DNA from: a virus
Lineage: Duplodnaviria; Heunggongvirae; Uroviricota; Caudoviricetes
Virus record (IMG/VR): IMGVR_UViG_2563366974_000010
DNA length: 64,000 nt
Reading direction: 5' to 3' (one strand)
This document shows, in pieces, positions 1-64,000 of the stretch (position 1 is the first letter of the stretch; each line of letters opens with the position of its first letter). The notes below the pieces were generated by a model. That model was not told the DNA's origin. It was given only the letters and a program-made list of their open reading frames with translations, and ran no database searches. Both the position numbers and the translations under genes were made by a program.

Positions 1-134
1 GTGGACAGGTCCGGCACTTCGTTTACAGCCTGGCGGATTTGCTCAAGGTACGCGTCAAGGCCGCCCGCTACGTAAAGCACTGGGGCCTGTTCCGGCTTGA
101 TTTCGATGACAGTTAAGTCCGTTACTTCGCTCAT
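1..134 (-). CDS. Hypothetical early protein, N-terminal part only (gene continues past window start)
   Basis: ATG at 132-134 on minus strand preceded by AGGAGA; reverse translation MSEVTDLTVIEIKPEQ...; runs off window edge. Confidence 0.4.
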   Translation of the reverse strand, partial: MSEVTDLTVIEIKPEQAPVLYVAGGLDAYLEQIRQAVNEVPDLS

Positions 135-203
135 GGTTTCTCCTGAAATTTGGATGTGCAGATCCCGCCCGCAGAAGCCAGGCCGATCGGTTTAATAGGA
201 TGG

Positions 204-413
204 TTAGTGCTGGATAGGGTTGCCGTGACCGTCCAGAAGGACGTCAATCACGCAGTCACTGAGGCGGATAATTTCTGCATCGGTGTGCAGGTACACCCAT
301 TTGCGCTCCTGAATGACTGCTGAGACGCGATAGGTTCGGCCTTCATGCATTGCCATCATTCCGGGCGTGACGCACTGGCGAATGAGCGGGGTGGTACCGT
401 AGTGGTGCATCAT
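204..413 (-). CDS. Hypothetical small protein (69 aa)
   Basis: ORF track; start overlaps stop of upstream small ORF (ATGA coupling). Confidence 0.45.
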   Translation of the reverse strand: MMHHYGTTPLIRQCVTPGMMAMHEGRTYRVSAVIQERKWVYLHTDAEIIRLSDCVIDVLLDGHGNPIQH

Positions 414-568
414 ACCTTCACCTCAACCTGTTCCAGGAGGCCAGCCATATGCATCTGCCAGCGGTTAAGCGTCAGCTTTTCACGCGGTGCCGATACGGAC
501 GTCAGCTGCCACTCGTTATCGTTGAGCTTTTTGTCGGTGTACTGCTTGCCGTTGTGGGTGACTGTCAT
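410..568 (-). CDS. Hypothetical small protein (52 aa), translationally coupled to both neighbours
   Basis: Not in ORF track (<60 aa); ATG overlaps stop of 565..1074 gene and its stop overlaps ATG of 204..413 gene. Confidence 0.35.
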   Translation of the reverse strand: MTVTHNGKQYTDKKLNDNEWQLTSVSAPREKLTLNRWQMHMAGLLEQVEVKV

Positions 569-1074
569 GATGCCTCCCGAGCTTTGGCGTTTGCCGCATT
601 GATGGCGTCAATGTTCATCAGGCAGTAGATAGCGCATTCAGCGTCGTAATCACTCAACCCGCCGCTTGCCAGCTTATTAAGTGCGGTGCCAGTTAAACCG
701 ATCTTGAAGCAGATAGAGCCGTGTTTAGGGCCATATCCATAGCGATGGTCTTCACGCTGATCGCTCCATTGGGCGTAGTTTTTTGTGCCAAAATAACGCT
801 CGCTCAGACGGTTGAACCCCGACGCAATGTCGTTAATCGCGTCTTCAACACACCCGCGCCGTTCCGTGCTTTGTTTCGGGTCTCCGAAGTTAATGATCGT
901 CATGCCATGCCGAACCATCTCAACCGTTAGGCCTTTATTGGCATAGTTGATACCTTCAGCCACGGCAATCAACTCCTTGCCGATGCGTGAGGTGTCATCA
1001 ACAAACTTCGCCTTCAACTGAGCCAGCTCGGCTTCAATTGCCATTTTCTTCTTGGTCAATTCGATAAGAGTCAT
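565..1074 (-). CDS. Hypothetical protein (169 aa), leftward early operon
   Basis: ORF track; no family recognised by eye. Confidence 0.5.
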   Translation of the reverse strand: MTLIELTKKKMAIEAELAQLKAKFVDDTSRIGKELIAVAEGINYANKGLTVEMVRHGMTIINFGDPKQSTERRGCVEDAINDIASGFNRLSERYFGTKNYAQWSDQREDHRYGYGPKHGSICFKIGLTGTALNKLASGGLSDYDAECAIYCLMNIDAINAANAKAREAS

Positions 1075-1209
1075 AATTGTCTCCGCGCTTAAGGCCGCGC
1101 CGCCGAACGGTTAATACAAGACTTCAACGCATTTATTCAGTGTTTCAATGGGCGGTGGATGGCCGCCGGTTGTCATAACTTGAGCCACTCGTAAATGACC
1201 CCAGGTATG

Positions 1210-1232
1210 AAAAAAGCCGCTGGTTAGGCGGC
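1210..1232 (-). terminator. Hairpin GCCGC-N7-GCGGC followed by U-run on minus strand
   Basis: Seen in sequence; loop contains stop codon of the small ORF 1224..1391. Confidence 0.45.
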
Positions 1233-1391
1233 TCTGTTAATCCATTCTCGTGCGTTGCGTCGGCACATCCATGCCAGCTTTACCCAAAGGTCATGAAACC
1301 CATCACCACGCACTGATGCTCGACATTTTTTGCGGTACTGCCTGTAATCTTCACTGCACTCGGCAGCATATTTATCAGTTGTGCTTTGCAT
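1224..1391 (-). CDS. Hypothetical small protein (55 aa)
   Basis: Minus-strand ORF found by manual translation; weak support. Confidence 0.3.
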   Translation of the reverse strand: MQSTTDKYAAECSEDYRQYRKKCRASVRGDGFHDLWVKLAWMCRRNAREWINRAA

Positions 1392-1448
1392 GCTCTTACC
1401 CTCTGTCGTTACCCGCTGATGCGGGAGAAATTCTTTATCTATCAGCTG

Positions 1449-1661
1449 CTACAACTCATCACGAATCTGTGAGAGTGTGCTGATCGCCTGGTAATGACCG
1501 CGACGCTGCTCTTCTGTTTTGAACGCGCGCATATCGTCTTTTATCGATGCGATTGCCTTATTCAGAACTTCCACTTGCGCTTCTTTAATCGCCTGTTTGC
1601 GTGGCTTCTGACGCTTCTTAGGAAGGTCTCTTAAACACGCCGGAATGTATGTCTGAGTCAT
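1449..1661 (-). CDS. Small basic protein (70 aa), first gene downstream of putative pL; candidate N-like antiterminator
   Basis: Position immediately downstream of putative pL, Lys/Arg-rich N-terminal segment LPKKRQKPRKQ; identity as N not demonstrable by eye. Confidence 0.4.
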   Translation of the reverse strand: MTQTYIPACLRDLPKKRQKPRKQAIKEAQVEVLNKAIASIKDDMRAFKTEEQRRGHYQAISTLSQIRDEL

Positions 1662-1868
1662 AAAAAATCCTCTTGTGATTCAGCACAGCCCACTCAGCTT
1701 CGAATGGACTGGAATAAATCTTTTTTTCGCTTTGCCATAATTGCCGCTCTCCCTGAGCCCGCCTATGGTCCGACGCATGGTTTACTGTCGCGCCGTTCGA
1801 CTGACCGAATCTCCACTTCGCCGCTGGCTAACTTCGCTCAGCTGTCGATGTTTCGTTTCGATGGGCTA

Positions 1869-1901
1869 ACAATAGCTAAAGCGATTATTTCAGTCAATCG
1901 C
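1869..1901 (-). promoter_or_regulatory. Putative pL with operator half-sites
   Basis: On minus strand: -35 TTGACT (1892-1897), 17 bp spacer, -10 TATTGT (1869-1874); GCGAT (1881-1885) and ATCGC (1897-1901) half-sites matching the OR operators. Confidence 0.4.
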
Positions 1902-2034
1902 CAAAACGATATTTATCATCGATAAAGTGATAATTCATTGAATGTTAAAGCGATATTTTTTTTAAATGAAGTGGAAAAAAGTGATGTTGAAGGCGGTTTG
2001 ATGGGAGCGAATTGGAGGTAGTAGATGGAGGTAT

Positions 2035-2057
2035 AAAAAAACCGGCTTTCGCCGGTT
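2035..2057 (-). terminator. Intrinsic terminator after lipoprotein gene
   Basis: Hairpin CCGGC-TTTC-GCCGG with 7-nt U-run on minus strand, 7 nt downstream of stop at 2064. Confidence 0.6.
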
Positions 2058-2063
2058 GGTTAA

Positions 2064-2540
2064 TCAGTTGCAGTTAACTTTCCTGCCTACGAAGATCAAG
2101 TCTCCGTACTCGTCATTGGTATTCTTAAACCTAAGAACCTGTCCATTACGGATAAAGGCCCAGTAGAGTTGCTTACCTGTGTATCCGCCATAAGAATTTT
2201 TTGCGTTCACGAAAACACACGTTGAGTAACCGTAAACAAAGTTCCTGTTCTCAACCATAACCTCTTTGCGGAGTGGAGAGAAGTCGCTGAATTTCGCGGA
2301 ATCAGGATCCTTTAAGGCATCCTTGATTGTTTCCTGAACCAGCTCTTTATAGTTCTTTGGCTTTTCACCGACATCGGCTGTTTCAAGATTGATATTTCTA
2401 ACCTTCTCGGCAAACTCGGCATCATGTTTTTTAGCCTCAGCCATCTTCTGATCGTAATCAGAAGCAATACGGGCATAAGGTGGTTGCGCACACGCGCTGA
2501 GCAATGCAGAGGCGATAACTACAGCTGCTAATTTTTTCAT
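2064..2540 (-). CDS. Lipoprotein (158 aa) encoded immediately downstream of the repressor gene
   Basis: N-terminus MKKLAAVVIASALLSAC = signal peptide with LSAC lipobox; same strand as the CI-like repressor, 36 bp downstream of it; locally AT-rich. Confidence 0.7.
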   Translation of the reverse strand: MKKLAAVVIASALLSACAQPPYARIASDYDQKMAEAKKHDAEFAEKVRNINLETADVGEKPKNYKELVQETIKDALKDPDSAKFSDFSPLRKEVMVENRNFVYGYSTCVFVNAKNSYGGYTGKQLYWAFIRNGQVLRFKNTNDEYGDLIFVGRKVNCN

Positions 2541-2575
2541 CTTCCCATCCCAGAGTAATTACTGTGTAAATTTTG

Positions 2576-3268
2576 TTATGCGAATCTTTTATAATCGACT
2601 GACTGTCTCAGCAGTACTTTAGCCATGACGTAGAACGCGTCCTCATCTTCAGGCTCGACGTACCATTTTTCGTAAATCGGGTTATCGGATATTACTGCCA
2701 GCCTGTCTCGCTGCATCTGCAGGCGCTTAACGTGCAGTGTCTTCCCAAATACAAAGACGTATACACCGTCACCATCAAAGTGCGTAACACCGGTATCAAC
2801 GAAGATCTGATCACCTGGTGAAATAGTGCCGTCCATGCTGTCACCATTAACTGTGATCACTTTGACATGCGCAGCTGGACGATTGCCGAACAAGGCTCGC
2901 GCCTGCTCAGTCGTGTATTCAATGGCTCGGATAGTTTCAATGAAATCGCTGGTGACAATGCTGCCCGGCCCAGCGCTGGCTTTAACGTCGAGTACATCCA
3001 CGCGGTAAATCCCATTCAGTGACGGCTTAACCTGGTATAGCGCAGACGGTTCTCTTGCGCTACTTGAAGCCATTTCCCCTTCACCAGTAGACAGCCACTC
3101 CGGCCGCACACCCAGAACAGAGGCAATCTCAACAGTTTTACGGGAGCCGTTCGCTTCCTTGAGTAGCTTATTGACGCTGGACTGAGCCATGCCGACATCT
3201 TTGGCTAACCGGCCCTGTGTATATCCAGCATATTTCATTGCCTGCGCCAGGCGCTCCGAGAATCCCAT
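2576..3268 (-). CDS. cI: CI-like prophage repressor (N-terminal HTH, C-terminal LexA/S24-type autopeptidase domain)
   Basis: HTH motif QGRLAKDVGMAQSSVNKL; GDSM and VKRL motifs consistent with Ser-Lys dyad; start set at ATG 3268 (GAGGTG RBS) rather than GTG 3274. Confidence 0.85.
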   Translation of the reverse strand: MGFSERLAQAMKYAGYTQGRLAKDVGMAQSSVNKLLKEANGSRKTVEIASVLGVRPEWLSTGEGEMASSSAREPSALYQVKPSLNGIYRVDVLDVKASAGPGSIVTSDFIETIRAIEYTTEQARALFGNRPAAHVKVITVNGDSMDGTISPGDQIFVDTGVTHFDGDGVYVFVFGKTLHVKRLQMQRDRLAVISDNPIYEKWYVEPEDEDAFYVMAKVLLRQSVDYKRFA

Positions 3269-3299
3269 ATTCACCTCTGTTAATGACTCCTTTAACTCT

Positions 3300-3368
3300 A
3301 TCGCTCAAGCGATTATTTAGCAAAAAATCGCCTATGCGATTGACATTCGCTAAAGTGATAACCATAAT
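3300..3368 (+). promoter_or_regulatory. OR/PR region with palindromic operators
   Basis: Palindromes ATCGCTCAAGCGAT (3300-3313) and AATCGCCTATGCGATT (3326-3341); PR -35 TTGACA (3340-3345), 17 bp, -10 CATAAT (3363-3368). Confidence 0.55.
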
Positions 3369-3395
3369 CGCTTTAAACTGATAGCTGAGGTGATT

Positions 3396-3647
3396 ATGAA
3401 GACCCCAACAGTAGAGAAGAACTCCGCAGTAGAGAAAGCGATTGCCATCGCTGGCAGCCAGAAAGAACTGGCAAAACGTTGCGGTAAAGCCCAGTCCACT
3501 ATCTGCGACTGGCTTAACGGAAAGAAACGCATCTCCCCAGTTCACGTTCCTGAGCTGGTGAAAGCGGTTGGTGGTGAAATCCAGGCTCATGAATTCCGCC
3601 CGGACCTGCCTTCCATCTTTCCACACCCTGACAACCATGCCGCTTAA
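3396..3647 (+). CDS. cro: Cro-like HTH regulator
   Basis: Small HTH protein divergent from repressor; GAGG RBS 6 nt upstream of ATG 3396. Confidence 0.7.
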   Translation: MKTPTVEKNSAVEKAIAIAGSQKELAKRCGKAQSTICDWLNGKKRISPVHVPELVKAVGGEIQAHEFRPDLPSIFPHPDNHAA

Positions 3648-3676
3648 CGGCGGCCCTAACCACGAAAGGGAAAGCA

Positions 3677-4243
3677 ATGCATTCACTTGCGTATCAACAG
3701 AGTACCGGACTTGAACAACGTCCGTTGATTTCGATTTATCAAAGTGTTCCGCGTAATAACCGTAAGCTAACTCGAATACGGGAGGCAGTTAAGGCCTGGC
3801 AAAAAGCTACGCCGGGCCAGTCTCAGGTTCACATTTCTCAGCTGGTTGCGAAAGAGTGGCTGGCGCGCGGCGGGAAGGGGTTGTTACTGGCAGGTTCTGA
3901 ACACAACACGAAGCAGAACTTCTTCCGGATGATTAACGATCCGGGCCCGAAGAACGACAAGGGGTTGATGCTACTGATCCCCGTCATTATCGACGTGATG
4001 GCGCGGGATAACGAGAAAGTGGCGAGAGAGTTCGGTCTGGTCGCAAAGACTGAGGCCGAACTGATAGCCGAGGCCATGAAAGAGTGCACTGAAGCGCATC
4101 AGGCGAAGTTACTTGGTCAGCCGATACAACGCCTTGAGAAAGAGGTGAGAGAAGCTGCTGAAGCACTTCTGCGCTTTCTGCCCACTGAATCAATCGCCGC
4201 GGTGGTGACAAGTCTGGCCGCTATGGCGCCGGGAGTTATGTGA
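3677..4243 (+). CDS. YdaT-like protein (family described as functional analogue of CII)
   Basis: Position after cro; shares motif pattern (NTKQNFFRMI..., LLIPVIIDVM) with the YdaT-like protein at 49406..49831. Confidence 0.5.
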   Translation: MHSLAYQQSTGLEQRPLISIYQSVPRNNRKLTRIREAVKAWQKATPGQSQVHISQLVAKEWLARGGKGLLLAGSEHNTKQNFFRMINDPGPKNDKGLMLLIPVIIDVMARDNEKVAREFGLVAKTEAELIAEAMKECTEAHQAKLLGQPIQRLEKEVREAAEALLRFLPTESIAAVVTSLAAMAPGVM

Positions 4244-4332
4244 TGGGAAGTATCAAAAACGGCGAAAGCCAGTCTGCTCGAACAGAACTGGCCTTCAGAT
4301 GCAAATCGTGTGCACTCATTGCAGGAGGAATA

Positions 4333-4479
4333 ATGGCAAAAAATCCACGCTATTACCATACCGCTGTACATAAAAACATAACCCGCGACCGCTTCATCCG
4401 CTCGGTTAACCCGATTGTGGCAGAGAAGATGCGCGCCATCCTGGAAGAACTGAAACGTAAGGAGAGTGGCCGTGGGTAA
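4333..4479 (+). CDS. Hypothetical small protein (48 aa)
   Basis: AGGAGG RBS 5 nt upstream of ATG 4333; overlaps start of O-like gene. Confidence 0.3.
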   Translation: MAKNPRYYHTAVHKNITRDRFIRSVNPIVAEKMRAILEELKRKESGRG

Positions 4480-5371
4480 CGTATCCAATTTAGCCGAAGC
4501 CAGAGAGGCCAGAAGGCTCCAGAAACCGCGCACGAATGACGGTAAGGGGTTTGCCTTGCTGCACCGTAAAATTATGGATGTGCCGTTCTACAAGGACGCT
4601 GAGGCGGCTCATTTATGGGTTCACCTGCTCCTGCGCGCTAATCATGAACAGACACTGGTATCGACTGATGTCGGCGATGTGATCTGCGAGCGCGGAGAGT
4701 TCATTACCGGGCGAAACACGCTGGCAATGGAAACGGGTTTGACCGCTGATCGCGTTAAATCACTGCTCCGTAAATTCCAGAACCTGGGCATGATCACCAC
4801 CAAATCGAACAACCGTTTTACTGTTCTAAAAGTGGTCAAATATGACGAATATCAGTCAAATTTTTGTCCAGCCGATGTCCAGCCAGTGTCCAGCGCAAAC
4901 GCAGCTATATCAATGCCTGCGGAGGCGGAGTGTCCAGCCGATGTCCAGCCAGTGTCCACAGATAACAATATATTAAATAACTTACTACCTAACGGTAGTA
5001 AGTATGTCGCAAATGACCAGAAACCCGCTGAAGAGAAAAAGTCCCGTTTGTCATGCGATGAAGTATGGCAATGCCTGAAAGACGAACTGCCTGAAGCCCG
5101 GGGATGGAGATGCCTCACTGATGAGCGACGCAATCTGATCCGCACCTTCTGGGGTAAGGCTAACAAAATTGCCCGCAACCTGGACGGCAAGCCGATGGAT
5201 ATGGACGGTTTCAGAAGCTATCTGCGCTACATCGCTCAGAACTGCCGCTGGATGCTTGAAGACCGACCAGACCAGAAATCCGGGAAGACCTGGCGCCGCA
5301 TGAAATTCGATAAGTTCCTGACCGAAAAGCTCTACATCGAAGTGCGCGAAGGGGATCGTGATGACCGCTGA
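4466..5371 (+). CDS. Replication initiator, lambda O-like architecture (iterons inside gene)
   Basis: Immediately upstream of DnaB-family helicase; in-gene iterons plus AT-rich tract; true start may be GTG 4472. Confidence 0.65.
   Translation: MAVGNVSNLAEAREARRLQKPRTNDGKGFALLHRKIMDVPFYKDAEAAHLWVHLLLRANHEQTLVSTDVGDVICERGEFITGRNTLAMETGLTADRVKSLLRKFQNLGMITTKSNNRFTVLKVVKYDEYQSNFCPADVQPVSSANAAISMPAEAECPADVQPVSTDNNILNNLLPNGSKYVANDQKPAEEKKSRLSCDEVWQCLKDELPEARGWRCLTDERRNLIRTFWGKANKIARNLDGKPMDMDGFRSYLRYIAQNCRWMLEDRPDQKSGKTWRRMKFDKFLTEKLYIEVREGDRDDR
4865..4993 (+). repeat. Origin-like iterons: six TGTCCAGC(C) copies in two triplets at 11-bp spacing, then AT-rich tract
   Basis: Copies at 4865, 4876, 4887 and 4931, 4942, 4953; AT-rich GATAACAATATATTAAATAAC follows. 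Confidence 0.55.
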
Positions 5372-6794
5372 TTTCATGGCTGTACCACAAAACCTCGAAG
5401 CAGAGCAGAGCGTTATCGGTGGCCTGCTGCTGGATGATGACAACAGCGAGCGAGTCCAGAAGGTTCTGGCGATGCTCAAGCCTGAATCGTTCTACAGCCG
5501 ACCTCACCAGCTGATCTTTGCCGAGATGCGCCAGATGTTCCGCGACAACAAGCCAGTCGATGGTCTGACATTGTTCGACGCGCTCGAAGGCAAAGGGCTC
5601 GCGGAGCAGGTAGGTGGCTTTGCTTACCTGGCGGAGATCGCCAAGAACACTCCCAGCGCTGCAAACATCGTGGCATACGCTGCGTCAGTCCGGGAAGCCG
5701 CAATGGAGCGCTACGGTATCAGCCGCCTGACCGAAGCTACTGAGCTGCTGTATTCCCGCAATGGCATGAGCGCCACGCAGAAGTACGAGGCCATTCAGGG
5801 TATTTTCACCCAGCTCGCAGACCATTCAAAAACCGGTAGTCGCCGTGGGTTGCGGTCGTTCGGCGAGGTTATGGATGACTGGGTAGCAGATCTGGAGAAA
5901 CGCTTTGACCCTTCAGGCGAACAGCGCGGCATGAGCACCGGCATCCCGTCACTCGACCGGCTGCTGGCGCCGAAAGGTCTGGTTAAAGGCTCTCTGTTCG
6001 TGATTGGCGCAAGGCCAAAGATGGGCAAGACAACCCTGTACGGTCAGATGGCGATCAACTGCGCGGTTCGTGAGAAAAAGCCAGCGCTGATGTTCAGCCT
6101 CGAAATGCCGGGCGACCAGATCCTCGAAAAACTGGTTGGTCAGAGGTCTGGAGTTAACCCGAGCATTTTTTACATGCCAGCCACGGATGACGCCGATGAC
6201 CAGTACCAGGGCGATTACGACGGCGACTTTAAGAAGGCGATCGCCACCGCCGGGCGATTGAGTGAAATCGACATGCTGTACATCGACGATACTCCTGGCC
6301 TGTCACTGGCGCACATCGTTAGCGAAAGCCGCCGAATCAAGCGCGAGAAGGGCTGCGTAGGAATGATTCTGGTTGACTACCTGACTCTAATGACCGCCGA
6401 AAAAGCCGACCGTAATGACCTGGCCTACGGGATGATCACCAAAGGTCTGAAGAATCTCGCCAAAGAGCTTGGCTGCGTCGTCGTGCTGCTGACCCAGCTC
6501 AACCGCGAACTGGAGAAGCGAGTGAATAAACGCCCGTTGCCGAGCGATTCCCGCGACACAGGGCAGATTGAGCAGGACTGCGACTACTGGGTTGGTATCC
6601 ACCGGGAAGGTGCTTTCGATGACAGCGTGCCGCCGGGAGAAACCGAGTTAATCCTGAGACTCAACCGCCACGGCAGCACCGGAACGGTTTATTGCAATCA
6701 GATCAACGGGGCAATTTACGACACAGACCAGCAGGCCGCCGCCGCAGAACGCCGCGGGCGCGAGCAGCAGCCGAAAAAGAAAGGGGGCTTCTGA
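5361..6794 (+). CDS. Replicative DNA helicase, DnaB family
   Basis: N-terminal DnaB-like region (QNLEAEQSVIGGLLLD) and Walker A GARPKMGKTT. Confidence 0.85.
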   Translation: MTADFMAVPQNLEAEQSVIGGLLLDDDNSERVQKVLAMLKPESFYSRPHQLIFAEMRQMFRDNKPVDGLTLFDALEGKGLAEQVGGFAYLAEIAKNTPSAANIVAYAASVREAAMERYGISRLTEATELLYSRNGMSATQKYEAIQGIFTQLADHSKTGSRRGLRSFGEVMDDWVADLEKRFDPSGEQRGMSTGIPSLDRLLAPKGLVKGSLFVIGARPKMGKTTLYGQMAINCAVREKKPALMFSLEMPGDQILEKLVGQRSGVNPSIFYMPATDDADDQYQGDYDGDFKKAIATAGRLSEIDMLYIDDTPGLSLAHIVSESRRIKREKGCVGMILVDYLTLMTAEKADRNDLAYGMITKGLKNLAKELGCVVVLLTQLNRELEKRVNKRPLPSDSRDTGQIEQDCDYWVGIHREGAFDDSVPPGETELILRLNRHGSTGTVYCNQINGAIYDTDQQAAAAERRGREQQPKKKGGF

Positions 6795-7093
6795 TGAAAG
6801 GCAAACAGGCAATTCTTCGTTATCTCGAAACGCACCGGACCTTCACTGCGAAGGATGTGGCCACAGAGTGTGGCATGACCATCAACTGCATCACGAAGAA
6901 CGCTATCGATCTGGAGCGGGCCCGGAAGATTGTGCGCGTGAGCAAGGTCTGGCGAACGGTGACTTATCGCCAGGCGACGCCGGAAGAGCAGGACGGCACC
7001 GCGCGCAGCTGCACCAACGGAATATTTCAGGGGTGCCGGAACAGTCCTGCGATGAAGCGAGTATTGATGGTTTGGGGGAGGGAAGGGGTATGA
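6794..7093 (+). CDS. Hypothetical protein (99 aa)
   Basis: ATG overlaps helicase stop (TGATG). Confidence 0.45.
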   Translation: MKGKQAILRYLETHRTFTAKDVATECGMTINCITKNAIDLERARKIVRVSKVWRTVTYRQATPEEQDGTARSCTNGIFQGCRNSPAMKRVLMVWGREGV

Positions 7094-7287
7094 AAATCGA
7101 AGATATCAAAAACGTTGCGGTGTTCTTCAATTTTAACGGTAAAACGGTGGCTTTGCGCATGGATCCTGAGCAGAAGCGAATCGTCGCATTAATGGCGCTT
7201 AACACGGCTGATGCCCGGGCAGAACTGATTGAGGTGCCGCACATGACTTTACCAGCAGACCCAGCCATGCAGGAGGCCGCCCAATGA
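7090..7287 (+). CDS. Hypothetical protein (65 aa)
   Basis: ATGA overlap with upstream gene. Confidence 0.4.
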   Translation: MKIEDIKNVAVFFNFNGKTVALRMDPEQKRIVALMALNTADARAELIEVPHMTLPADPAMQEAAQ

Positions 7288-7889
7288 GCAACATCAACAA
7301 ACAGGAGCTGCGTGAAGCGGCGGAGAGAGCAGAATCCGATAGTTGGGGTTATGATCGCGATGAATTCAATGAGGCTCTAACCCCGTCCACCGTGCTGGCA
7401 CTGCTAGATGAGTTGGAAGCCAAAGATTCCATGATAGCAGCACAACAACATGAGATCCGTACGTTACTGAATGCGCTTGAGGGCAGACCATGCCCTAAAT
7501 GCAACGACACAGGCATGGCTGATAGTGGCGGTACGCAACCCTGGGGCGAGCCAATAAGCGTTCCATGTGATTGCGCCGCCCCGCCATCGCCGGTAGCTGT
7601 GCCTGAAGGATACAGGTTGCAGCCAATTTCTGAATATGACGCAATGTGCGCCGCCATGCTTCAGGGTGCCGAAAACGCCGAGTCGCGCTGCACCATCAAG
7701 ACCGCGCCAGCACTGGATTCTTTGACAAAAAATGCCGAGTCGCGCTGCGGCAACTCTCCGGTGATTCAGGATGGTTGGGTGCTGGTGCCAGAAGAACCCA
7801 CCCATGAAATGCTTGAGGCTGGTGATGAACAATTCGGAACTTACGATGTGTATCGCCGGATGATAGCAGCATCACCGCAGCAGAAGTGA
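7284..7889 (+). CDS. Hypothetical nin-region protein with internal duplication and Cys cluster
   Basis: AGGAGG RBS; duplicated ENAESRC segment and CPKCNDTG / CDC cysteines. Confidence 0.5.
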   Translation: MSNINKQELREAAERAESDSWGYDRDEFNEALTPSTVLALLDELEAKDSMIAAQQHEIRTLLNALEGRPCPKCNDTGMADSGGTQPWGEPISVPCDCAAPPSPVAVPEGYRLQPISEYDAMCAAMLQGAENAESRCTIKTAPALDSLTKNAESRCGNSPVIQDGWVLVPEEPTHEMLEAGDEQFGTYDVYRRMIAASPQQK

Positions 7890-7922
7890 TCTATAATCCC
7901 CTCAAATAACCGAGGGGGTTTT

Positions 7923-8105
7923 ATGTCTAACGAAGAAATGACTCCAGCAGAAAAATATAAAGCTTCAATGAAAAGACATAAAAAGTTCTGGAGTAAATCA
8001 CAAATTGCAAATGCGAAACGGTTTGATGCTGGAGAGGTTGAATCTGTTGATGGTTTTAGATCTCCTTATGAGACCAGAAAGAAGAGAGGGAGGACTGCTG
8101 ACTAA
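7923..8105 (+). CDS. Hypothetical small protein (60 aa)
   Basis: ORF track; GAGGGGG RBS. Confidence 0.4.
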
Positions 8106-8359
8106 TGTCTGACTGGAACATTGCAGCAAAGCCGCAGGAAGAACGCGACAAGGTTAATGTTGACCTGGCAGCCTCCGGCGTGGCCTACAAAGAGCGCCTG
8201 AATATGCCGGTTATCGCCGAGCAGGTAGCTCGTGAGCAACCAGAGCATCTACGAGAGTATTTCATGGATCGCGTGCGGCACTATCGCGAGCAGAGCGTTG
8301 CATTGCCTAAGGCATCTGATCCTCGCTACATTGAAATGACTGAGCAAAATGCAAAATAA
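8105..8359 (+). CDS. Hypothetical protein (84 aa)
   Basis: ORF track; start overlaps upstream stop. Confidence 0.45.
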
Positions 8360-8375
8360 ATTTTAGGAGATTCAA

Positions 8376-8636
8376 ATGGAAAATAGCATGAGCATCACAA
8401 CGATTCTTGAAAGAGAAAGGGAGCTTGATGATCTTGTTAAGGTGTGCCTCGATGAGCTTGAGGTGATTGACATCCATGGACAGGTTTACTCAATTCCTCT
8501 TTCCCACCTAACGAACGCAGAGCAGGTGGTACATTGGGTCTGGAAGATTGCTGAGAGAGGTGATTTCGCCATGGATGTTGTTCGTAAATTTACTGAAGTT
8601 GCGTCCCATCATGTGGGGTTTGACGCTAAAAAATAA
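8376..8636 (+). CDS. Hypothetical protein (86 aa)
   Basis: ORF track; AGGAGA RBS. Confidence 0.45.
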   Translation: MENSMSITTILERERELDDLVKVCLDELEVIDIHGQVYSIPLSHLTNAEQVVHWVWKIAERGDFAMDVVRKFTEVASHHVGFDAKK

Positions 8637-8706
8637 ATCGCCAAGGACCGATTTAATAGCTATACACATGTTTTACATTCCGCTCGCATCTTAACCAAAT
8701 CTTTCT

Positions 8707-8715
8707 TGGTATAAT
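8707..8715 (+). promoter_or_regulatory. Extended -10 element TGGTATAAT
   Basis: TGnTATAAT motif about 40 nt upstream of ORF 8755; no clear -35. Confidence 0.35.
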
Positions 8716-8754
8716 GATTTTTTACAGGCGAATGACGTGTGAGGTCCGGGATTT

Positions 8755-8952
8755 ATGACTTGTGAAGTATGTAACAAACAACCCCTTGGACGAAGGGACC
8801 CGCCTCTTCCATGCATGGTCTTGCAAGGCGATAAATCCGTTAACTTCAGCCATCACGGACGCGAAGCAAACGAGCGTTATTACAAATGCTCGGAATGCGG
8901 TCATGAGTGGATGAGAGAGACAGGAAATTGCGGCGAAGGCTGGATTCCTTAA
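8755..8952 (+). CDS. Small Cys-rich protein, zinc-ribbon-like (65 aa)
   Basis: CxxC ... CxxC pattern (CEVCN, CSECG). Confidence 0.4.
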   Translation: MTCEVCNKQPLGRRDPPLPCMVLQGDKSVNFSHHGREANERYYKCSECGHEWMRETGNCGEGWIP

Positions 8953-9031
8953 CTATATATTGTCGCTATTCGCAAATTGATTTTCTCAAATCATCCCGCC
9001 ATAATTAAGTCGCAGTCGGCCTGAACACCCG

Positions 9032-9076
9032 ATTGTGACTTCTGCGCATTTAAGGGGACTTAAATGCGACCACAAT
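9032..9076. repeat. 45-bp imperfect palindrome upstream of ninB
   Basis: ATTGTGACTTCTGCGCATTTAAG-GGGA-CTTAAATGCGACCACAAT. Confidence 0.45.
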
Positions 9077-9155
9077 CTGAAATCCTCACCTTGTCACAGA
9101 TGCAGAAATGCACCTGCGATTTTCTGCATTCTGCGGTTTCCGTTAAGGAGGCCGT

Positions 9156-9611
9156 ATGACTCTTCCAGTAGACGGCATCAAGCTCCATCGCGGCAACTTC
9201 GCAGCCATCGGTCAGCAGATTCAGCCCTTGCTTGATGCCGGGCAATGCTTTCGCCTTCAGGTTAAGCCGTGGCGCGAGAAGCGCAGCCTGTCGCAGAACG
9301 CTCTCAGCCACATGTGGTACACGGAAATCAGCGAATGCCTCATCACCCGCGGCAAGACCTTCGCTACGCCTGAATGGGTCAAAGACGCGATGAAGCACAC
9401 CTATCTCGGCTACGAAAGCAAGGACAGGGTAGACGTCGTGTCCGGAGAGGTAACCACGGTCCAATCCCTCCGCCATACGTCAGAGCTGGAAACCGGCGAG
9501 ATGTACATCTTCCTGTGCAAAGTCGAAGCCTGGGCGATGAATATTGGATGCCACCTGACCATTCCGCAGAGCTGCGAGTACCAGCAGCTGCGCGATAAGC
9601 AGGAGGCCTGA
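9156..9611 (+). CDS. ninB: NinB-like recombination protein
   Basis: Motif RSLSQNALSHMWYTEIS; position in nin region; AAGGAGG RBS. Confidence 0.65.
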   Translation: MTLPVDGIKLHRGNFAAIGQQIQPLLDAGQCFRLQVKPWREKRSLSQNALSHMWYTEISECLITRGKTFATPEWVKDAMKHTYLGYESKDRVDVVSGEVTTVQSLRHTSELETGEMYIFLCKVEAWAMNIGCHLTIPQSCEYQQLRDKQEA

Positions 9612-9781
9612 TGTCTACTCCACTTTCCCGCGTCATCACCAACGAAATCTTCCGCGTTCCGGCGCGCCGCAAGCGTAAGCCAGCGGTTAAGCCGTCCGAC
9701 ATCCCGACTTTCAAGGACTACACCGCCCGCCTGGTCGATCAGAAATGGCTGCGTCTCGCGGCGAGGAGAGCGCATGGCTAA
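9611..9781 (+). CDS. ninE: NinE-like small protein (56 aa)
   Basis: C-terminus KPSDIPTFKDYTARLVDQKWLRLAARR resembles lambda NinE; between ninB and YbcO-like gene. Confidence 0.5.
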   Translation: MSTPLSRVITNEIFRVPARRKRKPAVKPSDIPTFKDYTARLVDQKWLRLAARRAHG

Positions 9782-10064
9782 TTTATGCAAAGCCGCACGC
9801 GGCCGCGAATGTCAGGTGCGGATCCCCGGCGTCTGTAATGGAAATCCTGAAACAACTGTACTGGCGCATATTCGGCTTGCTGGTCTGTGTGGTACGGGAA
9901 TCAAGCCGCCTGACCTGATCGCCACAATCGCATGCAGCAGCTGCCACGACGAGATTGATCGACGCACCCGTCTGGTCGATGCGGAATATGCAAAGGAGTG
10001 CGCGCTGGAGGGCATGGCCCGCACGCAGGTTATCTGGCTGAAAGAGGGGCTCGTGAAATCATGA
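9774..10064 (+). CDS. YbcO-like (DUF1364) protein
   Basis: Cys-rich pattern [11 protein letters not shown]...[11 protein letters not shown]; precedes rusA as in DLP12-type nin regions. Confidence 0.65.
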
Positions 10065-10423
10065 ACCAATACCGTATCTCATTGCCATGGCCGCCGAGCA
10101 ACAACCGCTACTACCGGCATAACCGCGGGCGCACGCATATCAGCGTAGAAGGGCAGGCGTACCGCGACAGTGTCGCCAGAATCATCAAAGACTCAATGCT
10201 GGATATCGGCCTGTCCACGCCGGTGAAAATTCGCATCGAGTGCCACATGCCGGATCGCCGCCGCCGTGACCTGGACAACCTGCAAAAGGCAGCGTTCGAC
10301 GCGCTGACTAAATCAGGGTTCTGGCTCGATGACCAGCAGGTTGATTACTACAGCGTGAAGAGAATGCCTGTCGTCAAAGGCGGAAAGCTTGAACTGACAA
10401 TCACTGAACTGGAGGCAGCATGA
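10061..10423 (+). CDS. rusA: Holliday junction resolvase RusA
   Basis: [10 protein letters not shown] and [11 protein letters not shown] motifs. Confidence 0.85.
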
Positions 10424-10560
10424 AGCCAGAAGCGCTCGAGATAATCCGCACTCGTTGGCAGCGACTCCGTATTTACCGCCGCCCTGGATCCGTGCTGGTT
10501 GACTACCGAATCCTTCGAAACTTCGTCCGCATTTATCATCAAGCAGGAGCCACACAATGA
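10420..10560 (+). CDS. Hypothetical small protein (46 aa), YlcG-like position
   Basis: ATGA overlap with rusA stop and with downstream start. Confidence 0.35.
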
Positions 10561-11246
10561 ACAGTCAGCAACTGGAATACGTACGTCAGCAGCTCATTGT
10601 GGCGACCGCCGATCTGAGCGGGGCGACGAAAGGCCAACTGGTAGCTTTCGCCGAGAACGCGCAATTCACCGCTACAGCGCGTAGCCGGGGCCGGAAGAAA
10701 GTTTATGATGTGCAGAAAAAGCGCATGGTTAACCCTGATAGTCCGCCGATGAGCGGCAGCCAGTCCCGCGCCAAGGGATCGTCAATCGCTCTGGTGTGCC
10801 CGGTAGAGTTCATGACAGCATCATGGCGCCGCGCTGTCTTGTCTCTTGACGACCATCAGAAAGCGTGGCTGCTGTGGAACTACAGTGAGAACATCCGCTT
10901 CGAGTACCAGGTGGCGATCACCCATTGGGCGTGGTCAGAATTCCGGGAGCAACTTGGCGCGAAGAAGGTGGCTGGCAAGACGATGGAGCGCCTGAAGAAG
11001 CTTATATGGCTGGCGGCGCAGGACGTTAAAGCGGAGCTGGCGGGGCGCGAGACGTACGAATATCAGGCGCTGGCGGAACTAGCGGGTGTTGCAAAATCAA
11101 CCTGGACAGAGACGTATCTGCCTCACTGGCTGGCAATGCGTAACAGCTTTAAGCGACTCGATAGCGGTGCGCTTATCTCAGTAACGCGATCACGTTCACA
11201 ACAAAAGGCGACAAATTTGGATGTAAGTCTTGCAAAACCGAACTGA
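10557..11246 (+). CDS. Putative late-gene antiterminator (Q-like) by position
   Basis: Follows rusA; followed by short promoter-proximal terminator (tR'-like) and lysis cassette; no family motif verified. Confidence 0.45.
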   Translation: MNSQQLEYVRQQLIVATADLSGATKGQLVAFAENAQFTATARSRGRKKVYDVQKKRMVNPDSPPMSGSQSRAKGSSIALVCPVEFMTASWRRAVLSLDDHQKAWLLWNYSENIRFEYQVAITHWAWSEFREQLGAKKVAGKTMERLKKLIWLAAQDVKAELAGRETYEYQALAELAGVAKSTWTETYLPHWLAMRNSFKRLDSGALISVTRSRSQQKATNLDVSLAKPN

Positions 11247-11312
11247 AACGCATATATTTCATGTAAATATGATATCGTCGCCATAGCTTTGATTGTCGAC
11301 TGAATATAAAAA

Positions 11313-11334
11313 CCTCGCCACCGTGCGGGGTTTT
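11313..11334 (+). terminator. Intrinsic terminator (tR'-like) downstream of Q-like gene
   Basis: CCTCGC-caccgt-GCGGGG hairpin (one G-U) followed by TTTT. Confidence 0.5.
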
Positions 11335-11352
11335 GTCGTTTCTGGAGCCAAC

Positions 11353-11679
11353 ATGTCCGAGAAAATCACAGAGCAATTGGTCTTTCGCCCTGCCAGTGAA
11401 AAACTGACAAAGGATCTGGATGGTGAGTGGGTGATTCTGCTCAATCCATGCGATGGCTGGCATATTGCCCATGTGGTGGCGCTGGAAGAGGATGGCGAGG
11501 TCTACCATGTCGGAGCATATCAATTTGCAGGCGGCGAGTTCGAGCCGCACGAATTTTATGTTGCCTGGGCTTTGCTTCCAGACTCAATAAAACTGTCTGA
11601 TCGCTTTGAAGATCAGAGGATGAGTCAAGAAATTAGAGACGCTCGCTGGCGTGAATGGACAGCCAGCATCAATAAGTGA
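11353..11679 (+). CDS. Hypothetical protein (108 aa) in late-promoter-proximal moron slot
   Basis: GGAG RBS 6 nt upstream of ATG 11353; located between tR'-like terminator and tRNA. Confidence 0.45.
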   Translation: MSEKITEQLVFRPASEKLTKDLDGEWVILLNPCDGWHIAHVVALEEDGEVYHVGAYQFAGGEFEPHEFYVAWALLPDSIKLSDRFEDQRMSQEIRDARWREWTASINK

Positions 11680-11694
11680 TTTCAAACCAAATTC

Positions 11695-11769
11695 GCCGGT
11701 CTAGTTCAGTGGCAGAACGGCAGCCTTGTAAGCTGCGCGTCAGAGGTTCGATTCCTTTGCCCGGCACCA
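11695..11769 (+). tRNA. tRNA-Thr (anticodon TGT)
   Basis: Manual cloverleaf: acceptor GCCGGTC/GCCCGGC (1 mismatch), D arm GTTC-AGTGGCA-GAAC, anticodon arm GCAGC-CTTGTAA-GCTGC, T arm AGAGG-TTCGATT-CCTTT, CCA end. Confidence 0.7.
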
Positions 11770-11933
11770 GAACCCACTGCCTGGGACCCTTCGGCCATAG
11801 AGCCGGCATTGCCTTACCCTCACATTGCCAGCCTGTCGCTGGCTTTTTTATTTTCAGGCTCCGGGAACCATCATCGACACGCCTACTTGTTAAATCGTCC
11901 CGAGGGCCTGAACCAACTACACACGGAATAAAT

Positions 11934-12335
11934 ATGTCTGAGACCTTCACTATCGTAGGCGTTGGTCTTACATCGTCATCAGTCGGTGTAACCTTTGCCA
12001 CGCTGTTTCCGGAGGCGACTCCAGCAGTGATGCTCGGATCACTCGCCGGAACTGCGCTATACGTTCTGACCTCAGATCCCCATCAACTCTGGAAGCAGGC
12101 TATCTTTGCGCTGATATCGTTTATCAGTGGCGTGTTCTTCTCCGTACCCATGGCGAAAATCATGGCCGGAATCATCAACACGCCGTTAAGCCTGATGAAG
12201 CCACCAGCCAGCATTGAGGTATCGCCAGCTGTCGGTGCAATTGTCACTGCTTCCATTTCCGTGGCAGTCCTGCTGCGTATTCTCCGCAAATCCAAAAGCG
12301 GGAAGATGCCGGGGCTGGGGGAGGAAGATAAATGA
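11934..12335 (+). CDS. Holin-like membrane protein (133 aa)
   Basis: Multiple hydrophobic segments; first gene of lysis cassette. Confidence 0.5.
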   Translation: MSETFTIVGVGLTSSSVGVTFATLFPEATPAVMLGSLAGTALYVLTSDPHQLWKQAIFALISFISGVFFSVPMAKIMAGIINTPLSLMKPPASIEVSPAVGAIVTASISVAVLLRILRKSKSGKMPGLGEEDK

Positions 12336-12607
12336 CATGGCAGCTTCTTCTGATGGATGCAAACGCCATAGTTTGCCTGTTAATCATGGTCAGGCTGATG
12401 TTTTTCCGGAAAGAGGGAAAGCGTCATCGCCTGAGTGTCGCGGTGCTGGCCTACCTGGTCATACTTGCCGCCGGATTCAACGCCTTCAACATTCTGCTCG
12501 GCCACTACGTTCAGGTTAACCTTGGCGACCTGCTGCTGAACTCCGTCATATGCATGGCGGTGTGGCTGGCGCGTGGGAACCTGGCGAAGGTCGTTATAAC
12601 GGAGTAG
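12332..12607 (+). CDS. Small membrane protein (91 aa), holin/antiholin-like
   Basis: Hydrophobic helices; immediately upstream of endolysin. Confidence 0.5.
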   Translation: MTWQLLLMDANAIVCLLIMVRLMFFRKEGKRHRLSVAVLAYLVILAAGFNAFNILLGHYVQVNLGDLLLNSVICMAVWLARGNLAKVVITE

Positions 12608-12610
12608 TCC

Positions 12611-13051
12611 ATGCAAACCAGCGAAAAGGGCATTGCCCTAATCAAAGAATTCGAAGGCTGTAGACTCACTGCTTACCAGGACAGCGTGGGCGTATGGACG
12701 ATCGGCTATGGCTGGACTCAACCTGTGGATGGAAAACCAATCCGCGCCGGGATGACTATCAAGCAGGAAACAGCAGAACGTCTGCTGAAGACCGGGCTGG
12801 TCAGCTATGAAAACGACGTGTCCCGCCTGGTTAAAGTCGGCTTGACTCAGGGGCAATTCGACGCCCTGGTGTCGTTCACGTATAACCTCGGCGCTCGGTC
12901 ATTGTCGACATCGACACTCCTGCGAAAACTCAATGCCGGTGATTACGCTGGTGCTGCTGATGAGTTCCCGCGCTGGAACAAAGCAGGTGGCAAAGTCCTG
13001 AACGGGCTAACCCGTCGGCGTGAGGCGGAGCGCGCTCTGTTTCTGTCGTGA
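12611..13051 (+). CDS. Endolysin, GH24 (T4-lysozyme-like) family
   Basis: Catalytic block EFEGCRLTAYQD...GVWTIGYG; ends with RREAERALF. Confidence 0.85.
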   Translation: MQTSEKGIALIKEFEGCRLTAYQDSVGVWTIGYGWTQPVDGKPIRAGMTIKQETAERLLKTGLVSYENDVSRLVKVGLTQGQFDALVSFTYNLGARSLSTSTLLRKLNAGDYAGAADEFPRWNKAGGKVLNGLTRRREAERALFLS

Positions 13052-13434
13052 TTAGCGCACTGGTTAAGCGTTACTGGCTGCAACTGATTGTGGTGGCGGT
13101 AATCGGCGTGCTGGCGTTCTTCGTGAACCACTACCGCGACAACGCCATTACCTACAAAGACCAGCGCGACAAGGCGACGGTCAGGGCAGATACATCGGAG
13201 GCGATCACCAGCAACGTGATCACCACGATGAACCTCATCCGTGACATTTCACAGGCTACCCAGAATGCAAAGAACGAACTGGCCCATAAAGGCGAAACGC
13301 GCATTGTCTACATCAGGCAGGCGCTTGAAGGCGATCCGTGCGCTAACCAGCTTGTTCCTTCTGCCGCTGCTGACAGCCTGCGGGAATACGCAGACAGTTT
13401 ACGTTCCGGCCCCGGTGGTTCCGATAAGCGCTGA
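13048..13434 (+). CDS. Rz-like i-spanin
   Basis: N-terminal TM helix, coiled-coil-like remainder; after endolysin. Confidence 0.65.
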   Translation: MISALVKRYWLQLIVVAVIGVLAFFVNHYRDNAITYKDQRDKATVRADTSEAITSNVITTMNLIRDISQATQNAKNELAHKGETRIVYIRQALEGDPCANQLVPSAAADSLREYADSLRSGPGGSDKR

Positions 13435-13585
13435 CCTGACAGCTGACACGCCGATCCCCGGAATTACGGTTCCGTTCACGTGGCAGGCAAGTCTGGAGTT
13501 AAACGCTCAGCTCTACACGGCGCTGGGGCAGTGCAATCTGGATAAGGCTGCGATCAGGAAAATTGAAGAAGCGAGAAAAAAATAA
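13325..13585 (+). CDS. Rz1-like o-spanin lipoprotein (overlapped arrangement)
   Basis: +1 frame within and beyond Rz; signal peptide with lipobox LLTAC; start codon (TTG 13325) uncertain. Confidence 0.45.
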   Translation: MKAIRALTSLFLLPLLTACGNTQTVYVPAPVVPISADLTADTPIPGITVPFTWQASLELNAQLYTALGQCNLDKAAIRKIEEARKK

Positions 13586-13678
13586 ATTGAATTCGAGAAA
13601 TGAAAGTAGTAAAAGTCAGTCATGCTGTGAGCAGACCAGCTGAAGAGAAATCACCAAGTATCAAAAACAAAATTCTGA

Positions 13679-13704
13679 GCCTCGGCAATCGCCGGGGCTT
13701 TTTT
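13679..13704 (+). terminator. Intrinsic terminator after lysis cassette
   Basis: GCCTCGGC-aatc-GCCGGGGC hairpin then TTTTTT. Confidence 0.6.
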
Positions 13705-13857
13705 GTATCCGCATTTCACCGCGCACCGCAGCGCATTCAACCCACGTCGAACCATACCCTTTGAAATGAGCCTTTGAGGAAGTCAGTTAGTGCTGGCGAG
13801 CCTCGACGGGCTGATTTCCTATGCGGCAAAGGTTCATCTCAAAGAAAGGTACACGCT

Positions 13858-14403
13858 ATGACATATCCAACTGTGATCGTGAATGGTGTCTCTGTCCGAG
13901 TGGACGAGAAGGGGCGCTATAGCCTGAATGATCTTCATGCCGCCGCTGTCCTGAAAGGTGAGGCTACTGAGTCACAAAAGCCGGGCAAGTTTATTCGTAG
14001 TGCATCAGTAAAGCGTTTCGTTCAGGCGCTGGCAGGCAAAGGACAAAAATGTCCTTTGGAAGATAACCAGGCACTTAGAGTAATTCGCGGTGGTGACGAG
14101 CCCGGCGTATGGGCTGCAGAGCTACTCGCTATTAGATATGCCGCCTGGATTAAGCCGGAGTTTGAAATCCGCGTTTATGAAACCTTCCGCGAGGCTGTGC
14201 TCAACGGTCTTAGCAATATGAACCGACTCAACCGACTTGACCTGCTGATCGCCAATGAGACCAAAGAGGTCAGCGCATGTGCCCGGGCAATGAATAAGTG
14301 GGGCGTCGGTGGTCGCAAGAAGCTTCTCAATTGCGCTCGTGAGCGGATCGTCAGCCAGATGGACCCTGACATGGTCACGCTTATGGAAGCGAAAGCAGGG
14401 TAG
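13858..14403 (+). CDS. KilA-N domain protein
   Basis: N-terminal region VIVNGVSVRVDEKGRYSLNDLHAAAV ... VWAAELLAIRYAAWIKPEF typical of KilA-N/APSES DNA-binding domains. Confidence 0.6.
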   Translation: MTYPTVIVNGVSVRVDEKGRYSLNDLHAAAVLKGEATESQKPGKFIRSASVKRFVQALAGKGQKCPLEDNQALRVIRGGDEPGVWAAELLAIRYAAWIKPEFEIRVYETFREAVLNGLSNMNRLNRLDLLIANETKEVSACARAMNKWGVGGRKKLLNCARERIVSQMDPDMVTLMEAKAG

Positions 14404-14487
14404 CCAACGCAGAATTGCGTCGGCAAATAGCGGCATTACAGAAGCTCTTCACTGAGGGGCTTCGATAATGACAAGCAGAGGTAAATT

Positions 14488-14640
14488 ATGATTGGCACCC
14501 TAACCTATAAAATGACACTTCGCCCATACATGAAGCCCTTGCTGTTTGTCGCGGCAATGACTAACTGGCACTGGTTAACCGATATCTGCTTCAAGAAAGA
14601 GATTGTCGCAGAAGGCGCGAAGGTGGAGCTAAATGGCTGA
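14488..14640 (+). CDS. Hypothetical small protein (50 aa)
   Basis: GAGG RBS; manual translation. Confidence 0.3.
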   Translation: MIGTLTYKMTLRPYMKPLLFVAAMTNWHWLTDICFKKEIVAEGAKVELNG

Positions 14641-14851
14641 CATCTACCAAATCACGCTAACCACCCAAACAGGCGAAACCTTCACGGGCAAGATGTCACG
14701 ACGTCAGCCTGAGCTGGTTAACGGCTTTGTGCCGCTGGCGACCGAAACGGGGCAGTGGCTGTACTTCGCTCCTGCTGATGTAAAGCGTGTGGAGTTCACG
14801 CCAGTACCTGAAGAGCAGACCGAACAGCCAGAAGAACAAACAACGGAGTAA
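14633..14851 (+). CDS. Hypothetical protein (72 aa)
   Basis: ORF track. Confidence 0.4.
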   Translation: MADIYQITLTTQTGETFTGKMSRRQPELVNGFVPLATETGQWLYFAPADVKRVEFTPVPEEQTEQPEEQTTE

Positions 14852-14854
14852 CTC

Positions 14855-15487
14855 ATGGCAAGCGACGAAGAGAAAAGGCCACTGCCGAGTTCAGCATTCG
14901 TCGAAGAGTTCGCGCCATACACAAGACTGATTCCAGCTGATGGCGTGTGGCAGTGGGTACAAGCGAACATCATTGCCGAATCAGGCCACCTGCATAACCC
15001 CGACCATATTCATCTGGCAGATGCTGATATCGGCTTCCTTTGGGCTGCTAATGCTTTCTCAAAGAAAGGGCGCACTGTTCTCGGGCAGGCCGAAGAAGTT
15101 ATGTTTCGCGCTGGCGGGTGGCAAAAAGCCCGCATGGAGCAGCAGATGTATGAATGGTTCGGGCATAAGCCGGATTACATCATTACCCTTGCTGGCGACT
15201 TCTGCCTTAAGTGCTCTGATCTGGAATTCTGCGCCCTGATTGAACATGAGCTTTACCACATCGCCCAAGAGGTTGATGAGTTCAGCGCTCCCAAGTTCTA
15301 CAGAGACAGTGGTTTGCCAAAACTTTGCATGCGTGGTCATGACGTCGAAGAGTTTATCGGCGTGGTTCGCAGATACGGCGCAAGCTCTGATGTGCAGGAA
15401 TTGGTAGACGCTGCAAACAACCCCGCCGAAGTGGCGAAAATTAACATAGCCAGAGCATGCGGAACGTGCATGCTGAAGCTGGCTTAA
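14855..15487 (+). CDS. Putative zinc metallopeptidase (HExxH)
   Basis: Motif IEHELYHIAQ = HExxH. Confidence 0.5.
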   Translation: MASDEEKRPLPSSAFVEEFAPYTRLIPADGVWQWVQANIIAESGHLHNPDHIHLADADIGFLWAANAFSKKGRTVLGQAEEVMFRAGGWQKARMEQQMYEWFGHKPDYIITLAGDFCLKCSDLEFCALIEHELYHIAQEVDEFSAPKFYRDSGLPKLCMRGHDVEEFIGVVRRYGASSDVQELVDAANNPAEVAKINIARACGTCMLKLA

Positions 15488-15517
15488 ATTTGTAATGCTT
15501 TGGAAGGATGGTGATTC

Positions 15518-15973
15518 ATGGCTGCACTAAAACCAGAGGTGAAAGCCGCCATCGTTCAAATGCTTGCGTGCTATGACACCCTGTCGATTGTGGTCGACTC
15601 CGTCCAAAAAGATTACGGGATAAAAGTCACCCCGCAGCAAGTCGAATCGCACGACCCGACTAAGGCCAGCGGGAAAGGGCTGGCGCAGAAATGGGTAGAA
15701 CTATTCAACGAAACCCGCAAGCGCTTCCAGACAGAAATCAGCGACATCCCGATCGCTAACAAAGCCTATCGTCTGCGCGCGCTCGACCGGATGATGACCA
15801 ACGCCGAGAAGATGCGAAACATGGCTCTTGCCGCATCGCTAATGGAGCAGGCGGCGAAAGAGGTTGGCGATGCGTACAGCAACAAACAGAAGGTCGAGCA
15901 CACCAGTCCGGACGGAAGCATGACGCCGAAGCCGACCATTATCCAGTTACTACCCGTTGAGCCTAAAGCATGA
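15518..15973 (+). CDS. Putative terminase small subunit
   Basis: Small gene immediately upstream of and overlapping terminase large subunit; by position only. Confidence 0.45.
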   Translation: MAALKPEVKAAIVQMLACYDTLSIVVDSVQKDYGIKVTPQQVESHDPTKASGKGLAQKWVELFNETRKRFQTEISDIPIANKAYRLRALDRMMTNAEKMRNMALAASLMEQAAKEVGDAYSNKQKVEHTSPDGSMTPKPTIIQLLPVEPKA

Positions 15974-17217
15974 GTGAAGCCGTTCAACTGCCGATCCCAG
16001 CGAAGCTTGCACCGCTGTTCACTGCTGTGAATAAGCGCTACCGGTGCTCGCACGGAGGACGTGGTAGCGCCAAGACGAGAACATTCGCCTTGATGACTGC
16101 CGTAAAGGCGTATCAGGCGATGATGAACGGTGAAAGCGGTGTGGTGCTCTGCGCTCGCGAATTTATGAACTCGCTGGAAGAGTCGAGTATGCAGGAGGTG
16201 AAACAGGCGATCCTGTCTGTTCCGTGGCTGGCTTCCAACTTTGATATCGGCGAGAAGTACATCCGCACCATCGACAAGAGCGTTAACTACGTGTTCTGCG
16301 GTCTGCGGCATAACCTCGACAGCATCAAGTCGAAAGCGCGCATCCTGCTGTGCTGGGTTGATGAAGCGGAATCAGTCAGCGAAATTGCCTGGCAGAAGCT
16401 GAGCCCGACCGTTCGTGAAGAGGGGTCAGAGATTTGGGTGACGTGGAACCCGGAGCGAGACGGTAGCGCCACGGATAAGCGTTTCCGCAAAGAGGCAGGC
16501 GACGACTGCATCACCGTTGAAATGAACTATACGGATAACCCGTGGTTCCCTGATGTGCTGGAAGGCGAGCGACAGAACGATCAGCGCCGCCTCGACCCGG
16601 CAACATACGCATGGGTGTGGGAAGGGGCTTATCTCGAAAACTCCGATAAGCAGGTACTGGCCGGGAAATACCGGATTGCTGAGTTCTCGGACCAACTATG
16701 GAAAGAGGCCGAACGTCTGTTCTTCGGTGCTGACTTCGGTTTCGCCAAAGACCCTAACACGTTGGTGCGTTCGTTCATCCTGCATAACCGGCTGTACATC
16801 GAATACGAGGCATACGGTCAGCAAACTGAGCTCGACCACATGCCAAAGCTGTACGACACGATTCCAGGTGCGCGTGACTGGCCCATTAAAGCCGACTCCG
16901 CTCGACCCGAGACGATCAGCTATCTAAAGCGGCAGGGCTTCAACATCTCAGCCGCTGAGAAATGGCAAGGAAGCGTTGAGGACGGGATCGCACACCTTCG
17001 CGGATTCGACGAAATCATTATCCATCCGCGCTGCAAGAATGTGGCGCGAGAGGCCCGCATGTGGTCGTACAAAACAGACCGCATTACTGGCGAGGTGCTG
17101 CCGAAACTGGCCGACGGCTATGAACACTGCTGGGACGGTATCCGCTACAGCCTAGACGGGCACATTAAGCGTAAAGGCCAGATGGCCGGGATGATGATCC
17201 CAAAACGGCTGCGATAA
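15970..17217 (+). CDS. Terminase large subunit
   Basis: Walker A-like CSHGGRGSAKT near N-terminus; size and position. Confidence 0.8.
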   Translation: MSEAVQLPIPAKLAPLFTAVNKRYRCSHGGRGSAKTRTFALMTAVKAYQAMMNGESGVVLCAREFMNSLEESSMQEVKQAILSVPWLASNFDIGEKYIRTIDKSVNYVFCGLRHNLDSIKSKARILLCWVDEAESVSEIAWQKLSPTVREEGSEIWVTWNPERDGSATDKRFRKEAGDDCITVEMNYTDNPWFPDVLEGERQNDQRRLDPATYAWVWEGAYLENSDKQVLAGKYRIAEFSDQLWKEAERLFFGADFGFAKDPNTLVRSFILHNRLYIEYEAYGQQTELDHMPKLYDTIPGARDWPIKADSARPETISYLKRQGFNISAAEKWQGSVEDGIAHLRGFDEIIIHPRCKNVAREARMWSYKTDRITGEVLPKLADGYEHCWDGIRYSLDGHIKRKGQMAGMMIPKRLR

Positions 17218-17276
17218 TTTGTACGAATACCAAGCGAAGTCATAATTAAACTCCCGCCATATGATTCGGAGGTTTT

Positions 17277-17510
17277 ATGCATAGCTTTGAGCACTTGGTT
17301 GCAGAAATAAGAGAAGAGTTAAGGCTTAGAGGGCTTGAGCATTCATCGCTAATTTTTACTAAGCTTGCTCAGCAATACGCCCCTTACTATCAATCATTCG
17401 AACCTGAAAGAAAAGAGGCGTTACTGCTAAAGCTTAAGGCGCTTGAGAGAAGCGTGGGGCTACAGAAACCATTTGATTGGGAATCAGCCCTCTCAACGAA
17501 AAAAGAATAG
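17277..17510 (+). CDS. Hypothetical protein (77 aa)
   Basis: ORF track; GGAGG RBS. Confidence 0.4.
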   Translation: MHSFEHLVAEIREELRLRGLEHSSLIFTKLAQQYAPYYQSFEPERKEALLLKLKALERSVGLQKPFDWESALSTKKE

Positions 17511-17560
17511 GTCGCTCAGGCGGCCTTTTTTATTGCCATAAATCCACCACCGGACAATCC

Positions 17561-18910
17561 ATGAATGACAAATTAACTCTCGCCGTCAACCATGCGTTGA
17601 ACGATGCGCGGATGGCTCGCGCCCGTATGGGGCTGATGGCGCCTACAATGGGGCTGGACAACAAGCGCCACTCTGCATGGTGCGAGTATGGATTCCCTGA
17701 GCAGGTAACCTACGAAAACCTTTATGCCCTGTACCGACGCGGTGGTATTGCCCACGGCGCAGTAGAGAAACTGGTGGGCAAGTGCTGGCAGACTAACCCG
17801 GAAATCATCGAGGGTGATCAGGCAGACAAAAAGCGCAAAGAAACCGCCTGGGAGAAAAAGGCCAAACAGGTATTCACCAACCGATTCTGGCGCTCATTCT
17901 CTGAGGCCGATCGCCGTCGTCTGGTGGGCCGTTATGCTGGCATCCTTCTGCACGTCCGCGATGAAAAAGACTGGAACCTTCCGGTAACCAAAGGGCGAGG
18001 TCTTCAGAAAATATCGGTGGCGTGGGCAGGATCGCTTACGGTGAGCGAGTGGGACACTGGCCTGAACTCGAAGACGTACGGCCAGCCTCAGATGTGGCAG
18101 TACGCCGAACGCTTGCCGAATGGTTCAAGTCGCCGCGTCAATATCCACCCCGATCGCGTTTTCATCCTTGGTGATTACTCAGACGATGCTATTGGCTTCC
18201 TTGAGCCAGCTTATAACGCCTTTGTAAGCCTGGAGAAGGTAGAGGGTGGATCCGGCGAGTCATTCCTGAAGAACGCCGCGCGCCAGCTTAATGTCAACTT
18301 TGAGAAGGAAATCGACTTCAACAATCTTGCGTCACTTTATGGCGTGAGCATTGACGAGTTGCAGGATAAGTTTAACGAAGTTGCCGGGGAAATGAACCGT
18401 GGCAACGATGTTTTGATGACAACCCAAGGGGCCACGGTCACACCGCTGGTGACTGCTGTAGCTGATCCTTCAGCGACCTATAACGTCAACCTGCAAACGG
18501 CTGCCGCCGGTGTTGATATCCCGACGCGCATTCTGGTTGGTAATCAGCAGGCCGAGCGCTCCAGCACCGAAGACCAGAAATACTTTAATGCTCGTTGTCA
18601 GTCGCGACGCGTAGACCTCTCTTTCGAAATAGAGGACTTCTGCGACAAGCTTATCGATCTACAAATCGTAGACTCAGTCAGTCAGAAGGCTGTTATCTGG
18701 GATGACCTTAACGAACAGACCGGTACTGAGAAGCTCACTAACGCCAAGACCATGGGCGAAATTAACCAGACCATGCAGGGCAGCGGCGAAGAGCCAGCGT
18801 TCAGCCGTGAAGAGATTCGTACAGCTGCGGGTTATGACAATGACGACGAAGAGCCGTTAGGAGAAGAGGATGGCGACGAACAAGACGAAGCCACCAATTC
18901 TACCGCGTAA
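17561..18910 (+). CDS. Putative portal protein
   Basis: About 450 aa, acidic C-terminus, follows terminase; by position and size. Confidence 0.55.
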   Translation: MNDKLTLAVNHALNDARMARARMGLMAPTMGLDNKRHSAWCEYGFPEQVTYENLYALYRRGGIAHGAVEKLVGKCWQTNPEIIEGDQADKKRKETAWEKKAKQVFTNRFWRSFSEADRRRLVGRYAGILLHVRDEKDWNLPVTKGRGLQKISVAWAGSLTVSEWDTGLNSKTYGQPQMWQYAERLPNGSSRRVNIHPDRVFILGDYSDDAIGFLEPAYNAFVSLEKVEGGSGESFLKNAARQLNVNFEKEIDFNNLASLYGVSIDELQDKFNEVAGEMNRGNDVLMTTQGATVTPLVTAVADPSATYNVNLQTAAAGVDIPTRILVGNQQAERSSTEDQKYFNARCQSRRVDLSFEIEDFCDKLIDLQIVDSVSQKAVIWDDLNEQTGTEKLTNAKTMGEINQTMQGSGEEPAFSREEIRTAAGYDNDDEEPLGEEDGDEQDEATNSTA

Positions 18911-19796
18911 CTATCAGGATCCTACCGGAGCCGATGCGCTGGAACGACGGACAATGAAAGACTTCGCCAGGCGGATGAAAAAGATTGGCAAGGCGTACAA
19001 ATCAGCACTCGACAAAATACCTTCCTCCCTCGCAGTAAACGCCAGATACGAATACCAGTTAAACCCAACGCTACTCTCCATCATCCTGAACGATGCCAGT
19101 TACCTGGTGGATCAGGTGCTGCTTGAAGGTGGCGATTATGACCTGTGGTTTTACGAGTACATCGATCTGGCTTCGGAGAAGGGGACCGGGCAGTCATTCT
19201 ACAACCTCAGCCAGCAGTCGCCGGTGTACGCCGCCGGTCGTGAGTCGCTGGCCTCCATCCTCGCAAGCGACCCTTACCAGCAACGCATGGCGCTGGTGCA
19301 TGCCCGTGTGTTTGAGGAAATGAAGGGGCTGACGGCTGACGTTAAGCGCGACATGGCGCGCGTGCTGACTGATGGTGTGGGGCGCGGTCTCAATCCGCTG
19401 GACATTGCCCGCAACCTCACAGAACAGACCGGCATCGAGAAGCGCCGGGCGAACCGGATAGCGCGCACTGAAGTGACTACCGCGCTGCGCCGGGCCAAGT
19501 GGGATGAAGACCAGGAGGCGAATGACCTCTTCGGCCTGAAAACTCTGCTGGTTCACATCTCGGCTCTGTCGCCGACAACGCGACATACCCACGCAGTGCG
19601 CCATGCCCACCTCTACACCAACGAAGAGGTGCGTGACTGGTACAGCAAAGATGGCAACTCCATCAACTGCAAATGCAGCCAGCAGTCGGTGCTGGTGGAT
19701 GCGGACGGCAAGCCGGAATACCCGGACACCATCACGAAACTCAAACAGGAATATAAATCGATGCAGGCGAGCGGTTACGCCTGGGCGGAGAAATAA
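18870..19796 (+). CDS. Head morphogenesis protein (Mu F / SPP1 gp7-like)
   Basis: Position after portal; family assignment from overall sequence character, not verified. Confidence 0.55.
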   Translation: MATNKTKPPILPRNYQDPTGADALERRTMKDFARRMKKIGKAYKSALDKIPSSLAVNARYEYQLNPTLLSIILNDASYLVDQVLLEGGDYDLWFYEYIDLASEKGTGQSFYNLSQQSPVYAAGRESLASILASDPYQQRMALVHARVFEEMKGLTADVKRDMARVLTDGVGRGLNPLDIARNLTEQTGIEKRRANRIARTEVTTALRRAKWDEDQEANDLFGLKTLLVHISALSPTTRHTHAVRHAHLYTNEEVRDWYSKDGNSINCKCSQQSVLVDADGKPEYPDTITKLKQEYKSMQASGYAWAEK

Positions 19797-19799
19797 CTC

Positions 19800-21122
19800 A
19801 TGAAATTCCAGGTAAACCACGAAGCACAGCGTCCAATCCAGGCACCGAAACATGGTGAGCATATTCAGGTCAACATCACCACAAAGGTGAACAGCCAGTC
19901 TATCCGGCGCGAAACATACAACGGGCGTGAGCACCTGGTGCTGCCGAGCTACACACTTCCAGCTAACGTCGTCATGAATGGCGGCTTGTACACGCAAGAG
20001 CAAATCGACGCCCACTATAAGGGGCTGGAAGGTACCCTGGCGCCGCTGGGTCACCCTCAGGTTAACGGTCAGTTCGTGTCTGCTTTCTCTCCTGAGGGGA
20101 TTAACGCAGGCCATATCGGCGCGTGGAACCGCAACGTTAAGAAGTCCGGTAATCGTATCTACCTCGAAAAGTGGGTTGATGTGGCCCGTGCCAGCGAGTC
20201 GGAAGGTGGCAGGGAACTGCTTGAGCGTGTCGCTGCCATTGAGCGCGGTGAAAACGTTCCGCCGATTCACACCAGCGTCGCTGCTTTCCTCGACCAGCTT
20301 GAACCAAACGAACAGCAACGGGCCACTGGCGCTGAGTGGGTTGCGAAGATTTACAGCATGGATCACGACGCGATCCTGCTGCACGAAGTCGGAGCCGCCA
20401 CCCCTGAGCAGGGCGTTGGCCTGATGGTAAACGCCGATCTGGCGCAGCCGCTTAAAGCGAACTCCGGCGCGCTGGTGGGTGAATCCTACCGGGAGCGCGA
20501 ACAGCGTCTTGATCGCGCAGCCAAAGCGAAGTTTGCGGCGGGCGCGGATGAATATGCCTGGGTTGCTGACTTCACTGATTCGCAGGTAGTTATCGTGCGA
20601 AATGGCGGCGATGCGCAGGTTTACGGCTATTCCGCTGATGGCGGGAAGATCGCTATCGACGATACCGGCACCGCAGTAGCGCGCCAGGAGTCGTGGGTGG
20701 CAGTCGTCGCTAACAAATTCAAAGCTCTATTCACACCGCAGGAACAGCCTGCACCAAACCACAAAACGGAGGGCGACATGCCTTTAACCAAAGAAGAACT
20801 GGAACAAATCGGCAGCATGATCGGCCAGGCTGTTGCGACCAATACTGAAGCGGCTATTAAGCCTCTCGCGGAAAAGGTTGATGCGCTGCAGGCCAATCAG
20901 AAGCAACTCGCGGAAACCCTGACCGCGAACTCCCGTGCCGAAGAGAAAGCAAAGCGCGAAGCGGTTGCGAAGGCCCATGGCGATATCGTCGCGAACGCTC
21001 TGTCAGGCGAAGCTCTGGACGCGATGTTCAAGTCGCTGGGCGAAGCTGCGCCGCTGGGCACCAACAATGCTCAGCAGCACAAAGAAACCGGCGCACCAGC
21101 CGCAGACGAACACTTCAAGTAA
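19800..21122 (+). CDS. Putative scaffold/prohead structural protein
   Basis: Position between head morphogenesis and capsid genes; Ala/Glu-rich helical C-terminal half. Confidence 0.4.
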   Translation: MKFQVNHEAQRPIQAPKHGEHIQVNITTKVNSQSIRRETYNGREHLVLPSYTLPANVVMNGGLYTQEQIDAHYKGLEGTLAPLGHPQVNGQFVSAFSPEGINAGHIGAWNRNVKKSGNRIYLEKWVDVARASESEGGRELLERVAAIERGENVPPIHTSVAAFLDQLEPNEQQRATGAEWVAKIYSMDHDAILLHEVGAATPEQGVGLMVNADLAQPLKANSGALVGESYREREQRLDRAAKAKFAAGADEYAWVADFTDSQVVIVRNGGDAQVYGYSADGGKIAIDDTGTAVARQESWVAVVANKFKALFTPQEQPAPNHKTEGDMPLTKEELEQIGSMIGQAVATNTEAAIKPLAEKVDALQANQKQLAETLTANSRAEEKAKREAVAKAHGDIVANALSGEALDAMFKSLGEAAPLGTNNAQQHKETGAPAADEHFK

Positions 21123-21134
21123 GGAGCCGGAATA

Positions 21135-21584
21135 ATGCCACGTTATCGTCGCGTTAATATCGACGGTCAGTCTCTGTACAAGACCGAAACCCGCACTACG
21201 GCCGCCGCGCTGCTTCCCGGTACTGCGGCAACTATCAACTCATCCGATAAATTCGCTCAGGCCACCGCGCTAACCGGTCGCCTGTACATCATCGATGTTG
21301 GTTACCACCAGGGCCTGACCATCACTGAATCAATCCCTGCCGGTGATTCTGCTGTCGGCAACTACGTCGAAGAAGGTCGTGAGCTGGCGCTGCGCTGCCT
21401 GCCTGGTGCGTATAAGAAAGACAGTCCGATCAAGCTGGGTACTGCCGGTCAGTTTACCCTGGCAACCGATGATACTGATTCAGTGATCGGCTACAGCCAG
21501 GATGAATACACCATCGCGGCCAGCACCACTGACTTCATTCGCGTGCGTATGCGCGTTGGCACTGTCGCCGCAGCTGGCGCGTAA
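21135..21584 (+). CDS. Hypothetical head protein (decoration-like)
   Basis: Position directly upstream of major capsid gene. Confidence 0.35.
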   Translation: MPRYRRVNIDGQSLYKTETRTTAAALLPGTAATINSSDKFAQATALTGRLYIIDVGYHQGLTITESIPAGDSAVGNYVEEGRELALRCLPGAYKKDSPIKLGTAGQFTLATDDTDSVIGYSQDEYTIAASTTDFIRVRMRVGTVAAAGA

Positions 21585-21601
21585 CAAAAGGACAAACACA
21601 T

Positions 21602-22678
21602 ATGTACTTCTCTAAAGAGACGCTGGCGACTAACTCCCGCCTCGGCGGGCACTGGAGCGAACTGTGGGCAAACCGCAACATGTGGAACCTTCAGAACGAT
21701 TCCATCATCGCGGCTAACCGCGCAATCATGACGCCTGACATGCTGGCATGTAACGCCGTTGGCGGTTTCTCCCGTGACTTCTGGGCTGAGATTGACAATC
21801 AGGTGCTGCAACTGCGCGATCAGGAAGTTGGCATGGAAATCGTGAACGACCTGATCGGCGTTCAGACCGTGCTGCCGGTCGGTAAAACCGCCAAGCTGTA
21901 TAACGTCGTTGGCGACATCGCTGACGACGTGTCAGTAAGCATCGATGGTCAGGCGCCGTTCTCCTTCGATCACACCGACTACGCGAGCGACGGTGACCCG
22001 ATTCCGGTGTTCACTGCTGGTTACGGTGTTAACTGGCGTCATGCTGCTGGTCTGAACTCTGTTGGCATTGACTTGGTGCTGGACTCGCAGATGGCGAAGA
22101 TGCGCAAGTTCAACCAGAAGCGCGTTAACTACTACCTGAACGGCGATTCAAAAATTCAGGTTCAGTCCTACCCGGCGCAGGGCATCAAGAACCACCGCAA
22201 CACCAAGAAGATTAACCTCGGTTCTGGTGCTGGTGGTGCGAACATCGACCTGACAACCGCTGACATGACCGCGATCTTTGCATTCTTCGGTAAAGGCGCA
22301 TTCGGCACCACCGCACGCACGAACAAAGTCGCCGCCTACGATGTGATGTGGGTTTCCCCGGAAATCTGGGCAAACCTGGCGCAGCCGTACGTGGTGAATG
22401 GCGTCGTAAGCGGCACTGTGTTGCAGGCTGTTCTGCCTTTCGCGCCGGTGAAAGAAATCCGCATGAGCTTCGCACTGAGTGGTAACGAGTTTATCGCGTA
22501 CGTTCGTCGTCGTGACGTGATCTCCCCACTGGTTGGTATGGCTGTCGGCGTTGTTCCGCTGCCGCGCCCACTGCCTAACGTTAACTACAACTTCCAGATT
22601 ATGTCTGCTGAAGGTCTGCAAATAACCGCAGACGATCAGGGCCTGTCTGGCGTTGTCTACGGCGCTAACCTGGCGTAA
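21602..22678 (+). CDS. Major capsid protein
   Basis: 358 aa, position and composition. Confidence 0.6.
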   Translation: MYFSKETLATNSRLGGHWSELWANRNMWNLQNDSIIAANRAIMTPDMLACNAVGGFSRDFWAEIDNQVLQLRDQEVGMEIVNDLIGVQTVLPVGKTAKLYNVVGDIADDVSVSIDGQAPFSFDHTDYASDGDPIPVFTAGYGVNWRHAAGLNSVGIDLVLDSQMAKMRKFNQKRVNYYLNGDSKIQVQSYPAQGIKNHRNTKKINLGSGAGGANIDLTTADMTAIFAFFGKGAFGTTARTNKVAAYDVMWVSPEIWANLAQPYVVNGVVSGTVLQAVLPFAPVKEIRMSFALSGNEFIAYVRRRDVISPLVGMAVGVVPLPRPLPNVNYNFQIMSAEGLQITADDQGLSGVVYGANLA

Positions 22679-22687
22679 GGAAACAGC

Positions 22688-22981
22688 ATGGCTAAATACG
22701 AAGTTGTGCGCCCATGGTTCGGCGTGAAGATTGGCGACGTGGTGGAGTTGAAAGAGCTTCACCCGGCGCTGAAGTCTAACGTCCGGCTGATGAAAGGCGA
22801 GGCTGGTGGCGAGCTGAAACCTGCAACACCTGATGCCGGTACCGGTGAGAAATCACGCAAAGAGGCTATCCAGGCTCGTTTGACTGAGCTGGGCATCGAG
22901 TTCAAAGGCAATCTGGGCGAAGAAAAGCTCAGTGAGCTGTTGCCTGACGGTGAGCTCGAAAAGCTTTTCCCTGCTGAATAA
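22688..22981 (+). CDS. Hypothetical protein (97 aa)
   Basis: ORF track. Confidence 0.45.
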   Translation: MAKYEVVRPWFGVKIGDVVELKELHPALKSNVRLMKGEAGGELKPATPDAGTGEKSRKEAIQARLTELGIEFKGNLGEEKLSELLPDGELEKLFPAE

Positions 22982-22984
22982 CAG

Positions 22985-23006
22985 CCGCCGCTAAGGCGGT
23001 TTTTTT
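22985..23006 (+). terminator. Intrinsic terminator after capsid operon
   Basis: CCGCC-gctaa-GGCGG then T7. Confidence 0.6.
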
Positions 23007-23043
23007 ATGCCCCGCTCCGGCGGGGTATTTCACGGAGTCGATA

Positions 23044-23445
23044 ATGGTAACTCTCGAACAGGCGAAGGAGTATCTGGAGAGCCAGGGAATTACCATTCCC
23101 GATTTTGTTCTTCAGGCTCTCGTCGACCAGGCCAACAGCATTCAGGAGTGTCTCGATGCGCATTATCCGGCATCGACCTCGCTGTTGATTCAGCTCTATC
23201 TGCTGGCGCTTATGGGGCTCGGGCAGGGGGACAAATACATCTCCAGCCAGACGGCTCCAAGCGGGGCGTCCCGCTCTTTCCGGTACCAGTCGTTCACCGA
23301 CCGCTGGAAAGCATCAGTGAACCTGTTGCGGGGGCTGGATAAGTACGGTTGTGCAACCTCCCTTATTCCTGCCGACCCTACCGCCACCCCGGCATTCGCT
23401 GGTATCTGGATCGGTAAGGGCGGCTGCATGTGCGGGGATAAGTGA
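23044..23445 (+). CDS. Head-tail connector-like protein
   Basis: Position; 133 aa. Confidence 0.4.
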   Translation: MVTLEQAKEYLESQGITIPDFVLQALVDQANSIQECLDAHYPASTSLLIQLYLLALMGLGQGDKYISSQTAPSGASRSFRYQSFTDRWKASVNLLRGLDKYGCATSLIPADPTATPAFAGIWIGKGGCMCGDK

Positions 23446-23618
23446 TGACGTATAAATCAGTGACGGAAGGCAAGCCGAAGCCGCTCACTCGCGTATGGGT
23501 TGAAACCGACACCCGGCGGGAGACTACCGCCTACGTGAAATCGGACGGCGAGTGGCATATAAACTGCCCGCGCATACGGGCTACTGGCGCGAAGGTGTTG
23601 AGGTGGAAAGATGGCTGA
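23445..23618 (+). CDS. Hypothetical small protein (57 aa)
   Basis: TGATG overlap with upstream stop. Confidence 0.3.
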   Translation: MTYKSVTEGKPKPLTRVWVETDTRRETTAYVKSDGEWHINCPRIRATGAKVLRWKDG

Positions 23619-23844
23619 ACGATACGATGCGCATGCCTTTAAGTGCGAAGACAACTGGTCGCTGTTCATCTGGATGAACGACTCCGGAGTTAAGTTTATT
23701 GGCCGCCATGCTGAAACTTACGAGAAAGCCAAAGCTGACTTTCTGGAGCAGGCTGATGCTAAGCGCCTCGCCAGTCAATCAGGCTCGATGCGGCCTCTTG
23801 ATGATTTCAGAATCGTTGAGAAGGTGGAGGTATTCACTCTATGA
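23611..23844 (+). CDS. Hypothetical protein (77 aa)
   Basis: ORF track. Confidence 0.4.
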   Translation: MAERYDAHAFKCEDNWSLFIWMNDSGVKFIGRHAETYEKAKADFLEQADAKRLASQSGSMRPLDDFRIVEKVEVFTL

Positions 23845-24191
23845 GCAGCGTGGCCAACTGGTCTTACACCGCCACGGCGACAATCTGGCGAAAGCTGGAA
23901 GGCAATGACGAATACGGCGATCCGCTGGGTTATGCCGAACCTGAGCAAATCCTCTGTGATTACGAGGGCGGGCTCAGCAAGAAGTTAGCCAGCCTGGGCG
24001 CTGAAATCGTCGTGAAAAATACCGTCTGGACGGAGTTCGCGCTGGCGGCCGCGGGGGATTACCTGCTGATTGGTGTATCGACTGAAGAAGACCCGGTTGT
24101 GGCCGGTGCCGACGAGGTGAGGCAAGTTATTCGCTATGCCGACACGTTCGAGCGCCTGGCGGATGATTACGCCATCCTGACGGGAGTGTAG
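23841..24191 (+). CDS. Head-tail joining protein (putative)
   Basis: Position. Confidence 0.4.
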   Translation: MSSVANWSYTATATIWRKLEGNDEYGDPLGYAEPEQILCDYEGGLSKKLASLGAEIVVKNTVWTEFALAAAGDYLLIGVSTEEDPVVAGADEVRQVIRYADTFERLADDYAILTGV

Positions 24192-24193
24192 CC

Positions 24194-24658
24194 ATGGGCA
24201 TAAAAGTGAAGGGCATCAGCCAGGCGAAGAAGCACCTGAACGATGTCATCAACGACGTTAAGGGCCGTAAGGTAATTCGCGCGTTGCAGTCAGCGATGAT
24301 GCTTATCGGTACCCGGGCGGCATATTACACCCCGATCGACACCTCTACCTTGGTTAACAGCCAGTTCCGTGAAATCGACGCTGGCGGGGTGCTCATCACC
24401 GGGCGCATCGGTTACTCAGCCAACTATGCCGCGTACGTGCACGAGGCGTCAGGCAAGCTGAAAGGCCAGCCGCGCGCGCATTTTGGTGTGACCAGTAACC
24501 GGTCTGAGTTCGGCCCGCAGAAACCGAAAGAATTCGGTGGCGGGACAGGAAAGGGCAACTACTGGGATCCGCATGGTGAGCCGCAATTCCTGACCAAAGG
24601 CGCAAATGACGAGCGCGATAACGTTGACGCGGTGATGCGCAAGGAGCTTTCGCTATGA
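24194..24658 (+). CDS. Tail completion-like protein
   Basis: Position. Confidence 0.4.
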   Translation: MGIKVKGISQAKKHLNDVINDVKGRKVIRALQSAMMLIGTRAAYYTPIDTSTLVNSQFREIDAGGVLITGRIGYSANYAAYVHEASGKLKGQPRAHFGVTSNRSEFGPQKPKEFGGGTGKGNYWDPHGEPQFLTKGANDERDNVDAVMRKELSL

Positions 24659-25038
24659 CACCCATGATGCACGAGCGGGTGCGCAACATGTTCGGCGACG
24701 CCGGGCTAACGACCGGCTTCACGGTGCAGCAGTTGATGTACGACGACCCGGGCGACCAGTCGAAGGCGATCATGGTGTTCAGGCCAAACGGTGGTTCGAA
24801 TATCCGCACTGATCTTGGCTCTGAGTACCACGTCTTGGTCGACGTTGTCGGCGCGAAAGATAAGCGCAGAGACGCGCTCAATGCAGTGCAGCGTATCGTC
24901 GATTATGTCCAGGCTAACCCAATGGCTGACGAATGCGTCGGCTACATCCAGAACATGGGCGCAATTCCCGCGCCGGTGCTCACAGAAGAAGGGCGAATAG
25001 TCTTCCGACTCCAGTTCGCCTGCACTTACGGCGAATAG
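24655..25038 (+). CDS. Tail component (putative)
   Basis: Position. Confidence 0.4.
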   Translation: MTPMMHERVRNMFGDAGLTTGFTVQQLMYDDPGDQSKAIMVFRPNGGSNIRTDLGSEYHVLVDVVGAKDKRRDALNAVQRIVDYVQANPMADECVGYIQNMGAIPAPVLTEEGRIVFRLQFACTYGE

Positions 25039-25100
25039 CCATCCCAACCAAATAACCCGCTCCGGCGGGTTTTCTTTTATACGTCAAAGAGGAGTTTCAC

Positions 25101-25844
25101 ATGGCTAATTGCCAGAACTCGAACGAGCGCCTGTTCGGCGGTGCGGTCGTGCTGGAAGTCGCCGATGGCTGCCCTGACGTCAAGCCACTTGAATCTGAGT
25201 GGATGGCGCTGGCGGCTGGTACGTCGAAGGGCTTCGACTTCAACCCGAACTCGGTTACCTCTGATGCAGATGACGGCGGCGGCTATGTCGAGACCATCAT
25301 CACCAACAGTGACTTCACCCTGAGCTTTGAAGGCGAAGTGCGCAAGAAGGACAAGCTGGATCAGTACGGTGTCGGTAAGTTCATCAAGTATTTTGCTGAT
25401 GAACTGAAGGCCAAGCGCCAGCCCGGTATCTGGGTGCGCATGGACTACGGCCCGGTCGAATTCATCGGCTACATGAATATCACGGCGCTGAGCTCTGACG
25501 GTGGCACGAACGATATCGTCACGTTCTCCACTGAGTTCAAAGTCGGCGACGCTAGCACCATCGAAGTGAACGAAATCACTGCGGTAGCGGTGACTGGCGT
25601 GACGGTAACACCGGCAACCAGCACTGGCGCGGCGGGTGGTACCAGCACCTTCACGGTGAATATCGCACCAACCGGCGCAACAAACACAGGCTTCACCGTT
25701 GCATCAACTGATCCAGCCAAAGCCACTGCCACAGCATCCGGTACCACCGTCACGGTGAACCGCGTCGCCACCGGCAGCGCGCAGATCATCATCAATACCG
25801 AAGACGGCAACTTTGTGGCCGTGCATACGGTTACCGTTACCTAA
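25101..25844 (+). CDS. Major tail protein with C-terminal Ig-like domain
   Basis: Thr/Val/Ala-rich beta-rich C-terminus (AVTGVTVTPATSTGAAGGTSTFTVN). Confidence 0.6.
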   Translation: MANCQNSNERLFGGAVVLEVADGCPDVKPLESEWMALAAGTSKGFDFNPNSVTSDADDGGGYVETIITNSDFTLSFEGEVRKKDKLDQYGVGKFIKYFADELKAKRQPGIWVRMDYGPVEFIGYMNITALSSDGGTNDIVTFSTEFKVGDASTIEVNEITAVAVTGVTVTPATSTGAAGGTSTFTVNIAPTGATNTGFTVASTDPAKATATASGTTVTVNRVATGSAQIIINTEDGNFVAVHTVTVT

Positions 25845-25901
25845 CGGACATTCCAAAGGGCGGCGTGCTGCCCTTGATAATGACCGTTTACTGGAAGGCA
25901 T

Positions 25902-26570
25902 ATGACCGCTTTAACCGATATTGGCGAACTCTCTATCAGCGACAGCCGCGCAGGCGGTAAAGACTACCTGCTCAGGCCCTCATTCGAGGCTATGACGAGG
26001 ATCGGCGCTCCAGAGGAGATTGTGCAGGCGTATGCCACCATCCACGGCAAAGACGTCGCACAGCTGGTTGAGGTGTGCGCTGGCATGCTGGGGCGCTTTC
26101 CTGAATGGCTATCACCTTCATTCAACCGTGCAGCCGAGAAGCTGTTATCGACGTGCATGCTTGTGCTACAGGCGTGCTGTGAGGACGACCTGACGCCAAT
26201 GATCGGCGAATGGAAAGGATGGCGGCATTGTGTCGTCTACCGCCCGGGCCAGATGCCTAAGAACGACATTATCGTACTGGCGCAGCACCTCATGCAGCAC
26301 GGCATCGTCGGAAAGGCAAAGGTTCGCCAGTTGCAGCGCCACGAGACTGGCGAGCGCACTACGGAGTTCAAAGCCTTCGACTACATCAGCGCAGCACGTA
26401 GTCACTTTGGAATGAACCGCGCCGAAGCCTCTCAGTTAACGATGACCGAATTTCAGATGCTGCTGGCGGCGAAATACCCCGATCAGAAAGGTTTCACTCG
26501 CGATGAGTATGACAGCATCGCCGACGAATACCTGGCTAAACAGGCTGCACGTAGAAAGAAAGCCCAATAA
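25902..26570 (+). CDS. Putative tail assembly chaperone
   Basis: Position between tail tube and tape measure genes. Confidence 0.4.
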   Translation: MTALTDIGELSISDSRAGGKDYLLRPSFEAMTRIGAPEEIVQAYATIHGKDVAQLVEVCAGMLGRFPEWLSPSFNRAAEKLLSTCMLVLQACCEDDLTPMIGEWKGWRHCVVYRPGQMPKNDIIVLAQHLMQHGIVGKAKVRQLQRHETGERTTEFKAFDYISAARSHFGMNRAEASQLTMTEFQMLLAAKYPDQKGFTRDEYDSIADEYLAKQAARRKKAQ

Positions 26571-26583
26571 ATTGGGCTCTATT

Positions 26584-26796
26584 TTAGAAAACCAACGTCA
26601 AATGCTCTCTACCAATCCGGGCTAAATCACTGACGTTCATTGGTACTCGGCCCCTAACGTCGATTTTAATGTGACCACCGGCATTAGCTACGGTTCTTAT
26701 TAAGTCAGAAATATTCATTGGAATTGCACAATCGGCAGTAATTTCTATATGAACTCCAGTTCTGGCTATATCACTAATATTCATTGGTAACGGCAT
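26584..26796 (-). CDS. Small protein (70 aa) with three tandem PMN(I/V)SD repeats, antisense to tail module
   Basis: GGAGGA RBS; repeats PMNISDIAR / PMNISDLIR / PMNVSDLAR; AT-rich. Confidence 0.4.
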   Translation of the reverse strand: MPLPMNISDIARTGVHIEITADCAIPMNISDLIRTVANAGGHIKIDVRGRVPMNVSDLARIGREHLTLVF

Positions 26797-26898
26797 AAAT
26801 CCTCCATTGTTTTAAAAACAGCAATCATTTCAGCACGTTCATTACTTTTCTATTGTGATGAGCCTTAAGATTCAGCGAAATACCATCGTCAGTACTAT

Positions 26899-29841
26899 TT
26901 GGAGAATGACATGGCTGGTGAGAAGAACGCCGGTAGCATCGTTTATGAAATCAGCGCTGACGTTGAGCCGCTGCTGCAGGGCGGGAAGCAGGCCATTGAT
27001 GCTCTGGATAAATTGGATGCGGCAGCTCAGCAGTCCGGCAAGGGAATGGATAACCTCGATCAAAGCACGTCTCAAACCGGATCCGCGTTTACTGAACTGG
27101 CTGGTTATGCCAACTCGATGGATAACCAACTGCGCAAGCTTAACACCAATGTGAGCGGGATCGCCCGCGCAATGGAAGAGGCCCGCAGCGGGACCGGTGG
27201 CGCCAACAGTGAGTTCAATCGCGCTGAATCCATCATCGAGGCGCTGGGTAACCAACTCGCTGTGCTGGACGAAGCACAGGAGAATGGCGCTCGCAGTGCT
27301 GCCGTTCTGGCTGCCCAGTTGCGCGCCGGGTCAAAAGCGACCGATGAAGAGAAGCAGAAGATCGGCGAATTGACCGGCCGACTGTATGACATGAAAACAG
27401 GCGTGGAAACCGGAGCGAAAGGAACTGGAGCCTGGAAAAACAGCATGCAACAGGCTGGGTACCAGGTTCAGGACTTTATCATTCAGGTTCAGGGCGGCCA
27501 GTCCGCGCTGGTAGCGTTTGCACAGCAGGGCTCTCAACTTGCCGGTGCATTCGGGCCGGGTGGTGCGGTAATTGGTTCTGTTATCGCACTGAGTTCTGTC
27601 CTGGCCGGTGTGCTCATCACTTCTCTGAATGGCGGCAAGAACGCCATGGATGCGCTGAAAGACGCAGCCGAGGCGATGGACAAGGTCATTACCATTTCCC
27701 AAAATGGCGTGGCCGCTCTGTCTGATAAATACGCATTGCTCGCGAAAACGAATACCGAAGTAGCAACGCTGATGCGTAACCAGGCACTGCTGGAATACAA
27801 CGAGGCTATCAACAAGATACCGAAGGCGATTAGCGATGCTTCGAGCTCGTTACTTTCCTTCGGCGATAAGGCACTTTCTGCATTTTCCGGTGGTTATGCG
27901 TCAGTCGATGGCTTTAACGATCGTCTGGCTACTCTTGAAATCACCACGGATAACTATTCCGAGGCGATGAAGCAGGCATACGGTGCCGGGCAGGCATTCC
28001 AGGCGACCGCAAACAGCATTGGCAACACCGTCGGAGCCGTTGCCGACAAGTTCGGGATATCAGAGCAGAAAGCCTTCGAGTTCAGCAAGCAACTTTCCGA
28101 TATTGCCAAAAACCCAACACCGGAAGCCCTGCAGCGACTTGCTACTGAACTGCAGAACACTCAGAGCTCAACCGAGAAAGGGCAGACTGCGCTCACGGCA
28201 TTTGTTGGGAAACTGGTTGAGTTATCACGTGAAGCCGTCATTGCTAAAGGTAATGTTGCTGCTCTGAAGCAGGAAACGGATAACCTTACCGCCGGGCAGA
28301 AGAACCTTATCAAGCAGTCAGAGCGTAACCTTGCGCTGTCAAAACTGCAGGGTGAGGCTCGCGCCCGACTTCAGGCGCAATATGCCGCTGAAGATGCGGG
28401 GTTTGCAAAAGATGATCCGCACGCCAAACAAATGGAAAATGACGCTGCCGCTACGTACAAAAATACGCAGGCGCAGAAGACACTTCAGTCCGAGCAGAAG
28501 AAAGGTGCTTCCCAGGCTGATTCTATTGCTCAGAAACTGGCGAACCTGAAACAGCAATCAGAGCTCGCTGCCGACTCAACAAGCAAGCTGAGCCGGGAAC
28601 AAGCGATCCTGAATGCTCAGCAGTCACTTGGTAAAGGCGCAACGAAGGAGCAGATCGCGCTGGCTGGGCAGTACGCCGCAACAAAATGGGACACTGCTAA
28701 CGCCATTAAAGCGCAAGCGGCAGCTGAGAAGCTTCTCCCTGAGGCGCGTGAGAATGCCAGTTACAAGCAGGATGTAGAGGATCTGAACACCGCTCTGGCT
28801 GCGAAGAAAATCAGTCAGGAGCAGTTCAATCAGACTTCCGAGCGACTGGAGGCAACTCACCAGGCAAACCTCGCCAAAATCCGCGCCCAGCAGGCTGTGA
28901 CGCCACAGCAGGATGCAGTCGGTGGAGTTGACCCTGTTCAGCAACTTGCTAACGAGAACGCTCGCAAGCTAGCGCTCATTCAGGCATTCGAACAGCAGGG
29001 GCTTATCACTCACCAGAATGCGCTCATGCTGCGCGCTACAGCTGACAAGGAGTATGAGCAGGCTCGCATCGCTGCCCAATGGGAGATCTTCCGCAATCAG
29101 AGCGCAGGTAATGAAGCACTGGCGGCGTCCTTCGATGCACTGGCCGGTAATGCGTCCAACGCCTTAACCGGCATCATTACCGGGAGCATGTCAGCGTCTG
29201 ATGCCCTGCGCTCGATCGGGAATACCGTACTGAACAGCCTCATCAACACCTTCGTTCAGATGGGCGTTGAGTGGGTGAAGTCAGCCATCATGGGGCAGAC
29301 GGCCACCACTGCTGCAGTTGCAGCATCGACCACTGCTCAGGCGGCAGGCATTGCCACTACCACGGCGACGTCTACCGCGGCGGCGGCGGCTACGACAGCG
29401 GCCTGGACTCCGGCAGCCATTATGTCATCCATCGCCTCATTCGGTGGTGCGGTGGCGATCGGCATCGGAGCTATGGCTGGCATCCTGGCGCTGTCTGGCA
29501 AGCGAAAGAACGGCGGGCCCGTTTCGGCTGGCGGAATGTACCAGGTCGGCGAAGGCGGGATGCCTGAGATTTACCAGGCCAGCACCGGAAAGCAGTACAT
29601 GATACCGGGCGACAACGGTCGAGTGATCAGCAATAAGGACATGGCTTCAGGAGGTGGTGGCGGGGTGGTAATCAACATCCAGAACTACACGTCATCCTCG
29701 GTCGATGCGCAAGCTGGCACGGATGCCAATGGGGGCGTGACCGTCGATGTCATCGTCGCTGACCTGAATAATGGCGGGCCGATTAGCAGCGGTATAACCA
29801 GCAACTTCAATGTCAAACGCAAGCCAAGGGGGCAGGGCTGA
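26899..29841 (+). CDS. Tail tape measure protein
   Basis: 980 aa, Ala/Gln-rich helical, Gly/Ala-rich TM-like segments near C-terminus. Confidence 0.85.
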   Translation: MENDMAGEKNAGSIVYEISADVEPLLQGGKQAIDALDKLDAAAQQSGKGMDNLDQSTSQTGSAFTELAGYANSMDNQLRKLNTNVSGIARAMEEARSGTGGANSEFNRAESIIEALGNQLAVLDEAQENGARSAAVLAAQLRAGSKATDEEKQKIGELTGRLYDMKTGVETGAKGTGAWKNSMQQAGYQVQDFIIQVQGGQSALVAFAQQGSQLAGAFGPGGAVIGSVIALSSVLAGVLITSLNGGKNAMDALKDAAEAMDKVITISQNGVAALSDKYALLAKTNTEVATLMRNQALLEYNEAINKIPKAISDASSSLLSFGDKALSAFSGGYASVDGFNDRLATLEITTDNYSEAMKQAYGAGQAFQATANSIGNTVGAVADKFGISEQKAFEFSKQLSDIAKNPTPEALQRLATELQNTQSSTEKGQTALTAFVGKLVELSREAVIAKGNVAALKQETDNLTAGQKNLIKQSERNLALSKLQGEARARLQAQYAAEDAGFAKDDPHAKQMENDAAATYKNTQAQKTLQSEQKKGASQADSIAQKLANLKQQSELAADSTSKLSREQAILNAQQSLGKGATKEQIALAGQYAATKWDTANAIKAQAAAEKLLPEARENASYKQDVEDLNTALAAKKISQEQFNQTSERLEATHQANLAKIRAQQAVTPQQDAVGGVDPVQQLANENARKLALIQAFEQQGLITHQNALMLRATADKEYEQARIAAQWEIFRNQSAGNEALAASFDALAGNASNALTGIITGSMSASDALRSIGNTVLNSLINTFVQMGVEWVKSAIMGQTATTAAVAASTTAQAAGIATTTATSTAAAAATTAAWTPAAIMSSIASFGGAVAIGIGAMAGILALSGKRKNGGPVSAGGMYQVGEGGMPEIYQASTGKQYMIPGDNGRVISNKDMASGGGGGVVINIQNYTSSSVDAQAGTDANGGVTVDVIVADLNNGGPISSGITSNFNVKRKPRGQG

Positions 29842-30338
29842 TGCCAATTATAGACTATCCCGACTGGCTGCCGCTGGCGCAGAAGGCCAGCAAAAACATG
29901 ACTCTCGATACCGGGTTCCAGGCCGATCAGCCAGCGGTCGGCCCGGCCATCTTCGAGAATCAAACCGACGACCTGAAAGTGACCTGGTCGCTGACGTGGA
30001 TATTCACCCTGGCGCAGGAGCGCGCTTTCCAGCAGTGGCTGCGCAGCCCGAACTATCTCAACCGGGGCCTGAACTGGTTCCGGATGAATATCAACCTGGG
30101 CGGCAGTGGCCTCCAGCTGCAGGAGCTTCATTTCACGCAGATGCCGGTGCAAACCAGTATCGACGGCGGGGTGGTGACCTGGACGGGAACCGTTATTGCG
30201 AACCACCTCTACAATGCCGACGACGAATTTGACGACATCATTGTTGAACTGCCGCCGCCGTGGGATTCCTGGCTGGATATCGTTGTCACTGGCTATCCGG
30301 ACGGACGCGATCCTGAATCACTACCGAGGGTGCCGTAA
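29841..30338 (+). CDS. Minor tail protein
   Basis: Position after tape measure. Confidence 0.5.
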   Translation: MPIIDYPDWLPLAQKASKNMTLDTGFQADQPAVGPAIFENQTDDLKVTWSLTWIFTLAQERAFQQWLRSPNYLNRGLNWFRMNINLGGSGLQLQELHFTQMPVQTSIDGGVVTWTGTVIANHLYNADDEFDDIIVELPPPWDSWLDIVVTGYPDGRDPESLPRVP

Positions 30339-30808
30339 TGCCGAGCTTCAGGGAGTATAAGCAGCAGCGGCCGACGCGCGGGCTGTACGACACCATCACG
30401 TTCTACCATCCATCCTTTGGCTACGTCCGCCTGGTCGACAAGCAGTTCTTTCCGAAGACGCTCGGCGGCCAGACGTATATGCCAGCGCGCTTTGAAATCG
30501 AAGAGAGCCAGCAGAGCGGCACGCCGGTGATCGACGCGACGGTGAAGTTAGGGCGGCTTTCGTCGGACATCAAAGCGCTGATGAAGCAGTGGAAGGGCGC
30601 GGCCCGGCTGACGGCCATCACGGCCACAAGGCAGATCTTCGATAGCGGGGACGTGTCTGTGCCGATTAAGTCCTGGCAGTTATACGTCAAGACAGTGGAC
30701 ATCGATGCTGACTCCGCGTCGGTCACTCTGTCCGTCACCAACCCGCTGAACAACAACATCGGAAGGCTCTATGACCCAACGGAATATACCGGCCTGCAGT
30801 ACCTCTGA
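30338..30808 (+). CDS. Minor tail protein
   Basis: Position. Confidence 0.5.
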   Translation: MPSFREYKQQRPTRGLYDTITFYHPSFGYVRLVDKQFFPKTLGGQTYMPARFEIEESQQSGTPVIDATVKLGRLSSDIKALMKQWKGAARLTAITATRQIFDSGDVSVPIKSWQLYVKTVDIDADSASVTLSVTNPLNNNIGRLYDPTEYTGLQYL

Positions 30809-31187
30809 TTTTGCTCGGAAGGTGATCGGCGTGCCGTGGGCTAACCGGGCCTGCTCGTTCGATAGGGTCGACTGCTGGGGCTTGTGCGTGCTGTATTACC
30901 GGCACGTTCTCGGCATTGAACTGCACCAGACGCCGGACTACGAAGCCGGTGAGGACTTCTTCACCTGCTATCAAAGTGATGTCGTTTTCTGGCACCCGGT
31001 GGATAAGCCGGTCGAGGGCGGGATATTCGTCGGGTACCGCGGCGCGCAACCGGCGCATGTTGGCCTGGTACTGAACCGGCAGGCGCTGCACTCGCGCGGC
31101 GAGAACGGAAGCGTACGCATGGACTCGTTGCTGGTCATTCAGCGGGCATTCACCAAAGTGGAGTTTTTCGAATATGGCGCTGGTTGA
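30771..31187 (+). CDS. Tail-associated NlpC/P60-type peptidase
   Basis: Candidate catalytic Cys in DCWGLC and His in AHVGL. Confidence 0.55.
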   Translation: MTQRNIPACSTSDFARKVIGVPWANRACSFDRVDCWGLCVLYYRHVLGIELHQTPDYEAGEDFFTCYQSDVVFWHPVDKPVEGGIFVGYRGAQPAHVGLVLNRQALHSRGENGSVRMDSLLVIQRAFTKVEFFEYGAG

Positions 31188-33651
31188 GATATCGAATTTT
31201 CCAGGAACGCCTAAGCTGCGTTGCAGGGTGCCAAACGGCACCCTTTTTTATGACTGGCTGGCGGCCAATGATGGTAACTTTCACCGCGATCTGCTGATCG
31301 TCCGCAACGGCGTAAAGTTGGGCGAAGATGATGAGCTGGCGTTTGAGCTATGCGAACTGGACACCGTCCAGATATTCGACCAGCCGAAGGGCATCATTGG
31401 CGACATTCTCAGCCCGATCTTCAAAGTTGTCGGCGCGGTATTCTCTTTCCTTGCGCCAAAGCCGGCGATCGCCAATACAGGCGGCAACACGATTGACTCG
31501 CCAAACAATAGCCTGACCGGCCAGACGAATACGGCGCGCGTCTACAAAGCAAAACCGGACATCTACGGACAAATCCGTTCGTTCCCGGACCTGATTCAGG
31601 AGTCGCTTTTCGAATACGTGCGCCAGAGCGACACGGATGGCGGCCTGAAGTACGTTACTGAGTGGATGTGCATCGGGATCGGCAAATATGATTACGAGTC
31701 TGTGCGTTATTCAGAGTCCAGCCTAGGAAGTATGGCCGGTGCAGAGTTCCAGTTTTACCAGCCGGGTGAAGTGATCCCTACCATCAACGAAGGCTACGGG
31801 TTCGACGACGTGGATGGCCAGGAAGTGCCCGGGCAAAACGAATCGGATAATTTCCCGATCGAGACTGCTACGGCTACTACGGTTGTGAGCGGAACTTACT
31901 CCGGCGGGCAGATTGCGGTAAAAATTATCAAGCAGGCTGAGTTTGATTACTTCATGGGCCTGGTCCTGCCGCACGCCGTTACTTTTACGATTAACGTCAC
32001 CTACAGCACGCCAACCGGCAACGTAACGCAGGATGTCGATTTCTCCGGCACGCTGATATCGGCTGTCGAAACAAACGACGGCGCGGTGGTTAACCCGGTC
32101 CGGTGGTACACATTCACGATGAGGGATCTAATTGGCCCTCCTGACGTGCCGGCAACGGCGACTATTAACACGACGAAGTTCATCCTTAACGATAACGAAG
32201 CGCTAGTGGTAGGCCCGTTCTTCTCGCCGGTCGAATCTGCCCAGTTATGGCTGCACACTCAGGTGCAGCTGGGCGGCAAAAAGTCCGCTGACTGGAAGGT
32301 CACGATCTGGAAAATTGACGATTACTACAACCAGGTGCCGGGTACTCAGCAGACGTTCACGTATCATCAGGGGACGCCGCACAAATCATCGAGCGAAGTA
32401 TTTTACCGTACCGATAAGCTGACGCCGACCGGCGGTTTCGGCAAGTACGCTATTAACTTCCAGCGCACAGATAACTCGAGTGATGCCTCTATCCTGAAGG
32501 TTGAGGAGATCCACTCGGTCAACGTCAGAACCAACGTCGTGCATCCAACCGATACGCTGGTGCGCGTGAAGGTAAGGGCGACGGAGAACGCCCTGGGCAG
32601 CCGTGACCGCAAGTACAACGCACTGGTGACGCGTCAGACCATCAGTTACAACCTGACGACGCAATCGGTGGATTACACCCTGCGGGCCTCGCGCTCGTTC
32701 GCTGATGCAGTGGCGCATACCTGGCTGATTATGGGCGAGCAGCCGGTAAGTAGCATTGACCTGTACGGGCTGTACTCGATTGCCGAAAGTCTGCCGGATG
32801 AGCGCCTGGGTTACTTCGACTACACGTTTGACGACGAGAACGATTCGTTGGGCGACAGGGTGCAGGCTATCTGCAATGCGGCCTCTGTCATTGCGTACTG
32901 GGACGATGGCGTGCTGACGTTTACTCGCGATCAGAAGGTTGAGTACCCGGCGGCCGTATTCAACCGGGCCAACATGAAGACGGACGAGTACAAAATGACG
33001 TACGAGGCCACTCTTCCTGGCGGTTACGACGGCGTGCAGGTGTCCTATGTTCACCCGACCACGAACAACAAGACGTACATCAACTATCGCGTGCTGAACG
33101 GCGCCATTGTCGAACAGGAAGCGCAGAACCCGAACAAGCTCGAGATTGTCGGCTTCCGTAACGAGTATCAGGCGCGTGAGCGCGCGCTGCGAGAAACCAA
33201 ACGCCTGATTTACTCACGCGTGAATATGAACGCAAAAGTGTTCGAGGACGGCATTATCCAGGTCGGTAGCGTCATTCAGATGCCCGACATCTACGACAGC
33301 AACCAGCAACAGGGTTACATCACCGGGCGCGCCGGTAATAACTTTGATACCAGCGAGCCGATCACGTTTACCGGTTCGATGTATGTGCTGGTGACAGACA
33401 GCCTGGGTAACCCGACGCTGCGCTATCCAGCGGCGGCGCGTGGCGACACGAAGTACGGATTCACCGCGGCTATCCCAAACATTCAGCTCAATATCTGGAA
33501 CGGAGACACTGTGCAGCTCCCGTCGCGCTATCTCATTGCGACAGAGGAGGAACTGGACAGCCAGCTATGGACGGTCAACAGCATCAAACCGAACACAGAT
33601 AACACGGTATCTCTGACAGTCGCGGAATACAGCGACGCCATCTACGAATAA
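31174..33651 (+). CDS. Tail tip / host-specificity protein (J-like)
   Basis: 825 aa, position after tail peptidase. Confidence 0.55.
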   Translation: MALVEISNFPGTPKLRCRVPNGTLFYDWLAANDGNFHRDLLIVRNGVKLGEDDELAFELCELDTVQIFDQPKGIIGDILSPIFKVVGAVFSFLAPKPAIANTGGNTIDSPNNSLTGQTNTARVYKAKPDIYGQIRSFPDLIQESLFEYVRQSDTDGGLKYVTEWMCIGIGKYDYESVRYSESSLGSMAGAEFQFYQPGEVIPTINEGYGFDDVDGQEVPGQNESDNFPIETATATTVVSGTYSGGQIAVKIIKQAEFDYFMGLVLPHAVTFTINVTYSTPTGNVTQDVDFSGTLISAVETNDGAVVNPVRWYTFTMRDLIGPPDVPATATINTTKFILNDNEALVVGPFFSPVESAQLWLHTQVQLGGKKSADWKVTIWKIDDYYNQVPGTQQTFTYHQGTPHKSSSEVFYRTDKLTPTGGFGKYAINFQRTDNSSDASILKVEEIHSVNVRTNVVHPTDTLVRVKVRATENALGSRDRKYNALVTRQTISYNLTTQSVDYTLRASRSFADAVAHTWLIMGEQPVSSIDLYGLYSIAESLPDERLGYFDYTFDDENDSLGDRVQAICNAASVIAYWDDGVLTFTRDQKVEYPAAVFNRANMKTDEYKMTYEATLPGGYDGVQVSYVHPTTNNKTYINYRVLNGAIVEQEAQNPNKLEIVGFRNEYQARERALRETKRLIYSRVNMNAKVFEDGIIQVGSVIQMPDIYDSNQQQGYITGRAGNNFDTSEPITFTGSMYVLVTDSLGNPTLRYPAAARGDTKYGFTAAIPNIQLNIWNGDTVQLPSRYLIATEEELDSQLWTVNSIKPNTDNTVSLTVAEYSDAIYE

Positions 33652-33673
33652 GAACCGTCCCCGACAAACCTAA

Positions 33674-33698
33674 CCCGGCCATCGCGCCGGGTTTTTTT
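33674..33698 (+). terminator. Intrinsic terminator
   Basis: CCCGGC-catcgc-GCCGGG then T7. Confidence 0.65.
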
Positions 33699-33709
33699 AT
33701 GGAATAAAT

Positions 33710-36292
33710 ATGGCCACTACACCTACTAATCTGCCAGTACCTAGCGAATCCCCGCGCGACCTGAAATTTAACGCAGGGAAAATTGATGAGTTCGTGACTT
33801 CATTCGCTCTTAGTTATATTGACCGCTTTGGAGATGAACACTACACGATTGAAGGATTAAGATGGCTTGCACAGCGGGCTATAGCTGAATTTGGATGGAT
33901 ACCTATCGGGACATTTCAGAGCGGCGCTGTTATAACTCTACCAAATCAAATATTAAAAGATGAAAATGATGGAGAATACTATAGATGGGATGGGCCGCTT
34001 CCTAAAATCGTTTCTCCTAATTCAACACCTGATAGTGCCGGGGGAATAGGTAAAGGCAAATGGATAGGTGTAGGCGATGCCAGCTTACGTAGTGCTATTA
34101 CTGAGACAACGAAAAAATACACTACATTTACAGACGCCATCAATTCTACTATTGATCTAGTTATCGGGTGCGTTATTACTGGTGGAAGAGTTTCCATCAA
34201 TGACGGAGGTGGCGGCATATACGTCAGGAACGGAACTGGCACGGCAGGAGATACAGATGGAGGAAGTTACTTTGTTACCCCTGATGGGTCAAGGTTTGAC
34301 TTAGTATCACCTGCAAATATTTCAACTTTTGGCGGCGTTCCTGGGCATGACTACCGTGCTGCTCTTGACGGTATAAAATCGTATGTTTCAACAAGAGATA
34401 AGGTAATTAGAATTAATTCTAAAACTATTGTTAGTATGGTATTTACACCAGAGATTCCTGCTGGATACTGGAATGGATTCATACTTGACGTAGATGATAG
34501 CGTGACAATTAATACCGCAAGCGATGAAGCTGTCAAATCACCATTGGTAAAACTTGTCAGACCTGTAAAATTCTTTTTTACTGGTAATAGCACCAGTTAT
34601 TTATTACGTTCAAGTGTTGGAATTACAAAAGGTGAATATACACCACTTGTTCCAGGTACATTACCAACTCCGCCGATCATAAAAAATGCAAACTACACAG
34701 ATAATAAAACGTTATTTTGTGATATTCAGGATAAAGAAACTCCGGTCTTGACGGTTTTTACCTCTGGATGGTCTTTTCTGTCAGGTGTATGGCCTATGGG
34801 TGTTGTTGCGGATACACCTGCAGCGTCACTGGCTGGGGATGCAGTATCAATTCCAGCCCCTACAGGGAATCTTGTTTTTGCTGCATACAGCAGAGTGAAG
34901 CCGTGCTCTGAATATTTCTTGTCGATGTATGAGGGTGACAACACCGGTGGTCTGCCATGCGTTGTGGTTGAAGCTGAAAGTATGCGTTGGATCTATTACG
35001 AGGATCATTTTGGACATGGTAATTTAATTGAGGGAACAATTGGCGGAGCATACTCTACAAAAAGCATTGCATATGCTGGATCTGATACTCATGCTTCACA
35101 ATGGCTAAAAAACAGTATTGCATCCGTTCGTGTTGATACGCTTAAGTCATTCACTATCCTGGTTAACGGGATAGAGCGAGTTACAATTCGTCAAACCGGG
35201 AGAATCATTGGTCGTGTAGGATTTGGATCACTTGGCGATGGCGGTAAGTATATGTCTGTCTTCTATCCATACATTATCGAAAATCGACAATACCGCTCTG
35301 CAAAACCGATAAATATCGCTGTTGTAGGCGATTCAATCACTGATGCCTCTATGGGAAATGGATGGGTACAGTTCGCGCAACAAGCACTAGAAGGAACTCA
35401 CGGCATTCGCGTTGGACGTATGCAGACAATTGCAATAAATGGGTATGCATCAGGAGATATCGCTAATATATTTAATGTCACATCGTTGGATGATATCGAT
35501 GTAGTGCTTTTCCAAATCGGAGTGAATGATATTCAAAGGCAATCCGGACGAGAGGCATTACGAAATAACGTTAAGCAGATGATGCTGACTGCAAATAACC
35601 TTGGGATTCCCTGCATTGTATCTTTGCCTACACAGTTCTATACCAGAGATCAGAGTGTTACGTTAACCGGGGTTGCTGGTTATGGACAGCCTTCGGCAAA
35701 TTACGAGCTTGGGGCGCTTTACAGGGCGATACTTGCCAGCACAGTAGCTGTTCGTAATACAGAGGTTAATCAGCCGCTTAATGCCCTGAATACTGGTTCT
35801 CTTGACGATCTCGGACCAATCGTAGCCGAATATCTCCTGACAAATCAGGACCCTGTTGTTATGGACAACATTCACCCGACCACATACGGAAGAATTCTTC
35901 TCGGCTTGTCAAATGCCAGAGCTATTGCATCACATATGTTCGGTAGACGTAATGATCCTATAATTAACCACTGGATGCCAGGTGCGTGGGGGGCAAATAA
36001 CTGGTCAGTAACTTCACTGGTTCGTGCTGCTGTAACATCATATCCCGATGGTAAAATTGCATTAACTGGCACTATCGCTAACATCGGAACAGGTATAACC
36101 GCCGACGGTACGACAGTATGCAACCTTCCGTTGAGCATCTCGCCAGTTAGGAAAATGGCATTTTCTGTTACAAAACTTGATGCAAGTGGCCTCCCTATTG
36201 GACAGGGTAATATTGTTATTGATACAAATGGAACTGTTAAAATATACGGATTTCAAACGGGGAATGTGTCACTAGACGGGGTGTTATATTGA
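33710..36292 (+). CDS. Tail fibre / tailspike with SGNH (GDSL) esterase domain
   Basis: Internal blocks VVGDSITDAS (GDS block), FQIGVNDI (GxND), DNIHPT (DxxH); N-terminal fibre-anchor-like region. Confidence 0.65.
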   Translation: MATTPTNLPVPSESPRDLKFNAGKIDEFVTSFALSYIDRFGDEHYTIEGLRWLAQRAIAEFGWIPIGTFQSGAVITLPNQILKDENDGEYYRWDGPLPKIVSPNSTPDSAGGIGKGKWIGVGDASLRSAITETTKKYTTFTDAINSTIDLVIGCVITGGRVSINDGGGGIYVRNGTGTAGDTDGGSYFVTPDGSRFDLVSPANISTFGGVPGHDYRAALDGIKSYVSTRDKVIRINSKTIVSMVFTPEIPAGYWNGFILDVDDSVTINTASDEAVKSPLVKLVRPVKFFFTGNSTSYLLRSSVGITKGEYTPLVPGTLPTPPIIKNANYTDNKTLFCDIQDKETPVLTVFTSGWSFLSGVWPMGVVADTPAASLAGDAVSIPAPTGNLVFAAYSRVKPCSEYFLSMYEGDNTGGLPCVVVEAESMRWIYYEDHFGHGNLIEGTIGGAYSTKSIAYAGSDTHASQWLKNSIASVRVDTLKSFTILVNGIERVTIRQTGRIIGRVGFGSLGDGGKYMSVFYPYIIENRQYRSAKPINIAVVGDSITDASMGNGWVQFAQQALEGTHGIRVGRMQTIAINGYASGDIANIFNVTSLDDIDVVLFQIGVNDIQRQSGREALRNNVKQMMLTANNLGIPCIVSLPTQFYTRDQSVTLTGVAGYGQPSANYELGALYRAILASTVAVRNTEVNQPLNALNTGSLDDLGPIVAEYLLTNQDPVVMDNIHPTTYGRILLGLSNARAIASHMFGRRNDPIINHWMPGAWGANNWSVTSLVRAAVTSYPDGKIALTGTIANIGTGITADGTTVCNLPLSISPVRKMAFSVTKLDASGLPIGQGNIVIDTNGTVKIYGFQTGNVSLDGVLY

Positions 36293-36298
36293 AGGTAA

Positions 36299-36322
36299 GG
36301 GGTGATAAAACACCCCTATTTT
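36299..36322 (+). terminator. Intrinsic terminator after tail fibre gene
   Basis: GGGGTG-ataaaa-CACCCC then TATTTTATT. Confidence 0.55.
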
Positions 36323-36328
36323 ATTGCA

Positions 36329-37414
36329 CTAAATAAAACGCCTTGTAAATTTTGCTATTTTTTTCTCAATCAACGAGTGAACTAAGCACCCTGTAATAAT
36401 GCTAAATAACACATAAAAAGCAAGGTACATAAATACACTGGTATGCAGATGTAGTTCCAGTCGCTCCCACCAGTGCGCAAGCAATGATGTAAATAAGCCA
36501 TGTATGAGGTATATGCAGTACGAAGCATTACCTAAGTAAACTAATATATTCGGAGTCTTTACTTTACCCTCAAGGCTAATTGTTGCCCATACGATGTAAA
36601 AAGAAAACGCTCCCCATATAAGAGGTCTGTGCCATAAGTTCCCTACATACGTAGTTATTAAATATTTTTCAAGGATATAAAATAAAGGCAACGAACAAAT
36701 CAATATAGCAGTAGCAAGTTTGGCGTTAAGAAATATTTTTGATATGTACAGTCTGTACATAAACATACCCAAAGCAAACTCAATCATTACTGGCTGAGAG
36801 ATTACCTCAATTGGAGGGAAATACGCTTTAATAAAATTTGCGGCATGCTCGTTTTTAACTAAAATGTTACAAACGATAACTATTGTCACAAATGAAATTT
36901 CTATTTTCTCTATTTTTGAAACGCCAATTGCAATAAAAATAGCGAAGATAGCATAAAAGAAAAATTCAAACTGAAGAGTCCACCCAACACCTAGTATTGG
37001 TCCCTTATCCCAATGGGTGAACGTTATGCTCCTAAAAAAATACACTAAATCTATTTTATCAGATGGAAACCAAAAAAGTAACGGTCTTGCTGGGGAGGTG
37101 ATTTGGTATGAAACCAAATAAGAGACATAAACAGCACATGCCGTAAGGATAATATATAAAGGAAGTATCCTAACCAATCTTCTTAAAAAGAACTTTGCCG
37201 CTGAAATATTAAATGGCCCATCAGCTTTTTTACCTCCATAAGCAATAAAAGGCATTATAAACCCACTAATTATAAAAAATATATCAACACCTATACCACC
37301 AAGGCCTGACATCCTTATTCCATACATTACAATCTCAGAATGTGCAATGACGACAATCAATGCGGCAAAGAAGCGCAATACCTGTATGTTATAAATTGTT
37401 TGTTTGTTATCCAT
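36329..37414 (-). CDS. Membrane acyltransferase (acyltransferase-3 / OafA-Oac-like)
   Basis: N-terminal VLRFFAALIVVIAHS motif, about 10 TM helices, AT-rich gene. Confidence 0.75.
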   Translation of the reverse strand: MDNKQTIYNIQVLRFFAALIVVIAHSEIVMYGIRMSGLGGIGVDIFFIISGFIMPFIAYGGKKADGPFNISAAKFFLRRLVRILPLYIILTACAVYVSYLVSYQITSPARPLLFWFPSDKIDLVYFFRSITFTHWDKGPILGVGWTLQFEFFFYAIFAIFIAIGVSKIEKIEISFVTIVIVCNILVKNEHAANFIKAYFPPIEVISQPVMIEFALGMFMYRLYISKIFLNAKLATAILICSLPLFYILEKYLITTYVGNLWHRPLIWGAFSFYIVWATISLEGKVKTPNILVYLGNASYCIYLIHGLFTSLLAHWWERLELHLHTSVFMYLAFYVLFSIITGCLVHSLIEKKIAKFTRRFI

Positions 37415-37728
37415 TTTTTAATAATTGGTAATTACGTGCTTAAGGTTCCAAAAGATTCCAGTTATTCACTGGGGCTGTAAGATTTTAACATCAATGCTTG
37501 ATGGTTGACACACTGAATGCAGTTTAATATTTAATAACAACAAAATAATAACCAACTGTAATTAGCATGCTATAAATAACGTTGAAGATTACATCTCATG
37601 CTTCTATATCGCAGTAAAGTCAACATAGATTAACTTCTGCTTTTCCATCCACAACTTTATCTCAAGCTACAACAACAAGTTGCATGCTAACTATTTCACG
37701 GTACTTGATGTGCGCTCTGTAAGAGTAG

Positions 37729-37748
37729 TACTGTATGTATAAACAGTA
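37729..37748 (+). promoter_or_regulatory. LexA (SOS) box TACTGTATGTATAAACAGTA
   Basis: CTGT-N8-ACAG palindrome 19 nt upstream of the UmuD-prime-like start. Confidence 0.75.
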
Positions 37749-37766
37749 TTTATGGGAGTGCAAATC

Positions 37767-38138
37767 ATGGAGTCCCAATTCCCCGCAGCAGATTATGCAG
37801 TAGAGCGTATCTCACTGGACGGCAGGATCATTACAAGCCCAGCGTCGACATATTTGATGCTGGCAGCAGAGACTATCTGGCGCGCAGGCATTATGAAAGA
37901 TGCAATGCTTGTCGTGGACAGCGCTGTACATCCCATTGATGGTTCTATTATCGTATGCCAGTTCAACGGTGAACTTCGTCTTAAGCGCTTGAGGTTAGCT
38001 CCTGCTCGATGCCTTGAAGATCTTAACTATCCAGACCGGCATCAGATGCTGACGTCTGAAACTCTCATTATGGGAGTTGTGACATATATCATCAACGATG
38101 CCCGTAGTGGTGAGTTTGACGACAGCCCGGTGATCTGA
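37767..38138 (+). CDS. UmuD-prime-like protein (truncated UmuD homologue lacking cleavage site)
   Basis: S24-fold C-terminal region with LKRL Lys motif; PAADY motif; no N-terminal extension with Cys-Gly cleavage site; canonical GDSM appears replaced (ETIW). Confidence 0.65.
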
Positions 38139-39406
38139 TGTTTGCCCTGGTTGATGTAAATTCATTTTATGCGAGTTGTGAGACGGTATTCAGGCCTGAC
38201 CTGAAAGGAAAACCGGTTGTTGTGCTGTCGAATAACGATGGCTGCGTGATTGCGCGCTCTGCTGAAGCGAAACTGCTCGGCGTCAAAATGGGTGACCCGT
38301 ACTTCAAACAGAAAGACCTGTTCACGCGGTGCGGAGTTGTCTGCTTCAGCAGCAATTACGAGCTCTATGCGGACATGTCCAACCGGGTGATGACAACGCT
38401 CGAAGAGATGTCGCCGCGCTGCGAAATATACTCAATAGACGAGGCTTTCTGTGACCTTACCGGGGTTCGTAATTGCAGAGTTCTGGAAGACTTTGGACAG
38501 GAACTAAAGGACGCTGTATACCGTAACACGCGGCTTGCTGTCGGCGTTGGGATAGGGCAGACAAAGACACTGGCGAAACTGGCAAATCATGCTGCAAAAC
38601 GATGGCAGCACAAGACAGGTGGAGTTGTTGACCTGTCTAACGTCGAGCGTCAGCGCAAACTGATGGCAGCACTTCCTGTTGATGAGACATGGGGAGTGGG
38701 CCGGCGCATTACCAAAAAGCTCGAGGCTATGGGGATCAAGACGGTTCTCGACCTGGCTGATACTGACATACGATTTATTCGTAAACATTTTAATGTGGTT
38801 TTGGAAAGGACTGTGCGTGAGCTGCGAGGAGAGCAGTGTCTAGAACTGGAAGAGTTTGCACCCGTAAAACAAGAGATTGTATGTAGCCGCTCATTCGGCG
38901 AACGAGTCACTGAATACGATGCAATGCGGCAGGCTATCTGTAGCTACGCGTCGCGAGCAGCGGAGAAGTTGCGTGGAGAGCATCAGTATTGCCGGTTTAT
39001 CTCTGCGTTCGTCAAAACGTCACCATTCGCGCTTAATGAGCCATATTACGGTAACAGCGCATCGGTGAAGTTGCTGACACCGACGCAAGATAGCCGGGAC
39101 ATCATTGCGGCGGCCACTAAGTGCCTTGATGCTATATGGAAAGATGGTCACCGATACCAGAAAGCGGGCGTGATGCTCGGAGACTTCTTCAGTCAGGGCG
39201 TCGCACAACTTAACCTGTTTGATGACAATGCACCTCGCGTCGGAAGTGAGAAGCTGATGGAAGTTCTGGATCAACTCAACACTAAAGGCGGGAGAGGTAC
39301 GCTGTATTTTGCAGGGCAGGGCATCCAGCAGCAGTGGGCGATGAAACGAGAAATGCTTTCGCCGCGGTACACAACAAGATTTTCCGATCTGCTGCGCGTT
39401 AAGTAA
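38138..39406 (+). CDS. umuC: Y-family DNA polymerase UmuC (Pol V catalytic subunit)
   Basis: N-terminus [15 protein letters not shown] and overall UmuC-like sequence. Confidence 0.9.
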
Positions 39407-40070
39407 CGAGTTCAATCAACTCCGGCCCCTGATTTTTCACATTACCAACGGAGCGCGTCACGGCGTGCCAGATAAACTTGTCGGCGGAAACCGCTCCGTC
39501 GGCTGCTATCTCTTCCGCTTCTTTCCCGCCTATATCCTGGCGCATCCACTCACGGGCCGCTTCAGGTGACAGAACAAGCGGCCGTCTGTCGTGAATGTCG
39601 ACCAGTCCTTTATCAGCTGCAGATGTCACTATCAGAAAGCCCTCAGCGTCATCACCGCGCTCAAATGGCGTGCTGCCTATAGCTGCCATAAAGATTGGCT
39701 GACCGTCGGCACGGTGAATGAAGTAGGGCTGTTTCTTGTCGCCTTCCTTTTTCCATTCGAACCAGCCATCAGCAAAGCAGATCGCCCGGCCATGTTGCCA
39801 GAGAGGTTTGAACATTCGGCTGGTGGCTGCGGTTTCGACGCGTGAGTTAATCAGCGGCGGTTTATCCCACCACCCGGGAGCGTATCCCCAGAACACTGGA
39901 TCGAGATGCAGCTGCTCGTCGCGTTCGCTCAGCAGCAGAACTTTGGTGCCTGGCGCAACGTTGTAGCGTCCAATCGGCTCCGGGTCGTACGCGATGTCGC
40001 GATCGGCTTCATCCGCCAGGTAAGCCAGGTATTCTTCACGCGTTTGAGCTTGTGCAAAACGTCCACACAT
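39399..40070 (-). CDS. yedK: SOS-response-associated peptidase (SRAP / YedK-like)
   Basis: Starts MCGRF (catalytic Cys2 hallmark of SRAP/HMCES proteins); about 223 aa. Confidence 0.85.
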
Positions 40071-40233
40071 AGGAACCTCCAGCCAGATGTCAGACTGAAA
40101 GTATAGGGTAGGGAGAAAAAACTGGTGCGCACCGAAACTCTATGATTTTGAAACAGGGGCATGATGATGGAAGTCATCGAGGCGGTAAAGCGGGGTTTTG
40201 CGAAACTGGAAGGAGCTACGCAAAACGCAGCTG

Positions 40234-40276
40234 AAAAAAAAGCACGCTTCGTACAAAGTGTACATTAAAGCGTGCT
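40234..40276 (-). terminator. Intrinsic terminator downstream of yciB
   Basis: AGCACGCTT / AAGCGTGCT stem with 8-nt U-run on minus strand. Confidence 0.6.
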
Positions 40277-40344
40277 TTTAATCATAATTTCATGTCAATA
40301 TCATAACTAACTAATTGAAATTGATGTGTTTTAAGTGTTATTTA

Positions 40345-40881
40345 TTACTTCTCTTCCTGCGGCATGTGGCGGTAGATATAGATACCGCTTAACAATGTGA
40401 AGATTAAGGTAAGGGCGGTCAGGCCAAAGACTTTAAAGTTGACCCAAATATTTTGCGGCAGCCAGAATGCGATGTAGATGTTTGCCAGACCGCAAAGGAT
40501 AAAGAAAACAGCCCAGGCCAGATTCAGCTTCGACCATACCGATTGCGGCAGGGTGAGTTCTTTACCCAGCATCCGCTGAATTAGCGGCTTTTTCATCACC
40601 CATTGGCTGACTAACAGGGCACCCGCAAACAGGGCATAAATGACAGTAACCTTCCATTTAATAAACTCATCATTGTGGAAGAACAGCGTCAAGCCACCGA
40701 AGACGACCACCAGAACAAAAGTGATCAGGGCCATCTTCTCAACCTTACGAAAGCGAACCCAGCTATATATAAGCACAATCGCCGTGGCGACGATGAGCGC
40801 CGCAGTAGCCGCATAGATGTCATAAATCTTGTAAAACGCGAAAAAGACAACCAGCGGTAAAAAATCAAGAAACTGCTTCAT
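40345..40881 (-). CDS. yciB: Inner membrane protein YciB (intracellular septation protein A)
   Basis: [27 protein letters not shown]... multi-TM protein recognised as YciB. Confidence 0.85.
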
Positions 40882-40910
40882 TTTACGATTCCGTAATCAA
40901 ATGCTTAAGG

Positions 40911-41654
40911 TTATTGGCGAATCAACATATACAGGCGGAACAGATAGATGAGCAATACGGCTGAAATCAGGTTGCTCAAGGTGTTCGCCAGTACGGCACC
41001 AATTTCCGGGGTTAATGCGGCAAAAGAAGAGGCAAAAAGCAGCAACAGTGTTTTTGCCAGCAACCAGCTCAGTACTGCGGGTGCCACCAGACGCATATTC
41101 GCCCATGTCAGCCGCATACTGCTACGCATCGAGGCAAAAACGCCCATTTTGTCCTGTACCAGCATCACCGGTGCCAGAGCCAGTAAAATGGCCATGATAA
41201 TTCCCGGAACGACCACCAGCATGATGCCAATCTGTACTAAAAGGGTAGTCAGAAAAATCAGAATAAATAACTTTGGTAATATCGGCGCACTGGCACCAAT
41301 AGCTCGCAGCGCACTGACTCTCTGACCCGCAGACACCAGCTGGATAATTAATATTACGCCCCCGGCGAGAATGGCGTTACCGATTAATCCTGAAAAAGTG
41401 GACGCCGCTGAAGCCTGCAGCAAAATTTGTTGCTGTTCCGGTGACATATTCTGAACCAGGTCGAACAACCCACTACTGCCGCTAACGGGTACGCCGTCAT
41501 TGAGCTGCGCAAGCTGTGCATCACTGGGTGAGAAAACATGCCCTAACACCACTGTGATAAACGCACATAGCAACGATACCAACAGAATGGTCATAAATTG
41601 ATTACGGAAAAAATTTCCGGTGTCACGGTATACGGACTGCGCCGTGATAGACAT
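40911..41654 (-). CDS. yciC: Membrane protein YciC (UPF0259)
   Basis: 247-aa multi-TM protein adjacent to yciB and ompW. Confidence 0.8.
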
Positions 41655-42009
41655 GCACTCTCCTTGAGTTTTATGCAGGTGTTAATTAGCGGGCAATTGT
41701 ACCCTGGTTAAGCCCCGGGTGGCAGCATCAGGTCTTGTATGGAAAAGCATATCTTTGTAAAGCGGAGGTAATTGCTGGCCTTCAGGCGTGGGCAAACCGC
41801 TGAAAGTGGCGAGCGAGTTAATATTTGCGTAGCGAAATATATAAAAATTGATTTAAATCACATTAACCAGGATTTTCAATGCAACTTCTAAATTAATCCA
41901 GATCAATAAAGGGTGAATTACCATATGTAATGTGATCTGTGTAGGATCATTTGTTACCCCAATGTGGGTATATTCGTCACGTTTTTATAACCATAACGAC
42001 GGAGCGGAT

Positions 42010-42648
42010 ATGAAAAAGTTAACAGTGGCGGCTTTGGCAGTAGCAACTCTTCTCTCTGGCAGTGCCTTTGCACATGAAGCCGGCGAATTTTTTATGCGTG
42101 CAGGTTCTGCAACCGTACGTCCAACAGAAGGTGCTGGTGGTACGTTAGGAAGTTTGGGTGGATTCAGCGTGACCAATAACACTCAACTGGGCCTGACGTT
42201 TACTTATATGGCGACCGACAACATTGGTGTGGAATTACTGGCAGCAACGCCGTTCCGCCATAAAATCGGCACCCGGGCGACCGGCGATATTGCAACCGTT
42301 CATCATCTGCCGCCAACACTGATGGCGCAGTGGTATTTTGGTGATGCCAGCAGCAAATTCCGTCCTTACGTTGGTGCAGGTATTAACTACACCACCTTCT
42401 TTGATAATGGATTTAACGATCATGGCAAAGAGGCGGGGCTTTCCGATCTCAGTCTGAAAGACTCTTGGGGAGCTGCCGGGCAGGTGGGGGTTGATTATCT
42501 GATTAACCGTGACTGGTTGGTTAACATGTCAGTGTGGTACATGGATATCGATACCACGGCTAAGTACAAATCTGGTGTTACTACCGTAAAAGACTCGGTA
42601 CGACTGGATCCGTGGGTGTTTATGTTCTCCGCAGGATATCGTTTTTAA
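42010..42648 (+). CDS. ompW: Outer membrane protein OmpW
   Basis: Signal peptide MKKLTVAALAVATLLSGSAFA; C-terminal AGYRF beta-barrel signature. Confidence 0.85.
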   Translation: MKKLTVAALAVATLLSGSAFAHEAGEFFMRAGSATVRPTEGAGGTLGSLGGFSVTNNTQLGLTFTYMATDNIGVELLAATPFRHKIGTRATGDIATVHHLPPTLMAQWYFGDASSKFRPYVGAGINYTTFFDNGFNDHGKEAGLSDLSLKDSWGAAGQVGVDYLINRDWLVNMSVWYMDIDTTAKYKSGVTTVKDSVRLDPWVFMFSAGYRF

Positions 42649-42654
42649 TTTTCT

Positions 42655-42687
42655 CTGCAAAACCTCTGCAAAACCCCTCTGCAAAAC
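42655..42687 (+). repeat. Three direct copies of CTGCAAAAC between ompW stop and terminator hairpin
   Basis: Copies at 42655, 42666, 42679. Confidence 0.5.
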
Positions 42688-42711
42688 TGGTCATCAAATG
42701 ACCAGTTTTTT
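42687..42711 (+). terminator. ompW intrinsic terminator (also encodes last codons of integrase on opposite strand)
   Basis: CTGGTCAT-caa-ATGACCAG then T6. Confidence 0.6.
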
Positions 42712-43824
42712 CCATTCCTTACCGCGTGCGTCGTTGTAAATATCGGTCATTTTTTGATTCGAATGGCCCAGCAAAATTTTGGTATCAACCCCCTGCTCTC
42801 TGAACAATCGCTCTGATAAAGATCTCTGCTCATGGAAAGAGGGTGGGGTGCCATTAGCACGCCAGTTGTAATCCACAGAATCCCGGGCTTTTTTAAATGC
42901 AACGGTTAATGTTGCTGGCTTAACCATCCCGCCGCGCTTAGCTGTCCCTTTCGCGTGATGGTGGTGCAATAGCCACGGACTAAGAACGCAATCGCGGCAG
43001 GATGACACCACATCATCTAGGGTGAGATTTAATTTATCGCAACGCAGAGCCAGAGGGATGGCAATCCGGGTTCCTGTTTTTTGCTGTTCGACATGAAGAT
43101 AACCATCCCGGATATCCGAAAATTGCATTTTGCAAATATCTGAAAGGCGCTGGCCTGTCATCAGTGCCAGCAGCATACCGCGCTGTAAAAAGTAACCATC
43201 CTTTTCCGCTGCGTTATAAATCATCATCCACTCATCAAAAGTCAGTCGCTGTCTTGATATCCGCACCTGCGGTTTTTTTGCCGATTCTGCAGGGTTAAAG
43301 CCTGGCGGGACATCGCCCGTTTGCTGAGCTTCCCGGAAAACATCGATCAGTACTTTCCTGAAAATTTGTCCCATTCTGTTATGTCCTCTGGCCTTGTACT
43401 CTTCCAGTACTGATACCACATCTTTTACGGTTATGGCATCTAACGGTCTGGTGCCAAAACGTTCATCAAATACCCTGAGAGGGGCCGCTTTCTGTTTCAG
43501 CGTGTTGAGTTTGATCTCGCCGTTTTCATATCTTTCCTGTTGAATTTTTCTGTAATTATTCAGAAAAATGGTAACGGTTGATGAACCGCCGGTGTCACTA
43601 ATAATTTTCTCCTGCAGACTGAGCATTTGTTCCATTTGCTGCCGGGCAAGACGGCTGTTCGCTTCTGCTGCAATAGTTTCTGCCAGTTTCTGGTCAATAC
43701 TGCCGAGACCGTGATTTTTGCCTGTTATGGGATGCCTGTAACGCCAGTAAACTTTGTTATTTCTTTTGTCAAAATACGGAGATAATCCCGGAACATCGGT
43801 TTTATATTTTCGCGGGCGCGCCAT
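42694..43824 (-). CDS. int: Tyrosine recombinase / phage integrase
   Basis: 376 aa; C-terminal catalytic-domain character (HELRHT-like region, LLGHSNQKMTDIY); adjacent to att-like junction. Confidence 0.85.
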   Translation of the reverse strand: MARPRKYKTDVPGLSPYFDKRNNKVYWRYRHPITGKNHGLGSIDQKLAETIAAEANSRLARQQMEQMLSLQEKIISDTGGSSTVTIFLNNYRKIQQERYENGEIKLNTLKQKAAPLRVFDERFGTRPLDAITVKDVVSVLEEYKARGHNRMGQIFRKVLIDVFREAQQTGDVPPGFNPAESAKKPQVRISRQRLTFDEWMMIYNAAEKDGYFLQRGMLLALMTGQRLSDICKMQFSDIRDGYLHVEQQKTGTRIAIPLALRCDKLNLTLDDVVSSCRDCVLSPWLLHHHHAKGTAKRGGMVKPATLTVAFKKARDSVDYNWRANGTPPSFHEQRSLSERLFREQGVDTKILLGHSNQKMTDIYNDARGKEWKKLVI

Positions 43825-44050
43825 CTTCCAGTATCCTCTTCAAAGCAGGGTGATCTGTGGCGATCACCTCCGGCTTGTTTACCATTCCGACAAAGCGAGC
43901 TTGCGGATCCACTCGCCAGCGTCTTCCAACTTTTTTGGGGAGAGGAAATATCATTCCGGCTTTAGCGTATTTACTTAACGTACTCGGAGTAGGGACCGGT
44001 TCACTGAATTCCTCCTTTGCCCACTCAGTGAGCAGAATAAGTCTTGCCAT
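43802..44050 (-). CDS. xis: Excisionase-like protein
   Basis: 82-aa protein overlapping integrase start. Confidence 0.55.
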   Translation of the reverse strand: MARLILLTEWAKEEFSEPVPTPSTLSKYAKAGMIFPLPKKVGRRWRVDPQARFVGMVNKPEVIATDHPALKRILEDGAPAKI

Positions 44051-44114
44051 GAGCGTCGTTCGCTAATCATGGTCGCCGCCACTATAGCTGGTGGGCAACG
44101 ACCGGGGTTGAACA

Positions 44115-46586
44115 TTAAAAATCAGCCTGATTTGGGATCAGTTTTTGCCAGATAGCTGAAACGTATTTTGCCTGGTAACGGGCGTCATCAAGTGCATTAT
44201 GGCGCTCACCTTCGAATGGAATAGCCGTTCTGGCATCGAAGTCTATGGCTTTCCCCAGCTCAACGATTGTGCGTACATCGCGATCGTTGTAGTAACGCCA
44301 CGGGCAGGGGATCCCCTGCCGTTCGTATGAACGGCGCAAAATCGTGTTGTCGAAGTTGGCTCCATTTCCCCAAACCTGAACAAAAAATTCACCGGAGTTT
44401 TCGTCGATAAATTCCCGCAATTGTAACAGTGCATCATCTAACGGGATTTCATCGGTCATAATGGCAGATTGCGCTTCGCGTGATTGCTTAAGCCACCATT
44501 TAATGGTGTCCCGATCAATGACTCCGCCAGCAGTTTCCAGATCGATAGTCTTACTAAATTCCGGTCCCATATCTCCGGTTTGCGGATCGAAAAATATTGC
44601 ACCTATTGAGATGATCGGGGCATCAGGATTTTTTCCCATGGTTTCAAGGTCGATCATTAGATGGTCACACGTCCTGCTGGTGGATGTGATTTCGTGATGA
44701 CCGTTCACCTTAATTGGGTGATCTGCCGTCTCGCCAGTTTCATTATCGCTATTGTGATGCTGATTGCCGCCAGTGTTCTCCTTGTGTGGATGTTCAGCGC
44801 CTTCCATTTCCTCCGGATCATCTTCCTGAACTTCAACCTGATACTCTTCATCGAATGTTTCTTGGTATGTTGCGTCGCCCATCACCGCGCCACAATCAGG
44901 ACAGTTGCCGCCGCCGGTCTGACCGCAGGCGGTGCAGGCTTTTTCCACTTCCTGGTGCGCCACTGGTTCAGGCTGTTTCGTTTCTGGCTCGTTTTGTAAC
45001 GCATTTGGACTGTTTTGTTCCGCTTTTTGGTAGTTCCGTTCCGATTCATGCTGGTTCTGGCTCACAGAATCGCGGGTCTGGATCCCCTTAAGCCATTTCG
45101 GATCATTCGGGTCACTAATCCCTTCAACAAATTCACCACGTGATGCAGCAAGCAACTTATCGGCGTCAGGCTGGCTGATATTGGCTGCCTGCATAATTTT
45201 GTTTACTTCGTCAGCGGTAACTTTTATCGGCTCTGGTTGTTCTGAATCTTCAGCGGTATCTACATTTTGCGGTAAGCCCGTGTATGTGCCATTTTTTCGG
45301 GCAAAATATTCTTCTTTTGTGATTTCAGTGGCGCCAGCAGCCAGTGCCTTATCCAGACCAGAAAGTTTGTTTGCGCGACCGTATTTTTCTCCGTCCTTAT
45401 CTGCGAAGAGGAAATAGAACGGCCCCTCACGCTCTACAGATGGTTCAGCTTCCGGCGCGGTTTCATTTTTTGGGATATCAGATACCTCAGTTTCCACTGC
45501 ATCAGTTTGTGTTTCTGATGACTGGAGAACATCAACAGTGCCCAGGTCTGTTTCTTCATTCTCAAACACGCCCTTTGTCGTCAGGTATTCGCAGATATAT
45601 TTGTTCAGTGCTACGGGATCTTTGTGAATGTCGATCGGACGCTCACGGACAAGGCCAAAAATAGTTTGGCGGTCGTAGCGAAGGGCATCAGGCTGTTTGC
45701 GCATTGATGCCGAGATACGCTTCCAGTCTTCGCGGTCGTTGTCGATAACTTCTTTTTTTGCCCAGCGATGGATGCTGCCGTCAATGTTTCCGGCATCCAC
45801 ATCACCAGGCCAGAGAGCGTAGGCCAGTTCGTCATCCAGTGTTTTCCATGTCTGCTTGTATTCGCGATGAATGGCAGCAATGACCGGGCTGATTTTTCCT
45901 GTTGAATTTTCAGTGTACTGTTGATTGGCTCTGGCGCGGGCGAGATCAACAACAGACGTGTATTTTCCGGTTTCCTTGCGTTCACCTTCGCGACGTTTTT
46001 TCCAGATGCGCATCTCTGCCTGAATTTCGGGCCATTTAGCACCAGGAATACATTTATGCTTAACCCACCCAATGGCGTGCAACTTAAGCTCCGGATACAT
46101 GGCGTTAACTTCTGGCATTTTCATCAACGCTTCAACGATATGTCCGTCGAATGTTGCCATGTCTTCCTGCAACAATTCCTGTGCGCTAATAACCATATCA
46201 ACGGTGATGTTTTCACATGTGTCGAACTTAACCATGACAGCGTTCTGTACTTCAGGGGCCAGCTTGTCAAAAGTGACGTTCATCGGATCGGATTCAGTCT
46301 CGACCGGAACAAAGGAAGCAGACGCCTCATCCCAGCGGTTTTCCTGCATATATTCAGCATCCCAGGAATCGAGGGCAGGGCGGGGTATACCGGGTTTATC
46401 CTCGCAAACAAGAAATTTATAAGCGCAGTCCTGAGCAGCCGGATAATGTTCCAGGAATTGCCAGTGAAATTTTGCGCGGGCGCGACGTTCATCACCGGCT
46501 TCAATGGCAGTGGCTACAGCGACGGCACCTTCTTCCTTTATTGCCTGTTCGTCCGGAATGGCGGCGCAAATAAAGACTTTACTCAT
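44115..46586 (-). CDS. Large protein (823 aa) with C-terminal DEDDh-type 3'-5' exonuclease domain and internal zinc ribbon
   Basis: Motifs MIDLETMG, VWGNGANFD, HNALDDARY; CxxC...CxxC (CTACGQTGGGNCPDCG). Confidence 0.6.
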   Translation of the reverse strand: MSKVFICAAIPDEQAIKEEGAVAVATAIEAGDERRARAKFHWQFLEHYPAAQDCAYKFLVCEDKPGIPRPALDSWDAEYMQENRWDEASASFVPVETESDPMNVTFDKLAPEVQNAVMVKFDTCENITVDMVISAQELLQEDMATFDGHIVEALMKMPEVNAMYPELKLHAIGWVKHKCIPGAKWPEIQAEMRIWKKRREGERKETGKYTSVVDLARARANQQYTENSTGKISPVIAAIHREYKQTWKTLDDELAYALWPGDVDAGNIDGSIHRWAKKEVIDNDREDWKRISASMRKQPDALRYDRQTIFGLVRERPIDIHKDPVALNKYICEYLTTKGVFENEETDLGTVDVLQSSETQTDAVETEVSDIPKNETAPEAEPSVEREGPFYFLFADKDGEKYGRANKLSGLDKALAAGATEITKEEYFARKNGTYTGLPQNVDTAEDSEQPEPIKVTADEVNKIMQAANISQPDADKLLAASRGEFVEGISDPNDPKWLKGIQTRDSVSQNQHESERNYQKAEQNSPNALQNEPETKQPEPVAHQEVEKACTACGQTGGGNCPDCGAVMGDATYQETFDEEYQVEVQEDDPEEMEGAEHPHKENTGGNQHHNSDNETGETADHPIKVNGHHEITSTSRTCDHLMIDLETMGKNPDAPIISIGAIFFDPQTGDMGPEFSKTIDLETAGGVIDRDTIKWWLKQSREAQSAIMTDEIPLDDALLQLREFIDENSGEFFVQVWGNGANFDNTILRRSYERQGIPCPWRYYNDRDVRTIVELGKAIDFDARTAIPFEGERHNALDDARYQAKYVSAIWQKLIPNQADF

Positions 46587-46678
46587 TTTGTTTTACCTCA
46601 TTACAGATTTAAGGGTGAACAAATCCCTGCCATTGCTGGCATATAAGAATGAAATCGGATGTTTATTACGGAACTGTT

Positions 46679-46870
46679 TTAAAGACCTGCCGGGATTTCG
46701 TTATTATCCTGGTGAATAACTTTATCGACCGGATAACAGTTGCCTGGAATTTTCTGTTCGGTTGCTGCAGTCACACACTCCTGCATTGTCCTGTGAACAC
46801 TGACTGCAGTATCAACTGGCTCTCCGGAAACAAGAAAAACTGTCAGAACAAGTGCAAATGCTGTATTCAT
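46679..46870 (-). CDS. Small secreted protein (63 aa)
   Basis: Signal peptide MNTAFALVLTVFLVSG; two Cys in mature part; start overlaps upstream stop. Confidence 0.4.
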   Translation of the reverse strand: MNTAFALVLTVFLVSGEPVDTAVSVHRTMQECVTAATEQKIPGNCYPVDKVIHQDNNEIPAGL

Positions 46871-47055
46871 TGCCAGCATCCTTTTTGTATCGGACGTAAA
46901 CGGGCCAACATTGAAAGAATGCATATTTTATTTAATAGCTCCCGTTCGTGTTTTCTCTTGTTAATGGCATCTTCAGTAAATACAGGGTTACTGATAGTGA
47001 CACCAATTTCAAAACAACCTTCAGACGTATTAACGTTTGGTAATAACGTTTCCAT
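46867..47055 (-). CDS. Hypothetical small protein (62 aa)
   Basis: GAGG RBS; coupled to downstream secreted protein gene. Confidence 0.35.
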   Translation of the reverse strand: METLLPNVNTSEGCFEIGVTISNPVFTEDAINKRKHERELLNKICILSMLARLRPIQKGCWQ

Positions 47056-47620
47056 TATCGCGTCCTCAACAATGAATTTTGTGATGCGGTGCCTGGTGCT
47101 TCCAGGTGACGTTAACCAGTTAACAATTAACGCCGGATACAGAGAATCCACCCATAACACTGTTTTTGGTTTTAACTGTTCCGCGTGCGCTTAGCCGCAT
47201 TCACCGCATCACAAAATTCACTTTAAAAAGGGCGGCAGAGCAGTCACGGAGTAAAACTGATACCGCCAAACGTCACCAGAAAATTGATAACAGAGGGCGT
47301 TGCAGCGGGGTTGTCACTTAAGCGTATGGTCAACCTGACAACCCGGTGTCCTCAACGGTGGAAGGAATAACCCCGCCATACTTACCGCCGCGCCATTTCG
47401 CGGATTGCCACAACCGGAAGCGCACGGTCGACGAAAATTTAACGACAGGCTATCTATGAACCAGCTACCTCGCCGTGCGCTTTCGCGTTATGGTCTGACT
47501 TTTCAGGGAAATATCCTTTCAGTAAACTGTCAGTGCCGGATGCTCACCCGTGTCCGGCGCACGCACTCCACCTCACCCGTGGAGAACTCCTTAATTACCA
47601 ACCTTAGCTTCGTTGGTTAG

Positions 47621-47842
47621 CTATTCACGCGGGTATGTAATCATTCTGGCAATGCTTAATGCCGCTGCTTTTTCCAGATTGGTGATATCCTGCTCCAGAG
47701 CGGACAGATTTTCAGCCTGCTTAGCCCTGGCTTCATTGGCCCATTTCAAATCCTGCGCTGCATTAATTTTCTGGCGCATCCACTCATAAAGTTCATCATC
47801 GGTATAGTCTGGCGCGATGATGACGGGTTCTCGTTTCTGCAT
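47621..47842 (-). CDS. Hypothetical protein (73 aa)
   Basis: ORF track; early-left region. Confidence 0.45.
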   Translation of the reverse strand: MQKREPVIIAPDYTDDELYEWMRQKINAAQDLKWANEARAKQAENLSALEQDITNLEKAAALSIARMITYPRE

Positions 47843-47871
47843 ACTGATTCCTCGCGGTGCTGCTTCGCTTA

Positions 47872-48000
47872 TCAGCCGTTAGATTTTGCCGAGCTGGAAA
47901 GCGCCTGTTTAAACTCACTGAAGCTGAGAGCTTCTTCGCCTTCGGCAAGGCCTTCGAAGTATTCTTCGTAAGCCTTTTCCATGATTGTGTCGAAATCCAT
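47872..48000 (-). CDS. Hypothetical acidic small protein (42 aa)
   Basis: AGGTGA RBS; manual translation MDFDTIMEKAYEEYFEGL... Confidence 0.3.
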   Translation of the reverse strand: MDFDTIMEKAYEEYFEGLAEGEEALSFSEFKQALSSSAKSNG

Positions 48001-48001
48001 A

Positions 48002-48238
48002 TCACTCACCTGAGTTTCTTTCCAGCCAGCGACGGGCACCATTTTCGGTTTTAAACGTTTTGCTTTTGGTATACGTCATCGCGGTGAACGTACCGTCCTG
48101 GTTGGGGAACACGCCACATACCAGAGATTCGCTGTTGCCAAGATCGATAGTATCCATGCTGACCTCATTTCCCCTTAACGCCGGGGTAGCGGAACAAAAA
48201 CCTGCTGCATAGTTATTAAAGTTGAACCCTGCCGTCAT
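48002..48238 (-). CDS. Hypothetical protein (78 aa)
   Basis: ORF track. Confidence 0.4.
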   Translation of the reverse strand: MTAGFNFNNYAAGFCSATPALRGNEVSMDTIDLGNSESLVCGVFPNQDGTFTAMTYTKSKTFKTENGARRWLERNSGE

Positions 48239-48449
48239 GTTCTTACGCCTCGGGCTGGCTACTTAACCCCTGACCACTGCCTGGTAACTAGAAGTATTGC
48301 CCTGCATTCTGTGGGGTGGGGAGAGGGAATGAATTAAGTTTAGAAAAATGAACTTTTCAGGTCAATGTTTTTTTATCAAAACATTTTAAGCAGGCAGCTG
48401 TTAAGCCATCACCACGATGGCATACAGTTAATCAAATAGATGAGGTCGG

Positions 48450-49088
48450 TTAAATATTTTGTTGAATTTTAAAGCATACGCCCAATATGCAAGATAGATC
48501 ATCCAGCATAATTGAAGGGTAGCGAGGATTCGTGGGGACTAAAAGAATATCCGGCCCTTCTATCTCCAGTTTACGAATGACAGGTGTTGTGGTCCCTTTG
48601 GGTAAGGCAAGGACAATATTTCCTGGTTGTACGGTTCGATCGGGATCAACAAAAACTGTTGAACCATTTGGGATGGAAACTCCCCCACCAGATGTTGACA
48701 TACTGTCACTCTCTAGAACAACTGCAAAGGTATTGGCCGGGATTTCTCCGACAAGCTGCACACAAGAGGTTATTGAGGAATTTTTCATATAATCACTCCA
48801 GCTTGCTGCCTGCTGAAGTGATAGTAGCGGAACCGTTTTTATCGGCGGTAAAGATAGATCAAGCGAATCACCTGTATTTAACTCTCCTCCATTAAGAAGC
48901 CAATTTTCGTTTACTTTCAATATTTTTGCCAGTGAACTTATGTAACGCGAGGACGGCGCTCCTCCACCGTTCATCCATTGACTTACGGAGCCTTTTGATG
49001 CGCCAGTGGCATTGACAAGGTCTTTGCCTTTCAGGTTTAGCGCATGCATACGTTGGGTTATGCGTTCAGATATTGTTTGCTTGTTCAT
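48450..49088 (-). CDS. CI-like prophage repressor (HTH + S24 peptidase domain)
   Basis: HTH LKGKDLVNATGASKGSVSQWMNG; ESDSM and VIRKL motifs. Confidence 0.8.
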   Translation of the reverse strand: MNKQTISERITQRMHALNLKGKDLVNATGASKGSVSQWMNGGGAPSSRYISSLAKILKVNENWLLNGGELNTGDSLDLSLPPIKTVPLLSLQQAASWSDYMKNSSITSCVQLVGEIPANTFAVVLESDSMSTSGGGVSIPNGSTVFVDPDRTVQPGNIVLALPKGTTTPVIRKLEIEGPDILLVPTNPRYPSIMLDDLSCILGVCFKIQQNI

Positions 49089-49121
49089 GTTTTGATTTTA
49101 AAACACAGATGGTTTTGTTTC

Positions 49122-49150
49122 TTGACTTTCTTTGGTTTTGATTATTAAAC
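49122..49150 (+). promoter_or_regulatory. PR-like promoter with GTTTTG(A/T)TT direct repeats
   Basis: -35 TTGACT (49122-49127); -10 candidates around 49143-49150; three GTTTTGxTT repeats in the divergent intergenic region. Confidence 0.4.
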
Positions 49151-49179
49151 TTTTGGCGTTCAGTTTTATGGAGCGACTC

Positions 49180-49422
49180 ATGAAAAAATCAGAAGTATTA
49201 GGCTATTTTGGCGGAGTTGTTAAAACAGCCGCAGCTCTAGGAACGTCAAAAACCACAGTCAGCATGTGGGGGGAAGAGGTTCCGTGGAAATGGGCGTTGC
49301 TAATTCAGGCAGTCACTGCCGGGGCGCTCAAATATGAGTTACACATACCGACGGTTGTCATTCCCGGTTCTGATCATAATCCGCCTTCTAACCAAGGGGG
49401 GATTCATGAAAATCAAGCATGA
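49180..49422 (+). CDS. Cro/YdaS-like HTH protein
   Basis: Small HTH-like protein divergent from repressor. Confidence 0.6.
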   Translation: MKKSEVLGYFGGVVKTAAALGTSKTTVSMWGEEVPWKWALLIQAVTAGALKYELHIPTVVIPGSDHNPPSNQGGIHENQA

Positions 49423-49831
49423 ACACATCCGCATGGCGATGAATGCCTGGGCGCGTCCTGATGGCGAAAAAGTTCCGGCAGCTGGAATAACCCAGGCTTA
49501 TTTTGAGTTGGGTATGACGTTTCCTGAACTGTACGACGACAGCCATCCGGAAGCCCTGGCTCGCAATACCCAGAAAATTTTCCGCTGGATAGAGAAAGAC
49601 ACCCCTGATGCAGTTGAAAAAATTCAGGCGTTGTTACCAGCGATCGAAAAGGCAATGCCACCTTTGCTGGTGGCCAGAATGCGCAGCCACAGTTCAGCTT
49701 ATTTTCGGGAGCTGGTGGAGACGCGGGAGCGACTGGTGAGAGACGCTGATGATTTTGTCGCAGTGGCAATCGCCGGTTTCAATCAGATGAACCGTGGTGG
49801 CCCGGCAGGAAATGCTGTGGCAGTACATTGA
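49406..49831 (+). CDS. YdaT-like protein
   Basis: N-terminus MKIKHEHI... recognised as YdaT-type; GGGG RBS; overlaps upstream gene. Confidence 0.65.
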   Translation: MKIKHEHIRMAMNAWARPDGEKVPAAGITQAYFELGMTFPELYDDSHPEALARNTQKIFRWIEKDTPDAVEKIQALLPAIEKAMPPLLVARMRSHSSAYFRELVETRERLVRDADDFVAVAIAGFNQMNRGGPAGNAVAVH

Positions 49832-49896
49832 CTGACAATAGCCATATCGAATCGCTTCCGGCAACTCGTGAGTAAAAAGATTCGGTATCAGAAGAG

Positions 49897-50973
49897 GTGA
49901 GTATGGCTAACGCCTGGCTCAGATTATGGCATGACATGCCAAATGACCCTAAGTGGCGAACAATTGCCAGGGTGTCAGGGCAGCCAATTGCAACAGTGAT
50001 GGCAGTGTATATCCACCTCCTGGTGAGCGCGTCACGAAATGTCACGCGAGGTCACATTGATGTCACGACAGAAGATTTGGCAAGTGCGCTCGACGTGACA
50101 GAAGAGGTAATTGATTCAATTTTGCAGACGATGCAGGGGCGGGTACTTGATGGTGATTTAATCACTGGATGGGAAAAACGCCAGGTGCTTAAAGAGGACA
50201 ACGGCAATATTTCGCAAACCGCAAAATCTCCTGCAGAGCGCAAGAGGGCGCAGCGAGAGAGGGAAAGAAAGCGGGAACAAAATGGCGATTGTCACGGCGC
50301 GTCACGAAATGTCACGCACATGTCACGACGAGTCACGACAGATAAAGATACAGATAAAGATACAGATCAAGAAGATCAAAACACTATGGTCCATGGCGTA
50401 AAAAACGCCACGAACCAGGCAGGGGATGTTCAGACCGTCAATCTTGGTCAGCCAGCAGGCACGACACCGGAAGCCGATTCAGCGTATGCGCTGAAAGCCG
50501 ATTCGGGCGCTGTGCAGCAGGTGATGACCGCAAGGCCGGAGCAATCACACCAACTGCAGCAGCCCGAAGCCGATTCCGCCATTCAGCGGGAAGCCGATCG
50601 GGTAGTCCCGGAAAACACCGGGCAGTCTGTGGGACGAGTGGATTATCCGGATGTGTTCGAACAGGTCTGGCGGGAGTACCCGTTGCGTGCCGGAGCAAAC
50701 CCGAAGAAATCCGCTTTCAGTGCCTGGAAGGCCAGATTACGCGAGGGGGTGCCACCAGAGGCCATGCTGGATGGCGTGAGGCGTTACGCAAGATACTTGG
50801 CGGCTACCGGGAAAACGGGAACGGAATTTGTTCAGCGAGCGACGACGTTTTTTGGACCGGACCGGAATTTTGAGAACCCCTGGTTGCTCCCGGTAAGCGG
50901 CACGAACAACCAGCGTTGTGTGAATCATATTTCTGAACCGGATAACGAAATTCCGCCGGGCTTCAGGGGGTAA
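49897..50973 (+). CDS. Replication initiator, YdaU-like (DUF1376), with in-gene iterons
   Basis: Position after ydaS/ydaT-like genes; phased iterons inside gene. Confidence 0.55.
   Translation: MSMANAWLRLWHDMPNDPKWRTIARVSGQPIATVMAVYIHLLVSASRNVTRGHIDVTTEDLASALDVTEEVIDSILQTMQGRVLDGDLITGWEKRQVLKEDNGNISQTAKSPAERKRAQRERERKREQNGDCHGASRNVTHMSRRVTTDKDTDKDTDQEDQNTMVHGVKNATNQAGDVQTVNLGQPAGTTPEADSAYALKADSGAVQQVMTARPEQSHQLQQPEADSAIQREADRVVPENTGQSVGRVDYPDVFEQVWREYPLRAGANPKKSAFSAWKARLREGVPPEAMLDGVRRYARYLAATGKTGTEFVQRATTFFGPDRNFENPWLLPVSGTNNQRCVNHISEPDNEIPPGFRG
50031..50385 (+). repeat. Origin-like iterons: GTCACG copies at 10-11 bp spacing in two clusters plus tandem GATAAAGATACAGAT AT-rich tract
   Basis: Copies at 50031, 50041, 50051, 50062 and 50291, 50301, 50311, 50322, 50332; AT-rich repeat 50341-50385. 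Confidence 0.55.
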
Positions 50974-51013
50974 GTGTTAATTTCTGGTCATGAGGTAATT
51001 TTCAGGAGGGCTT

Positions 51014-51436
51014 GTGGCAAAAGTTTTTACACAAGAAGAGCGGGAAAAAATTAAAGGACAGGTTGTTGAACTCGTACGCCAGAGTGGGCGTGAGACGTTA
51101 CGGCAACTGGAAGTCAAGACAGGTGCGACAAGATATCTGATGAGCGTTCTCGCAAGAGAGCTGGTTGCCAGCGGCGATGTATGCAACTCTGGTTACGGGT
51201 TATTCCCGTCTGAACAGGCGCGTAAGGACTGGCAAAATGCCAGTAAAAAGCTCTCAAGGGCAAAGCTGAAGAAACCATCTGCGGTTGATCCGGACCTTAT
51301 CTGGTCATTACCTGACGGAGAAATACGTCGCTACGACAGGCGTCAGAACATAATCTGTCGCGAGTGCCGGAAGAGTGAAGTTATGCAGCGCATATTGTCG
51401 TTTTATCAGGGTGATGTTCGGTATTTATTGAAGTGA
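51014..51436 (+). CDS. Hypothetical protein (140 aa)
   Basis: AGGAGGG RBS, GTG start. Confidence 0.45.
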   Translation: MAKVFTQEEREKIKGQVVELVRQSGRETLRQLEVKTGATRYLMSVLARELVASGDVCNSGYGLFPSEQARKDWQNASKKLSRAKLKKPSAVDPDLIWSLPDGEIRRYDRRQNIICRECRKSEVMQRILSFYQGDVRYLLK

Positions 51437-51503
51437 CGAGATTAAAGTGCATTAGTTCAGATGCAAATTGACATTTTGTGGCACAGGGTAGAGCTAGCGT
51501 GGT

Positions 51504-51529
51504 TGTCCGCTTTGTGCCAATAGCGGACA
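51504..51529. promoter_or_regulatory. Perfect inverted repeat TGTCCGCT-N10-AGCGGACA upstream of AT-rich cassette
   Basis: 8-bp arms, 10-bp spacer, about 40 nt upstream of gene 1 start. Confidence 0.4.
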
Positions 51530-51567
51530 TTGCTGGCTCATGGTATGTTAGTTTAAGGAGGCAGGTT

Positions 51568-52590
51568 ATGCCCTGTATTTCGCTGTGGTATAATAGTTGC
51601 GCAATTGATACAAGGGAGCGTTACATCGTGAAAATTGTTTTCGAGGTTAATGGAAAGAAAGTTCCACTAAAATCTTTAAAATACATAAGCAAAAAAGATC
51701 AACTCGAAGTAATGAAAAACTGGTTCTTTGAAAACTTTGAAGATCCGGCAAATGCTTGTCCGTATGAAAGTAGAGAAGGTGGCTATGCTTACATATATGG
51801 CGGGCCGTATGATGCGAGCGAAGAACTACAATCCATCTTCGGTCAATATGTTAAATCTGAGTATATTGAGGAATTAGTAGATGAATTACAAACACAATGT
51901 TTTGACTGGTCTGGAAACTCAAATAATATAGATGATTGGTACGATGATGATATCTACGACGCTGTAACGTCTTCCGGTAATCCGTATTTAAAATTCATTG
52001 ATAATATCGATAAAATAAAAAAACTTGCAAAAGATAAAACTGAACAACAGCAAAAAAACCACTTGCTTAGTTTGCTCTACACGAATGTTATTACAGCTTT
52101 GGAAACGCTTTATGTTGAGCTATTCATTAATTCTATAGAGAAAGATGATGTCTACATAGCCAATTGTATAGAAAAAGGTAAGACTGAATTTAAAGTAAGC
52201 AAAGATATTGCTGCGTTGCCTTTCAAGGGTGAACCCATCGAGAAAATTAGGGGAGAGCTAATCAGGTCAATCAAGGAACAGTTGATCAGTGCAAGCTGGC
52301 ATAGCACTAAAAAGGTAATCGACCGCTATGAAGCTACATTCGATATAAAAGTACAAAAAGACTGTCCGATAGAAGCTATTGAATTGGCAACCCTCAATCG
52401 AAATCACTTAGTGCATCGTGGTGGAAAGGATAAAGAAGGGAACCTCGTAGTGATTACAGACCAGGATCTTGAAACGCTGATTGAAAATGCATCGAACCTG
52501 GCAATTATGCTCTACAACAGTTTAAATGTAGCAACGAATAAAACCACCATTTTGCAACCAGATGACAAACCGTTCATTCATGAATTTTAA
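51568..52590 (+). CDS. Hypothetical protein (340 aa), AT-rich cassette gene 1; possible HEPN-like RNxxxH motif
   Basis: AAGGAGG RBS 7 nt upstream of ATG 51568; much lower GC than flanking prophage; C-terminal LNRNHLVHRGG fits Rx4H. Confidence 0.55.
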   Translation: MPCISLWYNSCAIDTRERYIVKIVFEVNGKKVPLKSLKYISKKDQLEVMKNWFFENFEDPANACPYESREGGYAYIYGGPYDASEELQSIFGQYVKSEYIEELVDELQTQCFDWSGNSNNIDDWYDDDIYDAVTSSGNPYLKFIDNIDKIKKLAKDKTEQQQKNHLLSLLYTNVITALETLYVELFINSIEKDDVYIANCIEKGKTEFKVSKDIAALPFKGEPIEKIRGELIRSIKEQLISASWHSTKKVIDRYEATFDIKVQKDCPIEAIELATLNRNHLVHRGGKDKEGNLVVITDQDLETLIENASNLAIMLYNSLNVATNKTTILQPDDKPFIHEF

Positions 52591-52605
52591 TAGCGCAGGT
52601 CATAC

Positions 52606-53607
52606 ATGGATATTCGCACACGAAAGACAAAATTTTTAGAGTCGTTAGATTCAACTGAAGTGATACGCAAAGCAGTAAGTCTCGCTATAGATTGCATTAT
52701 TGATAATCATAATAGTAATGAAGATACCCCCTTAGTTATTACCAGCTATGATGATCTCTGTAGAATCCAGGTGCTAAATTATGTACAGGAGTTTTGCGAA
52801 GCTGCATTCCCTGATATGGATGAATATTACTTTAGTCCTAACATACTTCGCATCAACGGCAAGACTAGTGAAGAAGCTTGTATTAACTTAATTAAACTCT
52901 TAAGAAGTACAAAAGGCATGCTATTCTGGTCCGATGCCCCATCGTGGTTCGCTAGCCTCCCCGACGGATTATTCCATGTTGTTAACATTGATCAAAAAAT
53001 CGTTACTCGCGGCCTTAATAAGAAAAACTCTAAGCCGACAATAATCAATAAAGATTACAGTGTAGATACACTACTATCAGAGCTATTTTTGAATGGCGCA
53101 CACATGGAGCAACCCAACGTACACAACGTTTCTGAGGGAAACATGAAGTTCTATGATGAATGCCATGCTGGATTAATCAGACCAATACCCGCTCCAATAG
53201 GCGCGTCATACGATGAAGAGATCACAATTAATTCTCCAGATTGGCAAAAGCTCGCGTGTGTAGCTTTACGCCGCTATCAGTCGAAGGAATGTCATGACGG
53301 AATGCAATGGGATACAACCGATCATGGTTGGACTGATGTAATCGCGTATCCATTCGTCGAAGAAATACAATCAATGGATAATAGTGGTTATCGACAATGT
53401 TTAGTTGGGCTGGTCACAATAAACAATTCAAATGCAAATTCTCCGTACCTATCTACCGTTTGGATACATCCATTTTATCGCAGGAGAGGGTTATTAAGTA
53501 AGTTATGGCCAAAATTACAAGAGTTATATGGAAGTAACTTCGAAATTGAGCGACCTAATGAAAATATGAAAGCATTTCTGAAAAGTGCGAAACACGCAGA
53601 TTACTAA
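52606..53607 (+). CDS. Hypothetical protein (333 aa), AT-rich cassette gene 2; C-terminal GNAT-like segment
   Basis: C-terminal VWIHPFYRRRGLLSKLWPKL resembles acetyltransferase motif A; N-terminal 230 aa unassigned. Confidence 0.55.
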   Translation: MDIRTRKTKFLESLDSTEVIRKAVSLAIDCIIDNHNSNEDTPLVITSYDDLCRIQVLNYVQEFCEAAFPDMDEYYFSPNILRINGKTSEEACINLIKLLRSTKGMLFWSDAPSWFASLPDGLFHVVNIDQKIVTRGLNKKNSKPTIINKDYSVDTLLSELFLNGAHMEQPNVHNVSEGNMKFYDECHAGLIRPIPAPIGASYDEEITINSPDWQKLACVALRRYQSKECHDGMQWDTTDHGWTDVIAYPFVEEIQSMDNSGYRQCLVGLVTINNSNANSPYLSTVWIHPFYRRRGLLSKLWPKLQELYGSNFEIERPNENMKAFLKSAKHADY

Positions 53608-53923
53608 TTTATGAATCAGTCTGTGGAGTTAGGGTTGGTGTCAACAAGTAGGGTAAGAGCCTCAACGTGATGCTATGCCGACCTGCTCCCTGAGAATTCA
53701 CACAGAAGGCTGCTAGCAATGTCTGCAGATCGCTCAAAGCGGACTAGAAGGTTAGCTTGCGTCGGACTTGGCGTATTTAAAGAAGTGCTGGTGGTGACTG
53801 GTTGTTGTGTTCCATTTCTACAGAACAAAATCACAGAAACTATACCCAATAGTTATATTGAATCAATGATGAGACAGCCTCATATTTATCAGAACTGGTG
53901 TACGTCCAATACAGGAGGTTGTC

Positions 53924-54013
53924 GTGCTGGTTCTCAAATGTGCGCTAGCTATTGCGGCTGTAATGGCAATTTATTGTCTTGCTGTTGTTCTTATGGATCG
54001 CCTTTCTGATTGA
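53924..54013 (+). CDS. Candidate small hydrophobic peptide (29 aa)
   Basis: AGGAGG 5 nt upstream of GTG; peptide MLVLKCALAIAAVMAIYCLAVVLMDRLSD; not in ORF track. Confidence 0.2.
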   Translation: MLVLKCALAIAAVMAIYCLAVVLMDRLSD

Positions 54014-54224
54014 TTTTATATTGGCGAGGTGACGGGAGTTAAGTAGAATTGCTGCGGGTGCTTGAGGCTATCTGCCTCAGGCATGAACACCAAAGGCAGA
54101 TAGAGAAAAGCCCCAGTTAATATTACGCGTCCTGCAAGACGCTTAACATTAATCTGAGGCTCAATCTATGAACGGCAAATCTAGGTTAGCCTCTTACGTG
54201 CCGAAAGGCAAGGAGAAGCAGGCT

Positions 54225-54380
54225 ATGAAGCAGCAAAAGGCGATGTTAATCGCCCTGATCGTCATCTGTTTAACCGTCATAGTGACGGCACTGGTAACGA
54301 GGAAAGACCTCTGCGAGGTACGAATCCGAACCGGCCAGACGGAGGTCGCTGTCTTCACAGTTTACGAACCTGAGGAGTAA
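54225..54380 (+). CDS. hok: Hok/Gef-family type I toxin
   Basis: MKQQKAMLIALIVICLTVIVTALVTRKDLCEVRIRTGQTEVAVFTVYEPEE matches Hok family; in-frame upstream extension from 54168. Confidence 0.8.
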   Translation: MKQQKAMLIALIVICLTVIVTALVTRKDLCEVRIRTGQTEVAVFTVYEPEE

Positions 54381-54450
54381 GAGACCCGGCGAGGGAGAAA
54401 TCCCTCGCCACCTCTGATGTGTCAGGCATCCTCAACGCACCCGCACGTAA

Positions 54451-54475
54451 CCCGCTTCGGCGGGTTTTGTTTTTT
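54451..54475 (+). terminator. Intrinsic terminator after hok
   Basis: CCCGC-ttcg-GCGGG then TTTTGTTTTTT. Confidence 0.55.
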
Positions 54476-54547
54476 CCTGGCATTCTGGTTTACAATTCGC
54501 ACGCCAGCCTGAACAACTGGCACCTGCTGCGCCAGCAGAGACAACCG

Positions 54548-54826
54548 ATGGCGCACGATACCAAATTACACAATTCTGATGATTCTGCCGTCTTTGCCAG
54601 CAGGCACGGGCGGCGTTCCCGCACTTTCAAATCTGACTGGTTCCAGCATCCCCCATGCACTGAAGAACAGGCCGAGTGGCTAATTCAGTGCTACCGCAGA
54701 CACGGATACGAGATTAAGAAAGCCCTCAGCCTCGATTATCGTCACTGGATAATCTCCGTCAGGCTTCCTTACTCCGAACGATCACCGCGTCCGTCCCGCA
54801 CATTCCAGCAACGCATCTGGAGGTAA
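54548..54826 (+). CDS. Hypothetical protein (92 aa)
   Basis: Internal ATG of ORF 54419..54826; between hok and DUF968 gene. Confidence 0.4.
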   Translation: MAHDTKLHNSDDSAVFASRHGRRSRTFKSDWFQHPPCTEEQAEWLIQCYRRHGYEIKKALSLDYRHWIISVRLPYSERSPRPSRTFQQRIWR

Positions 54827-54827
54827 C

Positions 54828-55874
54828 GTGCGAGTATTACTTCGACCTGTTCTGGTACCGGAACTCGGGCTGGTGATCGTTAAGCCGGGCCGTGAATCCA
54901 TGCCGGTATTCCACAATACCCGGGTACTGGTGGAGCCGGAACCGAAAAGCATGCGTAATCTGCCGTCCGGGGTTGTTCCTGCCGTTCGCCAGCCGCTAGT
55001 GGAAGACAAAACATTGCTGCCGTTTTTCAGTAACGCACGGGTGATTCGTGCTGCTGGTGGTGCTGGTGCATTGTCTGACTGGCTGTTGCGCCATATTAAA
55101 TCCTGCCAGTGGCCACACGGCGATTATCATCACAGCGAAACCGTCATTCACCGTTATGGTACCGGCGCAATGGTGTTGTGCTGGCACTGCGACAACCAGC
55201 TGCGTGACCAGACATCCGAATCACTCGAGCAACTTGCTCATCAAAACCTGTCAGCATGGATGATTGACGTCATACTCCATGCAATGAATGGCTCGCAGGA
55301 ACGGGAATTATCGCTGGCTGAATTATCCTGGTGGGCGGTCCGCAATCAGGTGGCGGACGCGCTACCGGAAGCGGTATTACGTCGTTCGCTGGGGTTGCGT
55401 GCGGAAAAAATCCGCTCAATGTACCGTGAAAGCGACATCGTACCGGGAGAGCAGACCGCCACCAGCATACTGAAGCAGCGCACAAAAAATCTTGCGCCGC
55501 TGCCTCACGCCCACCAGCAAAACCCGCCACAGGAAGAGACGGTGGTCAGCATTGCCGTTGATCCTGAGTCTCCGGAATCTTTCATGAAACGACCTAAACG
55601 TCGCCGCTGGGTTAACGAGAAATACACACGCTGGGTGAAGACACAGCCGTGTGCGTGTTGTGGTAAGCCAGCCGACGATCCCCATCACCTGATTGGTCAT
55701 GGTCAGGGCGGAATGGGGACAAAATCTCACGATATTTTCACGCTACCGCTGTGTCGGGAGCATCACAACGAGCTTCATGCGGATCCTCTGGCGTTCGAAG
55801 AAAAGCATGGTTCTCAGGTTGATTTAATTTTTCGTTTTCTTGATCACGCCTTTGCAACTGGCGTGCTTGGGTAA
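54828..55874 (+). CDS. DUF968 (YdfU-like) prophage protein
   Basis: C-terminal CACCGKPADDPHHLIGHG...LCREHHNELH Cys/His cluster. Confidence 0.65.
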   Translation: MRVLLRPVLVPELGLVIVKPGRESMPVFHNTRVLVEPEPKSMRNLPSGVVPAVRQPLVEDKTLLPFFSNARVIRAAGGAGALSDWLLRHIKSCQWPHGDYHHSETVIHRYGTGAMVLCWHCDNQLRDQTSESLEQLAHQNLSAWMIDVILHAMNGSQERELSLAELSWWAVRNQVADALPEAVLRRSLGLRAEKIRSMYRESDIVPGEQTATSILKQRTKNLAPLPHAHQQNPPQEETVVSIAVDPESPESFMKRPKRRRWVNEKYTRWVKTQPCACCGKPADDPHHLIGHGQGGMGTKSHDIFTLPLCREHHNELHADPLAFEEKHGSQVDLIFRFLDHAFATGVLG

Positions 55875-55886
55875 AAGAGGTGACTG

Positions 55887-56261
55887 ATGCTCATAGATTT
55901 GGTTTTACCTTACCCGCCGACGGTGAACACTTACTGGCGACGCCGTGGCAGCACATATTTTATCTCGGAGGAGGGAAAGCGTTATCGCCGGGCTGTGGCG
56001 CTTATTGTTCGCCAGCAGCGGCTGAAATTAAGCCTGTCCGGAAGGCTGGCGATAAAGGTGATTGCAGAGCCACCGGATAAGCGTCGTCGCGACCTGGACA
56101 ATATCCTGAAAGCACCGCTGGATGCGCTGACGCATGCGGGAGTGTTAATGGACGATGAGCAGTTTGATGAAATCAATATCGTTCGTGGTCAGCCAGTATC
56201 TGGTGGACGTATGGGGGTGAAGATTTACCCCATAATGCATGAAGAGCAGGTCAAAAAATGA
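55887..56261 (+). CDS. rusA: Holliday junction resolvase RusA
   Basis: PYPPTVNTYW and RRRDLDNILKA motifs. Confidence 0.85.
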   Translation: MLIDLVLPYPPTVNTYWRRRGSTYFISEEGKRYRRAVALIVRQQRLKLSLSGRLAIKVIAEPPDKRRRDLDNILKAPLDALTHAGVLMDDEQFDEINIVRGQPVSGGRMGVKIYPIMHEEQVKK

Positions 56262-57079
56262 AACTGGAAGATTTACCGAAATACTACTCCCCAAAATCCC
56301 CTGGCCTGACCGATGCATCGGCCTCAACGTCAAAAGATGCGCTGAGTATCACTGATGTGATGGCCGCGCAGGGCATGACACAGAATCGGGCTGAGATGGG
56401 GTTTTCTGCGTTCCTGGGGAAAATGGGCATCAGTATGAATGACAGGGCGCGGGCAACAGAATTACTGGCAGATTATGCACTCAGTCGGTGCGATCGTGTG
56501 GCGGCGTTGAGAAAACTTCCGGCAGAAATAAAACCGGTAGTGATGCGCATTATGGCTTCGTATGCGTTTGAAGATTATGCCCGTAGCGCGGCGAGCAAAA
56601 AACAGTGCCCTTGCTGTCACGGAAAAAAATTTATTGAAAGCGAGGTTTTTACAAACAAGATCCAGTATCCGGATGGTAAGCCACCAGTGTGGGCAAAGTG
56701 CACAAAAGGCGTGTATCCGTCTTACTGGGAAGAATGGAAAAAAGTCAGGGAGGTGGTAAAAGTTGCCTGTCCGGAGTGTGGCGGAAAGGGTGAGGTTTCC
56801 ACCGCCTGTAAGGATTGCCGTGGGCGTGGTGTCGCCATTCATCGTGAAGAGTCGGTAAAACGTGGTATGCCTGTTATCAGAGATTGCCAGCGTTGTGGTG
56901 GTCGTGGCTGTGAAAGGCTGCCATCAACGGAGGCATTTAATGCCATATGCAAAGTGACGAGTGCTATCACGCTTGATACGTGGAAAAAATCAGTGAAACG
57001 CTTTTACGATACGTTGGTGGTTCGGTTTGACATTGAAGAGGCATGGGCGGAGCGGCAGTTAAAGAGGGTAACGCGATAG
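56258..57079 (+). CDS. Putative late antiterminator (Q-like) with four CxxCxGxG zinc-finger repeats
   Basis: Repeats CPCCHGKK, CPECGGKG, CKDCRGRG, CQRCGGRG; immediately followed by pR'-like promoter and tR'. Confidence 0.5.
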   Translation: MKLEDLPKYYSPKSPGLTDASASTSKDALSITDVMAAQGMTQNRAEMGFSAFLGKMGISMNDRARATELLADYALSRCDRVAALRKLPAEIKPVVMRIMASYAFEDYARSAASKKQCPCCHGKKFIESEVFTNKIQYPDGKPPVWAKCTKGVYPSYWEEWKKVREVVKVACPECGGKGEVSTACKDCRGRGVAIHREESVKRGMPVIRDCQRCGGRGCERLPSTEAFNAICKVTSAITLDTWKKSVKRFYDTLVVRFDIEEAWAERQLKRVTR

Positions 57080-57084
57080 TGTTG

Positions 57085-57112
57085 TTGATTTTTCCCGAAT
57101 CTGTGGTAAATT
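57085..57112 (+). promoter_or_regulatory. pR'-like late promoter
   Basis: -35 TTGATT (57085-57090), 16 bp, -10 TAAATT (57107-57112). Confidence 0.45.
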
Positions 57113-57161
57113 TGCTCTAACGATGGGCGTTTTATGCCTGACGTTAGAAGATTTTTTACAC

Positions 57162-57183
57162 CCCGCCGCCTGGCGGGTTTTTT
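57162..57183 (+). terminator. tR'-like intrinsic terminator
   Basis: CCCGCC-gcct-GGCGGG then T6; about 65 nt downstream of putative pR'. Confidence 0.6.
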
Positions 57184-57303
57184 ATGACTGAAATCGCGTC
57201 AGTACAGTAAACGCGCTGGTGGCGGTGAATACCTGTCTTTCAGCTTGCTGGCTTTTTCGACAAGAGTTATTGGTGTGTCACGTTAACCGGAAAAGGAAAA
57301 GAC

Positions 57304-64000: not shown

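Follow-up and report, generated by a model that had tools for sequence, protein, structure and literature searches.

The AT-rich gene pair of an Escherichia coli prophage corresponds to the published anti-phage system DS-33 and lies in a repeat-bounded cassette

Introduction

Two adjacent AT-rich genes in a 64,000-nucleotide stretch of caudoviral DNA (the window) raise the question of what their products do, whether they work together, and how they came to lie in this prophage. A first-pass annotation, made from the sequence alone, had read them as a candidate novel system belonging to no named defence system, with a putative HEPN effector and a GNAT-like partner. Members of the HEPN superfamily are recognized by an Rx4-6H motif, an all-helical fold, and metal-independent RNase activity. 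Our comparisons indicated that the pair is, judged by the near-identity of both proteins, the already published anti-phage system DS-33; the earlier functional reading is thus right, yet the system is no longer new. We give a probability of roughly 0.8 to the reading that the cassette is DS-33, with DS-33A as a self-contained HEPN sensor-effector and DS-33B dispensable for the defence assayed to date.

Results

The gene pair is hosted by an E. coli prophage, Qin/Rac-like and adjoining ompW, and is flanked by replication-type genes (replisome organiser, DUF977) on one side and by hokD, DUF968, rusA, and Q on the other, in agreement with the gene order of the first-pass annotation. Both annotated open reading frames were recovered, one ending at 52590 and one of 333 aa at 52606..53607, and the lower GC content ascribed to them was evident (0.35-0.42 over 51.5-54.0 kb vs 0.48-0.57 on either side). 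The slot takes up variable cargo: in related phages it contains PDC-S15 and PDC-S39, both candidate families of PADLOC, as well as another Rx4H protein, which bears out the toxin/defence hotspot proposed earlier. An Rfam scan gave no match within the cassette, sok alone being found, downstream. The features of the locus are collected in Table 1.

Table 1. Features of the DS-33 cassette in the window
Feature	Position	Strand	Basis or remark
Left terminal inverted repeat	51505..51537	+	Window homology sets in exactly here in more than 10 unrelated flanks
Candidate promoter, extended -10 box TGGTATAAT	51586..51594	+	Conserved TGGTA(T/C)AAT; inferred from sequence
Shine-Dalgarno AAGGGAG of the gene 1 start	51612..51618	+	AAGGGAG or AAGGAGG, 9 nt before GTG, kept in cassette relatives
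Gene 1, DS-33A, 320 aa	51628..52590	+	PGAP start, homologue starts, 319/320 identity to published DS-33A
N-terminal alpha/beta domain, PF18870 (HEPN/RES N-terminal domain 1) type	51637..51915	+	Profile matches in family
All-helical HEPN domain, RiboL-PSP-HEPN type	51919..52551	+	
Rx4H catalytic motif RNHLVHR	52399..52419	+	R258/H263 (320-aa numbering) = R278/H283 (340-aa numbering)
Gene 2, DS-33B, 333 aa, common P289 allele (WP_000354966.1)	52606..53607	+	332/333 to published DS-33B
N-terminal alpha/beta orphan domain of gene 2	52606..53055	+	AF2 pLDDT above 88
GNAT-fold domain of gene 2	53218..53604	+	WIHPFYRRRG at 53461-53490; P289 codon at 53470-53472
Right terminal inverted repeat	53712..53744	-	Inverted copy of the left end; repeat I1

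Gene 1 had been annotated as 51568..52590 (340 aa); its stop stands, but its start does not. The ATG at 51568 reads ATA or TTG in close relatives, and in-frame stops follow this position in three loci (L099, L101, and L103), whereas the GTG at 51628, which yields 320 aa, is the start in every homologue, in RefSeq (PGAP), and in the functional clone that was published. Likewise, the AAGGAGG sequence exists at 51555-51561 before the discarded ATG, but its supposed role as the ribosome-binding site of gene 1 does not hold. The candidate -10 box was kept in most cassette-bearing loci, with the variants TTGTAAAAT (L090/L091), CGGTATAAT (L093), and TGATACAAT (L103), and persists in L097 and L146, two derivatives from which gene 1 has been deleted. 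A two-hexamer promoter scan missed this box because a good -35 element is absent.

The identity of the pair was established against the defensive systems published by DeWeirdt, Mahoney & Laub (Science 2026; PMC13092281), in which WP_014639476.1 and WP_000354965.1 together constitute DS-33 (Table S6). Against the Table S8 sequences (PMC13092281), DS-33A of the window matched at 319 of 320 residues, the sole difference (H218Q) falling in a variable column, and DS-33B matched at 332 of 333 residues, with P289 in the window and L289 in the published clone (WP_000354965.1). P289 is invariant in the family; the window carries the common allele and the published clone the rare P289L. The DNA of ATCC 11775 is identical but for 1 nt and is annotated with WP_014639476.1. 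The window also has the gene order of DS-33, DS-33B lying directly downstream of DS-33A on the same strand after a 15-nt spacer. Other resources were less informative: the 2023 PADLOC models (including PD-T4-2), which the first-pass annotation had proposed searching, and NCBIfam matched neither protein, PHROGs offered only the function-unknown families 17908 and 16994, and gene 2 is annotated as hypothetical.

When cloned in E. coli MG1655, the DS-33 pair lowered the plaquing of T7, T3, Bas67, and Bas26 by 2-6 logs (PMC13092281). As the log10 drop in plaques in two replicates (Table S7, PMC13092281), the wild-type system gave 3.8/2.6 for T7, 3.3/2.4 for T3, 4.0/2.0 for Bas67, and 5.0/5.9 for Bas26, and a first screen was also protective (T7, 3.0; Bas26, 4.7). 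Defence was abolished by deletion of the HEPN gene (-0.5 to 0.5) and by R258A (-0.3 to 0.8), but was kept upon deletion of the GNAT gene (T7, 4.8/4.3; T3, 3.3/3.3; Bas67, 4.0/3.3; Bas26, 5.0/4.9) (Table S7, PMC13092281). These values come from the plasmid constructs pLAND and pCV1 (Table S6 'pBAD TRUE' flag) rather than from a prophage, and the dispensability of DS-33B was tested solely with the rare P289L allele (PMC13092281). DS-33 is absent from the main-text discussion, and its mechanism is not given (PMC13092281). Phage defence by the window alleles is predicted from these near-identical published alleles. The proposal that the pair serves phage defence was therefore well founded, down to the arginine that the first-pass annotation had singled out, which is R258 of the tested protein (PMC13092281).

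The HEPN assignment of DS-33A was approached from its family. The segment LNRNHLVHRGG, earlier read as an Rx4H motif, is present, and none of the 44 aligned sequences, which reach down to 25% identity, departs from R278-x4-H283 or from the adjoining R284; E179 and W244-H245 are likewise invariant in this alignment. Gene 1 has the all-helical HEPN fold. PF18735 (HEPN_RiboL-PSP) gave no match to the window protein at E<=1, and 22 of the 44 aligned homologues matched it (best E, 1e-9). The N-terminal domain, modelled confidently by AF2, scored 21.7 bits with PF18870 in the window protein, below the gathering threshold of 27.4 bits; the model was matched by 43 of 44 family members (E<=0.01), several of which carry it as a precomputed domain. 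Its invariant residues are M49, W52, F53, P60, P65, E70, G71, G72, G78, G79, and P80. PF18870-type domains occur elsewhere fused to PIN_8, upstream of an RNase E/G-S1 region within a single reading frame free of stops (L067), and with unassigned C-terminal tails. Searched by sequence against the PDB, the DS-33A family profile returned chance-level matches only. DS-33A is a predicted HEPN RNase, the backing for which is genetic, namely the loss of defence with R258A.

The C-terminal segment of gene 2, which had been likened to acetyltransferase motif A, indeed contains VWIHPFYRRRG, with H288, P289, and R292 conserved across the family, and belongs to a domain with the GNAT fold. Acetyltransf_1 (Pfam) scored 19.9 bits vs a cut-off of 20.7, and 26 of 45 homologues matched. 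The motif reads R292-R-R-G295-L-L, its last position being neither G nor A (vs R/Q-x-x-G-x-G/A). The N-terminal domain had no Pfam or PDB sequence match, and an exhaustive profile search with this region retrieved nothing beyond full-length members of the family and short N-terminal fragments; the gene 2 family profile likewise gave chance-level matches to PDB sequences. Stand-alone relatives of the GNAT module (~160 aa) exist, and a scan of viral contigs for their context re-found the E. coli operon alone.

TacT and AtaT are tRNA-acetylating GNAT toxins, and by analogy the GNAT protein could be the toxin of the pair and the HEPN-like protein its regulator. All that speaks for this assignment is the GNAT fold itself, together with the existence of such toxins elsewhere. 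Against it, HEPN-deleted cells were viable and lost defence, GNAT-deleted cells still defended, the HEPN catalytic arginine was required, and no ribbon-helix-helix or DUF1778-type antitoxin gene was adjacent. The assignment is highly improbable, and we rejected it as contradicted by the published deletions (PMC13092281).

The distribution of the two genes bears on whether they form a module. Of the 80 genome loci with a gene 1 relative, 77 had neither gene 2 nor any recurrent neighbour; gene 2 was found in only 3 of 81 loci, and all-against-all clustering of the neighbours in these 81 loci revealed no conserved partner of gene 1. Neighbourhood conservation, suggested by the first-pass annotation as a check, went against an obligate pairing. 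Where the genes are paired, a fixed 15-nt spacer or an overlapping stop/start was seen among relatives with 73-100% gene 2 identity, and the conserved 15-nt-spaced operon argues against a chance neighbourhood. At least two deletions of gene 1 have left gene 2 in place (L097 and L146), and gene 2 differs between these two derivatives by 1 non-synonymous and 11 synonymous changes; gene 2 is under purifying selection after the loss of gene 1. The solo gene 2 copies of enterobacteria derive from the pair by deletion and are not independent acquisitions. Distant gene 2 relatives (39-56% identity) never adjoin a HEPN gene. Solo relatives adjoin PADLOC PDC-S06/PrrC-like and HerA genes, and no conserved partner was found for them, the downstream 267-279-aa reading frames being mutually unrelated.

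One account of the conserved operon, drawn by analogy with HEPN/MNT type VII systems, is a toxin-antitoxin-like pair in which DS-33B would check the HEPN toxin DS-33A, for instance by acetylating the toxin or its target, and infection would relieve the check. The tight pairing and the repeated loss of gene 1 with gene 2 retained are consistent with this account. Without the GNAT gene, protection against T7, T3, and Bas67 equalled that of the full pair or was 10-50 times stronger in at least one of the two replicates, which fits a damping partner, and a full antitoxin role could be masked by P289L in the tested protein. However, the GNAT-deletion strain plated and defended and was hence viable (the partner allele of the clone being P289L), the 39-56% relatives keep no HEPN neighbour, and gene 2 remains under selection when alone. 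In type II and type VII toxin-antitoxin modules the toxin always comes with its cognate antitoxin gene, and gene 1 stands without gene 2 at nearly all of its loci. We consider this account unlikely. An obligate HEPN-plus-GNAT or toxin-antitoxin module was rejected, since GNAT deletion leaves defence intact, 77 of 80 loci lack the partner, and gene 2 outlives gene 1. Of the pairing proposed earlier, the two folds stand, but the two-component module does not, full defence being kept without the GNAT gene.

The same observations leave more room for two independent cargo genes that share one promoter in a mobile cassette, DS-33A being a complete one-gene defence and DS-33B functionally unlinked, for example a further defence, directed at phages that the tested panel did not include, or an acetyltransferase of host or phage proteins. 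Either gene can be found by itself, selection acts on gene 2 even in the absence of gene 1, solo gene 2 relatives lie beside PDC-S06/PrrC-like and HerA genes, the GNAT module has stand-alone relatives, and GNAT deletion did not lower defence. The tight, conserved spacing and the origin of enterobacterial solo copies by deletion from the pair weigh on the other side, and we regard independence as a plausible possibility, though not the favoured one.

The boundaries of the cassette were sharp. It spans 2.24 kb (51505-53744) with 33-bp terminal inverted repeats and lies in at least 10 unrelated flanks; the ends read GTCCGCTTTG ... CAAAGCGGAC and pair at 26 of 33 positions in the alignment. On the right, homology stops at ~53740-53749 in the unrelated flanks L003, L089, L090, L093, L094, L099, L100, L113, L137, and L147. 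The perfect 8-bp inverted repeat reported upstream of the pair, TGTCCGCT-N10-AGCGGACA (51504-51511 / 51522-51529), is present inside the left terminal repeat. Such a repeat alone is not rare (54 in the window vs 14-23 in shuffles), but this one is real because it is the first conserved cassette sequence in the unrelated flanks and has an inverted copy at the right end. The 24-nt core of the left repeat occurs once in the window (0 expected). Its hairpin dominates the centroid fold; the RNA of the 146-nt leader shows no unusual degree of structure (z = 0.6). A role of the inverted repeat as an intrinsic terminator was rejected, a T-run being absent on both strands. No target-site duplications were seen by eye at the cassette ends in about 10 flank pairs, and an empty site for the L137 insertion was not found; in 1,262 genomes, the same two ends enclosed other sequence at the L137 junction. 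The ydfV-flxA segment of E. coli K-12 Qin is bounded by these end sequences, too, and occupies the same junction.

Discussion

As the system has been published and validated, the recognition of the gene pair is of little weight by itself. In our preferred reading, DS-33A (320 aa) would be a self-contained sensor-effector whose RiboL-PSP-type HEPN domain bears the Rx4H site, and whose PF18870-type N-terminal domain would hold the HEPN domain inactive or serve its activation. Infection by T7-like and some other coliphages would render the HEPN site active, and the active protein, most likely an RNase, would cut RNA needed for translation, so that phage production stops. DS-33B, combining an acetyltransferase fold with an orphan N-terminal domain, would be co-transcribed with DS-33A from the same promoter, and its role is most likely accessory or independent. 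We infer the RNase activity and its target, and likewise the N-terminal domain as sensor or regulator and any abortive-infection mode of the defence. In HEPN/MNT (HepT/MntA) type VII systems, the partner chemically modifies the toxin; the partner in DS-33 is instead GNAT-like rather than a nucleotidyltransferase, is dispensable, and is usually absent.

The closest comparison for the N-terminal domain is aRES, a validated standalone defence protein defined by a PF18870 match and an effector (RES) domain match (Osterman et al., bioRxiv 10.64898/2026.01.28.702374). The DS-33A family matches the same PF18870 model and is likewise standalone, but the effector is a RES NAD+ phosphorylase in aRES and a HEPN domain in DS-33A; a profile search detected no RES domain in gene 1, the C-terminal domain being HEPN. 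Because DS-33A and aRES share this N-terminal domain and differ in their effectors, their phage triggers are directly comparable, and whether the domain is a portable sensor can be put to the test.

For the effector, HHblits of the DS-33 authors linked DS-33A to PD-T4-2_B, a RiboL-PSP-HEPN protein, with a probability of 96 (PMC13092281). AbiD and AbiF have been described as distant relatives of this family (Anantharaman et al. 2013; PMC3710099). PD-T4-2, for which PF18735 and a DUF262 domain are listed (Vassallo et al. 2022; PMC9519451), shares the HEPN subfamily with DS-33A but has DUF262, whereas in DS-33A the N-terminal domain is of the PF18870 type and the neighbouring gene is GNAT-like; a DUF262 (ParB-like NTPase) component was absent from both proteins and their neighbours.

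The conclusion that the GNAT protein is dispensable rests on a rare allele altered at an invariant proline, P289 being the residue of the window allele. We tentatively suggest, as a rather doubtful extension, that DS-33B could be a working acetyltransferase partner hidden by P289L and that the operon could be one cargo of a transposase-less cassette family swapped at fixed lambdoid-prophage sites, a lambdoid counterpart of PeSLs that shuttles defence genes. The exact repeat-bounded ends suggest how such genes travel between prophages and chromosomes. In PeSL mobile regulatory cassettes of T4-type phages, non-essential cargo lies between short conserved stem-loop-plus-promoter elements and is exchanged between genomes (Arbiol et al. 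2010; PMC2839356). The DS-33 cassette, as known here from sequence alone, resembles them in that exchangeable cargo is bounded by a hairpin-bearing terminal repeat with a conserved -10 box ~50 nt on. It differs in that its ends are inverted copies of each other and in its hosts, which are lambdoid prophages together with unrelated flanking sequence of other hosts, including the Serratia grimesii chromosome.

Published identity and phage-defense activity

The observation made in the first-pass annotation, a HEPN-like gene beside a GNAT-like gene in a prophage defense slot, is real; the system has been described before, under the name DS-33. It was located by full-text search in DeWeirdt, Mahoney & Laub, "DefensePredictor" (Science 2026; PMC13092281), where Table S6 lists WP_014639476.1 and WP_000354965.1, under the working name "GNAT", as validated defense system DS-33; the proposal of a novel, unnamed system is therefore withdrawn. 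The window proteins each differ from the Table S8 sequences by one residue (PMC13092281), and RefSeq labels both genes hypothetical. DS-33 was counted among the systems with known defense domains, without further discussion, and the authors' HHblits analysis relates DS-33A (gene 1) to PD-T4-2_B, a RiboL-PSP-HEPN protein (PMC13092281). PD-T4-2 itself joins RiboL-PSP-HEPN to a DUF262 domain.

Deletion of the HEPN gene or substitution R258A (320-aa numbering; the arginine of the RNHLVH segment) gave the published protection values listed below. The earlier domain calls (HEPN and GNAT-like) and the guess of a defense role proved right. Upon deletion of the GNAT gene (DS-33B, gene 2), protection in both replicates matched that of the wild type or, for several values, exceeded it 10-50-fold, a pattern that could reflect either mild damping by the partner or noise.

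Published protection by DS-33 constructs in plaque assays in MG1655 (log10, two replicates; Table S7 of PMC13092281)
Construct	T7	T3	Bas67	Bas26	T5
Wild type	3.8/2.6	3.3/2.4	4.0/2.0	5.0/5.9	about zero (0.8/0.1)
HEPN deletion	about 0	about 0	about 0	0.5/0.3	
R258A	0.8/0.5	about 0	0.5/0	0.7/0.4	
GNAT deletion	4.8/4.3	3.3/3.3	4.0/3.3	5.0/4.9	

A rare allele in the tested GNAT protein

Position 289 of DS-33B is leucine in the published protein that was tested and proline in the window, within a segment that would correspond to the acetyl-CoA-binding motif A of the GNAT fold. Proline was present in all 44 aligned relatives, 70/70 fetched loci, and 20/20 members of the wider small-GNAT family, and the P289 allele occurred on at least 1,000 contigs versus 31 for L289. 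Because the rare leucine replaces an invariant proline, both the wild-type and the GNAT-deletion constructs may have been without a fully active partner; since proline stands at 289 throughout the family, the published dispensability of GNAT may be the effect of a weakened allele. This P289L caveat is one of the remaining leads.

Gene 1 and its proposed mechanism

In close relatives, the codon first assigned as the gene 1 start, ATG 51568, reads ATA or TTG, and in-frame stops come after it in three loci (L099, L101, and L103). The start instead lies at GTG 51628, equivalent in every homologue, with a -10 box and a Shine-Dalgarno sequence upstream that are conserved in most cassette loci. In the RNHLVHR segment highlighted earlier, R278, H283, and R284 (numbered from ATG 51568) were invariant among 44 aligned homologues, as were E179, W244-H245, and a cluster of residues in the N-terminal part. 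PF18870 (HEPN/RES N-terminal domain 1) matched the gene 1 protein itself below threshold and 43 of these 44 homologues, down to 25% identity, and PF18735 (RiboL-PSP-HEPN) matched 22 of them. The RiboL-PSP-HEPN family was named by Anantharaman et al., who considered it distantly related to AbiD and AbiF (PMC3710099).

The aRES preprint describes a two-domain protein, and a PF18870 match together with a RES-domain match is the defining criterion of this validated standalone NAD+-depleting defense protein. By analogy, DS-33A may work in the same way, its PF18870-type N-terminal domain acting as a regulatory or sensing part that would control a toxic effector, here the predicted HEPN RNase, whose Rx4H site is required. 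The PF18870 module shared with aRES is a further lead. PF18870-type domains are promiscuous, being fused in the fetched loci to PIN_8 nucleases or carrying C-terminal tails without a Pfam match; in L067, one stop-free ORF holds the domain followed by an RNase E/G-S1 region, although this might represent two merged genes. Where joined to PIN_8/PIN_12 nucleases, the domain is C-terminal, and the Pfam-unmatched tails have a common GHNNPPE motif and a hydrophobic look and come mainly from Alphaproteobacteria (both in the set L058-L081, P0116, L067, and L075).

Gene 2 and the separate occurrence of the two genes

Acetyltransf_1 scored just under the Pfam cut-off in the gene 2 protein and matched 26 of 45 family members. 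In an exhaustive profile search of 1.8 billion representative proteins with the gene 2 family, full-length relatives were scarce, about a dozen of the best matches spanning most of the profile, and the wider family consisted of stand-alone proteins of ~160 aa with the C-terminal module and an invariant H-P-x-x-R motif. For the N-terminal region, this search yielded matches only to full-length members of the family or to short N-terminal fragments.

Among 80 species-level genome loci with gene 1 relatives, gene 2 was present only in the E. coli-type copy and in Serratia grimesii, and clustering of all neighbors at gene 1 loci revealed no other recurrent partner. In most gene 2 relatives of at least ~73% identity, gene 1 immediately precedes gene 2, the two being 15 nt apart or overlapping; relatives at 39-56% identity, which come from marine and other metagenomes, never have gene 1 in this position, and distant relatives lie in varied contexts, including beside PADLOC PDC-S06/PrrC-like and HerA genes. 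The enterobacterial loci with gene 2 only arose from the pair by deletion: L097 and L146 retain the left end of the cassette together with the -10 box and the final ~78 nt of gene 1, and the deletion in L147 is different, indicating two independent losses of most of gene 1. Between L097 and L146, which share one deletion, 1 non-synonymous and 11 synonymous differences separate the gene 2 copies; gene 2 therefore remained under purifying selection without gene 1. The standalone gene 1 loci and the gene-2-only loci together indicate that gene 1 suffices on its own as an effector, in agreement with the published deletions, and that gene 2 has a function independent of it. The HEPN-GNAT pairing is thus conserved among close gene 2 relatives but not obligatory, each gene being found alone.

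A chimeric ORF of 320 aa (P0148; 9 contigs) joins in frame a Walker-A-containing N-terminus, which by eye we take to be that of a phage DnaC-type replication protein, to gene 2 residues 133-333; it is evidently a deletion product from which gene 1 and the gene 2 N-domain were removed.

Prophage setting and the repeat-bounded cassette

The window represents an E. coli phylogroup-B2-type chromosome, recurring one base apart in strains such as ATCC 11775, S88, IHE3034, and APEC O1, with a Qin/Rac-like lambdoid prophage adjoining ompW. The pair occupies the slot described in the first-pass annotation, between replication-type genes (replisome organizer, DUF977) and hokD/DUF968/rusA/Q, and its low GC content was likewise confirmed (0.35-0.42 versus 0.48-0.57 on both flanks). 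The full 2.17-kb stretch was found in 205 of 5,426 complete E. coli genomes, and part of it only in ~785 more; among deposited phage genomes, the match was limited to the first 92 nt.

The inverted repeat noted upstream of the genes is real, but rather than being an operator specific to this operon, it opens a terminal repeat of 33 bp. The operon lies inside a 2.24-kb unit with imperfect 33-bp terminal inverted repeats. Homology breaks at 51503-51509 on the left (51505 in most loci) and at about 53740-53749 on the right (53744 in most loci), and the same ends occur in at least 10 unrelated flanks (L003 from Serratia grimesii, L089, L090, L093, L094, L099, L100, L113, L137, and L147); no target-site duplication was seen in the flanks compared. 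Related phages and prophages have the identical left end with other cargo behind it (viral contigs L180-L216 with the left hairpin; L153; L154). The L137 copy of the DS-33 unit lies between relB and ydfW, the junction that in K-12-type Qin holds a ydfV-flxA segment beginning with GTCCGCTTTGTGCC and ending with AGCGGAC; with one junction and the same ends, different cargos therefore occupy one repeat-bounded site. Exchange may involve either homologous recombination within the repeats or a dedicated enzyme. The closest described analogue found was the PeSL stem-loop/promoter cassette of T4-type phages, and the repeat-bounded cassette is itself a remaining lead.

Features of the DS-33 cassette, its surroundings, and related loci
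Feature	Locus	Position	Details
TTGACA hexamer	window	51468-51473	perfect
Left terminal repeat	window	51505-51537	33 bp, contains hairpin
Extended -10 box	window	51586-51594	TGGTA(T/C)AAT
Shine-Dalgarno	window	51612-51618	AAGGGAG
Gene 1 (DS-33A)	window	51628-52590	stop at 52590; same strand as gene 2
Gene 2 (DS-33B)	window	52606-53607	
P289 codon	window	53470-53472	in WIHPFYRRxG segment of GNAT domain
Right terminal repeat	window	53712-53744	inverted copy, 26/33 positions matching left, contains hairpin
sok match (with isrK-like match)	window	54056-54230; 54389-54470	sok match in hokD locus
Gene 1 deleted, gene 2 intact	L097	1422-2682	
Gene 1 deleted, gene 2 intact	L146	5817-7075	
Gene 1 deleted, gene 2 intact	L147	5878-7076	
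P0148 chimera	L151 (E. coli)	5644-6606	
ydfV-flxA segment	L222 (K-12-type Qin)	1986-3000	
Alternative cargo			595-aa PDC-S39 protein (DUF7380 + DUF4209), ends in Rx4H-like RNQLAH
Alternative cargo			310-aa protein, no family match, Rx4H-like RSKAVH at end
Alternative cargo	phage Tritos		PDC-S15/FRG-domain protein
Alternative cargo	phage Evi		XRE regulator + small GNAT

The TTGACA hexamer, 30 nt ahead of the cassette left end in conserved prophage backbone, has only a poor -10 partner. Just 3' of the cassette, Rfam matched the sok antitoxin RNA (113 bits) and, below threshold, an isrK-like RNA (27.8 bits, cut-off 50). The 595-aa PDC-S39 gene appears to be interrupted in several copies by ORFs, presumably IS21- and IS3-family transposase genes as judged from their sequence. 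L002, a 3.3-kb contig assigned to a metagenome-assembled genome of a Collinsella sp., matches the E. coli cassette at 100% identity and is most likely a mis-binned Enterobacteriaceae contig.

Follow-up and report, generated by a model that had tools for sequence, protein, structure and literature searches.

A complete hok/mok/sok cassette and an adjoining predicted small membrane-protein gene in the early-right operon of an Escherichia coli lambdoid prophage

We read this locus, with a probability of roughly 0.7, as two separate elements that adjoin one another: a complete hok/mok/sok cassette and a gene for a small membrane peptide, here called FamB, which is not an antisense-controlled toxin. 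Both are located in the early-right operon (nin type) of an E. coli lambdoid prophage of the UTI89 type, analyzed here as a stretch of 64,000 nucleotides (IMG/VR record IMGVR_UViG_2563366974_000010, denoted as the window; all coordinates refer to it). The hok cassette (54021-54476) is a canonical, complete type I system of an already known kind. FamB (53924-54013) is, on comparative evidence, very probably a real gene of 29 residues, and is better read as an early-right (nin) operon gene whose predicted product is a small protein spanning the membrane once.

The toxin gene hok (54225..54380, + strand) encodes 51 aa and is annotated in RefSeq as hokD (WP_000813256.1). The Hok/Gef peptide that the original prediction placed here matches the Pfam family PF01848 HOK_GEF over the full length of the profile (E = 2.6e-22) as well as PHROG 251 (E = 2.8e-32). 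The in-frame leader that it proposed upstream, from 54168, is confirmed as a mok-type frame of 70 aa (54168..54380, + strand) sharing the hok stop codon; an identical 70-aa sequence is present in public collections, named as Hok/Gef family, and the mok start falls within the stretch predicted to be complementary to Sok. By analogy with HokW, which is 92% identical and was toxic and neutralized by sokW in published experiments (PMC8621323), the Hok of the window would be a toxin under antisense control.

A promoter scan identified a candidate hok promoter (54021..54049, + strand) with a −35 hexamer TTGGCG (54021-54026) and a −10 hexamer TAGAAT (54044-54049) separated by a 17-nt spacer; conservation of the −10 and of the start region extends to the loci of Sp5 type and of O157 493/89. 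The Rfam model RF01794 ('sok') scores 113 bits at 54056-54230 and begins 7 nt 3′ of the hok −10. With these landmarks the full-length hok mRNA would be about 421 nt long (54056..54476, + strand), and its predicted fold is strongly structured (MFE −175.4 kcal/mol, z = −8.06). The first 12 nt of the RNA are paired in the MFE fold with 54430-54442, joining a 5′ tac-type element (GGGUGCUUGAGG, 54056..54067, + strand) to a 3′ fbi-type fold-back element (CCUCAACGCACCC, 54430..54442, + strand) complementary to the mRNA 5′ end. The tac element is invariant across 201 cassettes and fbi is kept in 185 of them; the fbi variants change a bulged base only or preserve a wobble pair, and the variation in the 201 cassettes provides no covariation support for the pairing.

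The perfect 9-bp hairpin noted earlier directly after the hok stop (GGCGAGGGA-GAAA-TCCCTCGCC, arms at 54388-54396 and 54401-54409, + strand) lies in the hok 3′ UTR, begins 8 nt past the stop codon, recurs in the MFE fold and is the conserved 3′ stem between hok and fbi. As read from alignments, one position of this stem is A-U in the window, G.U at locus L136 and apparently G-C at locus L131, where one arm is shifted in register. We infer that, once the hok mRNA has been processed and can be activated, the hairpin serves as its protective stem at the 3′ end. It is not the terminator: the intrinsic terminator of the hok mRNA found by a terminator scan, AACCCGCTTCGGCGGGTT followed by a T-run (54449..54476, + strand), has its stem at 54449-54466.

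The Sok-like antisense RNA, previously expected and left unplaced, can now be assigned to the minus strand by homology. Its promoter (54183..54211, − strand) has a −35 hexamer TTGCCT (54211-54206), a 17-nt spacer and a −10 hexamer TAACCT (54188-54183), and both hexamers are present in 186/201 cassettes. The predicted RNA (54104..54176, − strand) would start near 54176 and end near 54105, giving a length of about 71-73 nt. It opens with a brief single-stranded 5′ tail, of which the fold leaves 7 nt unpaired, and continues with a long hairpin and the U-tract GGGGCUUUUCU (−34 kcal/mol, z = −6.55). An own promoter, a hairpin with U-tract and the 113-bit Rfam match mark it, at the level of sequence, as a cis-encoded Sok. 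The 30-nt oligonucleotide YO-597, which spans the Sok promoter region of the Sp5 locus (Takada et al. 2021, PMC8621323), matches 54184-54213 at 30/30 positions. From the same study, the sokW probe YO-592 covers the equivalent stretch of Sok in the Sp5 locus, and YO-421, the mutagenesis primer for promoter-less sokW, alters the Sok promoter stretch (PMC8621323).

Adjoining the Sok promoter is a hypervariable patch of 22 nt (54161..54182, + strand) that contains the mok start codon and the first four mok codons and is complementary to the Sok 5′ tail. Cassettes with otherwise near-identical flanks carry at least eight common alleles of this patch, which are shuffled among FamB subtypes. We consider the patch a probable specificity determinant.

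The steps by which the cassette would operate are taken from plasmid R1 hok/sok, whose mechanism is well established, and from hokW-sokW. The full-length hok mRNA would be inert, with its 5′ tac paired to its 3′ fbi, until 3′ trimming as far as the 9-bp hairpin strips off fbi, whereupon the mRNA could refold. Translation of mok and hok from the refolded mRNA would follow, provided that Sok is not paired with the region of the mok start. Upon loss of Sok, for example at prophage induction, Hok would enter the inner membrane and aid killing or lysis.

Upstream of the cassette, the 29-aa hydrophobic ORF that had been singled out for its well-spaced AGGAGG stands as described. FamB, with the sequence (M)LVLKCALAIAAVMAIYCLAVVLMDRLSD (53924..54013, + strand), starts with GTG, not ATG, and its Shine-Dalgarno sequence AGGAGG (53913..53918, + strand) ends 5 nt 5′ of this codon. 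A single transmembrane helix is predicted at residues about 6-24, which are also the 19-aa window of highest hydropathy (2.70; GRAVY of the whole peptide, 1.81). Counting both strands, the 64-kb window holds just 18 copies of AGGAGG, 9 of which lie 4-9 nt before the start codon of an ORF of at least 20 aa; of the others, at least two coincide with RefSeq-annotated genes. All FamB variants keep a GGAG/GGGG core at the same spacing even though adjacent bases differ. About 118 IMG/VR contigs preserve the 29-codon length and GTG start, and about 240 viral contigs, which fall into two subtypes, preserve peptide length and Shine-Dalgarno sequence.

Substitutions between the subtypes follow the FamB reading frame (pS 0.42-0.62, pN 0.14-0.31, dN/dS 0.25-0.35), and the relation is reversed in a control frame (pS 0.27 < pN 0.40). 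The closest subgroup, the window compared with HannyBb, gives a dN/dS of 0.85 from just 7 differences. Many conserved codons differ between subtypes only synonymously, with frame and stop position kept. By this comparative measure FamB is under purifying selection, and together with the diverged homologues and the rarity and ORF-start bias of AGGAGG this bears out the original suspicion that the ORF does not owe its existence to chance. The evidence on FamB is comparative throughout, and its expression and membrane insertion are predicted. It would be translated from rightward early transcripts via its strong Shine-Dalgarno sequence. On one face of the helix the small residues A7, A9, A12 and A15 are retained, as is a Tyr-Cys pair, an arrangement suggestive of packing between helices, either of FamB itself or of FamB and a membrane partner. 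Two other candidates in this stretch were rejected. A 96-aa ORF in another frame (53719-54009) was discarded for its odd composition and because mEp460 carries a 14-nt deletion that disrupts it, and a promoter for FamB itself at 53830-53859 was ruled out for want of conservation at the −10, where relatives read TGTATT.

To find relatives of FamB we searched with degenerate DNA patterns. Homologues of 34 aa, with an ATG start and the Shine-Dalgarno sequence AAGGAGG, are present in two further prophage lineages (O157 493/89 and L107) and were recorded at loci L136 and L107. The closest annotated relative is WP_001278447.1, a 34-aa hypothetical protein assigned by the NCBI pipeline in prophages of E. 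coli O157:H7 493/89. Like FamB it lies directly 5′ of the hok promoter, with the same stop position and a strong Shine-Dalgarno sequence, and 15/29 residues are identical, including a common hydrophobic core (ALA..AV...YCL.V.LMDRL). Unlike FamB it begins at an ATG, and its N-terminus is longer by five residues (MSDDI). Its ORF is preceded by that of FamA, a 27-aa peptide whose ORF lies directly upstream of hokW in an Sp5-type phage, and is followed by a 22-bp palindrome that is absent from the window.

The FamB region is found in 1574/5426 complete E. coli genomes (~29%), and no RefSeq feature is annotated over FamB in UTI89 or in the 12 other records inspected. A HMMER search of 1.84 billion representative proteins with a 30-aa query returned 9 near-identical FamB clusters and no distant relatives, and Pfam, PHROGs and NCBIfam hold no family for FamB or FamA. 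Literature searches by the FamB and FamA peptide sequences and accessions gave no match and yielded no experimental data on FamB toxicity. Among species-representative genomes, an ORF of the AVMAIYCL type occurs only in E. ruysiae, in Shigella flexneri and on three short contigs from metagenome bins, labelled Collinsella, Scatousia and Haemophilus. These three contigs are presumably stray Escherichia phage DNA, and there is therefore no evidence of spread beyond Escherichia/Shigella.

Comparison of related phages reveals a mosaic junction at about 54028, which leaves FamB on the phage side and outside the hok cassette. Boundary histograms place the limits of the cassette at about 54029-54036 on the left and about 54470 on the right; homology to most phages begins at 54036, and the right-hand boundary lies within 54460-54479 in 67 loci. 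Seven contigs keep 53717-54028 and have 54029-54501 replaced by about 1.3 kb of other cargo. FamB forms part of the phage backbone beside a cargo slot of which hok is the usual occupant. The hok DNA is 94-98% identical between loci whose FamB peptides are only about 52% identical, a pattern more in keeping with such a slot than with two co-evolving partners. At the same time, hok or a hok remnant adjoins FamB in at least 90% of loci, an adjacency that leaves room for a functional link between the two.

The original prediction proposed that the 29-aa ORF could be a second small membrane toxin. As a type I toxin it would have an antisense RNA antitoxin of its own. FamB is small and very hydrophobic (GRAVY 1.81), as expected of a type I toxin, lies in an intergenic stretch beside a genuine type I system, and is preceded on the minus strand by a weak promoter-like site (TTAACT-18-TAAAAT, 54042-54013) that would read antisense into it. 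The −10 of this site, however, is TGAAAT in 3/4 aligned related phages (Evi, mEp460 and HannyBb), and the 34-aa subtype has no counterpart of it; we reject it as an antisense promoter for its lack of conservation, and no antisense promoter-like site is common to both FamB subtypes. The FamB mRNA is unremarkable in structure (z = −0.79, −1.21, −0.35 and +0.83 across the two subtypes, compared with −8.06 for the hok mRNA), its Shine-Dalgarno sequence is strong and exposed, not sequestered, and the gene is oriented as the early operon is. Rfam has no match over the ORF, Pfam gives FamB no match of any kind even at E ≤ 10, and BLASTP produces no alignment between the 34-aa homologue and Hok. An apparent 'AM..AL.VI' likeness, which would make FamB a truncated Hok paralogue, is supported by neither BLASTP nor Pfam. 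FamB lies outside the cassette and does not resemble Hok, and neither a conserved antisense promoter nor a structured mRNA was detected for it; the proposal of a second type I toxin is therefore unsupported, and we consider it very unlikely. Small hydrophobic peptides are often toxic if overproduced, and 'not a toxin' is therefore a statement about regulatory architecture only. It is also highly improbable that the ORF is untranslated and owes its conservation to a role of the DNA or RNA (an upstream element of the hok promoter, a recombination site) or to recent divergence. Such a view would agree with the missing RefSeq annotation and with the UTI89-type group, in which FamB is only moderately more conserved than the sequence just upstream (variable fraction 0.16 vs 0.24), but a substantial part of the base differences between subtypes is synonymous with residues, frame and stop position kept, the Shine-Dalgarno core persists amid changing bases, and the 34-aa subtype combines an ATG with AAGGAGG.

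FamB, or FamA elsewhere, might instead act with Hok in the membrane as a co-toxin, timing factor or antagonist, in modules of two to three peptides. FamB is found at a fixed distance 5′ of the hok promoter in three diverged lineages (90/118 of the 29-aa matches, most of the others being too short to tell, and 105/106 of the 34-aa matches), FamA lies directly upstream of hokW in an Sp5-type phage, and the conserved small-residue face and Tyr-Cys pair hint at helix packing. Against such a partnership, hok cassettes occur without FamA or FamB in PPompW and in a Rac-type phage, FamB is retained where other cargo replaces hok, hok alleles are shuffled between FamB subtypes, and hok DNA remains 94-98% identical as FamB diverges to about 52%. 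In addition, pBAD24-hokW is toxic on its own (PMC8621323). We regard joint action with Hok as quite unlikely. A broader version, in which prophage hok belongs to a conserved array with FamA/FamB tuning Hok, and FamB may also damage the membrane under the control of phage early transcription instead of an antisense RNA, is speculative and in our view rather unlikely. If true, FamA and FamB would cooperate with Hok or oppose it in the inner membrane, perhaps by setting when Hok-assisted lysis follows induction or how strong it is, and prophage hok cassettes would not be stand-alone two-part systems.

Under the preferred reading of two separate elements, the hok/sok part contributes nothing new except an intact and clear-cut representative of the form ancestral to K-12 hokD. 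FamB is a small membrane-protein gene with good support, carried by about 29% of complete E. coli genomes, much-studied uropathogens such as UTI89 among them, and adjoins a toxin locus that researchers clone and delete. FamA and FamB should be controlled for in work on prophage hok function, lysis timing and small proteins. The published hokW-sokW expression clone included the FamA ORF, without comment.

The cassette shares with the founding member of the family, hok/sok (parB) of plasmid R1, the Hok toxin, an overlapping mok, an antisense Sok and the 5′-3′ fold-back of the mRNA. The R1 system is carried on a plasmid, whereas the window cassette is carried on a prophage, and the window Sok hairpin exceeds the Rfam consensus by a 16-nt insertion. 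Protein identity to R1 Hok is moderate at best, at 44% for HokW, and the reported role of the prophage relative hokW-sokW is to help lysis on induction, not to maintain a plasmid (PMC8621323).

That relative, hokW-sokW of Sakai prophage 5, is also a hok cassette of a lambdoid prophage in the same genome place; Takada et al. 2021 (PMC8621323) showed that HokW is toxic, that sokW acts as the antitoxin and that the locus contributes to lysis upon induction. Over 54036-54444 the DNA of an Sp5-like phage is about 94% identical to the window, HokW and the window Hok are identical at 47/51 residues (92%), and the tac and fbi elements are the same. The Hok C-termini differ (FTVYEPEE in the window, FVDYESEK in HokW), as does the 22-nt patch over the mok start; cross-recognition between the window Sok and sokW is therefore doubtful. 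The Sp5-type sequence diverges immediately after fbi and has no counterpart of the window's terminator hairpin, and its upstream ORF is the 27-aa FamA, where the window has FamB.

The hokD (relF) gene of the K-12 Qin prophage has the same RefSeq name as the window gene, encodes a protein that differs by one residue, and is followed by downstream genes of the same type (YdfU/DUF968). Its DNA is 98.1% identical to the window over 54211-54474 only, and K-12 hokD therefore lacks the leader entirely. The promoter, tac, the Sok gene and the mok start are all absent from K-12 hokD, and relBE is in their place. As these alignments read, the window cassette is the full-length, self-regulated form of the truncated hokD/relF of K-12.

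The 29-aa hydrophobic ORF at 53924-54013 (+), denoted FamB, begins with a GTG start codon and is preceded by an AGGAGG (53913-53918) that ends 5 nt upstream. Counting both strands, the window contains only 18 AGGAGG motifs; 9 of them are located 4-9 nt 5′ of the start codon of an ORF ≥20 aa long, and at least two of the other sites coincide with RefSeq-annotated genes. The original prediction that this ORF is unlikely to arise by chance is borne out by the placement of the rare motif at ORF starts, by selection on the reading frame and by the retention of homologues. These patterns of conservation make it very probable that FamB is a real gene.

A search with a degenerate VMAIYCL pattern returned 120 IMG/VR contigs, of which about 118 are true homologues. 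Homologues of the 29-aa type retain the 29 codons and the GTG start, with a GGAG/GGGG core at a constant distance, while adjacent bases vary. Variable sites in a haplotype tally computed without contigs L094 and L107 fall mostly at third codon positions (15, versus 6 first and 7 second), and replacements in the same tally are conservative (A/V/T, V/I, D/E/N, R/H). E. coli O157:H7 493/89 encodes a diverged 34-aa FamB ORF (MSDDILLAMEGALAVIAVVGVYCLVVFLMDRLGN) at the same position, directly 5′ of the hok promoter, with an ATG start and an AAGGAGG Shine-Dalgarno sequence; it is annotated as hypothetical protein WP_001278447.1, and 121 more viral contigs carry this type. A third variant is found in the viral contig L107. 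Between subtypes, pS is 0.42-0.62 and pN is 0.14-0.31, giving a dN/dS of 0.25-0.35, and the relation is reversed in a control frame. Of 5426 complete E. coli genomes, 1574 contain the 29-aa FamB region, and neither UTI89 nor the 12 records listed carry an annotation over it. No family was matched in Pfam, PHROGs or NCBIfam, and full HMMER scanning of 1.84 billion representative proteins yielded near-identical matches only; public names are all "hypothetical protein". We describe FamB as a well-supported, widespread and uncharacterised gene for a small protein with a predicted membrane location.

A second conserved family of small hydrophobic ORFs found 5′ of prophage hok cassettes, FamA (27 aa; MTWPEAF...YSICRWR and variants, pattern M.WP[ED]AF...VY.ICRW.), precedes FamB in the 493/89-type locus (L136, 1568-1651) and in L107, where it lies on the minus strand just 5′ of the FamB ORF. 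FamA directly precedes hokW in the Sp5-type phage (L131, 2396-2479). Its ATG overlaps the stop codon of the upstream gene, whichever gene that is at a given locus. With pS at 0.55-0.69 versus pN at 0.21-0.26, FamA is likewise under purifying selection. L136 has no annotated feature for FamA, and the published pBAD18-hokW-sokW insert (PMC8621323) begins, at primer YO-432, with the FamA ATG.

The region 53850-54480 belongs to a lambdoid prophage and is 100% identical in E. coli UTI89 and numerous further extra-intestinal strains. The surrounding genes, all on the + strand, run in the order Cro/CI-type regulator, YdaT-like gene, replication-type gene, DUF977, two hypothetical genes, hokD, one hypothetical gene, DUF968, RusA and Q-type antiterminator, which therefore places hok and FamB within the rightward early (nin-type) operon. 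The sole RefSeq feature inside the hok/FamB region is hokD (54225-54380). Upstream, 52606-53607 (+) encodes a cargo protein of 333 aa that falls in PHROG 16994 (function unknown) and whose C-terminus has a weak GNAT-like match; the related phages Evi, Tritos and mEp460 carry other cargo at the matching position, mostly in the opposite orientation. Elsewhere in the window, Rfam matches above gathering score were found for DicF (47230-47281, −), for two copies of STnc100 (59076-59266 and 59544-59753, +) located 3′ of a phage tRNA cluster, and for an isrJ-like RNA (11262-11334, +) adjoining tRNA-Thr at 11695-11769. The cluster (58751-59000, +) contains Met(CAT), Arg(TCG) and Arg(TCT) according to ARAGORN; RefSeq labels the first tRNA-Ile, which would fit a lysidine-modified CAT anticodon.

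In most phages, homology to the window is shared only from 54036 onward. Boundary histograms over 125 loci resolve two modules: a left one spanning 53717/53730-54028, whose minimal form begins at 53850-53890, and a hok module that runs to 54460-54479. Seven viral contigs (L042, L065, L069, L080, L095, L101, L108) keep the FamB module; in them about 1.3 kb of unrelated cargo, with a 120-aa ORF on the opposite strand, cleanly takes the place of 54029-54501. L107 continues from FamB through about 105 nt of hok leader into a gene with a cytosine-methyltransferase-like N-terminus, and PPompW phages retain only the final bases of FamB, adjoining another cargo gene. The hok DNA is 94-98% identical between loci whose FamB differs at about half its residues. 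Together, these junctions, cargo swaps, allele shuffling and unequal divergence fit FamB as a backbone gene, separate from the hok cassette, beside a cargo slot mostly occupied by hok.

Several repeats flank the FamB ORF. Imperfect 13-nt inverted repeats (85% complementary; 53855-53867 and 54009-54021) lie on either side of it, at the positions of its module's minimal mosaic boundaries; because the 34-aa subtype does not conserve them, they may be due to chance. In L136, an 11-nt direct repeat, GGGTAAAAACG, is found on both sides of the FamB ORF (1646-1656 and 1821-1831), which is also flanked by a perfect 22-bp palindrome, CGATATGGGAATTCCCATATCG (1800-1821); the palindrome also occurs 5′ of hok in PPompW and L107 and is absent from the window. 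Deletion between the GGGTAAAAACG repeats would yield the FamA-hok arrangement of Sp5-type phages.

The proposal that FamB is a second small membrane toxin finds no support in its architecture. The FamB mRNA region gives no structural signal (z = −0.79, −1.21, −0.35, +0.83), and no similarity between FamB and Hok could be detected. Antisense to FamB, the window has a single promoter-like site; relatives do not conserve it, and the equivalent place in the 34-aa subtype is without one. FamB is oriented like the early operon and lacks a conserved promoter of its own. Comparison of the two best-sampled subtypes shows small residues kept at positions 7, 9, 12 and 15, together with Y17-C18, L19, L23 and D25-R26, a pattern that suggests helix packing. 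We read FamB as a predicted single-pass peptide of the inner membrane, translated from early-right transcripts in lytic growth. It might act by helix-helix contact with itself or with a host or phage membrane protein, a suggestion we make with low confidence; a functional link between FamB and Hok is improbable.

The hok/mok/sok locus is itself already known and ordinary, and the elements predicted for it were recovered. The 51-aa Hok/Gef-family peptide (54225-54380) matches Pfam HOK_GEF (E = 2.6e-22) and PHROG 251 "MokW-like host killing" (2.8e-32), and the in-frame upstream leader forms a 70-aa ORF starting at 54168. A promoter scan placed a hok promoter-like site (TTGGCG-17-TAGAAT, +) ending at 54049, and a terminator scan placed a canonical terminator at 54449-54476 (+). 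The intervening RNA (54056-54476) folds at −175.4 kcal/mol (z = −8.06), with the first 12 nt of hok mRNA, GGGUGCUUGAGG, paired with CCUCAACGCACCC at 54430-54442, forming the tac/fbi fold-back that is the hallmark of hok mRNAs. Rfam RF01794 matches from 54056 to the hok AUG (54056-54230) on the + strand at 113 bits (gathering score 59). The Rfam "sok" model therefore describes in practice the hok leader, and the real Sok must lie on the opposite strand, which scores only 19.9 bits and at another place; the strand of a "sok" match should not be taken for that of Sok itself.

The antisense RNA, previously expected and unmapped, is now placed on the minus strand from sequence and an Sp5 oligo match. 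Its promoter consists of a −35 TTGCCT (54211-54206), a 17-nt spacer and a −10 TAACCT (54188-54183), and the predicted RNA starts at ~54176 and forms a short free 5′ tail, followed by a long hairpin and then GGGGCUUUUCU (z = −6.55). Across 201 cassettes from the retrieved loci, tac shows no variation; 185 of them conserve fbi and 186 the Sok hexamers. The perfect 9-bp hairpin noted after hok (54388-54396/54401-54409, its first base 8 nt past the stop codon) lies between hok and fbi. As read from the alignment, one stem position is A-U in the window, G.U in O157 493/89 and apparently G-C in the Sp5-type phage with one arm shifted in register; the stem is thus retained despite altered sequence. 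By analogy with R1, the hairpin is probably the stop point for the 3′ trimming that activates hok mRNA. A weak isrK-like Rfam match (54389-54470, +; 27.8 bits, gathering score 50) spans the hairpin and terminator and probably reflects merely a common hairpin-plus-terminator shape.

A hypervariable 22-nt patch (54161-54182) covers the mok start codon and first four codons and is complementary to the Sok 5′ tail. At least eight common alleles occur among cassettes with otherwise near-identical flanks, shuffled between upstream contexts across FamB subtypes. The patch looks like a specificity determinant that would avert cross-talk among co-resident hok/sok copies.

The cassette architecture is evident from the sequence, and its working can be proposed by analogy with R1 hok/sok and hokW-sokW. 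Full-length hok mRNA would be inert until 3′ processing, after which it would refold into a form whose hok translation is coupled to mok and blocked by Sok; decay of Sok would then lead to killing of the cell. The phage early promoter could plausibly cause the loss of Sok on induction, by driving sense transcription across the convergent Sok promoter.

A close characterized relative is hokW-sokW of Sakai prophage 5 (Sp5). HokW is identical to the window Hok at 47 of 51 residues, and an Sp5-like phage shares about 94% DNA identity from 54036 to 54444. HokW is toxic and is counteracted by sokW; on mitomycin C induction sokW vanishes, HokW arrives at the inner membrane, and phage yield is halved without the locus (PMC8621323). 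The 30-nt oligo YO-597, which spans the Sok promoter region in that study, matches the window at 30/30 positions, and the "promoter-less" mutagenesis primers of Takada et al. 2021 alter the Sok promoter stretch (PMC8621323). Through YO-597, our Sok promoter assignment is experimentally anchored beyond pattern matching alone. The match to K-12 hokD (relF, Qin prophage) is limited to 54211-54474 (98.1%), and there relBE stands in place of the entire leader, the mok start and the Sok gene. By this comparison, the window carries the intact form of the K-12 hokD locus.
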